Below are positions 1 to 64,000 of a stretch of 64,000 nucleotides of DNA, in pieces. The position numbers and the translations under genes are program-made. Below the pieces are notes generated by a model. It had not been told where the DNA came from. It saw only the letters and a list, made by a program, of their open reading frames with translations, and did not search any database. The stretch comes from a virus: IMG/VR virus record IMGVR_UViG_3300021364_000006. One strand, given 5' to 3'. How positions within the stretch are numbered: position 1 is the first letter of the stretch; every line of letters starts with the position of its first letter.

Positions 1-123
1 TCATCAGTAGTATAAGAATAATTACGGTGATCCCGTAACCAAATAGCAATAACGTTCCGCTTGTGTTCAGTAACTTCATAGGAATAGCCTTCGGGTGCTT
101 CATGAATGAAAGTAGGAGGAAGT

Positions 124-324
124 TCAATCAACATTTACCTCCCGCATTTGATTAACAATGGCACTCAGATCATCTGCAACATCAGACATCGCAGAACGTG
201 AATATCCTGTTGCATAAGGATAACCTTGATCTTCATTGTTAGGTGCGTCATTACAAACATTGATCGCAGCATTTAGACGATCAATCATCATTACCAGTTG
301 ATCATCAATAGGGAAAGTGTTCAT
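124..324 (-). CDS. hypothetical phage protein
   Basis: 66-aa ORF in a chain of tightly overlapping minus-strand ORFs. Confidence 0.7.
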   Translation of the reverse strand: MNTFPIDDQLVMMIDRLNAAINVCNDAPNNEDQGYPYATGYSRSAMSDVADDLSAIVNQMREVNVD

Positions 325-515
325 GAGTCGAGAAGAGAAATGTCGTAGGAAGTAAAGTTAGGATATTGTTTTTCCACCCATTTTGATAACTTATTATTCT
401 GTGATTTGATTCCCTTTTGTGTTTTTGGTTTGGTGGGCATGTCTTTTAAGAATGACAAATGCCCTTCGTCCGTTGTTACTTGAATTTTATAAGTTGCTGT
501 TGTGGTTTGCATCAC
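321..515 (-). CDS. hypothetical phage protein
   Basis: 64-aa ORF; stop/start overlaps with both neighbours. Confidence 0.7.
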   Translation of the reverse strand: MMQTTTATYKIQVTTDEGHLSFLKDMPTKPKTQKGIKSQNNKLSKWVEKQYPNFTSYDISLLDS

Positions 516-679
516 CAGATTTCAGTAAAACGTTTGTGAGTTGCTTTGGTCATTCTACCTTCGTTCAACATGTTGTCGCAGACATTGACAAAGACTTGAA
601 ACTTTTGTTCACGGGTGAGAGTATCAGCTCCATCACAATCTTTCATGATTCGGAGCATTTGTGCTTTTGAAGTGATCAT
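512..679 (-). CDS. hypothetical protein (55 aa, MITSKAQMLRIMKDCDG...EIW; not in ORF track)
   Basis: Translated by hand; fills the gap exactly with stop/start overlaps on both sides. Confidence 0.65.
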   Translation of the reverse strand: MITSKAQMLRIMKDCDGADTLTREQKFQVFVNVCDNMLNEGRMTKATHKRFTEIW

Positions 680-909
680 TCGCTCAATGGGGAGAGAGTA
701 CGCCAGGGACCATAATCGTTCAATACAGTATTGTAATCGATCGATTTAATACACCAACCTGATGCAGTTGTGATCTCATCAATTAGATCATCTTCATCAT
801 CCGCTTCCCAAGTTGTTGCCAGGACTTCATCAATTACATCCTGATCATAGTTTTCAACCTCAAAACCATCATCAAAATCAAATTCAATTTGTGTGACTTG
901 GAATTGCAT
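676..909 (-). CDS. acidic hypothetical protein
   Basis: 77-aa ORF directly downstream of an early-type promoter. Confidence 0.7.
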   Translation of the reverse strand: MQFQVTQIEFDFDDGFEVENYDQDVIDEVLATTWEADDEDDLIDEITTASGWCIKSIDYNTVLNDYGPWRTLSPLSE

Positions 910-934
910 TTAGGTGGAATCCTTCAGACAAGGC

Positions 935-989
935 CAGTATAGCGCCTTACAGGCGATTCTAGGGGCAGCCAGGACAGTTCCTCAACTGG
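935..989 (-). promoter_or_regulatory. early-type promoter: TATACT -10 plus upstream CCAGTT-N4-AACTGT palindrome
   Basis: Same arrangement recurs at 1937, 3428 and 7466. Confidence 0.55.
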
Positions 990-1875
990 CCCACCGCTTG
1001 CGTTGGTTGAAGTTTGCTACACTGAAAATCTCACGATCCACGATCTTAGTCATCTCACCATATTCATCAGAGATAACAAACCCTTCCTGCTTCACTTTCA
1101 TGCCATTGATGTAAGCATCTGGAGCATCAGTAATGATCAACGAATCAATGAACTCTTCCTTCATTTCAATCACCATCTGATACAGATTGGCAAGATGAAC
1201 ACAACCAAAGATTTCGGTGAGCAATGCGTCAGTCAAAGGTTTGCCTTCTCTCACGAAAGCATTGATAATTTGCTTACAAACTTTGGCAGTAGCATCATCA
1301 AGAAACTTGATCGCATCAGTGTTGATTTGTGGAACAAGTACGTCATTGATGTGAATACGATCAACGGAAGGCTGAACCCACTTGATCTTCGGATGATTGT
1401 CAAACAGTTGAATCAGTGGAAATGCAGTCATCTCCCGCAGATCTTTTTTGTCATAGCAATCGTAATAGAAAGTATGAGGAGCAATGATCAGTTTTTGAGT
1501 AACAAACTCACGGAACTCATAAGTGATAACATTCTGACCAAACTTGGTGCCATTGCCCCATCCAATAAAATCACCCTGATAGACTTGCTCAGTGCGGGGA
1601 AGATATTTGAAGCAAGTGTGCAGAATCTCTGCAACTTCATCATCATAGAATTGATCAATCTCATCGTGAGAGTGAGCAATACGGATCTTTTTCTTGTTGA
1701 ACACAGCTTTAGTGCCAACAAAGAATTTGCCATTGGCAGGATTGGTTCCCCACACGATTGCAGGAGAACCATCCATCTTCACAGAAACATTCTGTGGATT
1801 GTAAAGAGTTTCGATTGCAGACAGATCACCAGTCAGGATTGAATCTTCGATGTGTTCGATGTGCTTGTTCTGCAT
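982..1875 (-). CDS. conserved phage protein with KxDG motif (DUF6267-like, nucleotidyltransferase/ligase-like)
   Basis: KHIEHIED...SVKMDGSPAIVWG...QGD...EGFV motifs. Confidence 0.6.
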   Translation of the reverse strand: MQNKHIEHIEDSILTGDLSAIETLYNPQNVSVKMDGSPAIVWGTNPANGKFFVGTKAVFNKKKIRIAHSHDEIDQFYDDEVAEILHTCFKYLPRTEQVYQGDFIGWGNGTKFGQNVITYEFREFVTQKLIIAPHTFYYDCYDKKDLREMTAFPLIQLFDNHPKIKWVQPSVDRIHINDVLVPQINTDAIKFLDDATAKVCKQIINAFVREGKPLTDALLTEIFGCVHLANLYQMVIEMKEEFIDSLIITDAPDAYINGMKVKQEGFVISDEYGEMTKIVDREIFSVANFNQRKRWAS

Positions 1876-1897
1876 TGAATCCTTTGGTTACTTGGCT

Positions 1898-1952
1898 AAT
1901 ATACACGGAATAGGGGGCCCCGTCAAGGAGTTTAGTCCAGTTCGGGAATTGG
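1898..1952 (-). promoter_or_regulatory. sigma70-like early promoter TTGACG-N17-TATATT with upstream palindrome
   Basis: Hexamers and 17-nt spacer read directly. Confidence 0.7.
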
Positions 1953-2147
1953 CCTATGACCTAGAACTGCGTCAAGTGCCTCCTGCGCTTTCTTTCCTCT
2001 TTCAATGTGATAATCTCTTAGTTCAATGAGACAATTCCTAAGATCTTTGTAGAATACATCTACATCACAATCACCTTCATTAAGATATTCATCGAGTGAA
2101 TCTGATAAACGTGACTTACGTTGTTCTTCAAACGTAGTGAACGTCAT
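1932..2147 (-). CDS. hypothetical protein (probable start MTFTT)
   Basis: The longer track ORF overlaps a separate small ORF; AAGGA precedes the ATG at 2147. Confidence 0.6.
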   Translation of the reverse strand: MTFTTFEEQRKSRLSDSLDEYLNEGDCDVDVFYKDLRNCLIELRDYHIERGKKAQEALDAVLGHRPIPELD

Positions 2148-2160
2148 TTCCTTGTAATCA

Positions 2161-2277
2161 CTATTTGTTGGATACACATTCATGGGTATGCTCCAGGGTT
2201 TCCATAACACCAGGGATGTAAGGATGTCCAAACTCCCATGCAACGACAGCGATAAATCCGACGATTAGATACTTCAT
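2161..2277 (-). CDS. small membrane/secreted protein (38 aa, MKYLIVGFIAVVAWEF...)
   Basis: Translated by hand; ATGA overlap with upstream gene. Confidence 0.55.
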   Translation of the reverse strand: MKYLIVGFIAVVAWEFGHPYIPGVMETLEHTHECVSNK

Positions 2278-2801
2278 TTGACTAAAAATTGTTCCTCGTA
2301 GTTTAGTAGATCTTGGGGAGCAAGATCCCCAACGTTTCCATCATATTCTACAGCATTTTTCCATTGCTGTCCAACTTTTTCATACAGTTTGATGCCCAGG
2401 TGTCCATACTTTTTGTTAGTTGGCACATAAACTTTGTAATCCACACCATCATTATCCGTCAGCAAGCTTAGTTGCTTGTTTTCAGACTTGGTGACACATA
2501 CTGTAGTTCTTGCTAGATTGAATAGATTCTCAAATACAGTATAATCGGACAGGTACAGATCTGGATTATCCATGATCATCCTGGCGATGAACTGTGGCGA
2601 CAAACAATGATCATTTGTGCGCTCATTTGAGTCATTTAGTGCTGCTTCACTGATCAATCCAGTGTGATTGTATCCAGAACAGAAGACTAGATCATAGTAA
2701 ATGCGTGTGATTGGACGAAAATAGTCGGGATCATTCCACAGCTCCGCGTTGGCGCGGAGTGCATTGAAAGCAGTGCGGCAATAAACTCTCCAATCCTTCA
2801 T
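2274..2801 (-). CDS. hypothetical protein
   Basis: 175-aa ORF in operon-like chain. Confidence 0.75.
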   Translation of the reverse strand: MKDWRVYCRTAFNALRANAELWNDPDYFRPITRIYYDLVFCSGYNHTGLISEAALNDSNERTNDHCLSPQFIARMIMDNPDLYLSDYTVFENLFNLARTTVCVTKSENKQLSLLTDNDGVDYKVYVPTNKKYGHLGIKLYEKVGQQWKNAVEYDGNVGDLAPQDLLNYEEQFLVK

Positions 2802-2989
2802 TTGTTGTCTAGATAAGTTTCAGAATAAGCGAGAGGGTAAATTTCATTTAGAATCTCATTGTATTCTTCATAAAATTTACTAGAGACAATCTGATTTACT
2901 TGTTGTTTGCGAACTGCATCAAAGATAAGTTTCCATTGATGGTGCGAAAGTTCTGGCATTAGTGCTTTGCTGTGCATCTTAGTTATCAT
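2798..2989 (-). CDS. hypothetical protein
   Basis: 63-aa ORF filling the gap between neighbours. Confidence 0.6.
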   Translation of the reverse strand: MITKMHSKALMPELSHHQWKLIFDAVRKQQVNQIVSSKFYEEYNEILNEIYPLAYSETYLDNK

Positions 2990-2992
2990 ACC

Positions 2993-3364
2993 TCAGAGAT
3001 AGAGATAACCGCCTGCCCAATCGGCACGACGAAACATTTCTTCACGGGATTCAATCCGCAAGACATTGTAACGAACATGTTTTGCAGGTGCTTTGACACT
3101 GGCGGGTTTGAAAACATCACCCGTTTTCTTATCAACAAAGGCATGGATAGAACGGGATCCAGCACCAGTTTCCATCCAAACTTTATGATACTTACGGGCA
3201 GTTTCAACGTAGAATTTGTAATCACTTGTTCCGCCATTGTTGCGTCCCTTGAAATCTTGCAGGAGACAATCGCAGAGCATCAAGCAATACTTACGGATGT
3301 TGAGCTCAATGGTGTTTTGTGCATCTTTCTGAGCAGTGTATTCAGCGAAAGACTGGGTTGTCAT
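2993..3364 (-). CDS. conserved phage hypothetical protein (HAFVDKKTGDVFKPASxKAPAK family)
   Basis: Motif common in marine phage early genes; promoter directly upstream. Confidence 0.75.
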   Translation of the reverse strand: MTTQSFAEYTAQKDAQNTIELNIRKYCLMLCDCLLQDFKGRNNGGTSDYKFYVETARKYHKVWMETGAGSRSIHAFVDKKTGDVFKPASVKAPAKHVRYNVLRIESREEMFRRADWAGGYLYL

Positions 3365-3388
3365 GTGGGGAAACCTCTCAACATGGCC

Positions 3389-3443
3389 AATATATCCCGA
3401 ATCAGTGCCAGGGTCAAGGGATCTGTACCAGTTCAGGAACTGG
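3389..3443 (-). promoter_or_regulatory. sigma70-like early promoter TTGACC-N17-TATATT with perfect CCAGTT-N4-AACTGG palindrome
   Basis: Read directly from sequence. Confidence 0.7.
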
Positions 3444-3681
3444 CCTTTTTCTTCCGTGGTTTTCTCTTTGGTTTCTCGGGTGGTTTTAGTGATGGATCTT
3501 TATATCGAACATCAACTTTTAGACGTGGTTTCTTTACTCTATCATATTGTTTTTGCATGTGCTCATGACATTGAAACCATGCTACTCTTGTAATACCTTT
3601 CTCTTTCCATTCCATACGAATAGGGAAAGTTTCCCATGGAAATAGTTCTGCAATCTTATCCTTTGATAATCTAGGCATCAA
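3433..3681 (-). CDS. basic hypothetical protein
   Basis: 82-aa ORF with FPWETFPIRME and WFQC motifs and a Lys-rich tail. Confidence 0.7.
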   Translation of the reverse strand: MMPRLSKDKIAELFPWETFPIRMEWKEKGITRVAWFQCHEHMQKQYDRVKKPRLKVDVRYKDPSLKPPEKPKRKPRKKKASS

Positions 3682-4364
3682 TCTACATCATCACTCTTCA
3701 AATACTTTCTCCTGATCTTATAGGATTTTTCACGAAAATGTGATTCAAGGTTTTCACTAAATTCTTTCAAGTCAGTGTAAACACATTTTGTTTGTGCCTC
3801 GTATCTTTTAGCCATCATATCCCAATATCTCACTTCACGCAAGTCTTCCATATCACGAATCCAAGATTTTGACCAGAATACAACAGCATCTCTTTCACCA
3901 GCCACAACTTCAGATACCATGTGACAAGTTCCAGTTTCATATGTGATGCCCCATCCAGCATCTAATTTAAATCTTTCCTCTTTTTTATCAATCCATAGAC
4001 ACAATTCACCACCAGCATAAGTATCTGGATCATTGAGAAATATAGTAGTGCTAAAGTCACCTAAGTTCCAATGATCATAATGACATCTATAGTAACCACC
4101 AGTAGGAGTTCTTGTAATAAAAGGAGTGCGTGTTGTTCTTGCTATGGTAAAATCAATAAACTCACCATTCTGATCCATCCCCTCATATAAAATTTCAGGA
4201 TTTGATAGTTTAGTTTGAAGATTATTTTTAATAGCCTTACCCTCACATCCAGGTTTGGGTGTATATGATTCTAGGCCGTCATTCCAAGTGCAATACTTAT
4301 ATGAACTCTTAATTTTTTTAATTTGATCTTCATCAAAGAATTTACTAATCAAATAAGACATCAA
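3678..4364 (-). CDS. 2OG-Fe(II) oxygenase, PKHD/PiuC-like
   Basis: HYD...STTIFLNDPDTYAGGEL...H-M-V...R-DAVVFW. Confidence 0.85.
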   Translation of the reverse strand: MMSYLISKFFDEDQIKKIKSSYKYCTWNDGLESYTPKPGCEGKAIKNNLQTKLSNPEILYEGMDQNGEFIDFTIARTTRTPFITRTPTGGYYRCHYDHWNLGDFSTTIFLNDPDTYAGGELCLWIDKKEERFKLDAGWGITYETGTCHMVSEVVAGERDAVVFWSKSWIRDMEDLREVRYWDMMAKRYEAQTKCVYTDLKEFSENLESHFREKSYKIRRKYLKSDDVD

Positions 4365-4918
4365 TTAAACCACGAAACGACAGAATATCTTTCACCAGAA
4401 GTCACAGGAGTGACTTGATGTGGATAAGTATAAGATGACGGAAAAACTACAACTGAACCTTTCTTAAGTTCTTGTGTATGTTGACCGTCAAAAAATTTAA
4501 GTTCACCACCTTCATAACCATCATTTAATGCTAAAATGACAGAACACGTTCTGTGATAGTCAATACCAGCATCAACATGTTGAGAATACTTTCCACCTTC
4601 CAAATATTTTAGAAGAAAGTATCCTTCATCATTTCTTACATCAAAAAATGGAAATCTTTCACTGTATTTTGCTATAGATTTGCTGAATACAGTGTATAAC
4701 GCCTGATCTATATTTTTTTCTGAAGGATATTTGCTAACAGGAATAGTATAGCATACTCTTGACTTAGATCTTACATTATCTTGGGAAGATCCGCTAGTTG
4801 TAGCTTCTTCCCATTTATCGCTTTTCAAATATCTTGCGACAATTTCATCACAAGTATTAGGGTGCATCATATCATCAAAAGAGACAATATAGTCTCTAAG
4901 ATCAAGAGTAAGTTTCAT
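4361..4918 (-). CDS. 2OG-Fe(II) oxygenase (prolyl-4-hydroxylase-like)
   Basis: HVD...LNDGYEGGEL...FPS...HQVTPVTSGERYS. Confidence 0.9.
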   Translation of the reverse strand: MKLTLDLRDYIVSFDDMMHPNTCDEIVARYLKSDKWEEATTSGSSQDNVRSKSRVCYTIPVSKYPSEKNIDQALYTVFSKSIAKYSERFPFFDVRNDEGYFLLKYLEGGKYSQHVDAGIDYHRTCSVILALNDGYEGGELKFFDGQHTQELKKGSVVVFPSSYTYPHQVTPVTSGERYSVVSWFN

Positions 4919-4932
4919 AACGAAAGTGTATA

Positions 4933-5073
4933 TTAGTGAGAGTGAATAACTCCGTTTGCGTGAACGTGTGGAACTACGCTGTTGTATAGATGGAATTGAC
5001 CATGTTGGATGCCAGCACCCAGTAGAGCTCCAGCAACAATTAATGGTGCAAATCGTAAAAATCTCAAAGCCAT
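4933..5073 (-). CDS. small His-rich peptide with hydrophobic N-terminus (46 aa; not in ORF track)
   Basis: MALRFLRFAPLIVAGALLGAGIQHGQFHLYNSVVPHVHANGVIHSH; fills the gap between two oxygenases. Confidence 0.6.
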   Translation of the reverse strand: MALRFLRFAPLIVAGALLGAGIQHGQFHLYNSVVPHVHANGVIHSH

Positions 5074-5102
5074 AGTAGATCGAACGAATGAATCACGATT
5101 AT

Positions 5103-5849
5103 TTAGGACGGATTATCTGTGGAATGTACCCATCCAGTGCAAATATATTTTGTCTCATATTTTGGTGGATAACCCCTGTGGCCATAAGTCCAAGTAGCTG
5201 GGAACATTACCATTGTTCCTTGTTTTGGTTGAACTCTTGTTCCATCACTAAATTCGGTATAACCATCTTCAATAATATCATTCAAATACCAAATAAAAGT
5301 TAGATACCTAGGATATTTCTTTTGATACAAGGAAAAATCATTATGCCAGATATAAAAATCTCCTGGTTTAGTTCTTTGTATCTGATACCCACAATCATAA
5401 AAATTTTTTGCTACTGCATTAAGTCTGAATATGTCACCGAAAGATTGTCCGAATGATGTCATACCATTGATATATTCTTCAATCTTAGGTGTCAAACAAT
5501 CTGCAAATACTTTATCTTCAGATGCCCAATAATCCTTGTCCGTGATAGTAAGATCTACAGATCTCTTAGTATCTCCCCATGCACCAGAGGAAACTTCTCC
5601 TTGATACTTATATGGATCTTCTTCATACTTTCTAATACAATGATCACAAAACTCTGGCTCAAGAACATTATCCCATATTTTGATTAGATCCTTAAATTGA
5701 ACCTTGGGTTCATATGGGTTTTGGTCAACTTCAACCTCAAATAATGCCCGATTGATTTTCTCACCCTTTGAATTTGTGTCAGGTGAGTTTTCATCGTCAG
5801 GATTTGAATCAGGAATGTAGTAATACTTTTCTTTGTCTCTTTCCATCAT
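5103..5849 (-). CDS. 2OG-Fe(II) oxygenase
   Basis: WHND...YLND...GYTEF...FPATWTYGHRG...KYICTGW. Confidence 0.9.
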   Translation of the reverse strand: MMERDKEKYYYIPDSNPDDENSPDTNSKGEKINRALFEVEVDQNPYEPKVQFKDLIKIWDNVLEPEFCDHCIRKYEEDPYKYQGEVSSGAWGDTKRSVDLTITDKDYWASEDKVFADCLTPKIEEYINGMTSFGQSFGDIFRLNAVAKNFYDCGYQIQRTKPGDFYIWHNDFSLYQKKYPRYLTFIWYLNDIIEDGYTEFSDGTRVQPKQGTMVMFPATWTYGHRGYPPKYETKYICTGWVHSTDNPS

Positions 5850-6229
5850 TTGTACTCGTATAGGAACCCATCATTGGTGGTATAATGTACTTTATCTATG
5901 CCTGCTTCTTTGAGTGCTAATGCACAAACTGGACATGGTTTTGCCATACGAAGTTCATCATGATTGTGCCCACCAAGTCTTGCAACTACGATTGTATCAC
6001 ATTCTTCTCTACATTTCACCAAAGCTGCGATCTCGGCATGTAAAAAGATCTTTTCATGCAATCCCACTCGTTCAGCGAACCGTGCCTGTATGGGATGCGT
6101 TTTCGTTTCGATATTTGTGGCAGTTACCACTACTCTACTTTTATTGAGCAAAATAGCACCTACTTGCTTCTTCGATGGTGATGACCTGGCAGTTTCAATC
6201 GCCAGATCGTAGATAGAATCAGACAGCAT
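5846..6229 (-). CDS. Zn-dependent cytidine/dCMP deaminase-superfamily protein
   Basis: HAE and PCPVC catalytic motifs. Confidence 0.85.
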   Translation of the reverse strand: MLSDSIYDLAIETARSSPSKKQVGAILLNKSRVVVTATNIETKTHPIQARFAERVGLHEKIFLHAEIAALVKCREECDTIVVARLGGHNHDELRMAKPCPVCALALKEAGIDKVHYTTNDGFLYEYK

Positions 6230-7404
6230 CAGCGGCGCACCGTGGAGATGGCCGGTTCTCCCTGCTCAAAGACGCAATCAACGACCGCCTGAACGCTTCT
6301 AGCAGTGCCCAGACCCACACGATCATAGACAGGCACACAGACCAGTCCAAACGTCTTCTCAGCGCCGCCCAGACGGATCACACGACCGATTGACTGACTG
6401 ATTCCAATGTAGTCCATGTTACGCATGAACAGAACTGCTTCCAGTCCGTTGACGTTGATACCTTCAGACAGAATAGAGTGGTGCAAAACTACAAACTTCT
6501 TCTCAGGATCTTTGCCCCAAGCGTTCATCGTATCGAAGAACTTATCACGGGTGACTTTCTCACCATCGATGATAGCTCCAGTCTTACTGGTGATATACAT
6601 GCAAGAATAACCACGATCAGCAAGTTGCTGCTGAAAGTCAGACTCACTCAACAGTTTTACAATCTGCTTCGTAGAACGTGCAGCAATCAGAATTTTGTTG
6701 AGAGAGTTGTCATCAATAGTATCAAGCAGATTTGCACAATCAGACTGACGATCTTCACCAGTAGGCAACTCCTGAATCACAACTTTAGGAGGAAGAATAT
6801 AACCTTCTTCAACCAACTTAGGTGCAGGAACATTGCAAATCACCTGACCATAAACCTCAGGATCATTCATCCCAGGTTTTGAAATAGTAAGACTGTGCTT
6901 AGGAGTAGCAGTGAAGAAATAACAACGGCGAGCGTTATTAGCAAAATACTCGGTAGGGCCAAAGAAATTGCGCTGAACAGAGTTGTGCGCTTCATCAAAA
7001 TAAATGGTGTCAACATAGATATTTGCTTCTTGAAGACGACCAAGAGAGTGATAAGTAGTGAAGATTAGTTCATGCACACCAACTGTACGACAGATGGTTT
7101 GGTGCATCTTGATCTGATCAACTTTGGTTGTAGAAGCATTATTAACTTCACCACTATGAACATGCAGAACCTCTGCATTTTTGATGTGCTCAGTAAACTC
7201 TTCCCACAGCTGCACCGCCAGGAGGATGCGGGGAGCAACAATCACAATGGTTTTAGGACGATTGCTCTGCTCAAGTTCAGTCAGAGCGTCCTCAATCATA
7301 CACATGGTCTTGCCACCACCCGTGGGGATGATCACCTGACCTTTGTTGTTGTCCCACATAGCGTTGACAGCATCGGTCTGGTGCGGGCGGAGAGTGATGG
7401 GCAT
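6229..7404 (-). CDS. superfamily II (DEAH) helicase
   Basis: LRPHQ, PTGGGKT, DEAH, TATP, QSIGRVIR; start moved to MPITL, downstream of the promoter. Confidence 0.9.
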   Translation of the reverse strand: MPITLRPHQTDAVNAMWDNNKGQVIIPTGGGKTMCMIEDALTELEQSNRPKTIVIVAPRILLAVQLWEEFTEHIKNAEVLHVHSGEVNNASTTKVDQIKMHQTICRTVGVHELIFTTYHSLGRLQEANIYVDTIYFDEAHNSVQRNFFGPTEYFANNARRCYFFTATPKHSLTISKPGMNDPEVYGQVICNVPAPKLVEEGYILPPKVVIQELPTGEDRQSDCANLLDTIDDNSLNKILIAARSTKQIVKLLSESDFQQQLADRGYSCMYITSKTGAIIDGEKVTRDKFFDTMNAWGKDPEKKFVVLHHSILSEGINVNGLEAVLFMRNMDYIGISQSIGRVIRLGGAEKTFGLVCVPVYDRVGLGTARSVQAVVDCVFEQGEPAISTVRR

Positions 7405-7426
7405 AACCTCTTGCGTTGATGACATA

Positions 7427-7481
7427 ATTATAGCAGAAAAGGGGCCCCTGTGAAGGGCCCCTGAACCAGTTCGCAGATTGG
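7427..7481 (-). promoter_or_regulatory. early-type promoter TTCACA-N16-TATAAT with upstream palindrome variant
   Basis: Read directly from sequence. Confidence 0.55.
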
Positions 7482-7489
7482 CACAGCGA

Positions 7490-8569
7490 TCAATAGTCTT
7501 CCAGACGGATGATCTTGAAGAGACGACGCATTGTTTTGTGAGTCTCATCGAATGGGAGTTGTGGGTAAACTCCAAGGACACGATACTTGCGGTCTTTAGG
7601 TGCCTGAATGTTAATGGCTAGACCACTAGCAGCATAAGTTTTGTTCACAATGTCAAAGCACTCATCATAACGGTCATCGACATACTTGAGCATGTCGGTA
7701 TAACCTTTCTTGATCTTGGAGGGAACTTTGCAAGATGTGTAGAAAACGATGAGAGTTTCCTCAGGAATGTTGCGAGCAATCTTGCTCCATAGACGTGCTT
7801 GGTTAGTGTTACTGGGAGTGGAATATACCTCCAGTTTAGCATGACCAGGAAGGCAAGGTTCACCAGGCCAACAAACATTATTGGGGATGTCTGGAGACTT
7901 TTTCAGGTAAGCAATAACTTCATCCCTGTCAAGTTGAATAACTGCATCTTCACCTCTAACAACACGCTCAAAGATGTCATCAACAAGCATGGGAATCTCT
8001 TTCTCAGAGATAAAGCGTTCTGCCTCAAACTCATTGTAGACCAGATCATAAATGGCGGTCTTTTCGTGCATAATTGCACCAGACTTGATGGCAGCTACAC
8101 CACCTTCAGAAAGATCTTCAAAGGTTGTAGGACGGTTTACGAGACCATCATTAGCGACAAATCCTTCGCTCAGGTTTGCAACGAACTCATCAACAGTTTC
8201 GTCTTCCTGAAATACGAAAATGGCAACTGGAATCCACTCCTCACCAGCAAGAATTGCAGCACGAATCCGTGTACGACCATCACGAATCCTTCCGTCAGTT
8301 CCTACAATAGGCGGGAAGTCATTGTATTTCCAACCAACGCGAGAATAGGAGTGCTTGATCTTCTCATCAGCACGATCCTTGTTTCCGTTGGCACGAATGG
8401 CAGCATTATGTAGCTGCTCATCGGAGTAGTCAAGGTCTCCAATATACATGTAGGAGAACTTAACGAAAACACCACGTTTTGTGTGGTTGTTACATTCTTC
8501 TTGGGACCAGCGACCTTCATAGTTTCCAAGGTCAAGCTCTTGTCCGAATCCTTTTTTAGTTTTGTTCAT
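7490..8569 (-). CDS. protein with ParB/sulfiredoxin-like N-terminal domain
   Basis: PPIVGTDGRIRDGRTRIRAAILAGEEWIPV resembles the ParB DGxxR signature. Confidence 0.55.
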   Translation of the reverse strand: MNKTKKGFGQELDLGNYEGRWSQEECNNHTKRGVFVKFSYMYIGDLDYSDEQLHNAAIRANGNKDRADEKIKHSYSRVGWKYNDFPPIVGTDGRIRDGRTRIRAAILAGEEWIPVAIFVFQEDETVDEFVANLSEGFVANDGLVNRPTTFEDLSEGGVAAIKSGAIMHEKTAIYDLVYNEFEAERFISEKEIPMLVDDIFERVVRGEDAVIQLDRDEVIAYLKKSPDIPNNVCWPGEPCLPGHAKLEVYSTPSNTNQARLWSKIARNIPEETLIVFYTSCKVPSKIKKGYTDMLKYVDDRYDECFDIVNKTYAASGLAINIQAPKDRKYRVLGVYPQLPFDETHKTMRRLFKIIRLEDY

Positions 8570-8632
8570 GAGATGCTAAAAGCAAAGTACCAACCGATTA
8601 AGATGTTTGCTAGAAGCAGGTCTCTCAACCGA

Positions 8633-9148
8633 TTACCTTGTAACTATAACAGGTGGAGCATGTCCTGTCAAGGCCCTGACGTATTCTCTTTCTAGTCTTT
8701 GTCCTAGAACCCTGACACAAAGATCCATACTTACCTGCTGTGGCCTGCCTTTCCACCCATACCATTTAGTTTTTTTCCCTACATTATATGGTGGATTTTG
8801 ATTCACTGACCAGTATTGTTCTGCGGTACAATCATATACAATCTCTCCATGTTGTGCCCACCAATGTTTCTCACCACGATAATCTACACCACTATATGAT
8901 ACCAACTCATCACTATCAATAAGATAGCATAGTGCCTGAGTGGCATGGTAACAATGACCATAGAAACGATTGATACCCTTATCTTTTGGATACATCAACC
9001 TTTTTCCTTTCAAAAGATCTCCAGTCAGATTCTCTTGAATTAAATTTAATACTTCTCCAACATCATCAAGAGACCAGGGCTCAAATTCAAGAACCCTAGT
9101 CTCAAAGATATTATCACCATCATAACGGTGTCTTTCAATAGTCTTCAT
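8633..9148 (-). CDS. hypothetical protein (GHCY...HWW, possible Cys-His catalytic pair)
   Basis: 171-aa ORF with its own promoter. Confidence 0.65.
   Translation of the reverse strand: MKTIERHRYDGDNIFETRVLEFEPWSLDDVGEVLNLIQENLTGDLLKGKRLMYPKDKGINRFYGHCYHATQALCYLIDSDELVSYSGVDYRGEKHWWAQHGEIVYDCTAEQYWSVNQNPPYNVGKKTKWYGWKGRPQQVSMDLCVRVLGQRLEREYVRALTGHAPPVIVTR
8643..8671 (-). promoter_or_regulatory. sigma70-like promoter TTGACA-N17-TATAGT
   Basis: Read directly from sequence. Confidence 0.65.
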
Positions 9149-9184
9149 AAGGCCTAGTATCTCAGATCATCCTGGACAAGCCAG

Positions 9185-9213
9185 ATTCTACACATATTTT
9201 AGATACTTGTCAA
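9185..9213 (-). promoter_or_regulatory. sigma70-like promoter TTGACA-N17-TAGAAT
   Basis: Read directly from sequence. Confidence 0.7.
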
Positions 9214-9218
9214 GTACC

Positions 9219-11783
9219 TTATGACATGGTGAATGATGTTGAAACTCCACCAGTTGCATCTGTAAATGTTAATACAGATCCAGTGACTGAAACTGTAATT
9301 TGATTACCAGAAGTTTGTTTAACTAACTGAACCCAAGCTCCATCTGCATATGTTTCGAGTGTGTCTGTATCAACGTTGTAGATAACAGCACCATCAACAA
9401 CACGACTTGAACTTACACTTGTGTTATAATTTCTCTGAACAGTAGTACATTTTGGTGGTAGAATAAATGAGTCAGTTCTTAGTCCAACGTCAACAGCACA
9501 TGTGGGAGTATTTGTACTGAATCCAATGTCACCAAAATCACCAGTAGATATATCTCCTGGTGTAGTTGGCTCAACACCAATCTTGATAGTTGGACCACCA
9601 AAGATAGCTACCGTTGATCCTGTAACAGAAATACCTGCACCAATTTCACTACCAGAACCAGGAGTTCCAACTACTATATTGTCATTAAAGGTAACATCAT
9701 TTTCAATTTGTGTAAATGAAGCAGAAGTTCCAACTATACTCTGACAATCAATATCATTTAAAGTAGCAATACCAGAAACAGTGTTGGTTTCTAGATCACC
9801 AAGAATCTTTACAGCACCAGTTAGTGTAGTGATACCTCCAACAAATAGATCATTAGATACAGAGAGATCTCCTGAAGCAGTAAGTCTTTCTGCTACACTT
9901 AAAGATGCGGTTAATTCTAGAGCATTAAATGTTGATACTCCAGCATCTCCAGTCTCAGTAACATGACATTGGAAATTTCCACATGTTAATGCAGCACCTA
10001 TTAAGACATCCGATGATATATCTAGTTTGAAGAATGTTGATACTCCAGATAGTGTAGCGAAGTTTAAATTTTGTGGAACTGCTGTTGTCAAATCTCCAAC
10101 AATATTGAAATCAGCAACTGTTGTAATTCCAGTTGTGGTATTGTAATTAAAATCAGCTGGTGTGATATTTAAAGCACTTAAAATATCTAGTGTTGCAAAT
10201 GTTGAAACACCCGTATTATTTGCAATGGTTACATTATCAGGTAGGTCTACAAGTCCTGTAAATACCGAATTTCCACTGACATTAAAGTCATGTAGAATAT
10301 CAAACGCATATGCAGTGGAAACACCATTATTTGCATCATTATTAAATGTAATACCACGATAGATAATAACATCTTGATCAAACTGAGAGTCACCAGTGAC
10401 TAATAACTGACCATCAATTTTAGCGTTACCAACTGATTGGAGGGGTCTATCAGGATTTGTGATGCCAATGCCAAGGTATCCATCCTTGGTAAAAGTCATC
10501 TTCTCCTCTCCACCATCACCTCTTAACCATCTAAAGTTTCCATTTAGATTAGCATTGGGAATTTGTCTACCTAGATGGTAAATGTAATCACCATTCGCAT
10601 AGTTTGATAGTTCTAGTCTTAAAACTTCTTGTCTAAGTTCTGCTGTACTGTTACCAATACCTAAGTCACCACCAAGATTTAGAGTTGCAGCTCCAGTTTC
10701 TGTAAGAATTTCTAGATTAGTTCCTTGCTGTTGGAAAAGAACAAGTGAAGATTGTGGATCTGTGGTGCCTATACCGACTCCACCATCAGTGATATTAAAG
10801 ATTGAACCACCTGTACCAACTTTGAAACTATCAGTACCATCAGTTATTGCAATCTTACCAACACTTAAATCACCATAAATGTCAGCTCTGTTGACAGTAA
10901 GTGCAATGCCAGCATCAACAGTATTTGCAGATACGAAACCAACTCTAATATCTGGAGTTCCTGTTAGTGTTCTAGCAGTAGATGCAACAGCAGTAAGTGT
11001 GCCTTTAAACTCACCTTCGTTGAAGGTTGAAATACCAGATTCAATAACTGTATTTGCAAAAATTCTTGCCTCACTATCTCTACCTGGTTCTGGTGTAACA
11101 GATCCAATGAATCCACCCAGAGCAGTAACAACACCACTTAGTTGTTGATCTTGTACTAATTTAAAGTCTGGAACGAGAGGAAGTTTATCTAGTTCTAATC
11201 TTGGGATTCTTGCTTGAGTTACAATACCAGACGTGAGTTCATCTGCATCTAAATCTGTTATGAATGTTCCACTACCAGCAAAACGAGTAGCAGTTATAGC
11301 TGCGGAAACATATATGTTTCCATACTGCATACCAATACCATCAAAACCCTGTTCAGGGTTTCCACCAACTTGAAGTTGATATTGTGGAAGTAGAGTTGAG
11401 ATGCCAACATTACCACCATTGTAAACACTAGAAACACCAATACCAGTGTCTACATCTACCCATTGTGATGTTGGAAGATTAGATAATTGTGAACCATCAC
11501 CAAAGTATGAAACCACCCCAGTAAAGGCGGTCATAATACCATTATTAAATTCAAAATTACCAACTATAACACTCTTTCCAACACCAGTCTCGAAAGATGC
11601 ACCACCACCTACACGAATCTCACTAAACGTACTCAAACCTGAAAACGCTGATTCAGATCGAACATCCAAGAACTTGGTCGGTATCGATGTTCCGATACCA
11701 ACCAGAGAACCATTAACAACTAGAGACTGATCAGACGCCTGAAGGCCTTCTCTAAAATTAAATACCTTCTTAAAATTTGCCAT
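9219..11783 (-). CDS. virion structural/tail fibre protein
   Basis: Repeated VGIGT-x-x-P and GISTF motifs; late-promoter-like CTAAATA upstream. Confidence 0.75.
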   Translation of the reverse strand: MANFKKVFNFREGLQASDQSLVVNGSLVGIGTSIPTKFLDVRSESAFSGLSTFSEIRVGGGASFETGVGKSVIVGNFEFNNGIMTAFTGVVSYFGDGSQLSNLPTSQWVDVDTGIGVSSVYNGGNVGISTLLPQYQLQVGGNPEQGFDGIGMQYGNIYVSAAITATRFAGSGTFITDLDADELTSGIVTQARIPRLELDKLPLVPDFKLVQDQQLSGVVTALGGFIGSVTPEPGRDSEARIFANTVIESGISTFNEGEFKGTLTAVASTARTLTGTPDIRVGFVSANTVDAGIALTVNRADIYGDLSVGKIAITDGTDSFKVGTGGSIFNITDGGVGIGTTDPQSSLVLFQQQGTNLEILTETGAATLNLGGDLGIGNSTAELRQEVLRLELSNYANGDYIYHLGRQIPNANLNGNFRWLRGDGGEEKMTFTKDGYLGIGITNPDRPLQSVGNAKIDGQLLVTGDSQFDQDVIIYRGITFNNDANNGVSTAYAFDILHDFNVSGNSVFTGLVDLPDNVTIANNTGVSTFATLDILSALNITPADFNYNTTTGITTVADFNIVGDLTTAVPQNLNFATLSGVSTFFKLDISSDVLIGAALTCGNFQCHVTETGDAGVSTFNALELTASLSVAERLTASGDLSVSNDLFVGGITTLTGAVKILGDLETNTVSGIATLNDIDCQSIVGTSASFTQIENDVTFNDNIVVGTPGSGSEIGAGISVTGSTVAIFGGPTIKIGVEPTTPGDISTGDFGDIGFSTNTPTCAVDVGLRTDSFILPPKCTTVQRNYNTSVSSSRVVDGAVIYNVDTDTLETYADGAWVQLVKQTSGNQITVSVTGSVLTFTDATGGVSTSFTMS

Positions 11784-11818
11784 TGATATGGTGTTTTTAT
11801 GTATTTAGGACTGGTTCC

Positions 11819-14800
11819 TTACTTGATACGAATAATATAGAATAGACCCATGTAAGGAGGTAGGTTTTTGTTAGTTCCACTTTGACCTGTGCTGTCAACT
11901 GCGACGTTGTGGCTGTGTGATCCAGCATTACCAACGTTGTGGCTGTGTCCACCACCATTACTAACATTACCACCGTGAGAGTGTGAACCACCACCGTCAA
12001 CGACGTGAGTGTGATTTGATTGGTTAGGAATTTCATGACCATGATTTCCTTGGCTAGGAATATCATGTCTATGTTGACCATCCCCAGGAATATTATGGCG
12101 GTGATTGCCAGCGTTGTTCACACCGTGTCTGTGGTTTCCGTTGTAACTGGTTTGTACATTCTGACGGTCAGTTCTAGAAGATCTAGAGTTTCTGTTGCCG
12201 TATTCAGTCTGATTGTTTCTTCTTTGATATGTGTGTCTGTGAGCACCGCCATTATTGGTTTGGTGTCCATGTTGTCCTTCATTACCAGTCTCCCCTTCGT
12301 GACTGTGGTTGCCAACGTTACCAGTTTCCCCTTCGTGACCATGTGATCCAGCACCAGCAACATTTCCACCGTGAGAGTGTGAACCAGCACCCTCAGTGGG
12401 GTGGCTATGGTTTGCCTGGTTAGGAATTTCATGTGAGTGAGCATTTGCTGCTACCACATTGTGAACGTGGTTTGGCTGGTTACTTGCATTACCAACGTGA
12501 TCGTGAGAAATAACCGCAGCATCTTTACTACCACCAGTTCCACCTCTACCATAAAGATTACCACCACCAACAACAAATCTATCCTCTAAGTTTGGAAGTA
12601 AGAATGTAGTTCCAGATGGATTTGCACCGAATGGGAATTGAAGACCACCGTTTGTTATGTTGGCATATAGATCAGGATAATCTGCCTGATTTAGTGTTGA
12701 ACCATCACAAAGATGCCAGTATTCATTACCACTAATGAATGAAGTTGTGCCAGACCACATCACAATGCCACCAATAGGTGGTAGGTTGGGAACAATAAGT
12801 TGATCAGCAACAATAGTTCCATCAACATCTAAGTTGCCTTCAACTCTAGTTAAACCTGTGGCAGCTTTGAGGGTTAAGTTGTCAGATGTAGTTTCGATTC
12901 TGGATGTTGATGTACCAGAACCAACTTTAATGTTTGCAGCATCAATACCACCATTGGCATCAATGTTACCACCAAAAGTACCAACACCAGCAACATCTAG
13001 AGCACCATCAATCTCGGCACTTCCACTAGATCTGAATCTTCCAGTGACTTCTAAGTTTGCATCAACTTTAGTATTGCCAGTAATGTTGACAACATTGTTG
13101 ACTCTTAGTGGACCATCAAACTGAGATAGTAGTGTCTTGGATGGGCCACCCTCAACAACTAATCTCTGTCTGACAGTAACTTCATCGAAGATAACAGATA
13201 GAACAGAAGCATCCTCACCTCTGATTGATGGAACTGGTGCATCAAATGTCGATTCTTCACCAGTTGATGGGTTGATAATCTTGTTACCAATGAAGAAGTC
13301 ACCATCATTGTTCATAGCGGTGTATACAACCACACCACCAGATCTCTTCTGAGATTGTGTTAGGAACTCTTCTCTATCAGTCAGAGTAATATTCTGAACC
13401 TGAGGTAGACCTGTGGAGTAGTTACCAGGACCATAACCTAGATATTCAAATGTATGACCAGAACCTCTCAGGATTGAAGGTCTGCGAAGCTCCATGCCTC
13501 TGATGTTGACTCTCCTGACTCTCTCACCCTCTTGATGACTGACAGTTTGAGAAGCAACAGCACCTCTGAGAACAGTCAACTCATTATTTGCAGATCCAGA
13601 GAGTTCTCCATCAGCAATTCTCATGATTTCAGCACCAATCTGGATGTAAGATCCGATTGGGAATCTGATGTCAGTTCCTACACCAGAGTTTGCAACTGAT
13701 AGAATAACTTTATTATCAGATTCAGCACTTCCTAGATCATTTCCTAGAATTGCATCATCATGTAGGAAGAGTGGTGTAACTCTAGATCCGATAGATTCTG
13801 TATCTGCATCGATTGAACCACCTTTTGCATCAAAGATGGTTGGCATTAAGAACCTGGGACCAGTCTGTGGAACAGGATTTGAGTTAGCTTGTACAGTAAA
13901 GGTCAGAATACCAACTCTTTCTAGTACGTTAAATCCACCAAAACTATTGTTATTGTTATCAATGATACCGAAACTAGCACCTGCAACTAATCCGTGTGCA
14001 TTATTTGTTTCAATGGTTTGAACACCATCAGTAATTGCACCAACTGTCTTAATACCAACTGAACGACCACAATCGATTACATACTGATTTTCGGATGGAT
14101 TTGGATCTCCAGCCGTGATTGCAAAAGACACTCTATCCTTCGCAGGAGTTCCAACAACACGATAGAAGTTTGTAGCAGTGCTACCAATGCCAGTGATTTG
14201 AATTGAGTTTCCAATAAATGTAGAAATACCAGCATCTGTGATGGTGATTTCTGCACCAGTAAAGTTATCTAGATCTAATGTTTCTCCACTAGAATAACTG
14301 GAACCACCGTTGATAATCTGAACGTTTTGTACTGCACCACCAGAACCAACAGTGACTCTAGCTGTAGCACCATCCCAATCAGATGTTCCATCATTGAATA
14401 GTTTTATATTATAGTAATCACCTTCAGTGAATCCACTTCCACCAGTAAGAGTATCGAAAGTAGCAATACCAGCATATCCATGTGGACGATCTAGAATTAC
14501 GGTAGCGATACCAACTTCATCATTTCTTTCAAAGTCGAGAATTGTTCTACCATATCCAACTGATCTGGCGAACTTATCGATAGTTTCTCTTGTAACACTA
14601 TTTTCAGGATCGTCAACTGCAACATCACCGATTGGAGCTCTCTTTGCAAATGACTTAGCTGCATCTGGGTTGGCAAGAATATTATCTCTATCCAACTGAG
14701 GATAATATCTTTCAATGTCTGGTAGGAACTTGAGGTTATCAAATTCTTCTACAATTCGGTTATCAGCAGCGAGGATATTAAAGTGGTAGATACCATCACT

Positions 14801-17698
14801 AATTCCAGGATTGTGCTGTTGAATTACTTCAGATCTATAGAGTGAAATATTCTTTTGACTATCAACTCTCTGGTATCTCGCCATGAGTTGAACTCTGGTG
14901 TTCATGTCAGATGTAAAATCACCAGGAGATCTTGTAACATTATCAGTATCTGTTGTTGAGTGTGTGAATGTTAGGTCATCAACAATACTTGTGACTTCAA
15001 ATGTACCATTGTATCCACTCTTACCAATACCTTCGACGTTAGTTGTACTCTTGACATCTACAATCTTAACTACATCCCCAACAAATAATTCGTGGGGAAT
15101 ATCAGCTCTGATAGTAACTGTTGAACCACTTGCAGAGCAAGTAGAGATGTATCTGTTGTTTCTATTAAATTCAAAGTCTTCACCGTCAAGAGAAGAAATG
15201 GTAAAGTCTTGATTACTTCTAGCAGATGTATTGTTACTATCTTGTAGAATAAATCCGTTTACAGGATCTCTACCAATCGTAGATTCTTTTGGAATGAAAT
15301 ATCTAAGTTTATAAATTTTATCACCAAGTGATCTATTATCAGAGAATCTCTTGATAAATGTTTCAGCAGTCTGGGCACCAATTCCTGCTACACCTCTAGA
15401 AACAATTTCAGTATAAATGTCATTATCTTCTTCACAATGAATAAACCAGTTATTCTGATTTGGGTCAAATAATACAGGACATCCAATCTCGTTTGCAGCT
15501 TTATCAGATACACGACTTTCTACTCTGAGTCCTGTTCCACCATATACTGTGATTGCTTCTCCTCTTAGAGCATCACTAGATGTAGAAGCAACACGGAATA
15601 GAGCTAAGTTAATGCCATCAACAATGGCATAGTAAACCCTATCTTCTTGTAAGTTTTCTGGTAAGTCACCATCTTCACTGATGATACGAACTTTTTCACC
15701 AGTTACAAGATTGTGATTAACTTGACAGTTAAATCTTCCTTCTGCATCTAGTCCAACAATTCTAGTAATCCTTTCTTTGGATCCTTGACCAGTTGCAATC
15801 GTAGATGATGCCGAAACAACATTATCGGTGATTAGAATTGGTGCAGAATATGCAGTTACACCAAGACCACTAGTCAAATTAACGAATAGTTTATCATTTT
15901 CTCTGGCACCAATACGATAACCCTGAGAAATAATTGCAGGGGGATTATCCTTGTCAGTAAATCCAAAGAGATATAGATGACTGTTGATACCAACCTGTTT
16001 TGTCTTGTCAACATCAAGTGTAAACAGATCGACGTTTGATTCAGTTTGTGGAATAGTTTGTGGTGCAACTAATCCAGTGATATATCCTTGGTCATCTTTT
16101 GTAAATGCCTCAGCCTTAAATCCAGATGAGATTAGAGCAATTTGACCAAAGTTTGAGTTGGAGTTCGTGATAGATGCGTCACCACCAGATTCACAAACAA
16201 AGTGACCGTTGAATCCAATAGCGAACACAGACACAACCTGAATGATTGAGTCATTGTTCATCTTGATGTGAGCAGTCTCCCATCCTTTACGATAAACCGC
16301 TCTACTATCTAAGTGATAAACAGTGTTTGAGTTTGTAGAACTAGATTCTGCTGCTAGTTGAGCACCAGTTACTTTAGTGATGGAAATACCATCATACGTT
16401 CTAGATACGGGATTATACTTAACGAAAGCACGGTCATCTTTTTGTAGAGACACAGCCGTATACTGCGCCACAACCATGGATTTAAATCCAGATGCAGTAG
16501 AACCATCGGCAAGCATACCATTCATGCCGAAAACGGATCTCAGAGACACGTTAAAGACGTATGGAGATGCACCCGTCACAGTGTCCGTTTCAATGGTTAC
16601 ATTGGCACCAGAGACGTTTCCAGTGGCAAGTAGAGTGGCATCTACGTCTGTTAATAGATAACCGAATGTTGTAGAATCTGTGACTGAAGTAACGAACGTT
16701 GAAACATTATAATCAGCAGGAGTTACACCTCTAATCTTAATTGGTGTACCAACTGTTAATTCATGTGGTTCATTAGTTTCTACAGTGATTAATGAAGATG
16801 GTGTTACGCCATCACCAGATTTAATAGTCTTAATTGCAATGGGGTCTGCTTGGAATGCACCAACAATCTCCCATTCAACTCTACTCTTGGAGAAACCTAG
16901 TGGATCAGTTGGGAACTTCTGGTCAATGTTTCTACCTGATGCTTCATTAAAAGCATTAGATAGTTTGCTATAATACATGTCAAGGTCAGTTAGACCCGTA
17001 CCATCAACTTCATTTACACCATCAGCAAAACCAAATGCTGTGAGTTTGTTGTGTGAGAATGTTGGTTTTGATTTATTGATTGATGAGAAATCTTGAGGGT
17101 CGGTGTATACCTCTGAGTTTAGATCTCCATCGAAGAATGTAAAGTCTCTGAAATAACAAGTACCAGTTAGACGAATAACAGCAGAATCACCAGCTTCAGT
17201 ATCAGTTGGGTTTGGAACGTAAAGTGGTCTAACTTTGGTTTTTCTGAGGTCAAAACCAACAATAGCAGTACCTCTGGGAAGAATAACTCCACCTCTGTGG
17301 TCGTTAAACTTATAAAGCATATTATCTTCGACTTCCAAATCGAAGACTGAAGATAAAGATAAAGTTAGAGTTGATTGTGCTAGTGTTTCAGTTCCTGCAG
17401 GAGAAATTGCTTTTGCAACACCATTATCGTCTTTAATTCTAAATCCTGGTCTATTATCAACGATATGAGTACCAGGGAACAAAAGAATTGTTGTTCGGTC
17501 AAATAAATCGTTATCGTTACCCCTTACATAAGAAAATCTCGCAGACTCTAAAAGAGCCCTTTGAATAGTCTTAAAGGGTTGAGATAGGGAGTTACCTTGG
17601 TTCTCGATGCTATCTGTAGCACCGATATCGTTAGGATTCACATAAAGGATTTTTCCTTCTGTGTTCTTAATAAAATTTTGGAGCTTACTAAGAGGCAT
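11819..17698 (-). CDS. large tail fibre protein with collar domain and HxH-repeat needle tip
   Basis: PIGGIVMWSG...LCDGS...LPNLEDRFVVG collar; 17 HxH motifs; NLPPY C-terminus. Confidence 0.85.
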   Translation of the reverse strand: MPLSKLQNFIKNTEGKILYVNPNDIGATDSIENQGNSLSQPFKTIQRALLESARFSYVRGNDNDLFDRTTILLFPGTHIVDNRPGFRIKDDNGVAKAISPAGTETLAQSTLTLSLSSVFDLEVEDNMLYKFNDHRGGVILPRGTAIVGFDLRKTKVRPLYVPNPTDTEAGDSAVIRLTGTCYFRDFTFFDGDLNSEVYTDPQDFSSINKSKPTFSHNKLTAFGFADGVNEVDGTGLTDLDMYYSKLSNAFNEASGRNIDQKFPTDPLGFSKSRVEWEIVGAFQADPIAIKTIKSGDGVTPSSLITVETNEPHELTVGTPIKIRGVTPADYNVSTFVTSVTDSTTFGYLLTDVDATLLATGNVSGANVTIETDTVTGASPYVFNVSLRSVFGMNGMLADGSTASGFKSMVVAQYTAVSLQKDDRAFVKYNPVSRTYDGISITKVTGAQLAAESSSTNSNTVYHLDSRAVYRKGWETAHIKMNNDSIIQVVSVFAIGFNGHFVCESGGDASITNSNSNFGQIALISSGFKAEAFTKDDQGYITGLVAPQTIPQTESNVDLFTLDVDKTKQVGINSHLYLFGFTDKDNPPAIISQGYRIGARENDKLFVNLTSGLGVTAYSAPILITDNVVSASSTIATGQGSKERITRIVGLDAEGRFNCQVNHNLVTGEKVRIISEDGDLPENLQEDRVYYAIVDGINLALFRVASTSSDALRGEAITVYGGTGLRVESRVSDKAANEIGCPVLFDPNQNNWFIHCEEDNDIYTEIVSRGVAGIGAQTAETFIKRFSDNRSLGDKIYKLRYFIPKESTIGRDPVNGFILQDSNNTSARSNQDFTISSLDGEDFEFNRNNRYISTCSASGSTVTIRADIPHELFVGDVVKIVDVKSTTNVEGIGKSGYNGTFEVTSIVDDLTFTHSTTDTDNVTRSPGDFTSDMNTRVQLMARYQRVDSQKNISLYRSEVIQQHNPGISDGIYHFNILAADNRIVEEFDNLKFLPDIERYYPQLDRDNILANPDAAKSFAKRAPIGDVAVDDPENSVTRETIDKFARSVGYGRTILDFERNDEVGIATVILDRPHGYAGIATFDTLTGGSGFTEGDYYNIKLFNDGTSDWDGATARVTVGSGGAVQNVQIINGGSSYSSGETLDLDNFTGAEITITDAGISTFIGNSIQITGIGSTATNFYRVVGTPAKDRVSFAITAGDPNPSENQYVIDCGRSVGIKTVGAITDGVQTIETNNAHGLVAGASFGIIDNNNNSFGGFNVLERVGILTFTVQANSNPVPQTGPRFLMPTIFDAKGGSIDADTESIGSRVTPLFLHDDAILGNDLGSAESDNKVILSVANSGVGTDIRFPIGSYIQIGAEIMRIADGELSGSANNELTVLRGAVASQTVSHQEGERVRRVNIRGMELRRPSILRGSGHTFEYLGYGPGNYSTGLPQVQNITLTDREEFLTQSQKRSGGVVVYTAMNNDGDFFIGNKIINPSTGEESTFDAPVPSIRGEDASVLSVIFDEVTVRQRLVVEGGPSKTLLSQFDGPLRVNNVVNITGNTKVDANLEVTGRFRSSGSAEIDGALDVAGVGTFGGNIDANGGIDAANIKVGSGTSTSRIETTSDNLTLKAATGLTRVEGNLDVDGTIVADQLIVPNLPPIGGIVMWSGTTSFISGNEYWHLCDGSTLNQADYPDLYANITNGGLQFPFGANPSGTTFLLPNLEDRFVVGGGNLYGRGGTGGSKDAAVISHDHVGNASNQPNHVHNVVAANAHSHEIPNQANHSHPTEGAGSHSHGGNVAGAGSHGHEGETGNVGNHSHEGETGNEGQHGHQTNNGGAHRHTYQRRNNQTEYGNRNSRSSRTDRQNVQTSYNGNHRHGVNNAGNHRHNIPGDGQHRHDIPSQGNHGHEIPNQSNHTHVVDGGGSHSHGGNVSNGGGHSHNVGNAGSHSHNVAVDSTGQSGTNKNLPPYMGLFYIIRIK

Positions 17699-17705
17699 GG
17701 ATATA

Positions 17706-17745
17706 AAAGTCGCTAACTTTGCTTTATGATTTATTTAGCGACTTT
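17706..17745 (-). promoter_or_regulatory. 11-bp inverted repeat with an embedded late-promoter-like CTAAATA
   Basis: AAAGTCGCTAA/TTAGCGACTTT arms; CTAAATA at 17732-17738. Confidence 0.55.
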
Positions 17746-17752
17746 ACATTTA

Positions 17753-17837
17753 TGCGAGTAGGGAGACTTGAACTCCCACGAGCGTAATGCTCAACAGATT
17801 TTAAGTCTGGTGTGTCTACCGATTCCACCATACTCGC
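17753..17837 (-). tRNA. tRNA-Leu(TAA)
   Basis: Cloverleaf, anticodon loop CTTAAAA, long variable arm, GTTCAAG T-loop; no encoded CCA. Confidence 0.95.
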
Positions 17838-17978
17838 AGGACATTACACTTATCCGAATGCTTGCTATGGGGCACTCAACCCAACATTCTGACAGTTTGT
17901 AATGGAGCAAAGAGAGTAACCAACTCTCAAGATCACAGTGTGGTTAGCACCGTCGCGGGCGAGCTCATTCCCCGTCTA
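17838..17978 (-). ncRNA. structured RNA between tRNAs (possibly manA-motif-like)
   Basis: Several clear helices (CATTACA/TGTAATG, GAATGTT/AGCATTC, GAGAGT/ACTCTC, ACGGTG/CACTGT, CGGG/CCCG); family name is a guess from context. Confidence 0.55.
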
Positions 17979-17979
17979 A

Positions 17980-18052
17980 TGCTTCCTGAGAGGATCGAAC
18001 TCTCCTTAGGCAAATTATGAGTTTGCTGCATTCACCAGATTGCTAAGGAAGC
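17980..18052 (-). tRNA. tRNA with CAT anticodon (elongator Met or lysidine-type Ile2)
   Basis: Cloverleaf; loop CTCATAA; lacks initiator hallmarks. Confidence 0.9.
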
Positions 18053-18055
18053 AAA

Positions 18056-18127
18056 TGGTTCTGCCGAGAATTGAACTCGGTTCACACGCTTATAAGGCAT
18101 GGGCTTTAACCAATAAGCAACAGAACC
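18056..18127 (-). tRNA. tRNA-Ile(TAT)
   Basis: Cloverleaf; CATGC-CTTATAA-GCGTG anticodon arm. Confidence 0.9.
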
Positions 18128-18134
18128 TCAACAA

Positions 18135-18317
18135 TCAGATGTCACATATAGGTGGATTGTATTTTAAATATTCTCGAAATGTCATTCTCATTTCTTTTTC
18201 TGTCATCCCACAATTCTTTGCTGCTTCGGGGACATTCATTGTGCAATCATAAAGTGCTTCATTCGATTGCTGTACGTTTTCAGGTGTGGTCTTAACCTTT
18301 TTTTCCATTCGATTCAT
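18135..18317 (-). CDS. conserved cyanophage hypothetical protein (possible HTH)
   Basis: KTTPENV...MNVPEAAKNCGMT. Confidence 0.65.
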   Translation of the reverse strand: MNRMEKKVKTTPENVQQSNEALYDCTMNVPEAAKNCGMTEKEMRMTFREYLKYNPPICDI

Positions 18318-18355
18318 CGAATACTCAAGTATTATAAGTGATCAGTGATGCTGTG

Positions 18356-19102
18356 TCAAGTGTTGATGCCGCTTGGTCCTGCGTTTGGATAGAAGTTTGC
18401 AATCCTATCCTTGCGGTTTAGAGTGTTTCTTCTTCCTCTACTGAAAGCCCATGACTGCTTTCTGTACTCTGCTGCTTCTTCTTTAATGGTTTTGGATGTT
18501 GTTGCATAATCAGATCTTGGTCCAGATGCCTTTGCACTATTATATGCACTAATTGCACTTTGCTGTGCTGTGTATAGTTCTGAACAAGTTTGAGTGCATA
18601 TTCCAGGAAAAAGTTGACTAGAACTTACATAGAGTAATAATGCACTATCTCCTGATGTTATTTGATTATCAATACCTCTACCATAGTTGGATGGATTTAA
18701 AGTTGTTGATCCACCAGATCCATTCGTTAAATTAGTTGGACTTGCTTCACCGAGAGGATCATCCCCATCATATCCATCATAACTATTATTATCCATCACA
18801 TTTTGAGCAATCTCATAATATACAGTCGCAGCTGTTCCTGCCAAAAAATTTCCAGTGCTTGCCGTAGCAACAGAACAACCACAACCAGTTGCAATAACAC
18901 CAAAATTAATTGCTTGTGACAGATGACGATTTGCATCAACTACAGTCTGTGCATATGCTTCATCAGATGCATTAGCTAATGGTGTGATTCCACCTATATG
19001 ATCATCATACTTATCAAGTTGAGTATCTAAGAAAGCAACGTCGTTTTCAAGTTGGTTAGTTTCTCTGTCGTAAAAAATTTGTAGCGGAGTCTTTTCTGCC
19101 AT
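18356..19102 (-). CDS. hypothetical structural protein
   Basis: 248-aa ORF at the end of the baseplate operon. Confidence 0.65.
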   Translation of the reverse strand: MAEKTPLQIFYDRETNQLENDVAFLDTQLDKYDDHIGGITPLANASDEAYAQTVVDANRHLSQAINFGVIATGCGCSVATASTGNFLAGTAATVYYEIAQNVMDNNSYDGYDGDDPLGEASPTNLTNGSGGSTTLNPSNYGRGIDNQITSGDSALLLYVSSSQLFPGICTQTCSELYTAQQSAISAYNSAKASGPRSDYATTSKTIKEEAAEYRKQSWAFSRGRRNTLNRKDRIANFYPNAGPSGINT

Positions 19103-19104
19103 GA

Positions 19105-20025
19105 TTAATTATTCCCAGGATTTAAAGGAAGAGGAGTGTCGTCGCCATGTTGTTTATATAGCACAGGTACACCATCTCGTTTTAACTTTTCAGGCACTTT
19201 CTCTATATTAGCTGATGTTTCAGTTTTATCTGATCTATACTCAACATACAAATCACCAATATCTTTTCTTTCTCCATGAACAATATAAAAGTATTCTAAT
19301 TCAGATGCCTGATGACCAACTTCAATAGTATACTTTTCAGCAGTCTGTGTAATTTTTTTGACATGTAATGTACTACATGCTTTTCCAATGGGAGTGAACT
19401 GTACTGTTATGCTATCAAAGTGAACTAGTCCAGTCCAATAATCTGGAAGATCGATAGTTTTTGATTTTGTTTTTCCACGATAATAAACACCCATCTCTGG
19501 GCCTTCTAAACATGCGTGTGCAAGTCTCCAACCCTCTCCTCTAGTTGGGTGTTTGATGTCAAATTGCTTAAATGGTGCAGCGACAGCAGCGAATACACCT
19601 AGAGCTGCTTTTTGAACTGAACTGGTTATACCACCAGCAGTTGCGTTTGCTGAAGCGTTTGCTGTTGCTCCTGCCTCAACTGTTGCCCCTGCGGTAACAT
19701 TAACTGATGCTTTTACATCTGCACCTGCTTTTGAGGCAATACCAGTAACATTAAATGCGCCAATGACATTGGTAATACCTGTAAAGTTTGCTGCAATGGG
19801 TCCTACAACATTTAGTGAACATACTGCAGGAATTGGTAGTTTTGGTCCAATATTTACTGTACCTAAATCAACACCAGCACCAGGAGCAGTGCCAAAATAT
19901 GCTGGTCCAGATGCTGTGAGAAGTCCAGGTAATGCAGAAGAAAAAGTTAATCCTGAAAGAGCAGGACTGGGAATTATCCCAATATGCAATTTTCCTGTAT
20001 TAATAGCGTCGGTTGATTGTGCCAT
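19105..20025 (-). CDS. spike/fibre-associated protein with conserved C-terminal FDIKHP...CLEGPE domain
   Basis: Small-residue-rich N-terminus followed by a chaperone-like C-terminal domain. Confidence 0.6.
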   Translation of the reverse strand: MAQSTDAINTGKLHIGIIPSPALSGLTFSSALPGLLTASGPAYFGTAPGAGVDLGTVNIGPKLPIPAVCSLNVVGPIAANFTGITNVIGAFNVTGIASKAGADVKASVNVTAGATVEAGATANASANATAGGITSSVQKAALGVFAAVAAPFKQFDIKHPTRGEGWRLAHACLEGPEMGVYYRGKTKSKTIDLPDYWTGLVHFDSITVQFTPIGKACSTLHVKKITQTAEKYTIEVGHQASELEYFYIVHGERKDIGDLYVEYRSDKTETSANIEKVPEKLKRDGVPVLYKQHGDDTPLPLNPGNN

Positions 20026-20027
20026 AG

Positions 20028-20606
20028 TTATGCAATACTTCTATAGGTGTTTGAAACGCCCTGCAGGACGCCTGCCCAAGAACCACTCATGAATGATCCA
20101 ACAATACCAGCAACACTTGGAGCTCCTGAGTTCTTGATGTCCCCAATCAAATATAAAAATCCATTAGCATCAAGTACGACATCCTTTTCTCCAGTAATAC
20201 GAACTTCACCACCCTGAATCATTATAGTTTCATTAGAACTTATGGACATAATTCCATTTGATCTAATATCAATTTGACCATCCCTTCCTGGTCCCTCAGC
20301 CTCAAAGTAAATGTTCTTTCCTTTGAATTTTATATTGTCAGCAACAACTACAAAGTCACCATGGGGACAATAAATTGATTTTGCTATTTGCTCCTTAGTA
20401 CCAACACTACTTGGGTCTGTATTGCAAACCTCCTTTGATGATCCAGTAATAACTTCAGTTTTAGAACCGTTAGCCCAGTGAGTTACTGCATTTCCAGACT
20501 TTAACCATGTAGTGAGTTCACGTCCTGTAGCAGCATCATCTCTACCTGGGCCCGCAAATACTGTTGCGTTTTCATTATCAAGTAGTCTAAAAGTTCTATT
20601 ACTCAT
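20028..20606 (-). CDS. baseplate spike-associated protein (gp5 C-terminal beta-helix-like)
   Basis: Directly after gp5; repetitive beta-strand pattern. Confidence 0.55.
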   Translation of the reverse strand: MSNRTFRLLDNENATVFAGPGRDDAATGRELTTWLKSGNAVTHWANGSKTEVITGSSKEVCNTDPSSVGTKEQIAKSIYCPHGDFVVVADNIKFKGKNIYFEAEGPGRDGQIDIRSNGIMSISSNETIMIQGGEVRITGEKDVVLDANGFLYLIGDIKNSGAPSVAGIVGSFMSGSWAGVLQGVSNTYRSIA

Positions 20607-20619
20607 TGTTTACCTAGGA

Positions 20620-23271
20620 TTAGTATCCTCCGTATCCGCCACCACCACTTGGTGGGGATGGAGAAGGAGAAGGAGATGGACTTGGTGTAGGACTTGGTGT
20701 AGGACTTGGGGCAGGTGTGGGACTTGGAGTAGGAGTAGAAACAGTTTCAGAGGTGACAGTAGATGTTGTTGTCGTAGTGCTTCTACTAGGTAGATTTAGT
20801 GCATTTGCAGATGGTGTTACTGGTTCAACTGGAATTGCAGATGATGTAGATTGTACAGAAGTACTAGAGGTATTTCTTTGTACAAATGTTCCAAGTGCAG
20901 ATAAACTTTCCTCAAGAGTATCATAGATGAATGCATGTGCTCTAGGACTGTGAGCTGCACCAACCATTTTTCTTCCTTCATGCTCATGATATGGTCCATA
21001 ATATGGTTTGCCGTTGACATAACCAACTAATGGCCTTTTCTTAGAAGTACACTGTATGACAGAGAGTGTGCTATTTACATATTTACGTTGATCATCAGCG
21101 AGGAAATCAGATGCTTTCGTGAAAGCAATGATTGGTCTAAGTCTTGCACCATTACCAGTGTCACTATTTATTCCTATCTCTGGAGTATCCTTCCAACCAC
21201 AAGCTTCACCCTTAACTACAACTGCAATCAGTTGACCAGAGTCTGAATATTGTCCCTCCAATATCAAACCAGGTAATGAAGGTTCGGTAAATAATTCATC
21301 TCCAATAGCATATCCATATCCAGTTGAAAGAATCTCGACACCAACTAAACATCCAACAACGGGAACAGTGAGACGATCGTCATCATCATCAGGATCAGGA
21401 TCGGGGGTTGGTGGAGTAGGTCCTGGTGGGAATGGATCGTCATCGCCATCATCATCACCACCACCGCCGTCTCCACCACCATCGTCTCCGCCGCCACCTC
21501 CGCCGCCGCCATCATCATCATCGTCACGATCATCATCATCGGGGAGAGGTGAAGGTCCAGGTCCAGGGCCTGGTCCAGGGCCTGGTGGATTTGGAGTTAA
21601 TTCGTCTTCACCATCTGGCGTATCAATATAACCATATCCAGGATTTGTTATAATAACTCCAGTCAAACTACCATCAGAATCAATTTCAGCGTAACCAGCA
21701 CCACCATTGCCATAATTACATGGATCATTGAATGTTACAAATGGTGGATATGCATATCCAAGTCCAGAATCTTCTAGTAAAATACCAACAATACTTCCTT
21801 TGCCACTAACAACAGCGGATGCTAACGCTTCTGCTGTTGGATTTCCACCAAAAATATCAACAACTGGTGGACCGCAAGGCTGTGGATCTGTAGTACAAAC
21901 TGCTGCACCACCAGCGTTTAATCCTGCCTCATCTAACCATCCAACAATACCAGCTGTGGGATCTGGTATTTGCAATTGATCTAAGAAATTTGCATAATCA
22001 TCCTGCTGCTGTTTTGTTGGACCAGCCCAGGGACTCGAATTAAATTTAGTGACCTCCGAACATTCCTTGGTCAAACATAGGAATCCAAGAATGCCAAGAA
22101 TTAGATCAATGATTTCGGTGATTTGAGCACCAATATCTAGAACACCATCAAATAAATCCCCCAATGCTGCTAATGCAGTATCGAGAGCACTCTGTAGTTC
22201 TGCAAGAATACTATTGATCAGTGCGTTTACAAACTTCTCTGCTGCACACAGTGGAGCAGATGCCAACTTACCAAGAAGTGCTGCAAGAAAGTCTCCGATT
22301 AGTCCAGGGAGATCATCTATAATATTTTGAAAAATACAGAATAAAACGTCAAGAACCTTAGCAAATACTGAATCTTTAATATCTTTTAGAACGTCACCTA
22401 AGATAATATCAAGAGCTGCACTAACTTCTCTTCTAACAGTGCCCAGAACAAAGTTTCTAATTCTCTGTATTAACGTTCTGCAAACACCAGCAATATTATT
22501 GATGATAGTTGTAATTTGACCAGCAAAATCATATACTTTATTGATACTGCCGACCACATATGTTGCATAGTATTTTTTGACACCTTTTAATATAGATGCA
22601 ACTTTTGAGATCTCTACTTGAATTCTAGAAACAGTATCCGTTCCACAATTATTTGGTCCAGAAAATTCTTGATTTAAGTAAGTGAATTCATATGAGTCCA
22701 TCAAACTAGGAACTGCATATGAAGTATAGGTTGCATCTCCCGATGTCCTAAGATCGTATTCACCCTTTGGACTTGAAGTCTTTCCTTCCTGGTTTAAATT
22801 AGATCCAATATCTGGATTACTTTTGTCAACTCCAATTCTCCAAGTTGGAATATTTTGTCCCGCATATAAAGGTGTGGAAAGGTATGGATTTCCCGAACCA
22901 GACTTTAAATCTTCTGCAGATACTTCTGGTTGTGCGGGATCGACAGTAGAAAGAACACCGTCAATAATTGGTTGTTGGCCGTCATCGGAATCCAAAAAGT
23001 ATCCTGTGACAATTTCACCACCAACAATTCCACTGTTTACATTGTTTCCTGCACCAGTGGTGGTTGGTTTCTTGATCATCGCAACAGGAAGATCTTCATC
23101 TGGGAGGACTGCTAAGTCCTCCGTATGATAACCTAAAATTCTTACAGGTACTCTTTCCCCCCAGTTTTGTCCTTGGGAAATTTCTTTCAAGGTAATTGGA
23201 ACCTTTCCGATCCAATACCTCATGCCATCACGGCCTAGAAAATGACTAGTATAGGGGGTAAAACCTGACAT
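20620..23271 (-). CDS. baseplate hub subunit gp5-like
   Basis: N-terminal FLGRDG..WIG..VRILGYH..LP.A..GEIVTGYFLD..QQPII OB-fold motif. Confidence 0.85.
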   Translation of the reverse strand: MSGFTPYTSHFLGRDGMRYWIGKVPITLKEISQGQNWGERVPVRILGYHTEDLAVLPDEDLPVAMIKKPTTTGAGNNVNSGIVGGEIVTGYFLDSDDGQQPIIDGVLSTVDPAQPEVSAEDLKSGSGNPYLSTPLYAGQNIPTWRIGVDKSNPDIGSNLNQEGKTSSPKGEYDLRTSGDATYTSYAVPSLMDSYEFTYLNQEFSGPNNCGTDTVSRIQVEISKVASILKGVKKYYATYVVGSINKVYDFAGQITTIINNIAGVCRTLIQRIRNFVLGTVRREVSAALDIILGDVLKDIKDSVFAKVLDVLFCIFQNIIDDLPGLIGDFLAALLGKLASAPLCAAEKFVNALINSILAELQSALDTALAALGDLFDGVLDIGAQITEIIDLILGILGFLCLTKECSEVTKFNSSPWAGPTKQQQDDYANFLDQLQIPDPTAGIVGWLDEAGLNAGGAAVCTTDPQPCGPPVVDIFGGNPTAEALASAVVSGKGSIVGILLEDSGLGYAYPPFVTFNDPCNYGNGGAGYAEIDSDGSLTGVIITNPGYGYIDTPDGEDELTPNPPGPGPGPGPGPSPLPDDDDRDDDDDGGGGGGGGDDGGGDGGGGDDDGDDDPFPPGPTPPTPDPDPDDDDDRLTVPVVGCLVGVEILSTGYGYAIGDELFTEPSLPGLILEGQYSDSGQLIAVVVKGEACGWKDTPEIGINSDTGNGARLRPIIAFTKASDFLADDQRKYVNSTLSVIQCTSKKRPLVGYVNGKPYYGPYHEHEGRKMVGAAHSPRAHAFIYDTLEESLSALGTFVQRNTSSTSVQSTSSAIPVEPVTPSANALNLPSRSTTTTTSTVTSETVSTPTPSPTPAPSPTPSPTPSPSPSPSPSPPSGGGGYGGY

Positions 23272-23486
23272 TAATCTTCGTAAATTCTACATTCGTCTGC
23301 TTCTGGATTCTCATCACAGTACATTTCAAAGGCGGTGGGATCGTGATGATCTTCTGGATGTTCTTTATGATAACGCTCAAGGTGTTCCAATTCGTCAGCA
23401 GTGTGACGACGTTTCTGTGGTGAAATTGTTGGATCGTCTAGGATTTTCTTATCCTTTTCGATATGATCCTCGATAGATTTTTCCAT
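23271..23486 (-). CDS. cp12: CP12 Calvin-cycle inhibitor (phage type)
   Basis: C-terminal FEMYCDENPEADECRIYED; start moved to MEKSI. Confidence 0.9.
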   Translation of the reverse strand: MEKSIEDHIEKDKKILDDPTISPQKRRHTADELEHLERYHKEHPEDHHDPTAFEMYCDENPEADECRIYED

Positions 23487-23500
23487 GGCTTTTATGGTTG

Positions 23501-24772
23501 TTAAGACCCTAGTGTATCTCGAACTATCAATAAATGGGAATAAGATCTTGAGTTCGTGACATGGTGGCAAACTTCTTTGATAAGATACTTACCACTTAGT
23601 TTTTCATCATACTCAAATTGGCAACCAGCTTTCGATATATTTACGACAATTGTGTTGCCTGCATGTAAGTTGAGGTTTTGTGGGACTGTAATATTTAGTA
23701 TCTGACTAAAAATAGAATTATATGTAATAGGTCCTTGAACATCGAATATTGAATGATCAAAGTTCACATTCAATCTATCAGTCAATCCCTGCATATCTTG
23801 AATGCTTATATATTGTCTAGTAAACTTCAAATCTGTCGCATCTGCTGGTGGTTCATAAGTAGCATTTCCGAAGAAGGATGTTGCATCAAAGTCTTCATAG
23901 TCGAATGTGCTGTTTGCATCTGGATCTAGACCATCACTCGATGGTTTAAAATTAAATCGTTTACCACCAAATGCACCAAACATAGCTTTACTATTAAGAT
24001 TATCCGTTTGTACTTGTCTGTACTTTAGAATTCTTTTTTGAGGATCTTGTCTACCAAAAGGTGTCTTTGGTTCATATACATCATCAGCTGTGCCACCATA
24101 AGTATATGTTTCAGTGATTGGTTGATCAATCAAATCTTTCATAGATCTAAAATTATATCCTTCCCTTGTTTGATAGAAGAAAAATCCTGCAGATTTTCCA
24201 TTTTCTTCACTAGAAGTTCTAGGACAAATATCCATGATAACAGTAAATGGTTTTCTACTATTACCTTGATATGAGAAAGCAGAAGATGAAGGTGATCCCC
24301 TAAATGCTACATCTGAACCAAGATCATCTACTAAAATGCTACGAACATTTTCTGTTGTGTTTTGAGCTGGAAGTTTCCTGTAGACTCTGGTAGACTCTGA
24401 TTTGAAATGATCTGGTGATATGAAGTTAAAAAACACAAGATTTTTATCATCCTGTTGGAATACTTGTGCCGCTTCAAATACTTTTAGTGATAGATTTAAT
24501 GTCTGATTTCTTTGATTCTCAATAATTATCTCTACATTTTCTCCAGTCTTGAGTGGAAGAGCAGACATAAACGATTCATCGTACTTATCTCCATCAATCC
24601 GAGCTCTTCCAGTGTCTAGCATCAAGGTTTTTGCAGTCATCACTGGAGAGAATATATCTTCGTAGAAATAAAAATCTCCAGCAACACCAGCACTGATGTC
24701 AACTTGCCTTTCGCCATCAGCACTTGTGAGTAAGAATTTATTAATAAAAGATCTTTCTGTTGCTGATGCCAT
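23501..24772 (-). CDS. baseplate hub/tail protein (gp27-like)
   Basis: YEDIFSP, GFFFYQTREGYNFRS, SGKYLIKEVCH motifs; position before gp5. Confidence 0.65.
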   Translation of the reverse strand: MASATERSFINKFLLTSADGERQVDISAGVAGDFYFYEDIFSPVMTAKTLMLDTGRARIDGDKYDESFMSALPLKTGENVEIIIENQRNQTLNLSLKVFEAAQVFQQDDKNLVFFNFISPDHFKSESTRVYRKLPAQNTTENVRSILVDDLGSDVAFRGSPSSSAFSYQGNSRKPFTVIMDICPRTSSEENGKSAGFFFYQTREGYNFRSMKDLIDQPITETYTYGGTADDVYEPKTPFGRQDPQKRILKYRQVQTDNLNSKAMFGAFGGKRFNFKPSSDGLDPDANSTFDYEDFDATSFFGNATYEPPADATDLKFTRQYISIQDMQGLTDRLNVNFDHSIFDVQGPITYNSIFSQILNITVPQNLNLHAGNTIVVNISKAGCQFEYDEKLSGKYLIKEVCHHVTNSRSYSHLLIVRDTLGS

Positions 24773-26814
24773 TAGGTATATGCAAGTTGAATATTACCAA
24801 GCTTATTTAACATGTCTGGAGCACTCTTTGTTGAAGAAGCTATGGTCTGTGACGATGAACCGACTGGTATTGGTTGCGCCACAGGAATTTCTATGGGTAC
24901 AATTGCAACTCTCTGTCCACTTGAGGTTCTGCCTTTTGATATTGTTCTTTGATTTTCAACACCTCTAAAGTTTTTATTCATCCATGATATTGGATCGGTT
25001 GGTGGTCTGAAATTACCCGCTGAATCAGGTATATTATTTGAGATTTCCCAGTGTAAATGATCAGCATACTTATTCGGATTACCATATCCAGATCCACCAA
25101 CAGTTCCCAACATAGTTTGAGTGCCAAAACTTTGACCCTTTCTTAGTGGACTTGGCTCATTCATATGTCCAAAGAAATGATATGCATTAAACTTATCATC
25201 CTTCCATGTTACCCAATTTCCATATCCACCATCATTTGCTGCACCTAACCTTCCAGTTTGATATACTTTTCCAGGGAGATATGAAAAGAGTGGAGTGCCT
25301 CTTGAAGCACCAACATCAATACCATTATGTTTCTTTGGACCTGCCCCCAGATCACGCATACCCATACCAGAAGTAATTTTTGGTGTATATGCTCCTGGTT
25401 TACTTTTTAAAATTGGACTTGTAGGTATACTAACACTGGCAAATTGCCCTTGAGGTGCTTTTGCTCTACCAGTAGTACCACTGAGAGGCATCAAACTGCC
25501 TGATGTAGTTTGTGGTGGTGGTTGTTGTGGTTGTGCTGGAGGTGGTATTTGCTGAGTTGGGGGTGATGTTATTTTTGTTTCTGATTTTCCTAAAGGAGTT
25601 CCAGCTGCTTCATTGATAAGATCCATCCCAGCTTGATCTTTTAGCAAACCAGTTCTCTTATCCGCCGTCCAATGACTTAATCCACCACCAGGCATCGTCA
25701 ATAAAACTGCAGCCAAATAATCTTGAACGTCTGGACTAAATTTTACATTTTTTGAAATGTTGGCATATCTTAAGGTGTCTTGTAAAGTACCACTTAAAAA
25801 CTGATATCTTCCAGCAGCATGTATGAAACCCTGATTATTTTGTCGGCTCAGATTTTGTGCTGCCAAAATTTCAGCAATCGTCATATCAGTGAGATTCTTT
25901 CCAATGATCCCAGCTGAGGGTCCACTCGCTGGTGTTCTTCCACCAGAATCTGGGATGGTTCCCTGATTCATTGCATTATAGTTTCCAGAACCTGCTGATT
26001 CATATTCAGATATTTTATTCAGAGCCTGAATATGAATTGGTTTTAATCTACCCCTATAATTTGTACCAGAAGGTCCAGAAGGAGTTGTTGGTTCTTCGGG
26101 TCTTTGTTGTGCTTGTCCCTGTCCAGAACCATCTGGATTACCACCAGGACCATAATACTCTGGTTCCTTCTCTGGTTTTTGTTCTTCTTTCTCTGGTGGT
26201 TTTGTTAGGTTTTGAACATTGAATAATGCATCTTCCCAATTTGTCCCTAAAGATTCAACTGCCGCTTCTAAATTATCTACTTCTTTCTGAAGTTTTCCTT
26301 CTTTATCAGTAAAGTCAAAATTCTTTATGTTAGTTATTGCTTGAGTTACAACTCCTTTTAATCCACCGATGATATTTCTAATATCTTGGATCATTCGTTT
26401 TGCAGCTTGGACAATATTTCCAATACGAACTTTCAATGTTTCAATTAGTGCTAGGATTCTAGGTAGTTCTCCAACTAACCAACCGAGGAGTAGATATCCC
26501 AGGGCATTCATAATTCTACCCAAGAAACCTTTACCCTTATTGAGAGTTCTGGATACCAGTCCAGATCCTGGTACTGAACTTGCTTCTAGTGCAGATTCTC
26601 TATTTCTTCTCTCTTGTCTAAACCTGAAAAGTTGATTTAATCTTCTTTCTTTTCTGTATATTGTCGTGCCAATATTATCCCTCTTTCTGAATACATTTAC
26701 AGCTTTAATTGATGCCTTTCTAGCACCAATCGTACTCTTCCTGAGAGTCAATAGATTATCATCTAATGAGGATCTCTTGAATGTATCTCGTAGTAGCGCA
26801 GATGAAAGTGACAT
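24772..26814 (-). CDS. virion protein with lysozyme-like and M23 peptidase domains
   Basis: AAGRYQFL (lambda-R-like) and HNGID...GGYGN...HLHWE (M23). Confidence 0.8.
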   Translation of the reverse strand: MSLSSALLRDTFKRSSLDDNLLTLRKSTIGARKASIKAVNVFRKRDNIGTTIYRKERRLNQLFRFRQERRNRESALEASSVPGSGLVSRTLNKGKGFLGRIMNALGYLLLGWLVGELPRILALIETLKVRIGNIVQAAKRMIQDIRNIIGGLKGVVTQAITNIKNFDFTDKEGKLQKEVDNLEAAVESLGTNWEDALFNVQNLTKPPEKEEQKPEKEPEYYGPGGNPDGSGQGQAQQRPEEPTTPSGPSGTNYRGRLKPIHIQALNKISEYESAGSGNYNAMNQGTIPDSGGRTPASGPSAGIIGKNLTDMTIAEILAAQNLSRQNNQGFIHAAGRYQFLSGTLQDTLRYANISKNVKFSPDVQDYLAAVLLTMPGGGLSHWTADKRTGLLKDQAGMDLINEAAGTPLGKSETKITSPPTQQIPPPAQPQQPPPQTTSGSLMPLSGTTGRAKAPQGQFASVSIPTSPILKSKPGAYTPKITSGMGMRDLGAGPKKHNGIDVGASRGTPLFSYLPGKVYQTGRLGAANDGGYGNWVTWKDDKFNAYHFFGHMNEPSPLRKGQSFGTQTMLGTVGGSGYGNPNKYADHLHWEISNNIPDSAGNFRPPTDPISWMNKNFRGVENQRTISKGRTSSGQRVAIVPIEIPVAQPIPVGSSSQTIASSTKSAPDMLNKLGNIQLAYT

Positions 26815-26819
26815 TTAGA

Positions 26820-28601
26820 TTATCTTCCTGGTATTTTCACATTAAAATTTCTTTCCGCAATTCCCGCATAAGGATTTTGAGGATTATATGAGAGAACATC
26901 TGGAACTTCATCATCAATAGTATTATGTTTTCCTACTGGATTCATAAATCGTTCTTTCATTCTGTTCATGTCTTCAGTGAATTGAGCATCAATTGCCCTT
27001 TCACCCTCTCTACTTGCTTGATTCACTTGTGCTGCTTTTTGCTCTCCAGATGGAACTGGATTAATTGGTGATACTGGAGCACCTTCAATAGCTGCAGCAC
27101 CCTGTGAAAGTGATTCAGGTGATCCAGCTTCGGATGCTCCTGGTATTGCAGGAGTTTGGCGGTGTAATTCTGCCAGCGCCCCTTCAACAGAATCAACATC
27201 ACCATCAGAAGTTTCAGGTTTTTTCATTAACCCTACATCCTGTAGAACTTTTGTGATTGGATCATTCACACCTTTGAAGAAATTGTCCAAATTCAACGAA
27301 TCGTAATTTGAATCTAAGAATGGTGTGACAAAAGTAGATCCCAAGTATTGACCCAACGCACCACCGCCGATTGCACCTGCAATAGCAGCCAAGAATGCTC
27401 CTGGTCCAGTGGTAAGACCAAGTAATCCAGCTAATCCACCACCAATTTTAGCACCGCCCAACGTCAGCATCATTTCTGGTATCATGGGACCAACTGCTTT
27501 GCTGGGAGTCATTCCCTGATCAAGTCTACCTTTGATTGCGCTACCAATATATGCAATTTTTAAAGCAGTGCCTAAGAAACTGATAAATCCAGGACTTCTA
27601 AGAACAGCCTTGATTCCATTACCAAGTTTATTTTTTCCACCACGAAGCAATTCAAATAAACGTTGAATAGCAGTGTTCTTAGTTAGTTTTGGTGGTGCTG
27701 ATGGTGGTTGTGGGTTAGTAAGTCTAGGATTTCCAGGCCTGGGTGGAACTTGTTGATTTCCTGATGGTGGTTTTGGTGGTCTTGGTTGTGTTCCTTGGCC
27801 ACCAGTTGATGGTGGTGGTACTGGTGATCGTCCTTGCCCACCAGTTGATGGTGGCGTTGGTGTTTTTGGTTGTTTTGGTGTTACTGGTGGTGTTTTTCCC
27901 TTCCCACCTGGTGTTGTTGGTGGTGTTTTTGGTGGTTTTGGCGTTACTGGTGGTTTCTTGGGTAATAATCTACCAAAGATTAAATTAAATCCACCTTTTA
28001 ATATCCAACCACCAATCTTCAGTGCTAAACCACCAATTGTGGTAATTAGACCAAGGACACCACCACTCAATATTGCAAATATACCACCAGCAACTGCTAA
28101 TCCATTTATAAGTTCTTGTTTTAATTTTTCAAGTTCGTTTGTATTTCCTTCTGCATCCGCCCGAAATATTTTGAGTAGTTTGGTAGTTAACCATCCACCA
28201 AAGAGAAATAGTAAAGCCTTCTTTAAATCAAATAGTTTGTTCTGAACTGCACCTTGAATTTTTCTGACAGGTTTCATCAATGCAGAGGTGATCTTTCCCT
28301 CTACAACATCTTCTGATCTTCCAAATGCAGTTCTTTCTGCATCTACTAATCTAGTTCTTCTTTCTTGATTAGCTCTTGCTTGTTCCTTTACAGTCTCACC
28401 TTGAATCGCTGCAGTGAGAGTATTGAGATTAGTTGAAATAGCAACAATATTTCTATTGATGCTTGTTAATTGTTTACCTAAAAAAGTATATACCTGCGTC
28501 TGTTGAGCATTATTTTGCTTCTCAACAGCTAAAATGGCATCCTGAGTTCCTTCCGTATTACCAGCTGGTAGTAGTTTTTGTGGATTTACTCTAGATGCCA
28601 T
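26820..28601 (-). CDS. tape-measure/baseplate hub-like protein
   Basis: Coiled-coil, Gly/Ala-rich hydrophobic helices and a Pro-rich linker; follows gp26/gp51. Confidence 0.55.
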   Translation of the reverse strand: MASRVNPQKLLPAGNTEGTQDAILAVEKQNNAQQTQVYTFLGKQLTSINRNIVAISTNLNTLTAAIQGETVKEQARANQERRTRLVDAERTAFGRSEDVVEGKITSALMKPVRKIQGAVQNKLFDLKKALLFLFGGWLTTKLLKIFRADAEGNTNELEKLKQELINGLAVAGGIFAILSGGVLGLITTIGGLALKIGGWILKGGFNLIFGRLLPKKPPVTPKPPKTPPTTPGGKGKTPPVTPKQPKTPTPPSTGGQGRSPVPPPSTGGQGTQPRPPKPPSGNQQVPPRPGNPRLTNPQPPSAPPKLTKNTAIQRLFELLRGGKNKLGNGIKAVLRSPGFISFLGTALKIAYIGSAIKGRLDQGMTPSKAVGPMIPEMMLTLGGAKIGGGLAGLLGLTTGPGAFLAAIAGAIGGGALGQYLGSTFVTPFLDSNYDSLNLDNFFKGVNDPITKVLQDVGLMKKPETSDGDVDSVEGALAELHRQTPAIPGASEAGSPESLSQGAAAIEGAPVSPINPVPSGEQKAAQVNQASREGERAIDAQFTEDMNRMKERFMNPVGKHNTIDDEVPDVLSYNPQNPYAGIAERNFNVKIPGR

Positions 28602-28779
28602 TTGCTTGTTTGCGTTTCAGTTCTTCTTCTTCCAAATATGCTAAGAGGAGAGAAACATATACTTCTCTTTCCCATGGCATCATGTTTTCTAACTCCGTCA
28701 AACTGTATTTATGATGCTGCATCAAGGCAAAATTAGTTTGGAAATACGAAGTTAGAGATTCATGTGCCAGGGCTACGCG
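28591..28779 (-). CDS. gp51-like baseplate hub assembly segment; probably reached by -1 frameshift from gp26
   Basis: SYFQTNFALMQHHKYSLTELENMMPWEREVY; the 5' part of the frame has no ATG (first ATG at 28722). Confidence 0.75.
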   Translation of the reverse strand, partial: RVALAHESLTSYFQTNFALMQHHKYSLTELENMMPWEREVYVSLLLAYLEEEELKRKQANGI

Positions 28780-29489
28780 AAAAAAGATGCTAGACCTTCA
28801 AGGACAACTTCATTTTCAACACCAGTCTTTGGATTTGTCACCTTCAATGTGTGTGACAGTTTTGGCATTGTTGAGAAAAACTTCTCAACTTTTGCAAATT
28901 GAGATGATGTCAAGTTGCCAACGAATTCATCCAGTTCTTTCTTGGTGCAATCTGCAGTGTTCCAAGACTCCTCTTCAGAATAGACTTGATCTACACAACT
29001 TGTGATAATATCAAATCCTTGATCAATACTTACATCTCCACCATCAAAGTTTGTCTTTACAAACTCATCAAGAGATGGATACTTCATTCTAATAGAAAGT
29101 TCATCATCTAGTTTGATGTCTCGATTGTGTTCGTCACTTACATTGATTTGAATATCATCAATGTTAATTTGAACCTCGACTTCAGTTTCACCGTCGTCTG
29201 GACATGTGACAATTACATCGATAAGTTCACCTACAGACTTTCCACGAACATTCAAGAATAGATATTCAATATCGAAAGTAGAAAGATTTTCTACCTTTAC
29301 ACCTCTAGAAAGGATACAAGAAGAAAGAACGTTCTTGACAGCACCTGTAATTTGCTTCATATCTTGACTCTCTAGAGCCATGATAAGAACCTTTTCCTCT
29401 TTGACTAGAAATGGACGATACTTGATTTTCTTTTTGATTGAAGGCAACTCAAGTTCATAAACAGGAGTCGAAGACTTTGGTAAAGGCAT
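28773..29489 (-). CDS. baseplate hub assembly chaperone gp26-like
   Basis: YRPFLVKEEK...DIEYLFL..RGKSVGE...EGLASFF. Confidence 0.9.
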   Translation of the reverse strand: MPLPKSSTPVYELELPSIKKKIKYRPFLVKEEKVLIMALESQDMKQITGAVKNVLSSCILSRGVKVENLSTFDIEYLFLNVRGKSVGELIDVIVTCPDDGETEVEVQINIDDIQINVSDEHNRDIKLDDELSIRMKYPSLDEFVKTNFDGGDVSIDQGFDIITSCVDQVYSEEESWNTADCTKKELDEFVGNLTSSQFAKVEKFFSTMPKLSHTLKVTNPKTGVENEVVLEGLASFFA

Positions 29490-29513
29490 GATATACTATG
29501 ATGTTTTGATTAT

Positions 29514-30464
29514 TTAGGGGGTTACTAGAGCACTACCACCAATGGATCCATCCGCTCCTCCAGCACCTGAACTGGCGTTAGCAATGAAGCTAATCTTGTC
29601 AGATCCTGTAGCAACAGTTGGATTCCACTTACCTTTGACTCCAATGAAACCATCAATGAAGTCTTGTGTGATTGCTTTTTGATTATAATTTGAGTTAGTG
29701 AAGAACTGTGATAGATCAGCATTGGATGATTGAGTTCCAGTTGCGCTATTTGCAGTTTTATTCTGGAAATCAATAACGCTGTCGTCAAAGTTTTGAGCAG
29801 ATGTTGTATTGTTATATGGATATGGAGAAACAGTTCCCTTACCTCTCGCTGTCAGGAAGTGTCTCTCATAATTAAAGTCAACGGAAAGTCTCAAAACAGA
29901 GTTTGAGCTTTCATATGATACTGGTGTAGATGTAATTGCGATTGGGAATAATTGAACAAAACTATATGCAGTCATTGCCTCTGATGTTGCCAATCCTCTA
30001 TCAAACTTATAAATTCTCATACTATCACATTTATATCCATTATTCCCTCTTGGATATCTCATTCTATAAAAATAACCTGGTGTATATGGACTTACATTAT
30101 TAGGAAGTTCTGCTCCACCAGAAATATGGCTGATCCATGCTTCAAAAAATCTCAATACTTGATATTGACTATCACAATAAAAACTAAGATTTATATTATT
30201 GAATATCTTTGTATGTGCATACTGCTGCTGAACACCAGTGAAATTTCCTTCAATTGATGTAGTCGCTAGACTCTGCCCAGGTAAGACTGCACTATAACAT
30301 AATAAACCAAGATCTTCATTGTAGAAATCACTCAGAACTCCACGATTTGCAAGAGTTTGTGTGAGTCCACCCGAAAATCCATTAAATGTCACCTGATAAT
30401 GAGATGATTGAGCTACATCACCAAATGTATTTTTAATGTCTGAGATCTTTTTTAGTCCTACCAC
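29514..30464 (-). CDS. tail tube-like protein (gp19/gp54 family)
   Basis: LCYSAVLPG...FFEAW...LFPIAITSTPVSYE. Confidence 0.65.
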   Translation of the reverse strand: MVGLKKISDIKNTFGDVAQSSHYQVTFNGFSGGLTQTLANRGVLSDFYNEDLGLLCYSAVLPGQSLATTSIEGNFTGVQQQYAHTKIFNNINLSFYCDSQYQVLRFFEAWISHISGGAELPNNVSPYTPGYFYRMRYPRGNNGYKCDSMRIYKFDRGLATSEAMTAYSFVQLFPIAITSTPVSYESSNSVLRLSVDFNYERHFLTARGKGTVSPYPYNNTTSAQNFDDSVIDFQNKTANSATGTQSSNADLSQFFTNSNYNQKAITQDFIDGFIGVKGKWNPTVATGSDKISFIANASSGAGGADGSIGGSALVTP

Positions 30465-30493
30465 TCTAAATACCTACAGTGAAATTTTTATGG

Positions 30494-30928
30494 ATGGCAT
30501 ATAAAGGTAAATTTCGCCCCTCAAACACAAAAAAGTATAGGGGAAATCCAAGTAACATTATTTATAGGTCTCTTTGGGAAAGAAAATTCATGGTCTACTG
30601 TGACCTGAATGAAAACATTCTTGAATGGGGCAGTGAAGAAATAGTTATTCCTTATCGATCACCACTGGACTCTAGAGTGCATCGTTACTTTCCAGACTTT
30701 TATATTAAAGTTCGTGAAAAAAATGGAAATGTTCAACGATATATTATTGAGATTAAACCAAAGAGACAGTGCAAAGAACCAAAGGTTCAGAAGGAAAAGA
30801 CTAAGAAATATATCTATGAAGTGACTGAGTATGCCAAGAATCAGGCAAAATGGAAAGCCGCAGAAGATTATTGTGAAGATCGCAAATGGCAGTTCAAAGT
30901 TCTTACTGAGGACGATCTAGGCATATGA
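30494..30928 (+). CDS. head completion nuclease gp4
   Basis: IIYRSLWE...WGSEE...HRYFPDF...IEIKP...NQAKW. Confidence 0.9.
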   Translation: MAYKGKFRPSNTKKYRGNPSNIIYRSLWERKFMVYCDLNENILEWGSEEIVIPYRSPLDSRVHRYFPDFYIKVREKNGNVQRYIIEIKPKRQCKEPKVQKEKTKKYIYEVTEYAKNQAKWKAAEDYCEDRKWQFKVLTEDDLGI

Positions 30929-31278
30929 GCAGAGTACAACCACTGATTGACAAAATGACTGGTGTCGAAGACCCAGACGATTTAATGATGGAGATCATGG
31001 AACTCTTACCAGAAACAGTTGAATCGACAGAAGTCGATGTTGGAAACTACTGCACGTTTGTATATCAACCAAAAACACCATTCATTCGTTATGATCAAAA
31101 TCCTCTAGTTGCAGTTGTTGCAAAGTTTGAATGGGGATTTCGTGGTATCAATTATCATTGGGGTGCTTACAGAAATTATACCAATGAAGAAGTGGTTGGT
31201 GCTGTTCATTTAGTCAACTCTTCGGAGGTGTCTGACTTGAGAACAATACCTTATCAAAATTATCGACTAAATATTTAA
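30925..31278 (+). CDS. gp2 DNA-end-protector-like protein
   Basis: FVYQPKT..YDQNPLV...GINYH. Confidence 0.55.
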   Translation: MSRVQPLIDKMTGVEDPDDLMMEIMELLPETVESTEVDVGNYCTFVYQPKTPFIRYDQNPLVAVVAKFEWGFRGINYHWGAYRNYTNEEVVGAVHLVNSSEVSDLRTIPYQNYRLNI

Positions 31279-31297
31279 ACTAGGGGTCTTTCTATAA

Positions 31298-32182
31298 ATG
31301 CCAAGCAAGAGCAAAAAAGGTAAATTACAACCCTTTAGATACCCAGCAGGTGTCTTGGAAGATCATTCTGACTATTTGTATATTGGGATTCGTTCATACA
31401 AACCAAGTAAGAATTCTACAAGTGAGGCATTTAGACTGCAATCCTTGGCACAGGGAACATCATTACAACAGTCAAAGTCAGTAGCAAATATAATTCTACC
31501 AATCCCAACTTCCATCACTGCTTCAAATGGAGTTACTTGGAATGGTGGAACAATGAATGTTCTGGAAAAAGCTGGCGTTGAGGCTGGAATGGCAGCAATG
31601 GATGGAAGATTTCAAGAAGCTCTTCAGGGACTAATAGATACAGCAAACGAAATTGGAACTGGAGATAGCACCATTAAAGGAGCACAAAGTTTCTTCGCTA
31701 GTAAAGCTATACAAGCACTTGGTAGTCAAGTGAGTTTTGAACAAGTTCTGTCAAGAAATACTGGTCAAGTCCTAAACCCAAATCTAGAGTTATTGTTTTC
31801 TGGTCCTGGTTTGAGAAGTTTTTCTTTCAATTATCAGTTATCTCCTAGAGATGAAAATGAAGCTCAAACAGTGAAAAATATTCTAAGAGTTCTAAAGCAA
31901 AGTATGTCTCCAAGAAGAGGAACCTCTACTGCATTCCTCTGTGCTCCTCATCTTTTCCACCTTTCATTCAAAAAAGGAAATGGGGATCATCCATACTTAA
32001 ATAGATTCAAGACGATGGCACTTGTAAATATTGGTGTCAATTATACTGGCACAGGGACATATGCAACATATGAAGATGGTTCTCCTGTAGTGTATAACTT
32101 ATCAATGGAGTTTCAAGAACTATCACCCGTTTACAATGAAGATTATGCTGGTGAAGAAGGTCTCATTGGAGCAGGATACTGA
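31298..32182 (+). CDS. baseplate tail-tube cap gp48
   Basis: ILPIP...NPNLELLFSGPGLRSFSF...EFQEL. Confidence 0.85.
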   Translation: MPSKSKKGKLQPFRYPAGVLEDHSDYLYIGIRSYKPSKNSTSEAFRLQSLAQGTSLQQSKSVANIILPIPTSITASNGVTWNGGTMNVLEKAGVEAGMAAMDGRFQEALQGLIDTANEIGTGDSTIKGAQSFFASKAIQALGSQVSFEQVLSRNTGQVLNPNLELLFSGPGLRSFSFNYQLSPRDENEAQTVKNILRVLKQSMSPRRGTSTAFLCAPHLFHLSFKKGNGDHPYLNRFKTMALVNIGVNYTGTGTYATYEDGSPVVYNLSMEFQELSPVYNEDYAGEEGLIGAGY

Positions 32183-32823
32183 TGTATTTCAAGGAATTGC
32201 CCGACGTAAGTTACCCATCACCTCTATCTGATAGAAGATCAGATAGGGAATATATAACTATCAAAAATCTCTTTAGAAGAGTCAAATTAAGAGATGATCT
32301 AGTTGATAAAGTAACAGCATTTGAAAGATATGAGGTCCGTCAAGGGGAGAGACCAGATATTGTTGCTGAAGAATATTATGATAATCAAGATTTAGATTGG
32401 TTGGTTCTAATCTCAAATAATATTACTAATGTTAGAGATCAATGGCCTCTAAGTGATAATGAATTATATAATTATGCCGTTGAGAAATATGGTGTAGAAG
32501 GTCTAAGTCAAGTTGCATATCACGAAACAACTGAAGTAAAAGATGATCTTGGAAGATTAATTTTCCCAGCAGGTATCCGAGTAGACTCTGATTTCACAAT
32601 ACCAAATCCAGATATATTTGATACGACTTTGAATCCTGTTAGAGCTATTTCAAACTACGAAGCAGAATCACGTCTCAATGATGAAAAGAGATCAATAGTT
32701 TTATTGAGAAAAAACTTTGTCACTCAAGCCATCCTAGATTTAAGGGAGGAATTGACTTACGACAAATCCTCCCAGAAAGTAAATAATAAACTAATTAAAG
32801 CAGATAATATTAGACTGAAGTAA
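32182..32823 (+). CDS. baseplate wedge subunit gp53
   Basis: GERPDIVA..YY....DWLVLISNNI...QWP. Confidence 0.85.
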   Translation: MYFKELPDVSYPSPLSDRRSDREYITIKNLFRRVKLRDDLVDKVTAFERYEVRQGERPDIVAEEYYDNQDLDWLVLISNNITNVRDQWPLSDNELYNYAVEKYGVEGLSQVAYHETTEVKDDLGRLIFPAGIRVDSDFTIPNPDIFDTTLNPVRAISNYEAESRLNDEKRSIVLLRKNFVTQAILDLREELTYDKSSQKVNNKLIKADNIRLK

Positions 32824-33771
32824 TCATCCGTCTGCTAGTCGCTGGAAATAACTTAGAGTGTCATCTTCCTCGTCGGAACTAGGAGTGATGTCAGGTGCGT
32901 TGAAGTCACGACCTTCACTCAGTGAATCTAGTTCATTACGCATGGACTGTGGCATAGGTGCTGCCTCACCACGATTCTCACGACGGAACTGTTCTTCTTC
33001 TTCGACAGTCTCTTGATCTTGGAACTTAGGAGTGCCCTTGATACCAAGAACATAGTCAAGACGAGTCTTCAGCTCTTCGTAAGTCTTGAACTGATCAGGA
33101 GCAACTAGTGACTGAAGAGAATACTCTTTCTTCCAGATTGCTTCCATAGCATCGTCATCATCTAGAAGTGCATCTGGACGTGCAAACTCAGAAGAATCAT
33201 AGTTCCAGTAACCTGCAACTTTCTTGATCTTCAGTTTGAAGTTAGCACCTTGCCAGAAGTCGAAGGGATTGATGGGCTCTTCATCTTCAAACTCAGGTTG
33301 CATAGCAGCAGTGATCTTATCAAAGATCTTCTTGCCAAACTTGAAGAGGAAGACTTTACCTTCGTTGTCAGGATTGACAGGATCCTTAACAACATAGATG
33401 TTGCTGTAGTAAGACAGTTTACGCTTTTGCTTACGAGCAACATCCTTATCAGACTCTAGACCACTGTTCCAGAGTTGAGAGTTGTATTCAGATACGGGGT
33501 CCTTTTGTCCGAGAGTGGTGAGAGAGTTCTCAATGAACCAACCACCAGGGCCTTGGAAGGCGTGAGAATACAGTTTTGCCCATGGCAGATCTTCGCCATC
33601 GGGAGCAGGGAGGAAACGAATTACAGCGTAACCGTTGCCAGTCTTGTCAAGTTGTGGTTTCCAGAGACGATCGTCTCCACCACCAGTCTTGGTCATTTTT
33701 TCGACTTCCTTCACCAGTTTGTTAGTGAGGGAACCCAGAGAGGATTTCTTTTTTAGATCGGAAAAGGACAT
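32824..33771 (-). CDS. single-stranded DNA-binding protein gp32
   Basis: GNGYAVIRFLP, FGKKIFDKI, PFDFWQGANFKLK, acidic tail. Confidence 0.95.
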   Translation of the reverse strand: MSFSDLKKKSSLGSLTNKLVKEVEKMTKTGGGDDRLWKPQLDKTGNGYAVIRFLPAPDGEDLPWAKLYSHAFQGPGGWFIENSLTTLGQKDPVSEYNSQLWNSGLESDKDVARKQKRKLSYYSNIYVVKDPVNPDNEGKVFLFKFGKKIFDKITAAMQPEFEDEEPINPFDFWQGANFKLKIKKVAGYWNYDSSEFARPDALLDDDDAMEAIWKKEYSLQSLVAPDQFKTYEELKTRLDYVLGIKGTPKFQDQETVEEEEQFRRENRGEAAPMPQSMRNELDSLSEGRDFNAPDITPSSDEEDDTLSYFQRLADG

Positions 33772-33818
33772 TGGATTTGGCCTGTGTTGTGAACGTGTTT
33801 ATTATAGGATGGGTTGGG

Positions 33819-34151
33819 TCAGGAGTCAAGGTCTTTTCTCATACCCCGAACAGTTGCTTTCATTTCTTCAAAGACAGATCTCACATCATTTCCTCCAGCG
33901 AATCCCATCATTTCGCAGAATTCTTGGATGTTTTTTCTTCTTTCAATTGCTGCTGGATCATCACTAAGTGACATACGAGCGTACATCAAACTTTGTGTTT
34001 CAATCAGCTCTTCTAGTTTACCCAAATGCTCAATTTTTTCATCATGATTAAGATTTGGGTAATCCATGACTTCTTCAAAGATTTCTTCTTGAAGTCTTTC
34101 AATTTTGTCCAAACCTGCTTGAACAAATTCGGATTCCATAAATTTACTCAT
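33819..34151 (-). CDS. DUF1825-like hypothetical protein
   Basis: F.SEFVQ...R.SLSDDP.A; late-promoter-like CTAAATA upstream. Confidence 0.7.
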   Translation of the reverse strand: MSKFMESEFVQAGLDKIERLQEEIFEEVMDYPNLNHDEKIEHLGKLEELIETQSLMYARMSLSDDPAAIERRKNIQEFCEMMGFAGGNDVRSVFEEMKATVRGMRKDLDS

Positions 34152-34177
34152 GTTTATAATTCTTGACCCTTTGGTAT

Positions 34178-34432
34178 TTAGAGTGGTAATTTTGCCTTGG
34201 AAGTCTTCTTCATAAAGTTCAGACGAATAGCGTCCCACTTTAGTTTTTCTTTTAATGGCTTGGTGATTAGTTTTGAAATTGAATCAACTTCAAGGTTATT
34301 TTGCTCACAGAAAAAGACGATTGCATCAATGTAATTCATCTTCTCTTTGAGAACAATTTGTTCAATCTCCTGACAAAATTTTTCAGATGTGATGAACTTT
34401 TTTTCTAACTCCTTTTTTAATTCATTTTTCAT
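34178..34432 (-). CDS. late-promoter transcription coactivator gp33
   Basis: YIDAIVFFCEQN...LKEKLKWDA.RLNF. Confidence 0.9.
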   Translation of the reverse strand: MKNELKKELEKKFITSEKFCQEIEQIVLKEKMNYIDAIVFFCEQNNLEVDSISKLITKPLKEKLKWDAIRLNFMKKTSKAKLPL

Positions 34433-35078
34433 TGAATCTCCGTAGATATTCACCCAACAAATGGATGTATTTTCCTTTGTCGTACTCTTCATAAACTTCG
34501 CATTCTCCATTTTCGCATGACATGATAATTACAAATTTCTTCACTATTATACCAGTAAGTTCATACAACATGCAAGCATATGCTGCACACTGTACAAAGT
34601 ATCCATCAATCCAATCTCTTGGTTTTGGTTGCTTACTTGTCTTAAAGTCAATGATCGCCAACTCGCCATTGTACTCAGCGATGCAATCTACTGTCCCAGC
34701 GACTTTAAGGTTCATACTATATAGTCTCTTTTCAAGACCGTGAATATTGTCGATATTATTCAGGTATGGTTTCGCAACCTTGAATAACATCTCTGGAAGT
34801 GGTTTTACTTTTGGAAGAGATTCATTCTTTAGATAATGCTCAGTCAGAGTGTGCATGTCAGTGCCACGACTGGACGATTGTCTCAGAGTTCTGTTTGCTA
34901 CTTCATCACCAACTTTTTTTCTCCACTTAGCAAATTTGTCCCGATTAATCCAGCTCAACACTGAAGTAATCGAGACAAATTTTACATCTTGGGTGCCAGG
35001 CACAACATAGTGCCTAACACCTTCGATTTCTTCTCTTTCTAGATCATTAACAAAAGGAATATCAATGTGATTGAACAT
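34422..35078 (-). CDS. PD-(D/E)XK exonuclease
   Basis: SITSVL, RGT.MH, AGTVDCIA, IIDFKTS, Q..AYA. Confidence 0.85.
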   Translation of the reverse strand: MFNHIDIPFVNDLEREEIEGVRHYVVPGTQDVKFVSITSVLSWINRDKFAKWRKKVGDEVANRTLRQSSSRGTDMHTLTEHYLKNESLPKVKPLPEMLFKVAKPYLNNIDNIHGLEKRLYSMNLKVAGTVDCIAEYNGELAIIDFKTSKQPKPRDWIDGYFVQCAAYACMLYELTGIIVKKFVIIMSCENGECEVYEEYDKGKYIHLLGEYLRRFNEK

Positions 35079-35839
35079 TACAAATTAGAATCGAGTTTAG
35101 CAAGTAAGTATTCTTTAACGATACCAGATCTTACGATATCGTCAACACCAAACTCTACAAGTTCAAATGATGGCATCTTTCTAAGGATGCTCATGAAATC
35201 GACAATTCCATTCTTTTCATTAGTTTTGGTAAGATCAGTTTGAGTGGCATCACCACAGAAAATAATCTTACTATTCTCACCAACACGGGTGATGATAGAG
35301 TCTAGTTCGTGGAAGTTTAGATTCTGGAATTCATCAATGATCAGAATTGCATTATCGAAAGTAGTACCACGAATAAAGGAAGTGCTCCAAAAACTTACAG
35401 TTTCCTGAGCTTTCAGATTGCCATACAGCATTTCAAAGTCTGTATCTGTAGGCATCTCAAACATATACTTTACCATATTCTTATATGGAATCTGGTAAAG
35501 GGAAGACTTGTCCTCATGATCTCCTGGTAGGAAACCAATCTCTCTAGTTGCTACCAAAGAGCGGACAACATATACTTTTTCATACGGTGTGACTTCGTTT
35601 AAGACATCTGCGAGTGCATTATAAAGAGCAATGAACGTTTTACCAGTTCCAGCACATCCATATGCAACCAAATGTTTTCCTTCCTCATATGCATCAAAGA
35701 ATTTCTTTTGATTGTCAGTAAGAGGATTAATGTCAACCATCAAGTCTGAGTTGATTGGTTTCTTACGCTTCATCTGCTTAGCAGTGAGGCCCACACCGAT
35801 GGGTTGCTGGGATGAGTTCTTTCTCTTTTTTGCAGGCAT
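35078..35839 (-). CDS. phoH: PhoH-family ATPase
   Basis: GCAGTGKT, IGFLPG, FIRGTTF, DEFQN, CGDATQTD. Confidence 0.95.
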   Translation of the reverse strand: MPAKKRKNSSQQPIGVGLTAKQMKRKKPINSDLMVDINPLTDNQKKFFDAYEEGKHLVAYGCAGTGKTFIALYNALADVLNEVTPYEKVYVVRSLVATREIGFLPGDHEDKSSLYQIPYKNMVKYMFEMPTDTDFEMLYGNLKAQETVSFWSTSFIRGTTFDNAILIIDEFQNLNFHELDSIITRVGENSKIIFCGDATQTDLTKTNEKNGIVDFMSILRKMPSFELVEFGVDDIVRSGIVKEYLLAKLDSNL

Positions 35840-35852
35840 AGGTTGAGGTTTA

Positions 35853-36101
35853 CTAGATTTTTTTGACGTTTGATCCAGGCATCTTTGCGGCTCTTCCGAG
35901 CACATCATTCCACCCTGGGTTTTTGGCGACTAATTTATTGCGCCACTCACCGACTTCCCCGACACCAGGACAGGTGCTGGGATCTGAATAATCTCTTGAC
36001 CAATCGGGATTATCTTTTTTCCACTGGTCCCATTCATGTACGCTCATTTTCACTTCTTTTGTCTCACCTGTTTTAAGGTGGACAACTGGATATGTTGCCA
36101 T
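35853..36101 (-). CDS. conserved cyanophage hypothetical protein
   Basis: MATYPV...TGE...GWNDVL....K.PGS. Confidence 0.75.
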   Translation of the reverse strand: MATYPVVHLKTGETKEVKMSVHEWDQWKKDNPDWSRDYSDPSTCPGVGEVGEWRNKLVAKNPGWNDVLGRAAKMPGSNVKKI

Positions 36102-36121
36102 AAGTTAGAATCTCCACATAA

Positions 36122-36772
36122 TTATTTAGTATGGGCAACCCAACCAAGTGCTTCAGCAATCACTGGGAACTGACCAGCAAAGATACACTTACACTCATTG
36201 GCAATGTCCATATGCTCCTTCTGTGTGCCGTTGGCAGAACGCAGTTGGATATAATGGATCCATGATCTTACTGAGCCCGACATGTAGAGTTTTGTGGGCG
36301 TGGCCAAAGGAAGCACAAAACGAGCACATTCCTTTGCAATTCCTTTATCAAGCATTGCCTGATATAGATCCATACCTTCAGCAAAATATCTTTGAATCTG
36401 AATCTCAAACTCTTGCTTAGTAAATTCATCAATATCATCAATAGAGTTTTGACGATTCTTTGTGTCCTGACGACGAAGATCGAACATTGGAATCTTATCA
36501 GCAAGCAGAGATGAATCTGCATATCGCTGGGAAAACTCTTGATATGTGAACGAACGATGACGAAGGATTTGGGCCGCCAGTCCCCTGGTGGTGTTGATCT
36601 CAAGCGTCATGAATGCCATCTCAAAGATACTCCAATGCTGATGATTGATGCAGTATTTGAGAAGACCAGCAATCTTTTCGTTCTCTTGATTGTTGGGGTT
36701 GCTTACGCGAGCACAATATGCAATATTTTTCTCTGCATCAGGAGTGACAGAGATCAGTTTAACATGATTCAT
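36122..36772 (-). CDS. thyX: FAD-dependent thymidylate synthase
   Basis: RHRSFTYQEFSQRY motif; AKECARFVLP. Confidence 0.95.
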   Translation of the reverse strand: MNHVKLISVTPDAEKNIAYCARVSNPNNQENEKIAGLLKYCINHQHWSIFEMAFMTLEINTTRGLAAQILRHRSFTYQEFSQRYADSSLLADKIPMFDLRRQDTKNRQNSIDDIDEFTKQEFEIQIQRYFAEGMDLYQAMLDKGIAKECARFVLPLATPTKLYMSGSVRSWIHYIQLRSANGTQKEHMDIANECKCIFAGQFPVIAEALGWVAHTK

Positions 36773-36938
36773 TCTTGAAAAGTTTACGACATTTTTTCAC
36801 TGCTTTGAGTTCATCTTTGATCATCTGATAGGCATCCTCAGCATTGATTCTACCACCAAGTTCCATGGCACAGATAACCTCAACTCTTGTACCGAAATGC
36901 TTTAGAGCTTCCTCAAAGCAATTCAATTCCTCATACAT
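36759..36938 (-). CDS. small cyanobacterial-type protein (59 aa; not in ORF track)
   Basis: MYEELNCFEEALKHFGTRVEVICAMELGGRINAEDAYQMIK... Confidence 0.7.
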   Translation of the reverse strand: MYEELNCFEEALKHFGTRVEVICAMELGGRINAEDAYQMIKDELKAVKKCRKLFKNESC

Positions 36939-36950
36939 TTTAGCATAACC

Positions 36951-37253
36951 TCAACGTTTTTTCTTTTCCTCCTTGGGTTTGTATCCCCAAAGTTTAGGTT
37001 TGATTGTTCCCTTTGTCCATGAGAACTTCACAAAACCCTTCCCAAACTTATCATAGTACATATCAAAAAGTTTGACTTCTTTTTGAGTTCTGGTGATATC
37101 ATAAAAAGTCTCACCGTCAATTTGATACTCTACTAAGAATGCATCCGTAGGAAGACTTTTATCGTTAGCATCAGATGGACTACAATCTGTCATTAAGATT
37201 GTACATCCGTATCTCTGTTTAGTTAGAGATTTTTCTTCCTCGGTCCAAGTCAT
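36951..37253 (-). CDS. conserved hypothetical protein
   Basis: LPTDAFLVEY...FDMYYDKFG...PKLWGY; probable start MTWTE. Confidence 0.7.
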   Translation of the reverse strand: MTWTEEEKSLTKQRYGCTILMTDCSPSDANDKSLPTDAFLVEYQIDGETFYDITRTQKEVKLFDMYYDKFGKGFVKFSWTKGTIKPKLWGYKPKEEKKKR

Positions 37254-37257
37254 GAAA

Positions 37258-37710
37258 TCAGGTGCGATTTCCCCATACGATGTCCTCGAAGGCTTCGGCA
37301 ACAACGTTTCTTGTGATTCGATATTTTTTTCCAATTTCTTTATCCTTTACTAAACATAGAAGTTCTGCCTCCTCTTTATGCAGAGACTCAAGTAATTCAA
37401 TGAACAAGGCTTCACGTCTGGTACGAGTGAGATCTACGTTTCCACCCTCAACAAAATTATAGAACATTCGTTGTTGACTGACAAGTCTAGAGACTCCATC
37501 ACCAATTGGTTTGTCGCTAGGTGTATATGGCACATCACCTTCTGGGATGGCACTCTTAATAGACTCATCAAAATTCCAAATGAGAAGAGAAACCAAAGCG
37601 GGATTACGATACTCTTTCAGTAAGTTAATCTTAGCCGCTTTAGTTTTTGCGCTGGATACAGCTTGTAAAATTTCAGATTGTAGTGGATTGGGTGGTAATT
37701 TTTTTGCCAT
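37258..37710 (-). CDS. conserved T4-like hypothetical protein
   Basis: WNFDESI...PEGDVPY...RE.LFI.LLE.LH..EA. Confidence 0.75.
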   Translation of the reverse strand: MAKKLPPNPLQSEILQAVSSAKTKAAKINLLKEYRNPALVSLLIWNFDESIKSAIPEGDVPYTPSDKPIGDGVSRLVSQQRMFYNFVEGGNVDLTRTRREALFIELLESLHKEEAELLCLVKDKEIGKKYRITRNVVAEAFEDIVWGNRT

Positions 37711-37725
37711 AATTAAACTCCAAGT

Positions 37726-37947
37726 TTAGTCATAATCTTCTTCGTCGTCAATAAATCCGTTTTCAAAGCGGAATGCGATTAGTTGGTCAGGAAGGACTCC
37801 TCCATCTTCGTCGTACATTTCTGGGTGCAACCCCTGAGGAACATTGAATGATATTACGTTCTCTCTTACAATCCATCCAACAATAGACCCCGTAAGAAAG
37901 GCACCGATCATAAGGAATGATCCTAAAACAAGTGAGACTGCTAACAT
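37726..37947 (-). CDS. membrane-anchored hypothetical protein
   Basis: N-terminal TM helix, HPEMYDEDG motif. Confidence 0.7.
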   Translation of the reverse strand: MLAVSLVLGSFLMIGAFLTGSIVGWIVRENVISFNVPQGLHPEMYDEDGGVLPDQLIAFRFENGFIDDEEDYD

Positions 37948-38114
37948 GGTTCCTCTCCTAGACTTTCTGTTTTCTTACATCAAAAGAAAACTTGAACTTA
38001 ATCGATAATTCTTTTTTAAAAAATCTGAACTTCTGTGCAAAGTCCAGATCAAGTAACTGCTTTGGTTTTTTGACTCCGTTAAGAATTAGTTCTACGCCTC
38101 TATTTATAGGGATT

Positions 38115-38351
38115 TCAGAGGATTTTTTGCTCTCTGAGGTATCTGATGGTTTCACTGCAGCCCCCTATTTTTGTTTTTTCTGTGGTCACTTGAGGGAATG
38201 TGCTACCCTCCCCAAATTCGTCATAAAATTGTTCTTTGGTGTAATCTACATCAAGAGTATAGATCACGTAACGTTGTTCTGTCAAGTCAAACAGATCTTT
38301 GACTTTACTGCAATATGGACAATTGTTCTTTGAATAGACGGTAAAAGTCAT
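38115..38351 (-). CDS. nrdC: glutaredoxin
   Basis: CPYC, TFPQV, IGG. Confidence 0.9.
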   Translation of the reverse strand: MTFTVYSKNNCPYCSKVKDLFDLTEQRYVIYTLDVDYTKEQFYDEFGEGSTFPQVTTEKTKIGGCSETIRYLREQKIL

Positions 38352-38415
38352 TTAGAAAGTTAACCTCTATGAATGATATATAGTAAGAATTACAATTTGA
38401 ATTTTAGCAGGAAAA

Positions 38416-39144
38416 ATGAGCATTATCAAATTTAAAGAGAAAAAGATTCATCATGTTCACATTCCAAGATGTGCTGGTAAATTCGTTGCTAATCTAATGA
38501 TGGCACATGGAATTAAAGTCGAACAATATGAAGTTCAACACTGGCCACCAAATTCAGAATTCACATCTTTTGAACTTGATGATGAAAACTGTCTACAATT
38601 CCAATGGGAAGAACATAATGGTGTTAGAATCAAAACAGCACATAAAGCGATATACCAAGATATGGAGGAATTTGATAATTGCACCCACAGATTTGCTATA
38701 GTTAGAGATCCATATCAAAGATTTATTTCAGCTCTTGGTATAACATGCTGCTTTACTTCAAACTCATACGATTTTCATAAAGTTCTTGAAATGGTTTCAA
38801 CCAAAGAGGGCTTTGACAAGTTCATGCATTTAGCAAGAACCAAATTTGCTTATTGGGGAAATTGGTTAACACCACAACATGAGTTTTTAGTTGGAGATGA
38901 ACTGATCTGGAGATTTGAGGATGGTTTTGATCTTAATTTCGCTGAATGGTTTACAGGAAACTTTGATATTCCCTTAGTTTTAGAATCTAATGGAGAACCT
39001 GTTGTTGATATTTTACAAATTGAAGCAAGTGATATGGGATATCTGCAAAAAGAAGAAGAAATGAAAACTGCTAAAATTCCAGAATCTCTTGAAGGATTTG
39101 TAAGAGAATATTATGCAAAAGACTATGAACTTCTAGGTTATTGA
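38416..39144 (+). CDS. sulfotransferase-family-2-like protein
   Basis: HVHIPRCAG, FAIVRDPYQRFIS, PQ..F, RFED, YAKDYELLGY. Confidence 0.7.
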   Translation: MSIIKFKEKKIHHVHIPRCAGKFVANLMMAHGIKVEQYEVQHWPPNSEFTSFELDDENCLQFQWEEHNGVRIKTAHKAIYQDMEEFDNCTHRFAIVRDPYQRFISALGITCCFTSNSYDFHKVLEMVSTKEGFDKFMHLARTKFAYWGNWLTPQHEFLVGDELIWRFEDGFDLNFAEWFTGNFDIPLVLESNGEPVVDILQIEASDMGYLQKEEEMKTAKIPESLEGFVREYYAKDYELLGY

Positions 39145-39491
39145 AGATCTAAAGGTTTTTGATTACTGTGGGGTAGGGATTGCTGAATTGGCAATTCTTG
39201 CCCCTCTATTTTTATGGTAGCTGGTTCTAGTTCCCTCTCTTCCCACGAACCACCAACACCACCGTCCATGTTCACAACAATTTCATTAGTTGGAAGTGCT
39301 GGTTGTGGAGTAACATCAACGGTCTGACCATAGAGATAATGATCATTACGAACATAAGTTAGAAGATGTGGTCGGTTGGAGACGATCCTTTGTGCATCCA
39401 TTTCCCATCCACAGTCGCAGTATTTTTTTCCAGTATCTTTCCAGATTACTGAATACCAGACTCTATCAACATAAGCGTTTCCATTAGACAT
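39138..39491 (-). CDS. hypothetical protein
   Basis: 117-aa ORF. Confidence 0.65.
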   Translation of the reverse strand: MSNGNAYVDRVWYSVIWKDTGKKYCDCGWEMDAQRIVSNRPHLLTYVRNDHYLYGQTVDVTPQPALPTNEIVVNMDGGVGGSWEERELEPATIKIEGQELPIQQSLPHSNQKPLDLQ

Positions 39492-39496
39492 AATCG

Positions 39497-41035
39497 TTAT
39501 TTGTAAATAATGTTGTTTCCATATACCAATGAATCCATATTGGTATTAAAGAAGAGATCGTATGCGTCTCCCTTTCTAGATGCAATTGGTTTTCCACCCT
39601 TGTTCAAAGACGTATTCAATAGCATTGGAATTCCAGTAATTTTTTGGAACTCTTTTATTAATTTATAATATGCACCATTTGATTCATTTACAGTTTGTGC
39701 TCTACATGTATTATCGTAGTGGCAAATAGCAGGATACTTTTCTGGTTCCCTCAACTCCATAACAAACAGCATATATTCTGATGGGCCCTGCCAATGAAAA
39801 TAATCTGATACTTCTTCTTCTAACACTGATGCACCAAATGGTCTATACCATTCTCGATTCTTGACTCTTTCATTAATCCAGTCTTTTCCATCAGGATGAC
39901 AAGGATTCATCAAAATACTTCTATGTCCTAATGCTCTAGGTCCAATTTCACCATGACCCTGATACCAACCAACAATATTATTGTTTGCTAAATCTTCAGC
40001 GACTTCTCTAATAGTTTCATCAGTTGGTTCATTTGGTGGAGCCTCATCATCTTGCCAGAAAGGAAATCCAGTATTATCAAATGGTTCCTGATCATATTGT
40101 TGTCTCAAGAGTTCAACACAACCCAGACTAATTCCAGTATCGTTAGTATGTGGTGGGATTATTAAATTAGGAATTTTTTTCTTAATTTTGGAGTTGATAA
40201 CAGTATTCAGAGCAACTCCACCACTATATCCAATACAGTCTTGATCTTTAAATCTACGTTTACATACAGTAGAAAAATAATTTGCAAATATATTTTCAGT
40301 CGCTTGGTGAGAAACAGAAACAGCGTCCACTGCGTCTTCAAAATCTAGTTTACTAAAGCATCCAGTTCCCCAAACATTATCAAGATCACGTATTGTAAGT
40401 TGTGATAAAGCATCAATAATTCTTTTTTGTTTTTCTATACCGTAATGATTAGTTATACCTCTCAAGGCCATTAGTTTGCCTGGCAGATCGTCCATGATCC
40501 CAGAAATATTCATCGACATGGCAACTTCTGCCATGATAACACCCAAACTTACCAGTTCAGTTTTATGATATGATACATCTTTTTGATAAGAATATCCGTG
40601 TTTTGTTTCGGTAATAGTATATCTAGAATGAGTTACATAATCATCACCAAACCCATCAAAAACAAAATGATGTTTAATATCTTTATTCAGAGGCCATAAA
40701 CTAAGAGCATGTGCCAGATGATGTTCTATTCTCCAAATTGGACATTTAAATCCACACTCAATCAATACTGGTATCTCCATCACCTCAGCTAACATTTCAT
40801 AATTTGGTTCAAGTTCTGGATGAACTTGTGGATCAAATGAAATGCAGACAGCATCAATATCCTCAGGATTTACCCCCCATCTGTCTAGAAGGTACATCCA
40901 GGATGTCATGTCATTATGATATCCAAAGTGCTTTATTTGCAAATCTCTTGCAATTTCACAATATTTGATCTTAGGACCATCTGTGTATGTTACATTAGCA
41001 CCATGTGCATCTAATCGTAATCCAATGAATTTCAT
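39497..41035 (-). CDS. carbamoyltransferase (NodU/CmcH family)
   Basis: HHLAHA, DGFGD, GKLMAL, SGGVALN, EIGPRALGHRSIL, REWYRPF, LLNTSLN. Confidence 0.9.
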   Translation of the reverse strand: MKFIGLRLDAHGANVTYTDGPKIKYCEIARDLQIKHFGYHNDMTSWMYLLDRWGVNPEDIDAVCISFDPQVHPELEPNYEMLAEVMEIPVLIECGFKCPIWRIEHHLAHALSLWPLNKDIKHHFVFDGFGDDYVTHSRYTITETKHGYSYQKDVSYHKTELVSLGVIMAEVAMSMNISGIMDDLPGKLMALRGITNHYGIEKQKRIIDALSQLTIRDLDNVWGTGCFSKLDFEDAVDAVSVSHQATENIFANYFSTVCKRRFKDQDCIGYSGGVALNTVINSKIKKKIPNLIIPPHTNDTGISLGCVELLRQQYDQEPFDNTGFPFWQDDEAPPNEPTDETIREVAEDLANNNIVGWYQGHGEIGPRALGHRSILMNPCHPDGKDWINERVKNREWYRPFGASVLEEEVSDYFHWQGPSEYMLFVMELREPEKYPAICHYDNTCRAQTVNESNGAYYKLIKEFQKITGIPMLLNTSLNKGGKPIASRKGDAYDLFFNTNMDSLVYGNNIIYK

Positions 41036-41208
41036 TTTTCACTGTCTTTCAGAATTTTTACTCTATCAAAAAATTGTGGAAATATGACCAGTCTGGGACT
41101 AGATCTGCCTTCTTTTCCTGGCAACTTTATTGTGATATATTGAGTATGTATAAAGTCAACCGTACCGTAATCACCGTCATACTCAACCTCCATTCCCTCA
41201 CTGAACAT
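41032..41208 (-). CDS. hypothetical protein
   Basis: Probable start MFSEG. Confidence 0.55.
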   Translation of the reverse strand: MFSEGMEVEYDGDYGTVDFIHTQYITIKLPGKEGRSSPRLVIFPQFFDRVKILKDSEK

Positions 41209-41389
41209 TGGTAAGATCATTGATAAACGCCCACTCTTCTGGTTCAGCACCATTCACAACAAACTCTTTGAAGAAACTATCAGCATCTTTGGGACGCTCA
41301 TCATCAAATAAATCTGTGATGCGCTCACAGAAATACTCTTCAACATTAGTGATGAGTTGTTCACGAAGTTGATCAGATGTCATAACCAC
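41198..41389 (-). CDS. hypothetical protein
   Basis: 63-aa ORF in operon. Confidence 0.6.
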   Translation of the reverse strand: MVMTSDQLREQLITNVEEYFCERITDLFDDERPKDADSFFKEFVVNGAEPEEWAFINDLTNVQ

Positions 41390-41675
41390 GGCCCTCTAGG
41401 TAGATTTTGAGAATTGAAATTTCTTGCTTGTACTTTGTGATTTCCTCCTCTAGATGCTTGATGCGATCCAAGTGGAATTGAAGTTCTGGAGAAACTTCTT
41501 TCTCCTCTGTGATTCCCCATGTGCCGTTCGCCTCTGGACTGTACCAGAAGTCTTTCCAGTCTTCGGGTGTTGCTTCAGTGATGTTGGGAGAAGTTTTCTT
41601 GACCCATCGAAGGAGGGCTTCGTACCTCTCCCGCCAGATTTCAGAGTGATTCATGCCACCTCTGTGTACCCCCAT
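41373..41675 (-). CDS. hypothetical protein with C-terminal coiled coil
   Basis: 100-aa ORF. Confidence 0.65.
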   Translation of the reverse strand: MGVHRGGMNHSEIWRERYEALLRWVKKTSPNITEATPEDWKDFWYSPEANGTWGITEEKEVSPELQFHLDRIKHLEEEITKYKQEISILKIYLEGRGYDI

Positions 41676-41686
41676 ATTATAGCACG

Positions 41687-41713
41687 AAAAAAAGCGGGTG
41701 CCAGACCCGCTTT
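41687..41713 (-). terminator. intrinsic terminator closing the riboswitch operon
   Basis: GCGGGT/ACCCGC stem followed by a T7 tract on the minus strand. Confidence 0.75.
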
Positions 41714-41733
41714 AGAATTTATTCATTTTTTTC

Positions 41734-41826
41734 TCATCTGTACAAAAATTTCATTTCGCCGTAGATGAGAGAAAGGAATGCTACTGAACCAAGGGATACG
41801 ATCCCAGCGATTTGTAGTGCTTCCAT
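41734..41826 (-). CDS. 30-aa single-TM peptide
   Basis: MEALQIAGIVSLGSVAFLSLIYGEMKFLYR, translated by hand. Confidence 0.55.
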   Translation of the reverse strand: MEALQIAGIVSLGSVAFLSLIYGEMKFLYR

Positions 41827-41831
41827 GACGA

Positions 41832-41996
41832 TCACTTAGCGTAAGAGTGACCGCGATAGCAGAAAGTTCCATGAACTTCTTCACCACCTTGCTGACACTC
41901 ATACTTGACACCACGATAGGTGGTCATAGCAATCTGAGCATCGTGTAGTGCAGCTGCTTTCTGGATCTGCTTCTTGATGATAGTAAGTGTGTTCAT
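41832..41996 (-). CDS. DUF4278-like small protein (54 aa; not in ORF track)
   Basis: TYRGVKY and CYRGHSY repeats; AGGAG RBS. Confidence 0.75.
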   Translation of the reverse strand: MNTLTIIKKQIQKAAALHDAQIAMTTYRGVKYECQQGGEEVHGTFCYRGHSYAK

Positions 41997-42062
41997 TAGT
42001 TTACTCCTAAAAGAATGGAAAATTAACCTTCTCTCGTTTCCGAGGATCCGTTTTCCGTTCCT

Positions 42063-42224
42063 TCAGTCGTTTGCGTCCCATTGACATTCGGGTACAGATT
42101 CCCTTACGGTTTCTACAAGTTCTACAACCACTGCTGGTGGTAGATTCTTATTTTTGCTGATCCTTAACATTAAGGATTCAGCATCCTGACATGTCAACGT
42201 TGAATACAGAAGTAATTCAAACAT
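42063..42224 (-). CDS. 53-aa two-Cys protein inside the second aptamer loop (not in ORF track)
   Basis: MFELLLYSTLTCQDAES...VPECQWDAND; GGAG 10 nt upstream. Confidence 0.65.
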   Translation of the reverse strand: MFELLLYSTLTCQDAESLMLRISKNKNLPPAVVVELVETVRESVPECQWDAND

Positions 42225-42260
42225 GGGATGAACGCTCCGTTCCGCGACTTACTTGCGTCC

Positions 42261-42458
42261 TCAGGTAAATGTACCATTGCATTCCCCTTCAACTTTTGAT
42301 TTGAAATACTGGATGAGATTCCATTTCGATCGTTGATCGATGTCGTCCCTCATCTGTGTCTCAACTCTGAGTTGTAGAAACCTTTCACAAGACATATGCC
42401 ACCCATAGGGTGACGGATCGTGATGGGCTAAGGTGAAAGCCAATAGTAGAGATACCAT
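42261..42458 (-). CDS. 65-aa two-Cys protein inside the first aptamer loop
   Basis: ORF exactly spans the P2 loop. Confidence 0.65.
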   Translation of the reverse strand: MVSLLLAFTLAHHDPSPYGWHMSCERFLQLRVETQMRDDIDQRSKWNLIQYFKSKVEGECNGTFT

Positions 42459-42475
42459 TGGATGAACGTATGGTC

Positions 42476-42527
42476 ATTATAGACCGCATCACATATTTAG
42501 TCAAGTACTTTTGTATCTTGTGATACA
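42476..42527 (-). promoter_or_regulatory. sigma70 promoter TTGACT-N17-TATAAT with upstream NtcA box (TGTA-N8-TACA)
   Basis: -10 at 42476-42481, -35 at 42499-42504, tgtatcttgtgataca at 42512-42527. Confidence 0.7.
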
Positions 42528-42529
42528 GT

Positions 42530-42715
42530 TTACTCAAAATCTTTAGATTCTTCTTCCAATTCATCAATGATAGTTTTTTTACCACTCAACTTCTGAATTG
42601 TGTGAAGTGTTGATTTGCGATATTTCTTCAATTTTTTGTATTTTTTGAGAAGACGAGTCATATCTTCAATTGGGAGTTCTACGTCTACTCCGTCAATATC
42701 AAATCCTTTTGTCAT
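42530..42715 (-). CDS. hypothetical protein
   Basis: 61-aa ORF starting MTKGF. Confidence 0.6.
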   Translation of the reverse strand: MTKGFDIDGVDVELPIEDMTRLLKKYKKLKKYRKSTLHTIQKLSGKKTIIDELEEESKDFE

Positions 42716-42782
42716 TTTTGAAAAACCCTACAGAGCGAAAAAAAGCCAGGGATTTTTTTCCCCGACTTTTTGGAATTAAAAG

Positions 42783-43433
42783 TCAATTTTGGTTTTGGAC
42801 CGCTTTCCAATCATTGTCGAAGATCTCTAGACCTTTGTCAGTTAGAATATGATCATACATCTGATCAAATACTTTTGGTGGCATCGTACAGATGTCAGCT
42901 CCATTATACCACGAACGAACAGCACGTTGAACGCTACGAATAGAAGCGGAAAGAACCTGAGTTCTCACACCATGAATACGATAGAGTTCAGAGATAGAAC
43001 GAACAACCTCTAGGCCTGCCACAGATTGGTCGTCAAGGCGTCCTACGAAGGGTGAGACATATGTTGCACCAGCCTTTGCTGCTAGGATCGCCTGAGCGGC
43101 GCTGAAGATCAATGTGACGTTAACTTTGATATTCTGATCGGAGAGTGACTTACAGACTGCTAGTCCTTCACGGGTGCATGGAACCTTTACAGTGCATACA
43201 TCACCAAATTTTTCATAAAGACGCTTGCCTTCACGATACATTTGACCTTCATCACCAACAACTTCCATGCTGATGTCACGAACACCAAGATCTTTGATTT
43301 CCTGATAGACTTCTTCTGGGTCTCGACCACTTTTCATGATCAAAGTTGGATTAGTGGTCACACCATCAACCAAACCAGTTTTGAAGTATTCGTTGATGAT
43401 ATTAGTGTCAGCTGTATCTAGAAAAATCTTCAT
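42783..43433 (-). CDS. talC: transaldolase (TalC type)
   Basis: MKIFLDTAD, GVTTNPTL, VKVP, NVTLIFS, YVSPFVGRLDD. Confidence 0.97.
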   Translation of the reverse strand: MKIFLDTADTNIINEYFKTGLVDGVTTNPTLIMKSGRDPEEVYQEIKDLGVRDISMEVVGDEGQMYREGKRLYEKFGDVCTVKVPCTREGLAVCKSLSDQNIKVNVTLIFSAAQAILAAKAGATYVSPFVGRLDDQSVAGLEVVRSISELYRIHGVRTQVLSASIRSVQRAVRSWYNGADICTMPPKVFDQMYDHILTDKGLEIFDNDWKAVQNQN

Positions 43434-43470
43434 ATAATTGTGAGTGTATTTCATTTCAGGGATTTTAACA

Positions 43471-43635
43471 TTAGTTACTGAATTCGTCAATGATGTCAAG
43501 CACATCATTTAAAGCTCTGTGAGCACCATCATGCCAGTCACCACTTTTATCATGATGCTGACCATTATACAATGCGGTTTTCAGTTTATAGACTCTTGAA
43601 AGGATATCTACTTTAGACAGTCGCGATCTAGGCAT
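43471..43635 (-). CDS. hypothetical protein (54 aa)
   Basis: MPRSRLSKVDILSRVYKLK...DEFSN, translated by hand. Confidence 0.6.
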   Translation of the reverse strand: MPRSRLSKVDILSRVYKLKTALYNGQHHDKSGDWHDGAHRALNDVLDIIDEFSN

Positions 43636-43640
43636 TGGCA

Positions 43641-43769
43641 TTACTCTTCATCATAGTTAAGGACTTGTACAATCACATAACCAACTCCAATAAGGAGAAT
43701 GATTATGGAAATAATTACACTCCATACAGGATCATTTGGATTCTCTAGTGGGCGGAGGAGGAGATTCAT
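43641..43769 (-). CDS. small membrane protein (42 aa)
   Basis: MNLLLRPLENPNDPVWSVIISIIILLIGVGYVIVQVLNYDEE. Confidence 0.55.
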   Translation of the reverse strand: MNLLLRPLENPNDPVWSVIISIIILLIGVGYVIVQVLNYDEE

Positions 43770-43935
43770 GTGATATATTCATTCTTATCCCCTGGTATCT
43801 AGGATTGTTCTTTACTTCTTCTGCACACATTATGCTGAATTCGTCACAACATTTACACCAGTCTTTCCTAGCATCTTGCGCCCCTAGAGCTTTTTTCTCC
43901 ACAATCGCTCCCATACATGCCATAACTTGGCACAT
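43732..43935 (-). CDS. hypothetical protein
   Basis: 67-aa ORF; start uncertain. Confidence 0.45.
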   Translation of the reverse strand: MCQVMACMGAIVEKKALGAQDARKDWCKCCDEFSIMCAEEVKNNPRYQGIRMNISHESPPPPTRESK

Positions 43936-43938
43936 TCA

Positions 43939-44124
43939 TCACTCTTCTTCTGCAGGTGTTCCTCTCGATACATGATTCTTTCCGAAAGGTTCCCAATGCT
44001 CCCATCCATATTTATGGACAAGGTGCATTCCTAAGATGGGAACAAATACTAATAGTATACCCATGACGCCTAAGCACCAGGGGGTTTGCATGATGTGTCT
44101 AACCAGGAGCTGAACGTGATTCAT
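43939..44124 (-). CDS. small membrane protein (GWEHWEPF motif)
   Basis: TM helix followed by aromatic motif. Confidence 0.65.
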   Translation of the reverse strand: MNHVQLLVRHIMQTPWCLGVMGILLVFVPILGMHLVHKYGWEHWEPFGKNHVSRGTPAEEE

Positions 44125-44341
44125 TTTGGAAATACTCGGGTAAAGGACATCCTTTGAACTTTTCTATCTCGTTAATAGACAACACAAACATAGTCACAAA
44201 TCCAAGGCAAAAAGCAAACAACATCTGAGGAAAATTATAATTCCCCATGTAAGCAGTAGGATCAGGTTCATCATCATGTGGATGAAGATGTTTACTGATC
44301 TGTTCTATTCGTTTTTTCTTTTCCTTTTCTTTGTCATCCAT
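44099..44341 (-). CDS. small membrane protein
   Basis: 80-aa ORF with one TM helix. Confidence 0.65.
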   Translation of the reverse strand: MDDKEKEKKKRIEQISKHLHPHDDEPDPTAYMGNYNFPQMLFAFCLGFVTMFVLSINEIEKFKGCPLPEYFQNESRSAPG

Positions 44342-44342
44342 T

Positions 44343-44426
44343 TTACCCTCGGTATCTACCTGGCCATGTTAACTGCATTCCAGCAATTAGCAATAGAATG
44401 AAAGGAAATACAAACAATACGGTCAT
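44343..44426 (-). CDS. 27-aa TM peptide
   Basis: MTVLFVFPFILLLIAGMQLTWPGRYRG; ATGA overlap with zwf stop. Confidence 0.5.
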   Translation of the reverse strand: MTVLFVFPFILLLIAGMQLTWPGRYRG

Positions 44427-45763
44427 GCTGGATAATCCCATTTAGTAATTGATTCTACTTGCTTCCAAGGTCCCCACGTAGAAGGCATATAGACGTAAGG
44501 AACAGTGCGAATCTGACATTGATCACCCTCACACAAAAGATCATCAACAATTCGCCAGGACTCCATCACTTCTTCTGAGTGGACAAAGTGGGACTGGTCT
44601 CCGTTGATTGCATCGTAGAGTAGTTTTTCATATCCGTCGATTGCTCTATCTTCTGGATAGGCGTGTGTGAGGGTAGCACGCTCAAGATTATCAGCAAGAC
44701 CAGGGGACTTAATATCCATCCTAATATCCAGATGAGGATGAGGCTGAAGACGGATGACGATACGATCATTGATTTCGCCCTCATAGAGTCTTAGCGGTGG
44801 TGCTTTTAGTTTGATAACAACCTCTACACATCCATAAGGCATGTGCTTTCCAGTCATGACGTTAAAAGGAACTCCTTCCCAACGCCAGTTGTCAACGAAA
44901 AGAGTACCAGCGAAATAGGTAGGAGTACCACTGTTAGGATCAACGCCCTCTTCATCACGGTAGCCATGGTATTGTCCAAGAATAACTGTTGGTGATAGTC
45001 TAGTCGCTGCCAACACTTTTGTCTTCTCTCTTCTGACTTCAGTTGCTGACATTCGGCATGGAGGTTCCATGGCAATCAATGCAAGAACCTGCAGAACATG
45101 ATTTTGTAACATGTCTCTAACAGCACCAGCAGTTTCATAATATTGAGCTCTACCTTCACAACCAATAGTTTCAGTTGCAAAGATCTGAACTTCTTCTATG
45201 TACTGCCTGTTCCAAAGTGGTTCCAGTAAAATATTGCTAAAACGGGTGGCAAGGATGTTATTAACAGTATCTTTGCCAAGATAATGGTCAATGCGATAAA
45301 CCTGTTTCTCGCGTAGATGTCTAGCAACCAAAGTTGATAGATGATCAGCAGATTTAAAATCGTGCCCAAAGGGTTTTTCGATAACCACCCTAGTTTTTTC
45401 TGGGTCATCTAAACATCCTGCCTCCTTTAGATTAGCAATTGCATCAGCATATCTTTCTGGTGGAACAGAAAGAAAGTAAGTCAGATCGTCAATGTAATCT
45501 GGCAAATGTCTAAGTGTATCCACCATAGACAAATCAGCACATTGATAATCTAAATGATTTAGAAAATCTTCAGGATAATCACCCAAAGATTCCTTCCACA
45601 TTTCTGCTGTTGGTTCTCTTCTAGCAGAACCCATAATTAAAAAATTGTCTGGTAGAAGTTCTTTCTGCCAGAGTTTATAAAGTGCTGGAATAAGTTTTCT
45701 CTTGCATAGATCTCCAGTCGCACCGAAGATAACTATGCCTTTAGTGAGCGGTTCCGTTTCCAT
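44423..45763 (-). CDS. zwf: glucose-6-phosphate dehydrogenase
   Basis: GATGDL, EKPFG, RIDHYLGK, DMLQNH; probable start METEP. Confidence 0.97.
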   Translation of the reverse strand: METEPLTKGIVIFGATGDLCKRKLIPALYKLWQKELLPDNFLIMGSARREPTAEMWKESLGDYPEDFLNHLDYQCADLSMVDTLRHLPDYIDDLTYFLSVPPERYADAIANLKEAGCLDDPEKTRVVIEKPFGHDFKSADHLSTLVARHLREKQVYRIDHYLGKDTVNNILATRFSNILLEPLWNRQYIEEVQIFATETIGCEGRAQYYETAGAVRDMLQNHVLQVLALIAMEPPCRMSATEVRREKTKVLAATRLSPTVILGQYHGYRDEEGVDPNSGTPTYFAGTLFVDNWRWEGVPFNVMTGKHMPYGCVEVVIKLKAPPLRLYEGEINDRIVIRLQPHPHLDIRMDIKSPGLADNLERATLTHAYPEDRAIDGYEKLLYDAINGDQSHFVHSEEVMESWRIVDDLLCEGDQCQIRTVPYVYMPSTWGPWKQVESITKWDYPA

Positions 45764-45872
45764 CGTAGTCGTCTGAGTCGTAGTAGTCATTTTCACCTTT
45801 TCGTATCCCGAAATATATCGTGGCCAGTACAAACGGTATTGAAATCCATGTGAGTGCATCAGAGAAGATCAT
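45741..45872 (-). CDS. small membrane protein (43 aa, ...KGENDYYDSDDYDGNGTAH)
   Basis: Translated by hand; explains the apparent N-terminal extension of zwf. Confidence 0.6.
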   Translation of the reverse strand: MIFSDALTWISIPFVLATIYFGIRKGENDYYDSDDYDGNGTAH

Positions 45873-45982
45873 TTCTTTCGTTCAGTCCGTGTTCTTTTAA
45901 ATAATCAATCCACCATTGTAATTTTTGTTTTCTCCAAACAGGAACTGGTAATCCCTGTTCAGAGTAGTATTCAAACAGAGCA

Positions 45983-46195
45983 CTATCGATAGTCTGTGAG
46001 ATCTCCATATTCCTCTTCATCTTTGTCAACGTCCTCATATGGGTTTGCCACGTAGGGTCCTCTTTTTCGTAAAGGTTCTTTTCTGACATAATCCGATTCG
46101 GTATTAATTGCAGATAACCAAACTGCCAATTTCATTACTATGTAGACTACTACTAGTGGTGTGAAGCATAACAGAAGGGTTATTTGATACTTCAT
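45983..46195 (-). CDS. small membrane protein
   Basis: ATGA overlap with gnd; one TM helix. Confidence 0.6.
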   Translation of the reverse strand: MKYQITLLLCFTPLVVVYIVMKLAVWLSAINTESDYVRKEPLRKRGPYVANPYEDVDKDEEEYGDLTDYR

Positions 46196-47211
46196 CTTAC
46201 GTCATGTCCTCCAAACATTGCTCGCATACCGTTCAATACTTTGAACGCGAAAGCCCCCAAACGACGAGATTCAAAACGCTCAAACAACGCCGTAGAAATG
46301 ACAGGAGTGGGAACACCCAAATCGACAGCGGCATGAACAGTCCAGCGACCTTCACCGCTATCGGAAACCCCTCCATCGAACTTATCAAGCTCTGTATTGC
46401 CCCGAAGTACATCCGCAGTAAGATCCAATAACCAACTGCCGACCACGCTACCACGACGCCATAACTCAGCCACCTCAGCACAGTCAATATCGTAGCAGTA
46501 ATCTTGTGGATTCTCCATCGGAGCCACCTCAGCATCACCTGCTTTGACGTACTTGCTCCCAGCATTAGCTTCATGCAGGATATTAAATCCTTCTGCGTAT
46601 GCTTGCATGATTCCATACTCAACACCATTATGAACCATTTTTACAAAGTGACCAGCGCCTGGTGGTCCACAATGTAACCAACCATACTCGGCAGATGTTG
46701 CTCTAGAGAGTGGGTCAGTTCTATCAGCTGCTCCGATGCCTGGTGCAAGTGCCCTAAAGATAGGAGAGCAGACGGATACTGCAGTATCTGTACCACCAAC
46801 CATAAGACAGTATCCACGCTCCAGACCATAAACTCCACCAGAAGTACCGCAGTCAAGATATTGGATGCCCAACTTAGATAACCTTTCTGCTCTCCTGCGA
46901 GAGTCCTTAAAATTACTATTGCCGTGATCAATAATAATATCTCCTTCACCACAAAACTGTAGTAACTCATTAAGTGTATCCTCCACGGTTTCTGCTGGAA
47001 CTACCATCATAAAGATGCCAGGACCTTTTGATCTAACTTCGCTACAAAGATATTCTATAGATGTACAAACACCTGAGACATAACCTTTCTCAAATGCCTC
47101 TTCAGCCTTGGCATAGTTTCTTCGATATCCCCAGACTTCAATGTCTGCTTTCATCATACGGCGAGACATACCCTCACCCATTCTTCCAAGACCAATCAAT
47201 CCAACTTTCAT
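46192..47211 (-). CDS. gnd: 6-phosphogluconate dehydrogenase (short form)
   Basis: IGLGRMG, DCGTSGG, GAGHFVKMVHNGVEYG, DSGEGRW, FGGH. Confidence 0.97.
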   Translation of the reverse strand: MKVGLIGLGRMGEGMSRRMMKADIEVWGYRRNYAKAEEAFEKGYVSGVCTSIEYLCSEVRSKGPGIFMMVVPAETVEDTLNELLQFCGEGDIIIDHGNSNFKDSRRRAERLSKLGIQYLDCGTSGGVYGLERGYCLMVGGTDTAVSVCSPIFRALAPGIGAADRTDPLSRATSAEYGWLHCGPPGAGHFVKMVHNGVEYGIMQAYAEGFNILHEANAGSKYVKAGDAEVAPMENPQDYCYDIDCAEVAELWRRGSVVGSWLLDLTADVLRGNTELDKFDGGVSDSGEGRWTVHAAVDLGVPTPVISTALFERFESRRLGAFAFKVLNGMRAMFGGHDVR

Positions 47212-47711
47212 TTAATCATCTCCATTGCTTTGAGTAATTCATTACTATGTGTTAGTTCATCATTTAAGATCTCAAGGATCTTATCATCGTGACCATTGAG
47301 TGCTAAGTATTTGGCATATGTGGTGGCAGCATGGACTTCTACTTCGTAGGAGAGATGGTAAGCAGACCTAGGAGCCAACCAGTAATAAACCACGTTGACC
47401 CAATAGTAGATAAGTACAAGGTGTCTGGCCACAAAGCGATCCACAAGATAAGTGTTACCGCCCCTACTCTCCATATACTCAAGATGTTCTGTTTCGTTAA
47501 GTGTTTGAGCAAAATGTTCCTCCATCAGATAGATGTGTTCTGGACCACGTAACCCCATAGATTCTCTAAAATGTAGCACACTCAAGAATGCAAAATAGGG
47601 TGCCCGAGCAATCTCTTCAAGCACCCAAAACCGTTGATAATCTCTTCCCTTATAAAGGAAGTCCAGAATTGCTACTGTGATATCTAAAACAAGTTCATTG
47701 AGTTTCTTCAT
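47208..47711 (-). CDS. ptoX: plastoquinol terminal oxidase
   Basis: RFWVLEEIARAPYF, NETEHL, EVHA..TY, DE..H diiron ligands. Confidence 0.92.
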   Translation of the reverse strand: MKKLNELVLDITVAILDFLYKGRDYQRFWVLEEIARAPYFAFLSVLHFRESMGLRGPEHIYLMEEHFAQTLNETEHLEYMESRGGNTYLVDRFVARHLVLIYYWVNVVYYWLAPRSAYHLSYEVEVHAATTYAKYLALNGHDDKILEILNDELTHSNELLKAMEMIK

Positions 47712-47871
47712 CTTCTTCATAGTCGTAAGTTAAGCGACAGTCCCAATAGTGGTCTTCTTCCCACTCTGGTTCATAAAGAGGACAAGGTTCCTCAAAGAGA
47801 TGTTGCATCCTTAGTTGATTGATACGCTCTCTGAGGGACTTATAAAACTCTCTCTTTTGTTCTGAATTCAT
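47695..47871 (-). CDS. hypothetical protein (58 aa)
   Basis: MNSEQKREFYKSLRERI...HLFEEPCPLYE; ATGA overlap with petE. Confidence 0.6.
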   Translation of the reverse strand: MNSEQKREFYKSLRERINQLRMQHLFEEPCPLYEPEWEEDHYWDCRLTYDYEEDEETQ

Positions 47872-48191
47872 TCTACATGAACAGTGCCAATCATACCTGC
47901 ACCTTTATGGGGACCACACCAATAAGTATAGTCACCAGCTTCGGGAAATGCAACATCAAACTCTTCGCCTGGTAACATTGCCAGGGCTTCGTGACCTAAT
48001 TCTGGATGATCCTCAATAATTACATTATGAGGAGGAAGCATATTATTAACAAAATGAACAGACTCCCCAGCACTGATCGTTACCTCTGCAGGATCGAAAA
48101 CTAAATTGCCATTAGAACCCATTTGAACATCAACAGCCCAGGCAGGGACTGCAAAAAACAGGGATGCTAGAAACGCGAAAAAGAACTTCAT
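47868..48191 (-). CDS. petE: plastocyanin
   Basis: Signal peptide; PPHN and YWCGPHKGAGM copper ligands. Confidence 0.97.
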   Translation of the reverse strand: MKFFFAFLASLFFAVPAWAVDVQMGSNGNLVFDPAEVTISAGESVHFVNNMLPPHNVIIEDHPELGHEALAMLPGEEFDVAFPEAGDYTYWCGPHKGAGMIGTVHVE

Positions 48192-48197
48192 GTTCTG

Positions 48198-48401
48198 TTA
48201 CTCGACTACACTATCTAGGTATTTCCGCTCTTCTTTATACAAAAAATCAAGATTTCTATCTAGATATATTTCGATTCCCTGACGTAAATCTGGTAGCAAC
48301 CATTCATCAATACGATAGCAATATTGCCAGTTGGCTGGTTGAATGCAATTCATTACAACAACAGTCCAAAATGCCGTTAAGTGATTAGTAATAGTAAGCA
48401 T
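48198..48401 (-). CDS. hypothetical protein
   Basis: FWTVVVMNCIQPANWQYC motif. Confidence 0.65.
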   Translation of the reverse strand: MLTITNHLTAFWTVVVMNCIQPANWQYCYRIDEWLLPDLRQGIEIYLDRNLDFLYKEERKYLDSVVE

Positions 48402-48402
48402 T

Positions 48403-48426
48403 AAAAAAGGACCCGTAGGTCCTTTT
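48403..48426. terminator. bidirectional intrinsic terminator
   Basis: AAAAAAGGACC-CGTA-GGTCCTTTT. Confidence 0.7.
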
Positions 48427-48451
48427 ATTGTATCATAGGTTCGATTTTAAT

Positions 48452-48661
48452 TCAACCAACAGGGTGATCTCTTAGTACCTCCCGACATACTTTTTTACAC
48501 GTTGCTTGACTATCATCACACTCAATCAAACAATCATAGTAATCGTTAATTACATCGGCTTCCTCCATTGATCGATCCAGAGATTTGTTTAGACGACGGA
48601 ATGATTCTTTCCATCCAGCAAGTTGATTATGCGAGAGTAAATTGTGCATAATGTTCTCCAC
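48452..48661 (-). CDS. small Cys-rich cyanobacterial-type protein
   Basis: DYYDCLIECDDSQATCKKVC. Confidence 0.7.
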   Translation of the reverse strand: MENIMHNLLSHNQLAGWKESFRRLNKSLDRSMEEADVINDYYDCLIECDDSQATCKKVCREVLRDHPVG

Positions 48662-48785
48662 TATTTACATTCATGATCAGAAATTGAAGGGGGGTTTCAC
48701 TTCATTCGTGAGTTCCTAATTCTATATTCTATGTATACAAGTTTGTGTTAATTAACTAACATTTGTTAAAAGAACATAAAAGTAC

Positions 48786-48816
48786 AAAAAAAGAGAGGTT
48801 GTGAAACCTCTCTTTT
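48786..48816. terminator. intrinsic terminator
   Basis: AAAAAAAGAGAGGTT-GTGA-AACCTCTCTTTT. Confidence 0.7.
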
Positions 48817-48821
48817 AAGTT

Positions 48822-49031
48822 TTATTTGTCTTCGTATAATTTTTCTAGTTTCTCTCTAGAAAGATCTACATACATTACTTCATCACCAGGAGCAGGAGCT
48901 TCTGGATGGCGTGGTTTGGGTTTATTCATTTCCACATTAATGGATTGAATATTAGACCACATCATCGCAAACGAAGCACCTGCAATAATACCAAAGCAAA
49001 GAAAGTAAAAGAAAATTTCAAAGTTGTTCAT
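48822..49031 (-). CDS. small membrane protein (DUF2973-like)
   Basis: TM helix followed by RHPE motif. Confidence 0.6.
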   Translation of the reverse strand: MNNFEIFFYFLCFGIIAGASFAMMWSNIQSINVEMNKPKPRHPEAPAPGDEVMYVDLSREKLEKLYEDK

Positions 49032-49034
49032 AGT

Positions 49035-49157
49035 TTAATTTCCTTGATAGGTTGGAATCATCATGCCACCTCCCATATCATCATCGTCATCAGGATTCTG
49101 AGTGACGAAATATAAGATCATGAGTATAACAGTTCCAACCAAATATTCAAAGTGCAT
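49035..49157 (-). CDS. 40-aa TM peptide ([13 protein letters not shown] motif)
   Basis: Start overlaps the psbD stop region. Confidence 0.55.
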
Positions 49158-50202
49158 TTCCACGGGGGAGAACTTCCTCAGGGAAGATGAAGTTTTCATG
49201 TGGTTGATCAACTTGAGCCATCCAGTTACGGAGACCTTCATTTAGAAGGATGTTCTTGGTGTAGAACGTTTCAAACTCTGGGTCTTCTGCTGCACGAATT
49301 TCTTGAGAGACAAAATCATAAGCGCGAAGATTGAGAGCAAGTCCGATAATACCAATAGAAGCAGTCCAAAGACCCATAACGGGAACAAAAAGCATAAAGA
49401 AATGAAGCCAACGCTTATTAGAGAAAGCAATGCCAAAGATCTGCGACCAGAATCTATTTGCCGTGACCATTGAATACGTCTCTTCTTCTTGAGTCGAATC
49501 AAAAGCCTTAAAAGTGTTTGCTTGTTCGCCATCTTGATACAGGGTATTTTCTACAGTCACTCCATGAATTGCAGAAAGGAGTGCTCCTCCAAGTATACCA
49601 GCAACTCCCATCATATGGAAGGGATTAAGCGTCCAATTGTGGAATCCCTGAAGGAATAGGAGAAAGCGGAAGATCGCTGCAACACCAAATGACGGCGCAA
49701 AGAACCAGCTGGATTGTCCAAGAGGATAGATGAGAAATACACTAACAAATACGGCAATAGGACCCGAAAAAGCAATTGCATTGTACGGTCTAATCCCTAC
49801 GAGACGACTAATTTCAAACTGCCGAAGCATGAAACCTATGAGAGCAAAGGCTCCGTGGAGCGCCACAAAATTCCAGAGTCCCCCAAGTTGGACCCAGCGG
49901 ACGAAATCTCCCTGAGACTCAGGACCCCAAAGTAGAAGAAGAGAATGACCCATAGCGTCAGCAGGAGTTGACACAGCTGCCGTGAGGAAATTAGCACCTT
50001 CAAGATAGGAAGACGCCAATCCGTGGGTATACCAGCTTGTAACAAACGTCGTGCCAGTAAGCCAGCCACCAATTGCCATATAAGCAGTGGGAAAAAGTAG
50101 TAGTCCAGACCAGCCCACAAATACAAAGCGGTCTCGTTTAAGCCAGTCATCCAGGACATCGAACCATCCTCTCTGTGGTGGTGAAAGTGTTGATGCTACC
50201 AT
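49147..50202 (-). CDS. psbD: photosystem II D2 protein
   Basis: [21 protein letters not shown]...[10 protein letters not shown]. Confidence 0.99.
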
Positions 50203-50204
50203 TA

Positions 50205-50459
50205 CTATTTAAAACCTCCATTAGATTTTTTTGTTTTATTGTTTTCTTTATCTAACACTTCAACGTGTGAGATAAATTGTGGTGGATTTTGAAACCATAA
50301 CATCTGAACAGTATCCCAATTGTCAGTAACAATTGTTTTGCCATTTGTCATGAAGACTTTGTAATCATGTCTGTCATATGGCTCTTCAGAAGTTAATTCA
50401 AAATACTGTGGATCACTTTTTTGAATTAGATTCATGAGGATGTGCTGGTTTGAATTCAC
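50205..50459 (-). CDS. hypothetical protein
   Basis: PYDRHDY motif, ends GGFK; start uncertain. Confidence 0.65.
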
Positions 50460-50772
50460 CTTCTGGAAATGGTTGAGATTTACTCAAATCTCTACGAGAC
50501 TGGTTCTTAATAATAATGAAAGCATCTTTATTATACTTTCGAGTACCTAAAGGTGATTGCCACTTTTTGTTGTACTCCTCACCAACATCAATACCAGAAA
50601 CTGAAGTACCACCAATCTCTATGTCAATCTCATCGGTTGATTCCCACCCGAGAGTTTTAATTGTTGCTTGTACCGTGTCCATGATACCGCCTTCTTTCCA
50701 GGCAAAGTATTCAGGATCTTCCATAACGTGTTCCTCTGGATCAAGTTTACCAATCATAATAGTATCACACAA
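50413..50772 (-). CDS. conserved cyanophage hypothetical protein
   Basis: IGGTSVSGI...KWQSP.GTRKYNKDAFIIIKN. Confidence 0.7.
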   Translation of the reverse strand: MCDTIMIGKLDPEEHVMEDPEYFAWKEGGIMDTVQATIKTLGWESTDEIDIEIGGTSVSGIDVGEEYNKKWQSPLGTRKYNKDAFIIIKNQSRRDLSKSQPFPEGEFKPAHPHESNSKK

Positions 50773-50804
50773 AGTAAAGGGACAACAACAGTTGAAATAC
50801 CTAT

Positions 50805-50835
50805 AAAAAACCCCGCCAGATATTCTCTGACGGGG
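50805..50835 (-). terminator. terminator after psbA
   Basis: CCCCGTCAGA/TCTGGCGGGG stem plus T6. Confidence 0.75.
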
Positions 50836-50856
50836 ATGGGACTACCATCAGTCATA

Positions 50857-51936
50857 TCAACCGATGGAAGGAGCAGTTAGAGCCACAGGAGTGGATTCAG
50901 CAGCAGCAAGGTCAAGAGGGAAGTTGTGAGCGTTACGCTCATGCATGACTTCCATGCCTAGACCAGCGCGGTTGAGTACGTCTGCCCAGGTGTTCAGAAC
51001 ACGACCTTGACCATCTTGGATGGACTGGTTGAAGTTGAAACCATTGAGGTTGAATGCCATGGTGCTAACACCAAGTGCAGTGAACCAGATTCCTACGACA
51101 GGCCATGCTGCGAGGAAGAAGTGTAGTGAACGGGAGTTGTTGAAAGACGCATATTGGAAGATGAGACGACCAAAGTAACCGTGAGCGGCGACGATGTTGT
51201 AGGTCTCTTCTTCTTGACCGAACTTATAACCATAGTTCTGGGACTCGGTTTCAGTGGTTTCACGAACCAGTGAAGAGGTAACTAGTGAACCATGCATTGC
51301 GGAGAACAGTGAACCACCGAAGACACCAGCCACACCTAGCATGTGGAAGGGGTGCATTAGGATGTTGTGCTCTGCTTGGAAGACAAGCATGTAGTTGAAA
51401 GTACCAGAGATGCCAAGAGGCATACCATCAGAGAAAGAACCTTGACCGAAAGGATAGACCAGGAACACTGCACTCGCTGCAGCAACAGGTGCCGAGTATG
51501 CAACACAGATCCAGGGACGCATACCTAGACGGTAGGAAAGTTCCCACTCACGACCCATATAGCAGAAGACGCCAATGAGGAAATGGAATACTACAAGTTG
51601 GTAAGGACCACCGTTATACAGCCACTCGTCAAGCGATGCGGCTTCCCAGATGGGATAGAAGTGAAGACCAATTGCGTTGGAAGAGGGAACAACTGCACCA
51701 GAGATGATGTTGTTTCCGTACATGAGTGAACCAGCGACGGGTTCACGGATGCCGTCGATGTCCACAGGGGGAGCAGCGACGAAGGCGGTGATGAAGCAGA
51801 TTGTGGCTGCCAACAGAGTTGGGATCATCAGCACACCGAACCAACCGACATAGAGGCGGTTATTGGTAGAAGTTACCCACTCGCAGAAATTCTCCCAAGT
51901 GGATGCGCCTTGCTGGCGCGAAAGAGTTGAAGCCAT
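50857..51936 (-). CDS. psbA: photosystem II D1 protein
   Basis: [14 protein letters not shown]...[14 protein letters not shown]; no intron. Confidence 0.99.
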
Positions 51937-51952
51937 TGTTTTAAACAAAAAA

Positions 51953-52056
51953 GTAAGACCATCAGGGAAATGGTGGAGTTACTATTTCCTCGCACCCTTA
52001 GCGAGGATATGAAAGACGTTTTTATACTCCCTAGAGGTCTTGGTTTACGGGGAGTT
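51953..52056 (-). ncRNA. PhotoRC-II-like structured leader of psbA
   Basis: ACTCCC/GGGAGT, CCTCGC/GCGAGG and CCAT/ATGG stems; loop complementarities AAGAC/GTCTT and AGGG/CCCT; position in the phage psbA 5' UTR. Confidence 0.7.
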
Positions 52057-52098
52057 GAACAAAAAATTAAGAACGTTACGTTTCTTAACCTGTTGACT

Positions 52099-52132
52099 TA
52101 TTTAGTATAACAGATCCTAGGGGGCCCGTCAA
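52099..52132 (-). promoter_or_regulatory. psbA promoter TTGACG-N17-TATACT overlapped by late-type CTAAATA
   Basis: Read directly from sequence. Confidence 0.75.
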
Positions 52133-52180
52133 GAGGATTGGTCAGGATAAATAGAAGCAGCTAACCTAATGGGTCAATTC

Positions 52181-52669
52181 ATGAAAAAAGTATTTTTGAC
52201 TTTGGGAATGCTTTTGATGGCCGCCCCTGCTTACGCAGACATTACAACTAAAATGTCCTCTAGCGTTCAGTTGACCGTAGACGCTGCCGCCTCACAAGCA
52301 ACCCGAATTGGATCTTCATACTCTGTAAGTGGATCTAACGTTTCGATTACCACGGAGGGTGGTCTTGGAGCACTTACTGCTGGTAGCGCAGTTGGTTATA
52401 CAGCAACCGACTACTCTGCCCCCTCCGATGGAACCGCCTACAGCTTCAGTGAAGCGTTCACAGAAGGAGACGCAACCCCATCAAACACAACCATTACTAG
52501 CGGTGTGGCTCCATCCCTCCCCGCGTTTGGAAGTGTCACGACCACTGCTGGTGGGGTGGCTGGCGACCTCGCTGGGAGTATCGATAGCTCTGGCACGCTC
52601 TCACTGACCGCTGGCGGAGCTGGTACTTCAGCCACTGGCCAATTCGTAACCGAAATCACCGTCAAATAA
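52181..52669 (+). CDS. secreted Ser/Thr/Gly-rich hypothetical protein
   Basis: Signal peptide; ATAAATA at 52147. Confidence 0.75.
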   Translation: MKKVFLTLGMLLMAAPAYADITTKMSSSVQLTVDAAASQATRIGSSYSVSGSNVSITTEGGLGALTAGSAVGYTATDYSAPSDGTAYSFSEAFTEGDATPSNTTITSGVAPSLPAFGSVTTTAGGVAGDLAGSIDSSGTLSLTAGGAGTSATGQFVTEITVK

Positions 52670-53113
52670 ATGACTAGATTACAAGAAGCAATCAGTCTAG
52701 GATTGGTTCTTGGTGTGATTCATGGTTTGGTTCAACCTGCATATTCAGTGCCTGTTGTACCAAACTTCACACAGGGCTCAATGACGAGCCACACCGAAAC
52801 CACATCCAAGGTAACTGAGACCATCAATTCGATGGACTATAACACTGGATATCAATATTCAGCAACTGGATCTGGTATTACAGCAAATGGAAATTTATCC
52901 CCAGGTACGGGATCTATAAATGTAACTATTGATGGAGTGACATCATCATGGACAGGGGTAACAAGCAAACCAACGTTCCAACAAACAACACCAGGTGCAG
53001 CGTTTCAGTTCACGGAAACGTACATGGGACCAGGGCTAAGCAACCACACGATTATTCAGAGAGAAACGGAAGTAACAAGCGTCACAGACACTACAAGTAT
53101 CTTCCAGCAGTAA
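52670..53113 (+). CDS. secreted hypothetical protein (VPVVPNF.QG motif)
   Basis: Signal peptide. Confidence 0.75.
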   Translation: MTRLQEAISLGLVLGVIHGLVQPAYSVPVVPNFTQGSMTSHTETTSKVTETINSMDYNTGYQYSATGSGITANGNLSPGTGSINVTIDGVTSSWTGVTSKPTFQQTTPGAAFQFTETYMGPGLSNHTIIQRETEVTSVTDTTSIFQQ

Positions 53114-53931
53114 TCGCATTGCTATTTGCATCTCCAGTAAATGCAGAAACTGTTGGTGGTGTTAGTGCAACTGCTGCTCCTGTAGCAAACTCATCAGGAT
53201 CAGTGACCAATCAGGCCATCCAGGTATTACAAGGCCCATATATCACTAACACGTATGGTGGAGGAATCCAGTGTCAAGGGCCCACTCTAAATATCACCCC
53301 ATTCATAACAGGTTCTGCATCTGCACAAAAACCTTTTGAGGATTTTTATGATACTCCAGTTTATGATATGCGTGATCTAGATGAAGATGGAGCACCCGAT
53401 AATCCAGGCTCGATTCTTTGGTATCAACCAACAAGAACTGGACAGAAAGACAATTACAATCTGTCACTAGGTGTCAGTGCAACGTGGTCAATTCCACAAG
53501 ATAAAAAATTACAAGATCAATGTAAGCAAGCAGCAAATGCAAACATCGATCTTATGCGTCAACAACATGCCAATAAAAGGCTCGACTTTGAGATAGCTCG
53601 TCTCAAGAATTGTGGCGAATTAATGCAAAAAGGAATCATGTTTCACCCAAAGAGCCCATACTATTCTGTGTGTGCAGATGTGGTGGTGATGAATAAAAAT
53701 CAAATTGCACCACATCGCCATACTATCCCCGCCCCTTCAAGGTCCGAATCGCCTTATTCCTCAGACGCTGCTGCCCTCGGCGCTCCTTTAACGACTCCAC
53801 CTGGGTCTTCTTACCCCTTATCGCGGCAATCTTCTTTATCACCTTCTTCACAGTCGGTTTCACCACTCTTAACAAAAGATCAGCAAGAGGTTTTGCGAGC
53901 AGTGCAGAAGTCGTCGCAACAACGGCAATAG
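52948..53931 (+). CDS. secreted hypothetical protein; start ambiguous
   Basis: ANSSGSVTNQAIQV, CQGPT and ARLKNCG motifs. Confidence 0.7.
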   Translation: MDRGNKQTNVPTNNTRCSVSVHGNVHGTRAKQPHDYSERNGSNKRHRHYKYLPAVIALLFASPVNAETVGGVSATAAPVANSSGSVTNQAIQVLQGPYITNTYGGGIQCQGPTLNITPFITGSASAQKPFEDFYDTPVYDMRDLDEDGAPDNPGSILWYQPTRTGQKDNYNLSLGVSATWSIPQDKKLQDQCKQAANANIDLMRQQHANKRLDFEIARLKNCGELMQKGIMFHPKSPYYSVCADVVVMNKNQIAPHRHTIPAPSRSESPYSSDAAALGAPLTTPPGSSYPLSRQSSLSPSSQSVSPLLTKDQQEVLRAVQKSSQQRQ

Positions 53932-54484
53932 ATGCAGTGGTGGTGATTGCACCCGCTGATGGTATTGCCTGAACAATCTGATCTGGGATCTTGATATCTT
54001 CTTTAACTGGTATACATTCTTTTCCGACCAGTCTATATTCAACAATTTTTTTAGTCCCACCATCTACTAGTGTACCGATAGGTTCCTTGAGTTCTTGTGC
54101 TTCTGTTGGACAGTTTACAGTGACAGCTCGATCGACTGGAATTTCAGGCGTTTCTGGTACTGCTGGTGGGGCTTTATATGGTGGAACTGGTGCCTTAGGT
54201 GTTTGTATGTGATCTTCAGCATTAAAGTTAATTGGATTAAATGCTGGAATACTACCATCACAAAAAACCCTGGCACCATTTTCATCATCATCTGATAGTT
54301 CACCATTTCTTCCCCTGTCTTGTGGGTGTGCAACAACACACCCAGGGATGTCAACAACTGGAACTCCAATGTTCTGTGTGACAGGAACAGTTGGTGGTAA
54401 TGATTGTGGTGGTGTACGTACCCAAGTATTGATCTCTGGAATATCAAGAGATCGGATTCCAATATCACGAATTTCCATCAGCAA
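53723..54484 (-). CDS. Pro-rich membrane-anchored hypothetical protein
   Basis: P.VDIPGCV, CDG..P.F.P, LAKPLADLLL.VVKP motifs. Confidence 0.7.
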   Translation of the reverse strand: MLMEIRDIGIRSLDIPEINTWVRTPPQSLPPTVPVTQNIGVPVVDIPGCVVAHPQDRGRNGELSDDDENGARVFCDGSIPAFNPINFNAEDHIQTPKAPVPPYKAPPAVPETPEIPVDRAVTVNCPTEAQELKEPIGTLVDGGTKKIVEYRLVGKECIPVKEDIKIPDQIVQAIPSAGAITTTASIAVVATTSALLAKPLADLLLRVVKPTVKKVIKKIAAIRGKKTQVESLKERRGQQRLRNKAIRTLKGRG

Positions 54485-55050
54485 TCATTAAACGCACTAC
54501 CAATTTCAGATCCAATTTCAGATCCTGCTTTTTGACCCAACATCAATGCCCAACCACCAGCTAACCATCCAACATAAGGAATACTAGAAACAGCAGGAAC
54601 TGCAACACCAGCAGCGATAGCACTACCCGCCATTGCACCTTGTGACCGTGCTCCAGCGTCCGCCACGATGCACTCTACTTCTTTTGCAGACTTTCCCTCA
54701 CCGTCCAGCGTTGTGGCACCTCCCATGTTTCTAACACCGTCCATGGTAAATTGATCAGTGCGGTATTCTCTCCGCTTCTCAACTCCTCCACCAAAGAGCC
54801 CTTTCTTGTCACGATCAACTTCTAGTGACTTATTGGACTCTAAGATAGCAGGATCATTCGCTTTAAATTTTATTTTATACCCATCTTTATTTGCTTCTAC
54901 TTCATATGAGGAGTAGTCACCAGATGGGAAATTTATCATTGGATAGTCTGGTTTGGTTTCCTGCATAAGATAACCAAGCAAACCTACATGAGCAACAGCA
55001 AAAAGACCGCCAACAACAATGCCAACAGTCTTGAAAGTAAATGGTTTCAT
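54478..55050 (-). CDS. membrane protein with glycine-zipper-like C-terminus
   Basis: GAMAGSAIAAG...IPYVGWLAGGW. Confidence 0.7.
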   Translation of the reverse strand: MKPFTFKTVGIVVGGLFAVAHVGLLGYLMQETKPDYPMINFPSGDYSSYEVEANKDGYKIKFKANDPAILESNKSLEVDRDKKGLFGGGVEKRREYRTDQFTMDGVRNMGGATTLDGEGKSAKEVECIVADAGARSQGAMAGSAIAAGVAVPAVSSIPYVGWLAGGWALMLGQKAGSEIGSEIGSAFNDC

Positions 55051-55052
55051 TT

Positions 55053-55310
55053 TTAGAAAGGCATCACGCCACCAGTAGCACTAGGAACTTCGGGAACAAC
55101 ATTGCCAGTTACTTCTGGTAACTCAGGCATTGCTCCATCCAACATACCAGGGAGTGCTGAAGTAATTGCTTCAGTGGCATGTTTTGTTACTTGTTCTTTA
55201 ACGCCATCAATAATAGCGTCTCTTTGTAGATACAAATAAGTTCCACCACCGACGATGCCTGCAACACCGACGAATGATAGAACTGATAGAACATTAATTA
55301 ACTTTTGCAT
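55053..55310 (-). CDS. membrane-anchored hypothetical protein
   Basis: Probable start MQKLIN. Confidence 0.7.
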   Translation of the reverse strand: MQKLINVLSVLSFVGVAGIVGGGTYLYLQRDAIIDGVKEQVTKHATEAITSALPGMLDGAMPELPEVTGNVVPEVPSATGGVMPF

Positions 55311-55593
55311 TTTCTTCCTCCTTTTTACCAATAGGTGGTGCTTTCTTAGGAGCAGTACCACCATTTTTGGCAGGACTCAAACCAAATGCAGCTAAAGAGC
55401 CAGAAAACACTGATGCAATGAAGGTAGGGTCAAAATCAAGAATTTTTTGACCGTTTGGAAGTCTGACGTAGCTAAACGTGAGAAGAGATGCGGACCATAT
55501 AAGTACGACAACTTTCACCAGATTACCAAGAACTTCACTCTTATCTTCATCATGGTCCTTCTCTTCTACATCTGCTTTGGATTTTCCAAGCAT
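55294..55593 (-). CDS. two-TM protein (DPTFIASVF motif), holin-like size
   Basis: Two hydrophobic segments and a basic tail; CTAAATA upstream. Confidence 0.65.
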   Translation of the reverse strand: MLGKSKADVEEKDHDEDKSEVLGNLVKVVVLIWSASLLTFSYVRLPNGQKILDFDPTFIASVFSGSLAAFGLSPAKNGGTAPKKAPPIGKKEEENAKVN

Positions 55594-55623
55594 TAGTAGA
55601 GAGCAAGGCCCTGGTATTTAGCA

Positions 55624-56556
55624 TCAGTGGAAGTGAAATTTAGATCTAGAATGTCTTGAACTCCTACCATGATGTCGATGACCTTCACCATGAGAATGTT
55701 TATGACTATGAATCATATCTTTCCTCCAATGATAATGAACATGCTTATGACGCTGATAATTGTGATGATGGTGACGATGATATCCCCTTGGATAGAAATA
55801 AAAATCATACTCAATATGAGGAAGATAATTATTTTCCTGCAACCATTCACGGGTCATAGGAGTGGGCTCATAATCAGACCACATCGTTCCAGCAGCACAG
55901 GACTCAAGTGCCTTTTGAGTCATACCCTCAGTCTTTCCTGCCCATGATGCTTCCGCTTCCCAAGGCACTGCTGCCGAAGGGTATGTACTTTCTACCATTT
56001 TACGCCATACTGATGGCACCGAATCTTCAGGAAGAATAATGGCAACCAATGAATTATCGATTGTTCCAGCCATACAATCCTGTGCAGCGTGCCAACCTTC
56101 ATGACGCATTACACTCATCAATACATGCGGGCGATGCATGAATGCTTTGTTTAGAAAAAAGTTGTTACTAACAGTGTGGTAAACGCCACGATGTCCAATA
56201 GGAAAATATTTGGAATCTGCTAGAAACACCTCAACTCCGATCTGTTTAAGAGAAAAGAGCATTGAGTTGAACTCGTTAGCAACAAAATCAAAATCAGTAT
56301 CGGGATACTCGTCAGCAATACGAGCGATACTTTCGACTTTATCGACTCCATTTGTACATTCGCGAAGGAGCATACAACCCATGGCATCCATGGTATTGTA
56401 CCCTTTAGTTATCTTATCTTCATTCGCTAGTGTTGGACTCGTCCCGAACAGGCAAGTACCAATTAGGATTGAGTTCAAGGCATTTTTCAAGTTGATAAAC
56501 TTGTTCACGATGAGTGTTCTCCAAATAATTTTCAAAATGATATTCGATATGGTCAA
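55624..56556 (-). CDS. secreted HExxH zinc-metalloprotease-like protein with His-rich tail
   Basis: MRHEGWHAAQDC...WEAEA; C-terminal His-rich segment. Confidence 0.7.
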   Translation of the reverse strand: MTISNIILKIIWRTLIVNKFINLKNALNSILIGTCLFGTSPTLANEDKITKGYNTMDAMGCMLLRECTNGVDKVESIARIADEYPDTDFDFVANEFNSMLFSLKQIGVEVFLADSKYFPIGHRGVYHTVSNNFFLNKAFMHRPHVLMSVMRHEGWHAAQDCMAGTIDNSLVAIILPEDSVPSVWRKMVESTYPSAAVPWEAEASWAGKTEGMTQKALESCAAGTMWSDYEPTPMTREWLQENNYLPHIEYDFYFYPRGYHRHHHHNYQRHKHVHYHWRKDMIHSHKHSHGEGHRHHGRSSRHSRSKFHFH

Positions 56557-56707
56557 TACCTGTGTTGCCTTGACTTACCCAGTCGTGACAAAATTCATAT
56601 ACAGCACGACAGTGTTCATTCAAATGATGACTTAGGGCGCGAAAAACAGCCGCACGTAGTTGCATCCTGTCGTCTGCATACCTCCAGTCTTTTGGAAATT
56701 CAGACAT
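56420..56707 (-). CDS. hypothetical protein
   Basis: DWRYADDRM...VYEFCHDWV. Confidence 0.65.
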   Translation of the reverse strand: MSEFPKDWRYADDRMQLRAAVFRALSHHLNEHCRAVYEFCHDWVSQGNTGIDHIEYHFENYLENTHREQVYQLEKCLELNPNWYLPVRDESNTSE

Positions 56708-56774
56708 GATAATAAAAAAGGACTACGGTATATATCATACCATAGTCCTAGTATAGTGCAACGTCAGTAAAGTG

Positions 56775-57770
56775 TCAACGAAGAGTTTCAACAGCAGCAA
56801 GAGCCTTTTGTCGAAGATCCTCTGGGAGAGGTACATAACCCAGAGCATCAGACTTTGCTTGTGATTTTTCACTCAACATATAACGAAGGGTTTCCTTGAC
56901 GCCAGGAGCAGACTCTGGGTAGGCAAGGATCCAAGTAAGGGAGACAATTGGATATGCATTAGCACCAGCAGGATTTGCATCAGCACCACGGAGTTGATCG
57001 TCAAGAACAATCTTAGACAGACCAGCAGCAGAAGTTTCGCTGTTAGCAGTTACAAAGTTACCCGCTCTGTTTTGTAAGGCAACCTGTTGGAACTTTCCAC
57101 CATTTACATAACCATAATTTAGATAACCAATAGAACCAGGTTGATTCTTGATAGTAGCAGCAACACCAGAGTTACCTTTACCACCAACACCAACTGGCCA
57201 TCGAACTGATTTACCAGTTCCTACAGTCTTCTTAAACTCGGGAGAGAAGGCAGACAGAGAATTGGTAAAACCTTTGGTAGTGCCAGAACCATCAGAACGC
57301 CATACAGTAACGATCTGCTTGTCAGCACAACCGAAAGCAGACCAGTTGGTGATCTTACCAAGGAAGACATCAGCCAGTTCAGTCTGAGTCATCTTGGCAT
57401 CACAACCAGGATAGTTGTAAGCAGGAACGATGGCACCACCAGTCATGGGAACATGAACCATGGGCAGTTTCTGCTTAGCATCTGACACAGCACCATCAGA
57501 GGCACCGAAGTCAACAGTCTTTGCAGTATATTGACGGACACCAGCACCACTACCAACTGCTTGATAGTTCACTTTGTTTCCAGTTTCTTCGGCAAAAGAT
57601 TGGAACCAGGAGTTATACAAAGGAGCAGGGAAGGTCGCACCTGCCCCGTTGAGTTTGAAGACAGCAGGGGCGTCTGCCTTCTTGTCCCCACCCCACCAGA
57701 AAGCCTGTGCAGCTGCGGGAATACTGATAGCAGCAGTGATACCTGCCGCAAGGAGAAGTGAACGTTTCAT
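56775..57770 (-). CDS. pstS: phosphate ABC transporter substrate-binding protein
   Basis: GAGATFPAPLY, YQAVGSGAG, DFGASD, RSDGSGTT, YPI. Confidence 0.97.
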   Translation of the reverse strand: MKRSLLLAAGITAAISIPAAAQAFWWGGDKKADAPAVFKLNGAGATFPAPLYNSWFQSFAEETGNKVNYQAVGSGAGVRQYTAKTVDFGASDGAVSDAKQKLPMVHVPMTGGAIVPAYNYPGCDAKMTQTELADVFLGKITNWSAFGCADKQIVTVWRSDGSGTTKGFTNSLSAFSPEFKKTVGTGKSVRWPVGVGGKGNSGVAATIKNQPGSIGYLNYGYVNGGKFQQVALQNRAGNFVTANSETSAAGLSKIVLDDQLRGADANPAGANAYPIVSLTWILAYPESAPGVKETLRYMLSEKSQAKSDALGYVPLPEDLRQKALAAVETLR

Positions 57771-57781
57771 TAGTCAATTCC

Positions 57782-58141
57782 TCAGAACTTGTACTTAGTG
57801 CCGACTTCTACTTTCCAGTCACGAGTGTCATCATCTTGGAAGAGATTCTCAAACTTACCATAAGCAGAGAACTGATCAGTAACTTTGATCTTAGTTCCAA
57901 CTTCCAGAACAGTGAAGGTTGTGCTCTCACCACTATCAGGATAAGAGATACCAGCACCACCTTCGATGTAAGGCTTCAGAGCACCCCACTTAGTTTCATA
58001 ACCAACACGTCCCTGATGAACAGTCTTGGAGTAATCATTATCTGTGCCTTTTAATTCGTGCTTGGACTCTACATAGGGTCCTGCAAGGGCAGGTGTCGCC
58101 AGTGCAGATGCTGCCAGTGCGGCAAGTGCGATTGCTTTCAT
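57782..58141 (-). CDS. small outer-membrane beta-barrel-like protein upstream of pstS
   Basis: Signal peptide, AGPYV, alternating beta strands, C-terminal KYKF. Confidence 0.7.
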   Translation of the reverse strand: MKAIALAALAASALATPALAGPYVESKHELKGTDNDYSKTVHQGRVGYETKWGALKPYIEGGAGISYPDSGESTTFTVLEVGTKIKVTDQFSAYGKFENLFQDDDTRDWKVEVGTKYKF

Positions 58142-58189
58142 TTGTAATTCCTTTGCAATGTTTTAGATTTGTCCTTTGAAGACTTGAAT

Positions 58190-58244
58190 ATTATAACAGT
58201 GTCTTCAAATTTTGTCGTTAATATCAAGTTAAATTGATTTAACG
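58190..58244 (-). promoter_or_regulatory. Pho-box-like repeats plus TATAAT upstream of the pstS operon
   Basis: TTAA-core repeats at 58218, 58229 and 58239 replacing a -35. Confidence 0.6.
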
Positions 58245-58291
58245 TTAGACAAACCTCGGTATATATGACAACTTAACTTATTTTTTACCAT

Positions 58292-58316
58292 AAAAAAACC
58301 TCCCCTTAGTGGGGAG
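58292..58316 (-). terminator. intrinsic terminator
   Basis: CCTCCCC/GGGGAGG stem plus T7. Confidence 0.75.
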
Positions 58317-58338
58317 GTGTGAAATCACTGACTAATGA

Positions 58339-58713
58339 TCAGAAAGCAAACTTGACGCCAAGCTTACCACCTACACCTAGATCATCGAAGTCTTGATCGG
58401 CAGTCATGGCAGAGAGCTCACCATAGACACCTAGACTTTCGGTCACAGCAACGCTAGCACCGATCTTGGCAGAGAACTCAGTCTCAGACTCGGCACCGTC
58501 AGGACTTACGATAGCAGGGCCACCTTGAACATACCAAGCAGCGGACTCACCGATAGGACCTTCGTAGCCAACGTGAAGATCGGTAACGGCTCCAACGTAG
58601 TCATCGCCAGCCCAACCAGCATTGGTTTCTACATTAACATAGGGGCCAGCAACGGCAGCGCCAGCAGAAGCAACGGACAGTGCAGCGGTTGCTGCGAATA
58701 CAGATTTGAACAT
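58339..58713 (-). CDS. small outer-membrane beta-barrel-like protein
   Basis: Signal peptide, AGPYV, C-terminal KFAF. Confidence 0.7.
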   Translation of the reverse strand: MFKSVFAATAALSVASAGAAVAGPYVNVETNAGWAGDDYVGAVTDLHVGYEGPIGESAAWYVQGGPAIVSPDGAESETEFSAKIGASVAVTESLGVYGELSAMTADQDFDDLGVGGKLGVKFAF

Positions 58714-58933
58714 TTGTTTGTACCTTTTTTTTACTTGCGGAGTGGATACCCGCAGATGATGGATCGGTTCGACTTCCGATCGCTTGAGTAATTGTACTAC
58801 CAGACGGTAGTTTTGTCAACAATCTATAGGGTGAGTAGTTGAGACCTTTTCCAGATTGTTACAGTTCATGAAGCGCCTCATGAACATTTATTTAGTATAG
58901 CAACGAACTTATTGTTTTGTCAAACAGTTCGGT

Positions 58934-59041
58934 TCACCATACTCCAGGAATGATTTGACCAGTGAGGGCATATGCTCCCATAGCAGCAATTACACCGATC
59001 ATGGCAGCCCAACCATTAATACGCTCAGCTCTTTCGTTCAT
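58934..59041 (-). CDS. hli: high-light-inducible protein (35 aa; not in ORF track)
   Basis: AERINGWAAMIG...TGQIIPG. Confidence 0.9.
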   Translation of the reverse strand: MNERAERINGWAAMIGVIAAMGAYALTGQIIPGVW

Positions 59042-59187
59042 TGTTTGTTCTCCAAGGATTTGTTAGTAATGATGATCTTCTGACCATCATGAGTGAATTG
59101 TAACTCATCGTCGGGATGCCACAGTAACTCTTCATACAAATCGTCGAGTTTCTGAATATCCTCCCAGAGTTGATTTGGATTTGGCAT
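59038..59187 (-). CDS. hypothetical protein (49 aa)
   Basis: MPNPNQLWEDIQKLDDLYEELLWHPDDEL...; ATGA overlap with hli. Confidence 0.65.
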   Translation of the reverse strand: MPNPNQLWEDIQKLDDLYEELLWHPDDELQFTHDGQKIIITNKSLENKQ

Positions 59188-59214
59188 TAGGTGACTCTGT
59201 TTACCTCATATATA

Positions 59215-59433
59215 TCAACTGGAAAGTTCAAGAAAAAACTTAGTGTTATCTCCAGTAGTATTTTCGTAGATAGAACTATCACCATAAATTTTATGGTCTT
59301 TGTATCCTACCATACGACCCTTCGTATTTTGAAGGGCTGGCATAAATGCGATGATGAAGAATACTGCAGGTGCTCCGATCAAAAGAGCACCACCAATAAC
59401 ATAATAAGTAAGAAGTTCAATCAAGTCAGGCAT
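59215..59433 (-). CDS. small membrane protein
   Basis: TM helix; FMPALQNTKGRMVGY. Confidence 0.65.
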   Translation of the reverse strand: MPDLIELLTYYVIGGALLIGAPAVFFIIAFMPALQNTKGRMVGYKDHKIYGDSSIYENTTGDNTKFFLELSS

Positions 59434-59726
59434 CAGTAAAGGCTCTCTTCTTGTTCAGTTAGAATTGTACAATCGCTCTCTGGATATGCAACACAAGTGA
59501 GTACAAATCCAGCGTCCATTTGATCATCATCAAGGAAAGATTGATCGGACTGATCAACAGTTCCAGAAACAATCTTACCAGCACATGAAGAACATGCACC
59601 AGCACGACATGAGTAGTTCAAGTCAAGACCCGCCTCTTCAGCTGCGTCGAGAAGATATTGATCTCCCTCACAGGGGACAACGGTTTCATCTCCTGCAGGA
59701 GTGCGGAAGGTGATATTAAATGCCAT
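59433..59726 (-). CDS. petF: 2Fe-2S ferredoxin
   Basis: [13 protein letters not shown]...LTCVAYP. Confidence 0.97.
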
Positions 59727-59811
59727 TAGTAAGTTTCAGCAAGTTGTTCAACAGTATAACCCAGAAGACAGAAGAATGCAACAGTCGTCAGGGTAAAAAT
59801 AATTTCAGTCA

Positions 59812-60030
59812 TCAGAACCCGAGAATTCCAAAGAAAAATACACTGCCAGTAGTAGCATAGCTGATGAGAGCAGCAGCAAATCCAAGCATAGCAGTGCGTC
59901 CATTTAGTTTCTCCGCACGTTCTGCATAAGTCTCGTATCCATAACGCTCCGCATCAGTCTGAGACACATACATGCGTGGTTCTCTAGCGAACAAATTCTG
60001 TTGTCCACGTTCGTTAGTGGTTACAGTCAT
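59812..60030 (-). CDS. hli: high-light-inducible protein
   Basis: NLFAREP; AEKLNGRTAMLGF. Confidence 0.92.
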   Translation of the reverse strand: MTVTTNERGQQNLFAREPRMYVSQTDAERYGYETYAERAEKLNGRTAMLGFAAALISYATTGSVFFFGILGF

Positions 60031-60056
60031 TTTCTTTTGTAACGATTTACAACATA

Positions 60057-60085
60057 ATTATATATGATTTGTAAACTTTTGTCAA
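60057..60085 (-). promoter_or_regulatory. consensus promoter TTGACA-N17-TATAAT overlapped by HLR1-like direct repeat
   Basis: TTGACAAA-AG-TTTACAAA. Confidence 0.65.
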
Positions 60086-60870
60086 GAATTCGATTCGGGT
60101 GGCAGAGTGCCGTAGAACGGATCGTAATCGAAGTATGGTGTCCAGTCCTCTATCTTAGGTGCAGACCCCTTCCAGAACTCCCATAGACCATTGTAGCTGC
60201 CTTTGTGGAATACATCAATATGAATGTCATGAATATCTGATCCAAGATCAATCTTATACAAGAATAGTGGGATAGCAAACGTATTTCCAGAATTGTAAAT
60301 CAAGTCATCCGCTACAGCTCGTGGTTTGACTCCTTGATCCAATTTGAACTTGTCCCCACGACAATGTAGTCGAACAAGTTTCTCGGCATGGTGCCTGGTG
60401 ATTATGTAACAAGCAGTAGAAAAATCATTGACAAACCTACGATGAATCCTGACACTAACTTGCTGTGGATTAATGATTGCAAGTTGTACAACATCAAAAT
60501 CATATGGGAGTTGTGACTGGAATTGCTTCCAAGTAAATCCCCAATGTTTAACTGTGCTGATGTCGCAGTCATCTTCCATCATCACAAGATACTCGTCATC
60601 ACTATTTTCTAACCAGTGCTTCAGAGCCTTCAAGTGTGAAGTGGTACATCCAATCTCACCAGAAGTCATGTTTTCTGGATATCGACCAGTCAGGATAGAA
60701 CTCAAATCATCATCACGACCATCACAAGCTGATATCCTTGTATAGTTTTCGATGTCCCAATATTCAAACTGCTCCTCCATATACTTGCGACGATCAACCT
60801 TATCATCAAGATTGATATAGTAAACCTGAGGAATGCCCTTCAGTTTAAATGTTGCTTTATTTTTTTCCAT
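60082..60870 (-). CDS. glycosyltransferase family 25
   Basis: YYINLD...RR, GEIGC..SH, MEDD. Confidence 0.85.
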   Translation of the reverse strand: MEKNKATFKLKGIPQVYYINLDDKVDRRKYMEEQFEYWDIENYTRISACDGRDDDLSSILTGRYPENMTSGEIGCTTSHLKALKHWLENSDDEYLVMMEDDCDISTVKHWGFTWKQFQSQLPYDFDVVQLAIINPQQVSVRIHRRFVNDFSTACYIITRHHAEKLVRLHCRGDKFKLDQGVKPRAVADDLIYNSGNTFAIPLFLYKIDLGSDIHDIHIDVFHKGSYNGLWEFWKGSAPKIEDWTPYFDYDPFYGTLPPESNS

Positions 60871-60871
60871 A

Positions 60872-61672
60872 TCATTCAGAATCAAGCAGTGTCCACCTTT
60901 CAGGAATCAGATCCCGTGTAGATTTCTTTTCATTTTGTGGACCAAACCACTTCTTAGGAGCGATAACATCATCAGAGCCAGACAACCATGCACCCCACCA
61001 AGAGAATGAAGAGTTTGCAATAATGTGAGACTTACACATTGACATCAAACAAAGGTCATATCGATTGTCTCCTGTCTCAGAAACACAGAAGCGATCACCT
61101 TCAAATAACTTTTGCTCAACACACCATGCTGGATCATCAGAGAAGACAAGAATAGTTCTCCCTTCATAGTTCTCAAGAGCCTTTTCATAATAATCAAGAC
61201 CAAGATTATAATGATTGGCACTATTCTGAAGATAATCAGTTCTTCTTACATGAAGTGATACAGGATTATCCCAGGTTTTGAAAACCTCCTCACATGCACT
61301 GAGAATATTAAACTTGAATGTAAAATCTTGACGAATGCTATCAGCAATATGTGCAAAGTATTTTTCAGACTGAAAGAATCCCCATAGAGAAACATCGTTG
61401 GGACACTGATCAAACAACCTTTGATCAAATTCAAACTGAACTTCTTTTGCGAGTGGAGCATGTCCTTGATCCAACATTCGCACATTTTTTATATCCAAAT
61501 GTGGAAGATCAAAAGTTTCAAACAACTGATGTTCATCCCATTCATTTTTGAAATCAGATGGAGGGATACCAAAGTCATAGCCACGACGTGCCGCTATGCC
61601 CCTCAGAGCGGCGTATTGAAACATTTGATTACCCAGTCTACCTAATAGACCAAGATGGTTATACGCTAGCAT
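60872..61672 (-). CDS. GT11 alpha-1,2-fucosyltransferase-like
   Basis: GRLGNQMFQYA, HVRRTDY, FSDD, IIANSSFSWWGAWL. Confidence 0.9.
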   Translation of the reverse strand: MLAYNHLGLLGRLGNQMFQYAALRGIAARRGYDFGIPPSDFKNEWDEHQLFETFDLPHLDIKNVRMLDQGHAPLAKEVQFEFDQRLFDQCPNDVSLWGFFQSEKYFAHIADSIRQDFTFKFNILSACEEVFKTWDNPVSLHVRRTDYLQNSANHYNLGLDYYEKALENYEGRTILVFSDDPAWCVEQKLFEGDRFCVSETGDNRYDLCLMSMCKSHIIANSSFSWWGAWLSGSDDVIAPKKWFGPQNEKKSTRDLIPERWTLLDSE

Positions 61673-62471
61673 TTTGAGACCTCACTTTCAGATATGGGAC
61701 ATTTTGATAATATTCGATTAATTTTTCTCTAGGAGTTTCTCGGAGAGTTTGCCACAGATTGTGGTTCTGCATAAACTTAGGATTGTTGTAATGAGAATTA
61801 TGAGTTCGACCGTGCTCAAAGTGCCAAATTGGGCCTTCAATTCTGCCTACTTTATATCCCAGTGCATTAAATCTGTAATAGAATTCACAATCTTCTGCAC
61901 CCCAAGAAATAAATTCCTCATTCCATAGACCACCTTTGACTACAGCATCTCTATGATAGAACTGAGTCCATCCAATTGTAGATGACTCTGTACGACAATT
62001 TGGTTCCAAAGAATTCAAGTCATGTCCAGACTGAATAAAGTTTTGGAAGACATCCATCGGATAGTCAACTTGATATTGCCATACACCACATCCATATGGA
62101 TATACAACATCCATATTGCCACTGAGAATAGACTCATAGGCAAGCAAGTGGGACCTGATTGGATAGACAACATCAACATCATGACTACAGATCACACTCG
62201 TATCTGTCATCATGATAAGATCATTTAGGATTCTGGTCTTGTGAAACAAGTTATCAGAATTTTCCTCAAAGACATGTGTAAGTTTGTCTGTAGAAACAAT
62301 CTTTTTGATTTCTGGTAAGGCTCTGAACTTAAAGGTTGACTTAGTATCAACTTCCTTTACAAGAACCTTTGCATCTGGAAAACTTTTTAGTAGATAAGAT
62401 ACCGAAGTAATAACATTTTTTAGCCTGTCTTCAGATTCAATCCGACAGGGCATGATATAAGTTAAGTCCAT
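61659..62471 (-). CDS. glycosyltransferase (GT-A fold, GT2/GT7-like)
   Basis: DVD motif; WNEEFISWGAED. Confidence 0.8.
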   Translation of the reverse strand: MDLTYIMPCRIESEDRLKNVITSVSYLLKSFPDAKVLVKEVDTKSTFKFRALPEIKKIVSTDKLTHVFEENSDNLFHKTRILNDLIMMTDTSVICSHDVDVVYPIRSHLLAYESILSGNMDVVYPYGCGVWQYQVDYPMDVFQNFIQSGHDLNSLEPNCRTESSTIGWTQFYHRDAVVKGGLWNEEFISWGAEDCEFYYRFNALGYKVGRIEGPIWHFEHGRTHNSHYNNPKFMQNHNLWQTLRETPREKLIEYYQNVPYLKVRSQNASV

Positions 62472-63316
62472 TATACCTCCATTTCAATCCAGGACTCGGG
62501 AAGAAGATCACTCATGTCATAATTTTTGTAGTTAGAACCAAACCAAGGCTTGGGTGCAACAACTTTGCCGCGTCCATCTTGTAACCATGCACCCCACCAA
62601 CTCATAGAACTGTTGGCGATGATAGCACCAGAACACAGACTCATCATACACAAATCATAGTATGGCACAAATGATTGCACTCGTCCATCGTTTGTATCTG
62701 CTGTATGCGAATATTTTACATTCTCAGTTGGAAGAACAAATCTATCATCGGTGAATTGTTCGCGACACCAATCAAGATCGTCAGAGAATACAAAGACAGG
62801 AACATCATCAGGAAATTCTTTCAAAGCCTTTTCGTAATATGAAATAGGACAAACAGGATGATTGTCTGGTTGATTTACATAATCACCACGACGAACATGA
62901 ATGAAGATTGGATTATCAAATTGATCCACAACTTCTTTACATGGATCTAGAATTTCTTTTTGAAATCTGTAGTCTTCACGAATAATCTTTTCAGCATTCT
63001 TGAAATACTTTTCGGTTTGAAAGTAATCATGAAGATTTACATTGTCAGGACATCCTCTGAAGAATTGCTCATTGAAATGAAAGCAACCAGTTGCAATATT
63101 CTGATCAGTGGAAAGATATCCAAAGTTCTGAAGTGTAACTGTACTCATTTCAAAACAGTCAAAAAGACCATAGTTTGAATCACCATAGTCATCTGGTGGT
63201 GGGATCAACCAAGAATATCCATGTTGTTTTGCAATGCCACGGAGACCTGCATACTGAAACATTTGATTTCCAAGCCGACCATTTGAACCAAGTCGGTTAT
63301 AACTAATTGCCATCAA
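62471..63316 (-). CDS. GT11 alpha-1,2-fucosyltransferase-like
   Basis: GRLGNQMFQYA, HVRRGDY, IIANSSMSWWGAWL. Confidence 0.9.
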   Translation of the reverse strand: MMAISYNRLGSNGRLGNQMFQYAGLRGIAKQHGYSWLIPPPDDYGDSNYGLFDCFEMSTVTLQNFGYLSTDQNIATGCFHFNEQFFRGCPDNVNLHDYFQTEKYFKNAEKIIREDYRFQKEILDPCKEVVDQFDNPIFIHVRRGDYVNQPDNHPVCPISYYEKALKEFPDDVPVFVFSDDLDWCREQFTDDRFVLPTENVKYSHTADTNDGRVQSFVPYYDLCMMSLCSGAIIANSSMSWWGAWLQDGRGKVVAPKPWFGSNYKNYDMSDLLPESWIEMEV

Positions 63317-63684
63317 TCTCCTTTTTCAATACGAACACTATCTTCATCAAAATGCTCAGTCGAAAACTCAAACATTACAGTATCTTCTAATGCTCTCATT
63401 CTGTGCCTCATGCCAGTAGGAACATGAAACTTTTCTCCAGCATTTAATTCTTTGACGTATGCCATTTCAAAGTCGTCAAAGTTACTGTAGTATACCATGA
63501 GTTTTCCACTTTGTACATAGAAAACTTCATCCTTTTTGTTATGATAATGCCAAGAACATTGTTTGCCTTTGCAGAACCATAGAATTTTGCCACAATAAAG
63601 TGGACCGTTTGTGATCCACTTTTCGTAGCCCCATCCTTTAGGGACGAATTTGATCGGGGCGTTTTGTGAAGAAGTCATTGTCAT
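63313..63684 (-). CDS. cupin (sugar-phosphate isomerase-like)
   Basis: VPKGWGYE, SWHYH..KDE.F, HR. Confidence 0.8.
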   Translation of the reverse strand: MTMTSSQNAPIKFVPKGWGYEKWITNGPLYCGKILWFCKGKQCSWHYHNKKDEVFYVQSGKLMVYYSNFDDFEMAYVKELNAGEKFHVPTGMRHRMRALEDTVMFEFSTEHFDEDSVRIEKGD

Positions 63685-63997
63685 TCATTCCTTTGTCGTC
63701 GATGTAGTAGTCACCAGAAGGTTTACCAAGATGAAGTTCATGGTACTTACACCCCCAAGACTTCAGTTGAGACTCAGTGAAGTTGTAGAATTCTTTCTCC
63801 GCTAACTCGCGGGAGTTATCAAATCTACCCATACCTCTAGCAGTCAAATAGACAACATGGTTGCCTTCATCGTACAATTTATTTATTTCCTGAATTCTAT
63901 CCCATCTGGGGACAGCATGACTGTATCGACCTTCACCAGCACCAGGAAAACAAATGGTGCCATCAATATCAATTACATAACGCATCATTTGAAACAT
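63638..63997 (-). CDS. HAD-family phosphatase (capsule-biosynthesis type)
   Basis: DIDGTIC, TARG, GKP..DYYIDDK. Confidence 0.8.
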   Translation of the reverse strand: MFQMMRYVIDIDGTICFPGAGEGRYSHAVPRWDRIQEINKLYDEGNHVVYLTARGMGRFDNSRELAEKEFYNFTESQLKSWGCKYHELHLGKPSGDYYIDDKGMNDNDFFTKRPDQIRP

Positions 63998-64000
63998 CTC

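Follow-up and report, generated by a model that had tools for sequence, protein, structure and literature searches.

Glutamine riboswitches of two types are the closest described systems. The glnA motif was reported together with the 2010 glnA alignment, held in the supplement (PMC2864571), and the glutamine-I riboswitch in the Synechocystis gifB leader follows ON logic and has DUF4278 targets (PMC6212724). In the glutamine-II structure 6QN3 (Downstream-peptide, RF01704), the RNA forms strand-exchanged dimers in the crystal, and a two-piece RNA binds glutamine (PMC6698751). Tandem arrangements are also known, with 157 glutamine doublets listed as pseudo-cooperative in a review that does not use the terms 'nested', 'interlock' or 'phage' and lists no nested or gene-containing architecture (PMC9481103). 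For phages, an Rfam glnA match of 99 nt has been reported in S-CREM1 (PMC9964418), with further matches in Melnitz and AG-345-P14 (PMC9004378). Unlike the element described here, all three are given as plain glnA, without structure analysis, a second core or loop genes. We found neither the nested fold nor the loop genes described in the full-text literature searched; a mention in the Syn9 transcriptome paper or in Ames and Breaker 2011 is possible. CfrI, considered as an earlier description, is a psbA antisense RNA and unrelated.

The element lies in a 64,000-nt window (the whole stretch of DNA that was analysed) from a T4-like marine Synechococcus phage, and the BLAST relatives of the window are cyanophages only. 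Near the element are talC, seen in the translations and then confirmed, and genes that we take from their translations to be zwf, gnd, petE and thyX. Rfam placed a PhotoRC-II RNA at 51974-52069 (75 bits) and three tRNA genes at 17753-18127, all on the minus strand, and a 43-aa ORF (45741-45872, minus) overlaps the zwf start. Folding of the 501-nt region gave z = -5.4 against shuffles. More than 119 viral contigs contain the central junction as an exact match, and BLAST recovers it from 434 cyanophage records; the element is therefore not a chance arrangement. From cyanophages, we parsed 379 complete distinct homologous elements, gathered by pattern- and protein-based fetches, so that class counts depend on the queries used and the invariance of CGC and AAGTA among them is partly fixed by the search patterns. 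The element is real and widespread in cyanophages. An exact-pattern scan of 185,579 prokaryote genomes gave 10 matches (MAGs, one SAG and one isolate assembly), seven of which are covered 79-97% by cyanophage-locus proteins; among the others, L225 is also in a viral collection, leaving L216 and L221. A host origin was rejected on the mostly cyanophage proteins around these seven matches to one exact pattern, beside which diverged host copies are possible. Four of the prokaryote-assembly contigs, L222 (Nonlabens xiamenensis 1Q3, 188 kb), L217, L223 and L224, have 85-97% cyanophage-locus protein coverage and are probably phage DNA. P-SSM4 has a manA RNA (L121:717-902), with its nested glutamine element following ~90 nt downstream.

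The element is read on the minus strand, where every string quoted in the original prediction was found base for base and in the order given; the interval proposed there, 42056-42468, held for these strings and leaves out the outer linchpin G, which is the very next base (42055). The outer P1 5' strand CGUUC (42468-42464), whose C1 is the predicted ligand contact, is followed by P2a, where UCC (42462-42460) pairs with GGA (42260-42258) and closes a loop of 199 nt. The outer core continues with CGC (42257-42255), an A, the loop-E strand AGUA (42253-42250) and the P3 5' strand AGUCG (42249-42245). Next come the inner P1 hairpin (42230-42243), composed of a G, GAACG (42242-42238), the linker GAG (42237-42235) and CGUUC (42234-42230), and P2b, where UCCCAU (42228-42223) pairs with AUGGGA (42081-42076) and closes a loop of 141 nt. 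The inner core has CGC (42075-42073), AAA and the P3 3' strand CGACU (42069-42065), after which loop-E GAA (42064-42062), a G, the outer P1 3' strand GAACG (42060-42056) and the linchpin G complete the outer core. Both P2 loops are enlarged, as had been claimed, and each holds a whole coding gene. Among the 379 elements, CGC and AAGTA of the outer core are invariant, the outer linchpin G is present in 375, and the loop-E GAA is replaced by AAA in 90.

The outer core shares with RF01739 the CGUUCA-P2-CGN-A-AGUA-P3-GAA-G-GAACG three-way junction with loop E (AGUA/GAA), the position upstream of a DUF4278 gene and an RBS covered by the aptamer 3' strand. Compact phage forms pass the threshold of this model: natural short-loop forms score 41-46 bits (gathering 35) and are aligned as a single outer aptamer with a 38-48-nt P3 insert. 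These forms provide a natural version of the loop-deletion check and bear out the glutamine-aptamer identity of the outer core; the 99-nt match in S-CREM1 is presumably about the length of the compact nested forms. Unlike in RF01739, there is no G-C linchpin, no P3 with a simple loop and no compact single domain; the linchpin is C-G, P3 opens into a second permuted core, the P2 loops carry genes of 49-79 codons, and the element occurs here only on phage-like DNA. The proposed match to the glnA class thus stood for P1, P2, loop E and P3, and failed for the linchpin, which in both cores is CGC...GAACG-G of the glutamine-II type and not the glnA CGG...GAACG-C. The claim that standard covariance searches miss the element was confirmed by the result for the window, which gave no glutamine-riboswitch match in Rfam at gathering or at E<=10.

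With glutamine-II, the element has in common the core of CGUUCAUCC...GGACGCA and GGAACGG, the C19:G41 linchpin and a YRG-peptide target. Equivalents of C1, G2, G18, C19, G35, C39, G40 and G41 in the glutamine-II structure, including the C19:G41 pair, occur in both cores (PMC6698751), so that the RF01704 contacts C1, G2, G18, C39 and G40 and the pair are present. The RF01704 pseudoknot, a second helix closed by a strand 3' of G41, is absent, covariation favouring nested three-way junctions, and, unlike in glutamine-II, the strand exchange is intramolecular and fixed by covariation. RF01704 matched neither the window nor the compact forms. Linchpin-swap variants were sought among the parsed elements and none was genuine (degenerate copies beside insertions and a chance coding match in L215); thus, the linchpin is without compensatory evidence. 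As in tandem glutamine and dual-aptamer glycine riboswitches, two homologous cores precede one expression platform, but here the cores are interlocked and neither forms alone from contiguous sequence. Judged by its sequence, the element appears to work like a glutamine riboswitch while being a plain member of neither type.

A sigma70-type promoter, TTGACT-17-TATAAT (42476-42504, minus; 11/12 match), ends 7 nt before C1, and the transcript is predicted to start 1-2 nt before C1. A sigma70-like promoter is present in 281 of 369 relatives. A T4-late-like TAAATA (42499-42494) overlaps the promoter, and such a motif stands at -33 to -31 in 165 of the 369. Around the -10 box lies an inverted repeat (42469-42490, minus) whose sequence varies freely between elements, with arms of 6-7 bp in 183 of 270 cases, where controls mostly have 2-4 bp. 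On late or read-through transcripts this repeat might fold into a 5' hairpin; alternatively, it may act as a DNA element. Upstream of the promoter is an NtcA-type box, TGTA-N8-TACA (42512-42527, minus), a candidate site by its sequence. GTA-N8-TAC occurs within 90 nt upstream of C1 in 228 of 350 distinct upstream regions, compared to 8.8 in shuffles, and the matches cluster at -62 to -52. The NtcA box is conserved by this comparison and provides independent evidence of a nitrogen context.

The original prediction had left the downstream output unnamed. The gene is a 54-aa DUF4278-like (IF17-like) gene with YRG motifs (41996-41832, minus; phrog_545, gp198 in Syn9), and an anti-Shine-Dalgarno hairpin is predicted to control it. 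Its protein matches phrog_545 with E 1e-32 and PF14105 with E 0.0018 (score 19.1, under the curated cut-off of 25.3), and a YRG protein follows 228 of 239 elements. In IF17-like proteins that are short, the C-terminal GS-binding part is absent (PMC6212724). Directly after the gene are a 30-aa hydrophobic ORF (41826-41734, minus) and a terminator-like hairpin (41713-41691, minus), the probable end of the operon. In the MFE folds, CUGAAGGAA (42066-42058), the stretch that supplies P3, loop E and outer P1 with their 3' strand, pairs with UUCUUUUAG (42015-42007) in an OFF hairpin (42004-42066, minus) that covers the Shine-Dalgarno AGGAG (42008-42004). The hairpin is predicted in the 3' segments of 209 of 239 relatives, making the expression platform, as computed, mutually exclusive with the aptamer. 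Where loop E has the A variant, the opposite base is T in 56 cases and C in none, whereas G stands opposite C in 79 or T in 74. The alternative hairpin is thus conserved at the level of sequence, and its ON logic is that shown for host glutamine riboswitches (PMC6212724). A subset of elements has an optional platform insert (42017-42055 in the window, minus), a GAAA-capped hairpin with a purine-rich GGA/GAA internal loop, which lengthens the distance from linchpin to Shine-Dalgarno from ~21 to ~49 nt and greatly strengthens the OFF hairpin.

The P2a loop contains ORF1 (42458-42261, minus; 65 aa, phrog_6471, gp196 in Syn9), which has a hydrophobic N-terminus, two invariant Cys and a leader of ~11 nt without a Shine-Dalgarno. 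The P2b loop contains ORF2 (42224-42063, minus; 53 aa, phrog_504, gp197 in Syn9) with invariant Cys12 and Cys47, modelled as a two-helix hairpin between them (pLDDT 84.5; H12-24, H30-43). Loop genes are annotated in Syn9 and P-SSM4. The conservation expected of both ORFs was recovered, with dN/dS of 0.16 for ORF1 (15 disjoint pairs) and 0.25 for ORF2 (62 pairs), values that mark real coding genes under purifying selection. Their profiles align (hhalign 93.9%, E 1.6e-7) as those of remote paralogs, direct BLASTP between them giving no match, which suggests that they arose by duplication of a unit of aptamer half plus gene. Neither protein gave anything above the Pfam cut-off, the ORF2 model found no fold match in the PDB, and the ESM Atlas and homologue search returned hypothetical clusters only. 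A lipobox or classic signal peptide, looked for by eye, was not convincing. Further loop-protein subfamilies (L021:4440-4643, L339:3474-3653 and L003:4511-4702) have the hydrophobic start and two-Cys pattern, and one subfamily, phrog_13397, occurs in either loop.

The limits of the ORFs keep a fixed register with the structure, as had been noticed from the window. Start codons lie 4-5 nt into P2 in ~95% of cases. ORF1 ends in a TGA that abuts the P2a arm, and in relatives it ends in the P2a arm or loop E. For ORF2, the Shine-Dalgarno GGAG (42238-42235) overlaps the inner P1 hairpin, the A and U of the AUG pair in P2b, and the TGA (42065-42063) straddles P3 and loop E, so that the last codons (WDAND-stop) are aptamer core. 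In 310 of 328 elements, the stop coincides with U-[G/A]-A at the P3/loop-E junction, varying only between UGA and UAA, and a 3-bp extension of P3 preserves the frame. Among elements of the 5-bp-P3 type, the linker GGAG is found in 223 of 252 with ORF2 versus 1 of 10 without it, counts that are not independent, and Prochlorococcus-type elements mostly have no GGAG for ORF2 (5 of 76 do).

Taken as a whole, the locus is probably best explained as a nested double glutamine aptamer that is ON for the DUF4278 gene and reciprocally blocks the loop genes; here we infer the ligand, the occupation of two pockets, the direction of control, the reset by ribosomes and the functions of the proteins. A small nitrogen-response operon of the phage, governed by a host-type promoter and an NtcA box, would begin at this locus, and its transcript would start with a dumbbell-shaped double glutamine aptamer. 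The outer junction would be glutamine-I-like with loop E, and the inner one permuted, with P1 closed by the 3-nt linker and P3 in common, while each P2 loop would hold a gene from a single family of two-Cys helical hairpins. With little glutamine present, the aptamer would be open, the loop genes would be translated (ORF2 from the GGAG of the inner linker), and the DUF4278 Shine-Dalgarno would be covered (OFF) by the strand that otherwise forms the 3' side of P3, loop E and outer P1. With glutamine abundant, the nested fold would form and free this Shine-Dalgarno (ON), and the Shine-Dalgarno and start of ORF2 would be buried, turning the loop genes off. The DUF4278 protein probably damps host glutamine synthetase as IF17 does. 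Since the ORF2 stop lies on the switching strand, a terminating ribosome should unfold the OFF hairpin and the outer pocket, and the RNA would choose again. A swapped-strand pocket is plausible because glutamine-II RNA forms strand-exchanged dimers and a two-piece RNA binds the ligand (PMC6698751). Points against this reading are the computed energy gap of the nested fold, the small number of independent P1 changes, an inner pocket that has no loop E and must place its linchpin G in a 3-nt loop, an ORF1 with no Shine-Dalgarno, the scarcity of GGAG in Prochlorococcus-type elements, the sub-threshold Pfam score of the DUF4278-like protein and the absence of the GS-binding part from short IF17-like proteins. 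The fuller proposition is a serious possibility that we hold tentatively: interlocked pockets around translated genes, with an RBS and a stop codon in the ligand cores, would be switched reciprocally by glutamine and have their fold reset by ribosomes, as the standard nitrogen sensor of T4-like cyanophages that is mostly invisible to covariance searches.

The strongest alternative, which we consider unlikely, is that the nested riboswitch controls DUF4278 and the loop genes are passengers, cassettes in tolerated P2 sites that glutamine does not regulate; the conserved cores would then serve as homology arms for cassette swaps, and translation would mainly take place when or where the aptamer is irrelevant, for instance on read-through or late transcripts. 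In favour of this alternative, a late-promoter-like motif overlaps the promoter. All four combinations of loop 1 and loop 2 occur among the 379 elements (short/long 203, long/long 125, short/short 39, long/short 12), giving a gene in at least one P2 loop in 340, and the state of loop 1 changes 35 times on the ORF2 tree. The loop genes are not needed for the sensor as far as the sequences tell, because 39 of the 379 elements have neither. A passenger origin does not readily account for the placement of start codons in P2, an ORF2 stop held on the switching strand with the P3 extension in frame, or a linker GGAG that tracks the presence of ORF2. Moreover, no loop-gene homologues were seen outside an element, including in 159 loci fetched by protein alone.

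Group I introns carry homing-endonuclease ORFs in peripheral loops. Like them, the element is a folded functional RNA that tolerates whole genes in its loops, and endonucleases enter it too; unlike in the introns, the RNA that houses the genes is a presumed metabolite sensor within the same mRNA, and an RBS and a stop overlap the ligand core. A 190-aa homing-endonuclease-like gene (phrog_314) sits in the inner P1 linker at eight loci (L137:2256-2831, L359:490-1059, L149, L151, L182, L190, L193 and L360) and in the isolate Sf-CH5 (L506:599-1171); GGAG apparently serves as the Shine-Dalgarno of this gene. In 17 contigs (L091:5806-6351, L140, L147 and L508-L521), an EndoVII-like gene (phrog_1035) lies 3' of the element, preceded by the T4 late promoter TATAAATA in an inverted repeat; some contigs carry both endonucleases. 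A second nested element, complete but diverged and with a fully changed P3 (GAGCATA/TATGCTC), houses the EndoVII-like gene in its P2a loop of 518-545 nt. These genes in P2a and the inner linker show that the loops accept unrelated genes, which favours the passenger alternative. The second nested copy lies directly before the DUF4278 gene, suggesting that this gene needs the nested sensor.

As an alternative to two glutamine pockets, it is also conceivable, yet improbable, that glutamine is bound in the outer pocket alone and that the inner core is a structural 'ghost' or a mere hairpin hiding the ORF2 RBS, with no two-site or cooperative sensing. Ghost aptamers are known in glycine riboswitches (PMC9481103). 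In place of loop E, the inner junction has AA/C, and the loop that closes the inner P1, 3-5 nt long (3 nt in this window), must also supply the linchpin G, the first G of the GAG linker. This G is nevertheless present in 379 of 379 elements and the inner CGC in 376, also in compact forms without any ORF. Moreover, the strands of the inner P1 still match across the ~600 nt of the phrog_314 insert in the linker, and the diverged second copy retains GAACG-G, CGUUC and a GC dinucleotide, which argues against this alternative.

The topology was decided from the four P1 strands, S1 to S4, which pair as S1/S4 and S3/S2 in the nested fold and as S1/S2 and S3/S4 if two glutamine-II-like aptamers stand side by side, each with its own P1, joined by a loop-loop helix. 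The commonest P1 sequence allows both pairings (324 of 379 elements). Half-units of the phage elements were also recorded as glnA members in the 2010 alignment, singly and with ORF2 left in the flank, while the nested architecture was not (PMC2864571). We therefore searched for P1 variants on purpose, and both nested helices are intact in 54 of 55 such elements, both side-by-side helices in 0 of 55. For the inner P1, S2 CAACG goes with S3 CGTTG in 54 of 54 variants, and for the outer P1, S4 AAACG goes with S1 CGTTT in 9 of 9. On the ORF2 DNA tree, these amount to five independent concordant changes in the inner P1 and three in the outer, too few for significance by sign test (p 0.06 and 0.25). 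The inner strands, 3 nt apart, are tightly linked, whereas those of the outer P1 are separated by as much as 800 nt. With the exact glutamine-I spacing of the outer junction with loop E, these data largely refute a tandem or kissing topology, which is very improbable as the functional form and may exist as a folding intermediate.

The inner, circularly permuted core that shares P3, as originally proposed, was therefore upheld, and across the orthologous loci P1, P2 and P3 all show compensatory pairs. P3, of a 5-bp and an 8-bp type, occurs as AGTCA/TGACT, GATCG/CGATT, AATCG/CGATT, AGACAACG/CGTTGCCT and AGCCGACG/CGCCGACT. The first three pairs of P2a are present in all long-loop elements, with CG, UA, UG or AU as the third, and pairs 3 and 4 of P2b in 100% and 98% of them, again of CG, UA, UG and AU types. 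Comparative sequence data thus establish the nested secondary structure and the conserved contact bases. Among L226-L345, which have the 8-bp P3, this helix often consists of the same near-palindromic AGCCGACU in two copies, leaving two C-A mismatches, a hint that a self-dimerising half was duplicated to give the element.

As computed by ViennaRNA without loop E, tertiary contacts or ligand, the nested fold of the element in this window is 14.8 kcal/mol less stable than the free fold, and the median gap is 5.8 kcal/mol in compact and 8.8 kcal/mol in two-gene forms. A simple equilibrium switch is doubtful in this window on these model energies. Because millimolar ligand is unlikely to bridge such a gap alone, folding during transcription or help from the ribosome seems needed for the nested fold. 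That a real structure responds here to a different ligand or to a protein, or serves in processing or stability, could be argued from its mixture of type-I and type-II features and is hardly credible, given that all published glutamine contacts are present and that the DUF4278 target and the NtcA box indicate nitrogen status.

The usual assumption, on which searches rest, is that riboswitch aptamers are compact and do not encode proteins. Since 340 of the 379 elements carry a loop gene and the element in the window is missed by Rfam, other riboswitches may be hidden likewise. As a natural aptamer supported by covariation, the element combines circular permutation with a strand swap that corresponds to the one in glutamine-II crystals, and it offers a direct test of whether a shared helix leads to true cooperativity, where tandem glutamine aptamers are thought to be independent. 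The interlocked architecture implies that nitrogen sensing and translation would compete for one RNA. For the phages, our data suggest that most T4-like cyanophages may read the nitrogen status of the host twice, through NtcA and through glutamine, and that both readings would govern the output of an IF17-like protein and of a two-Cys family of small proteins.
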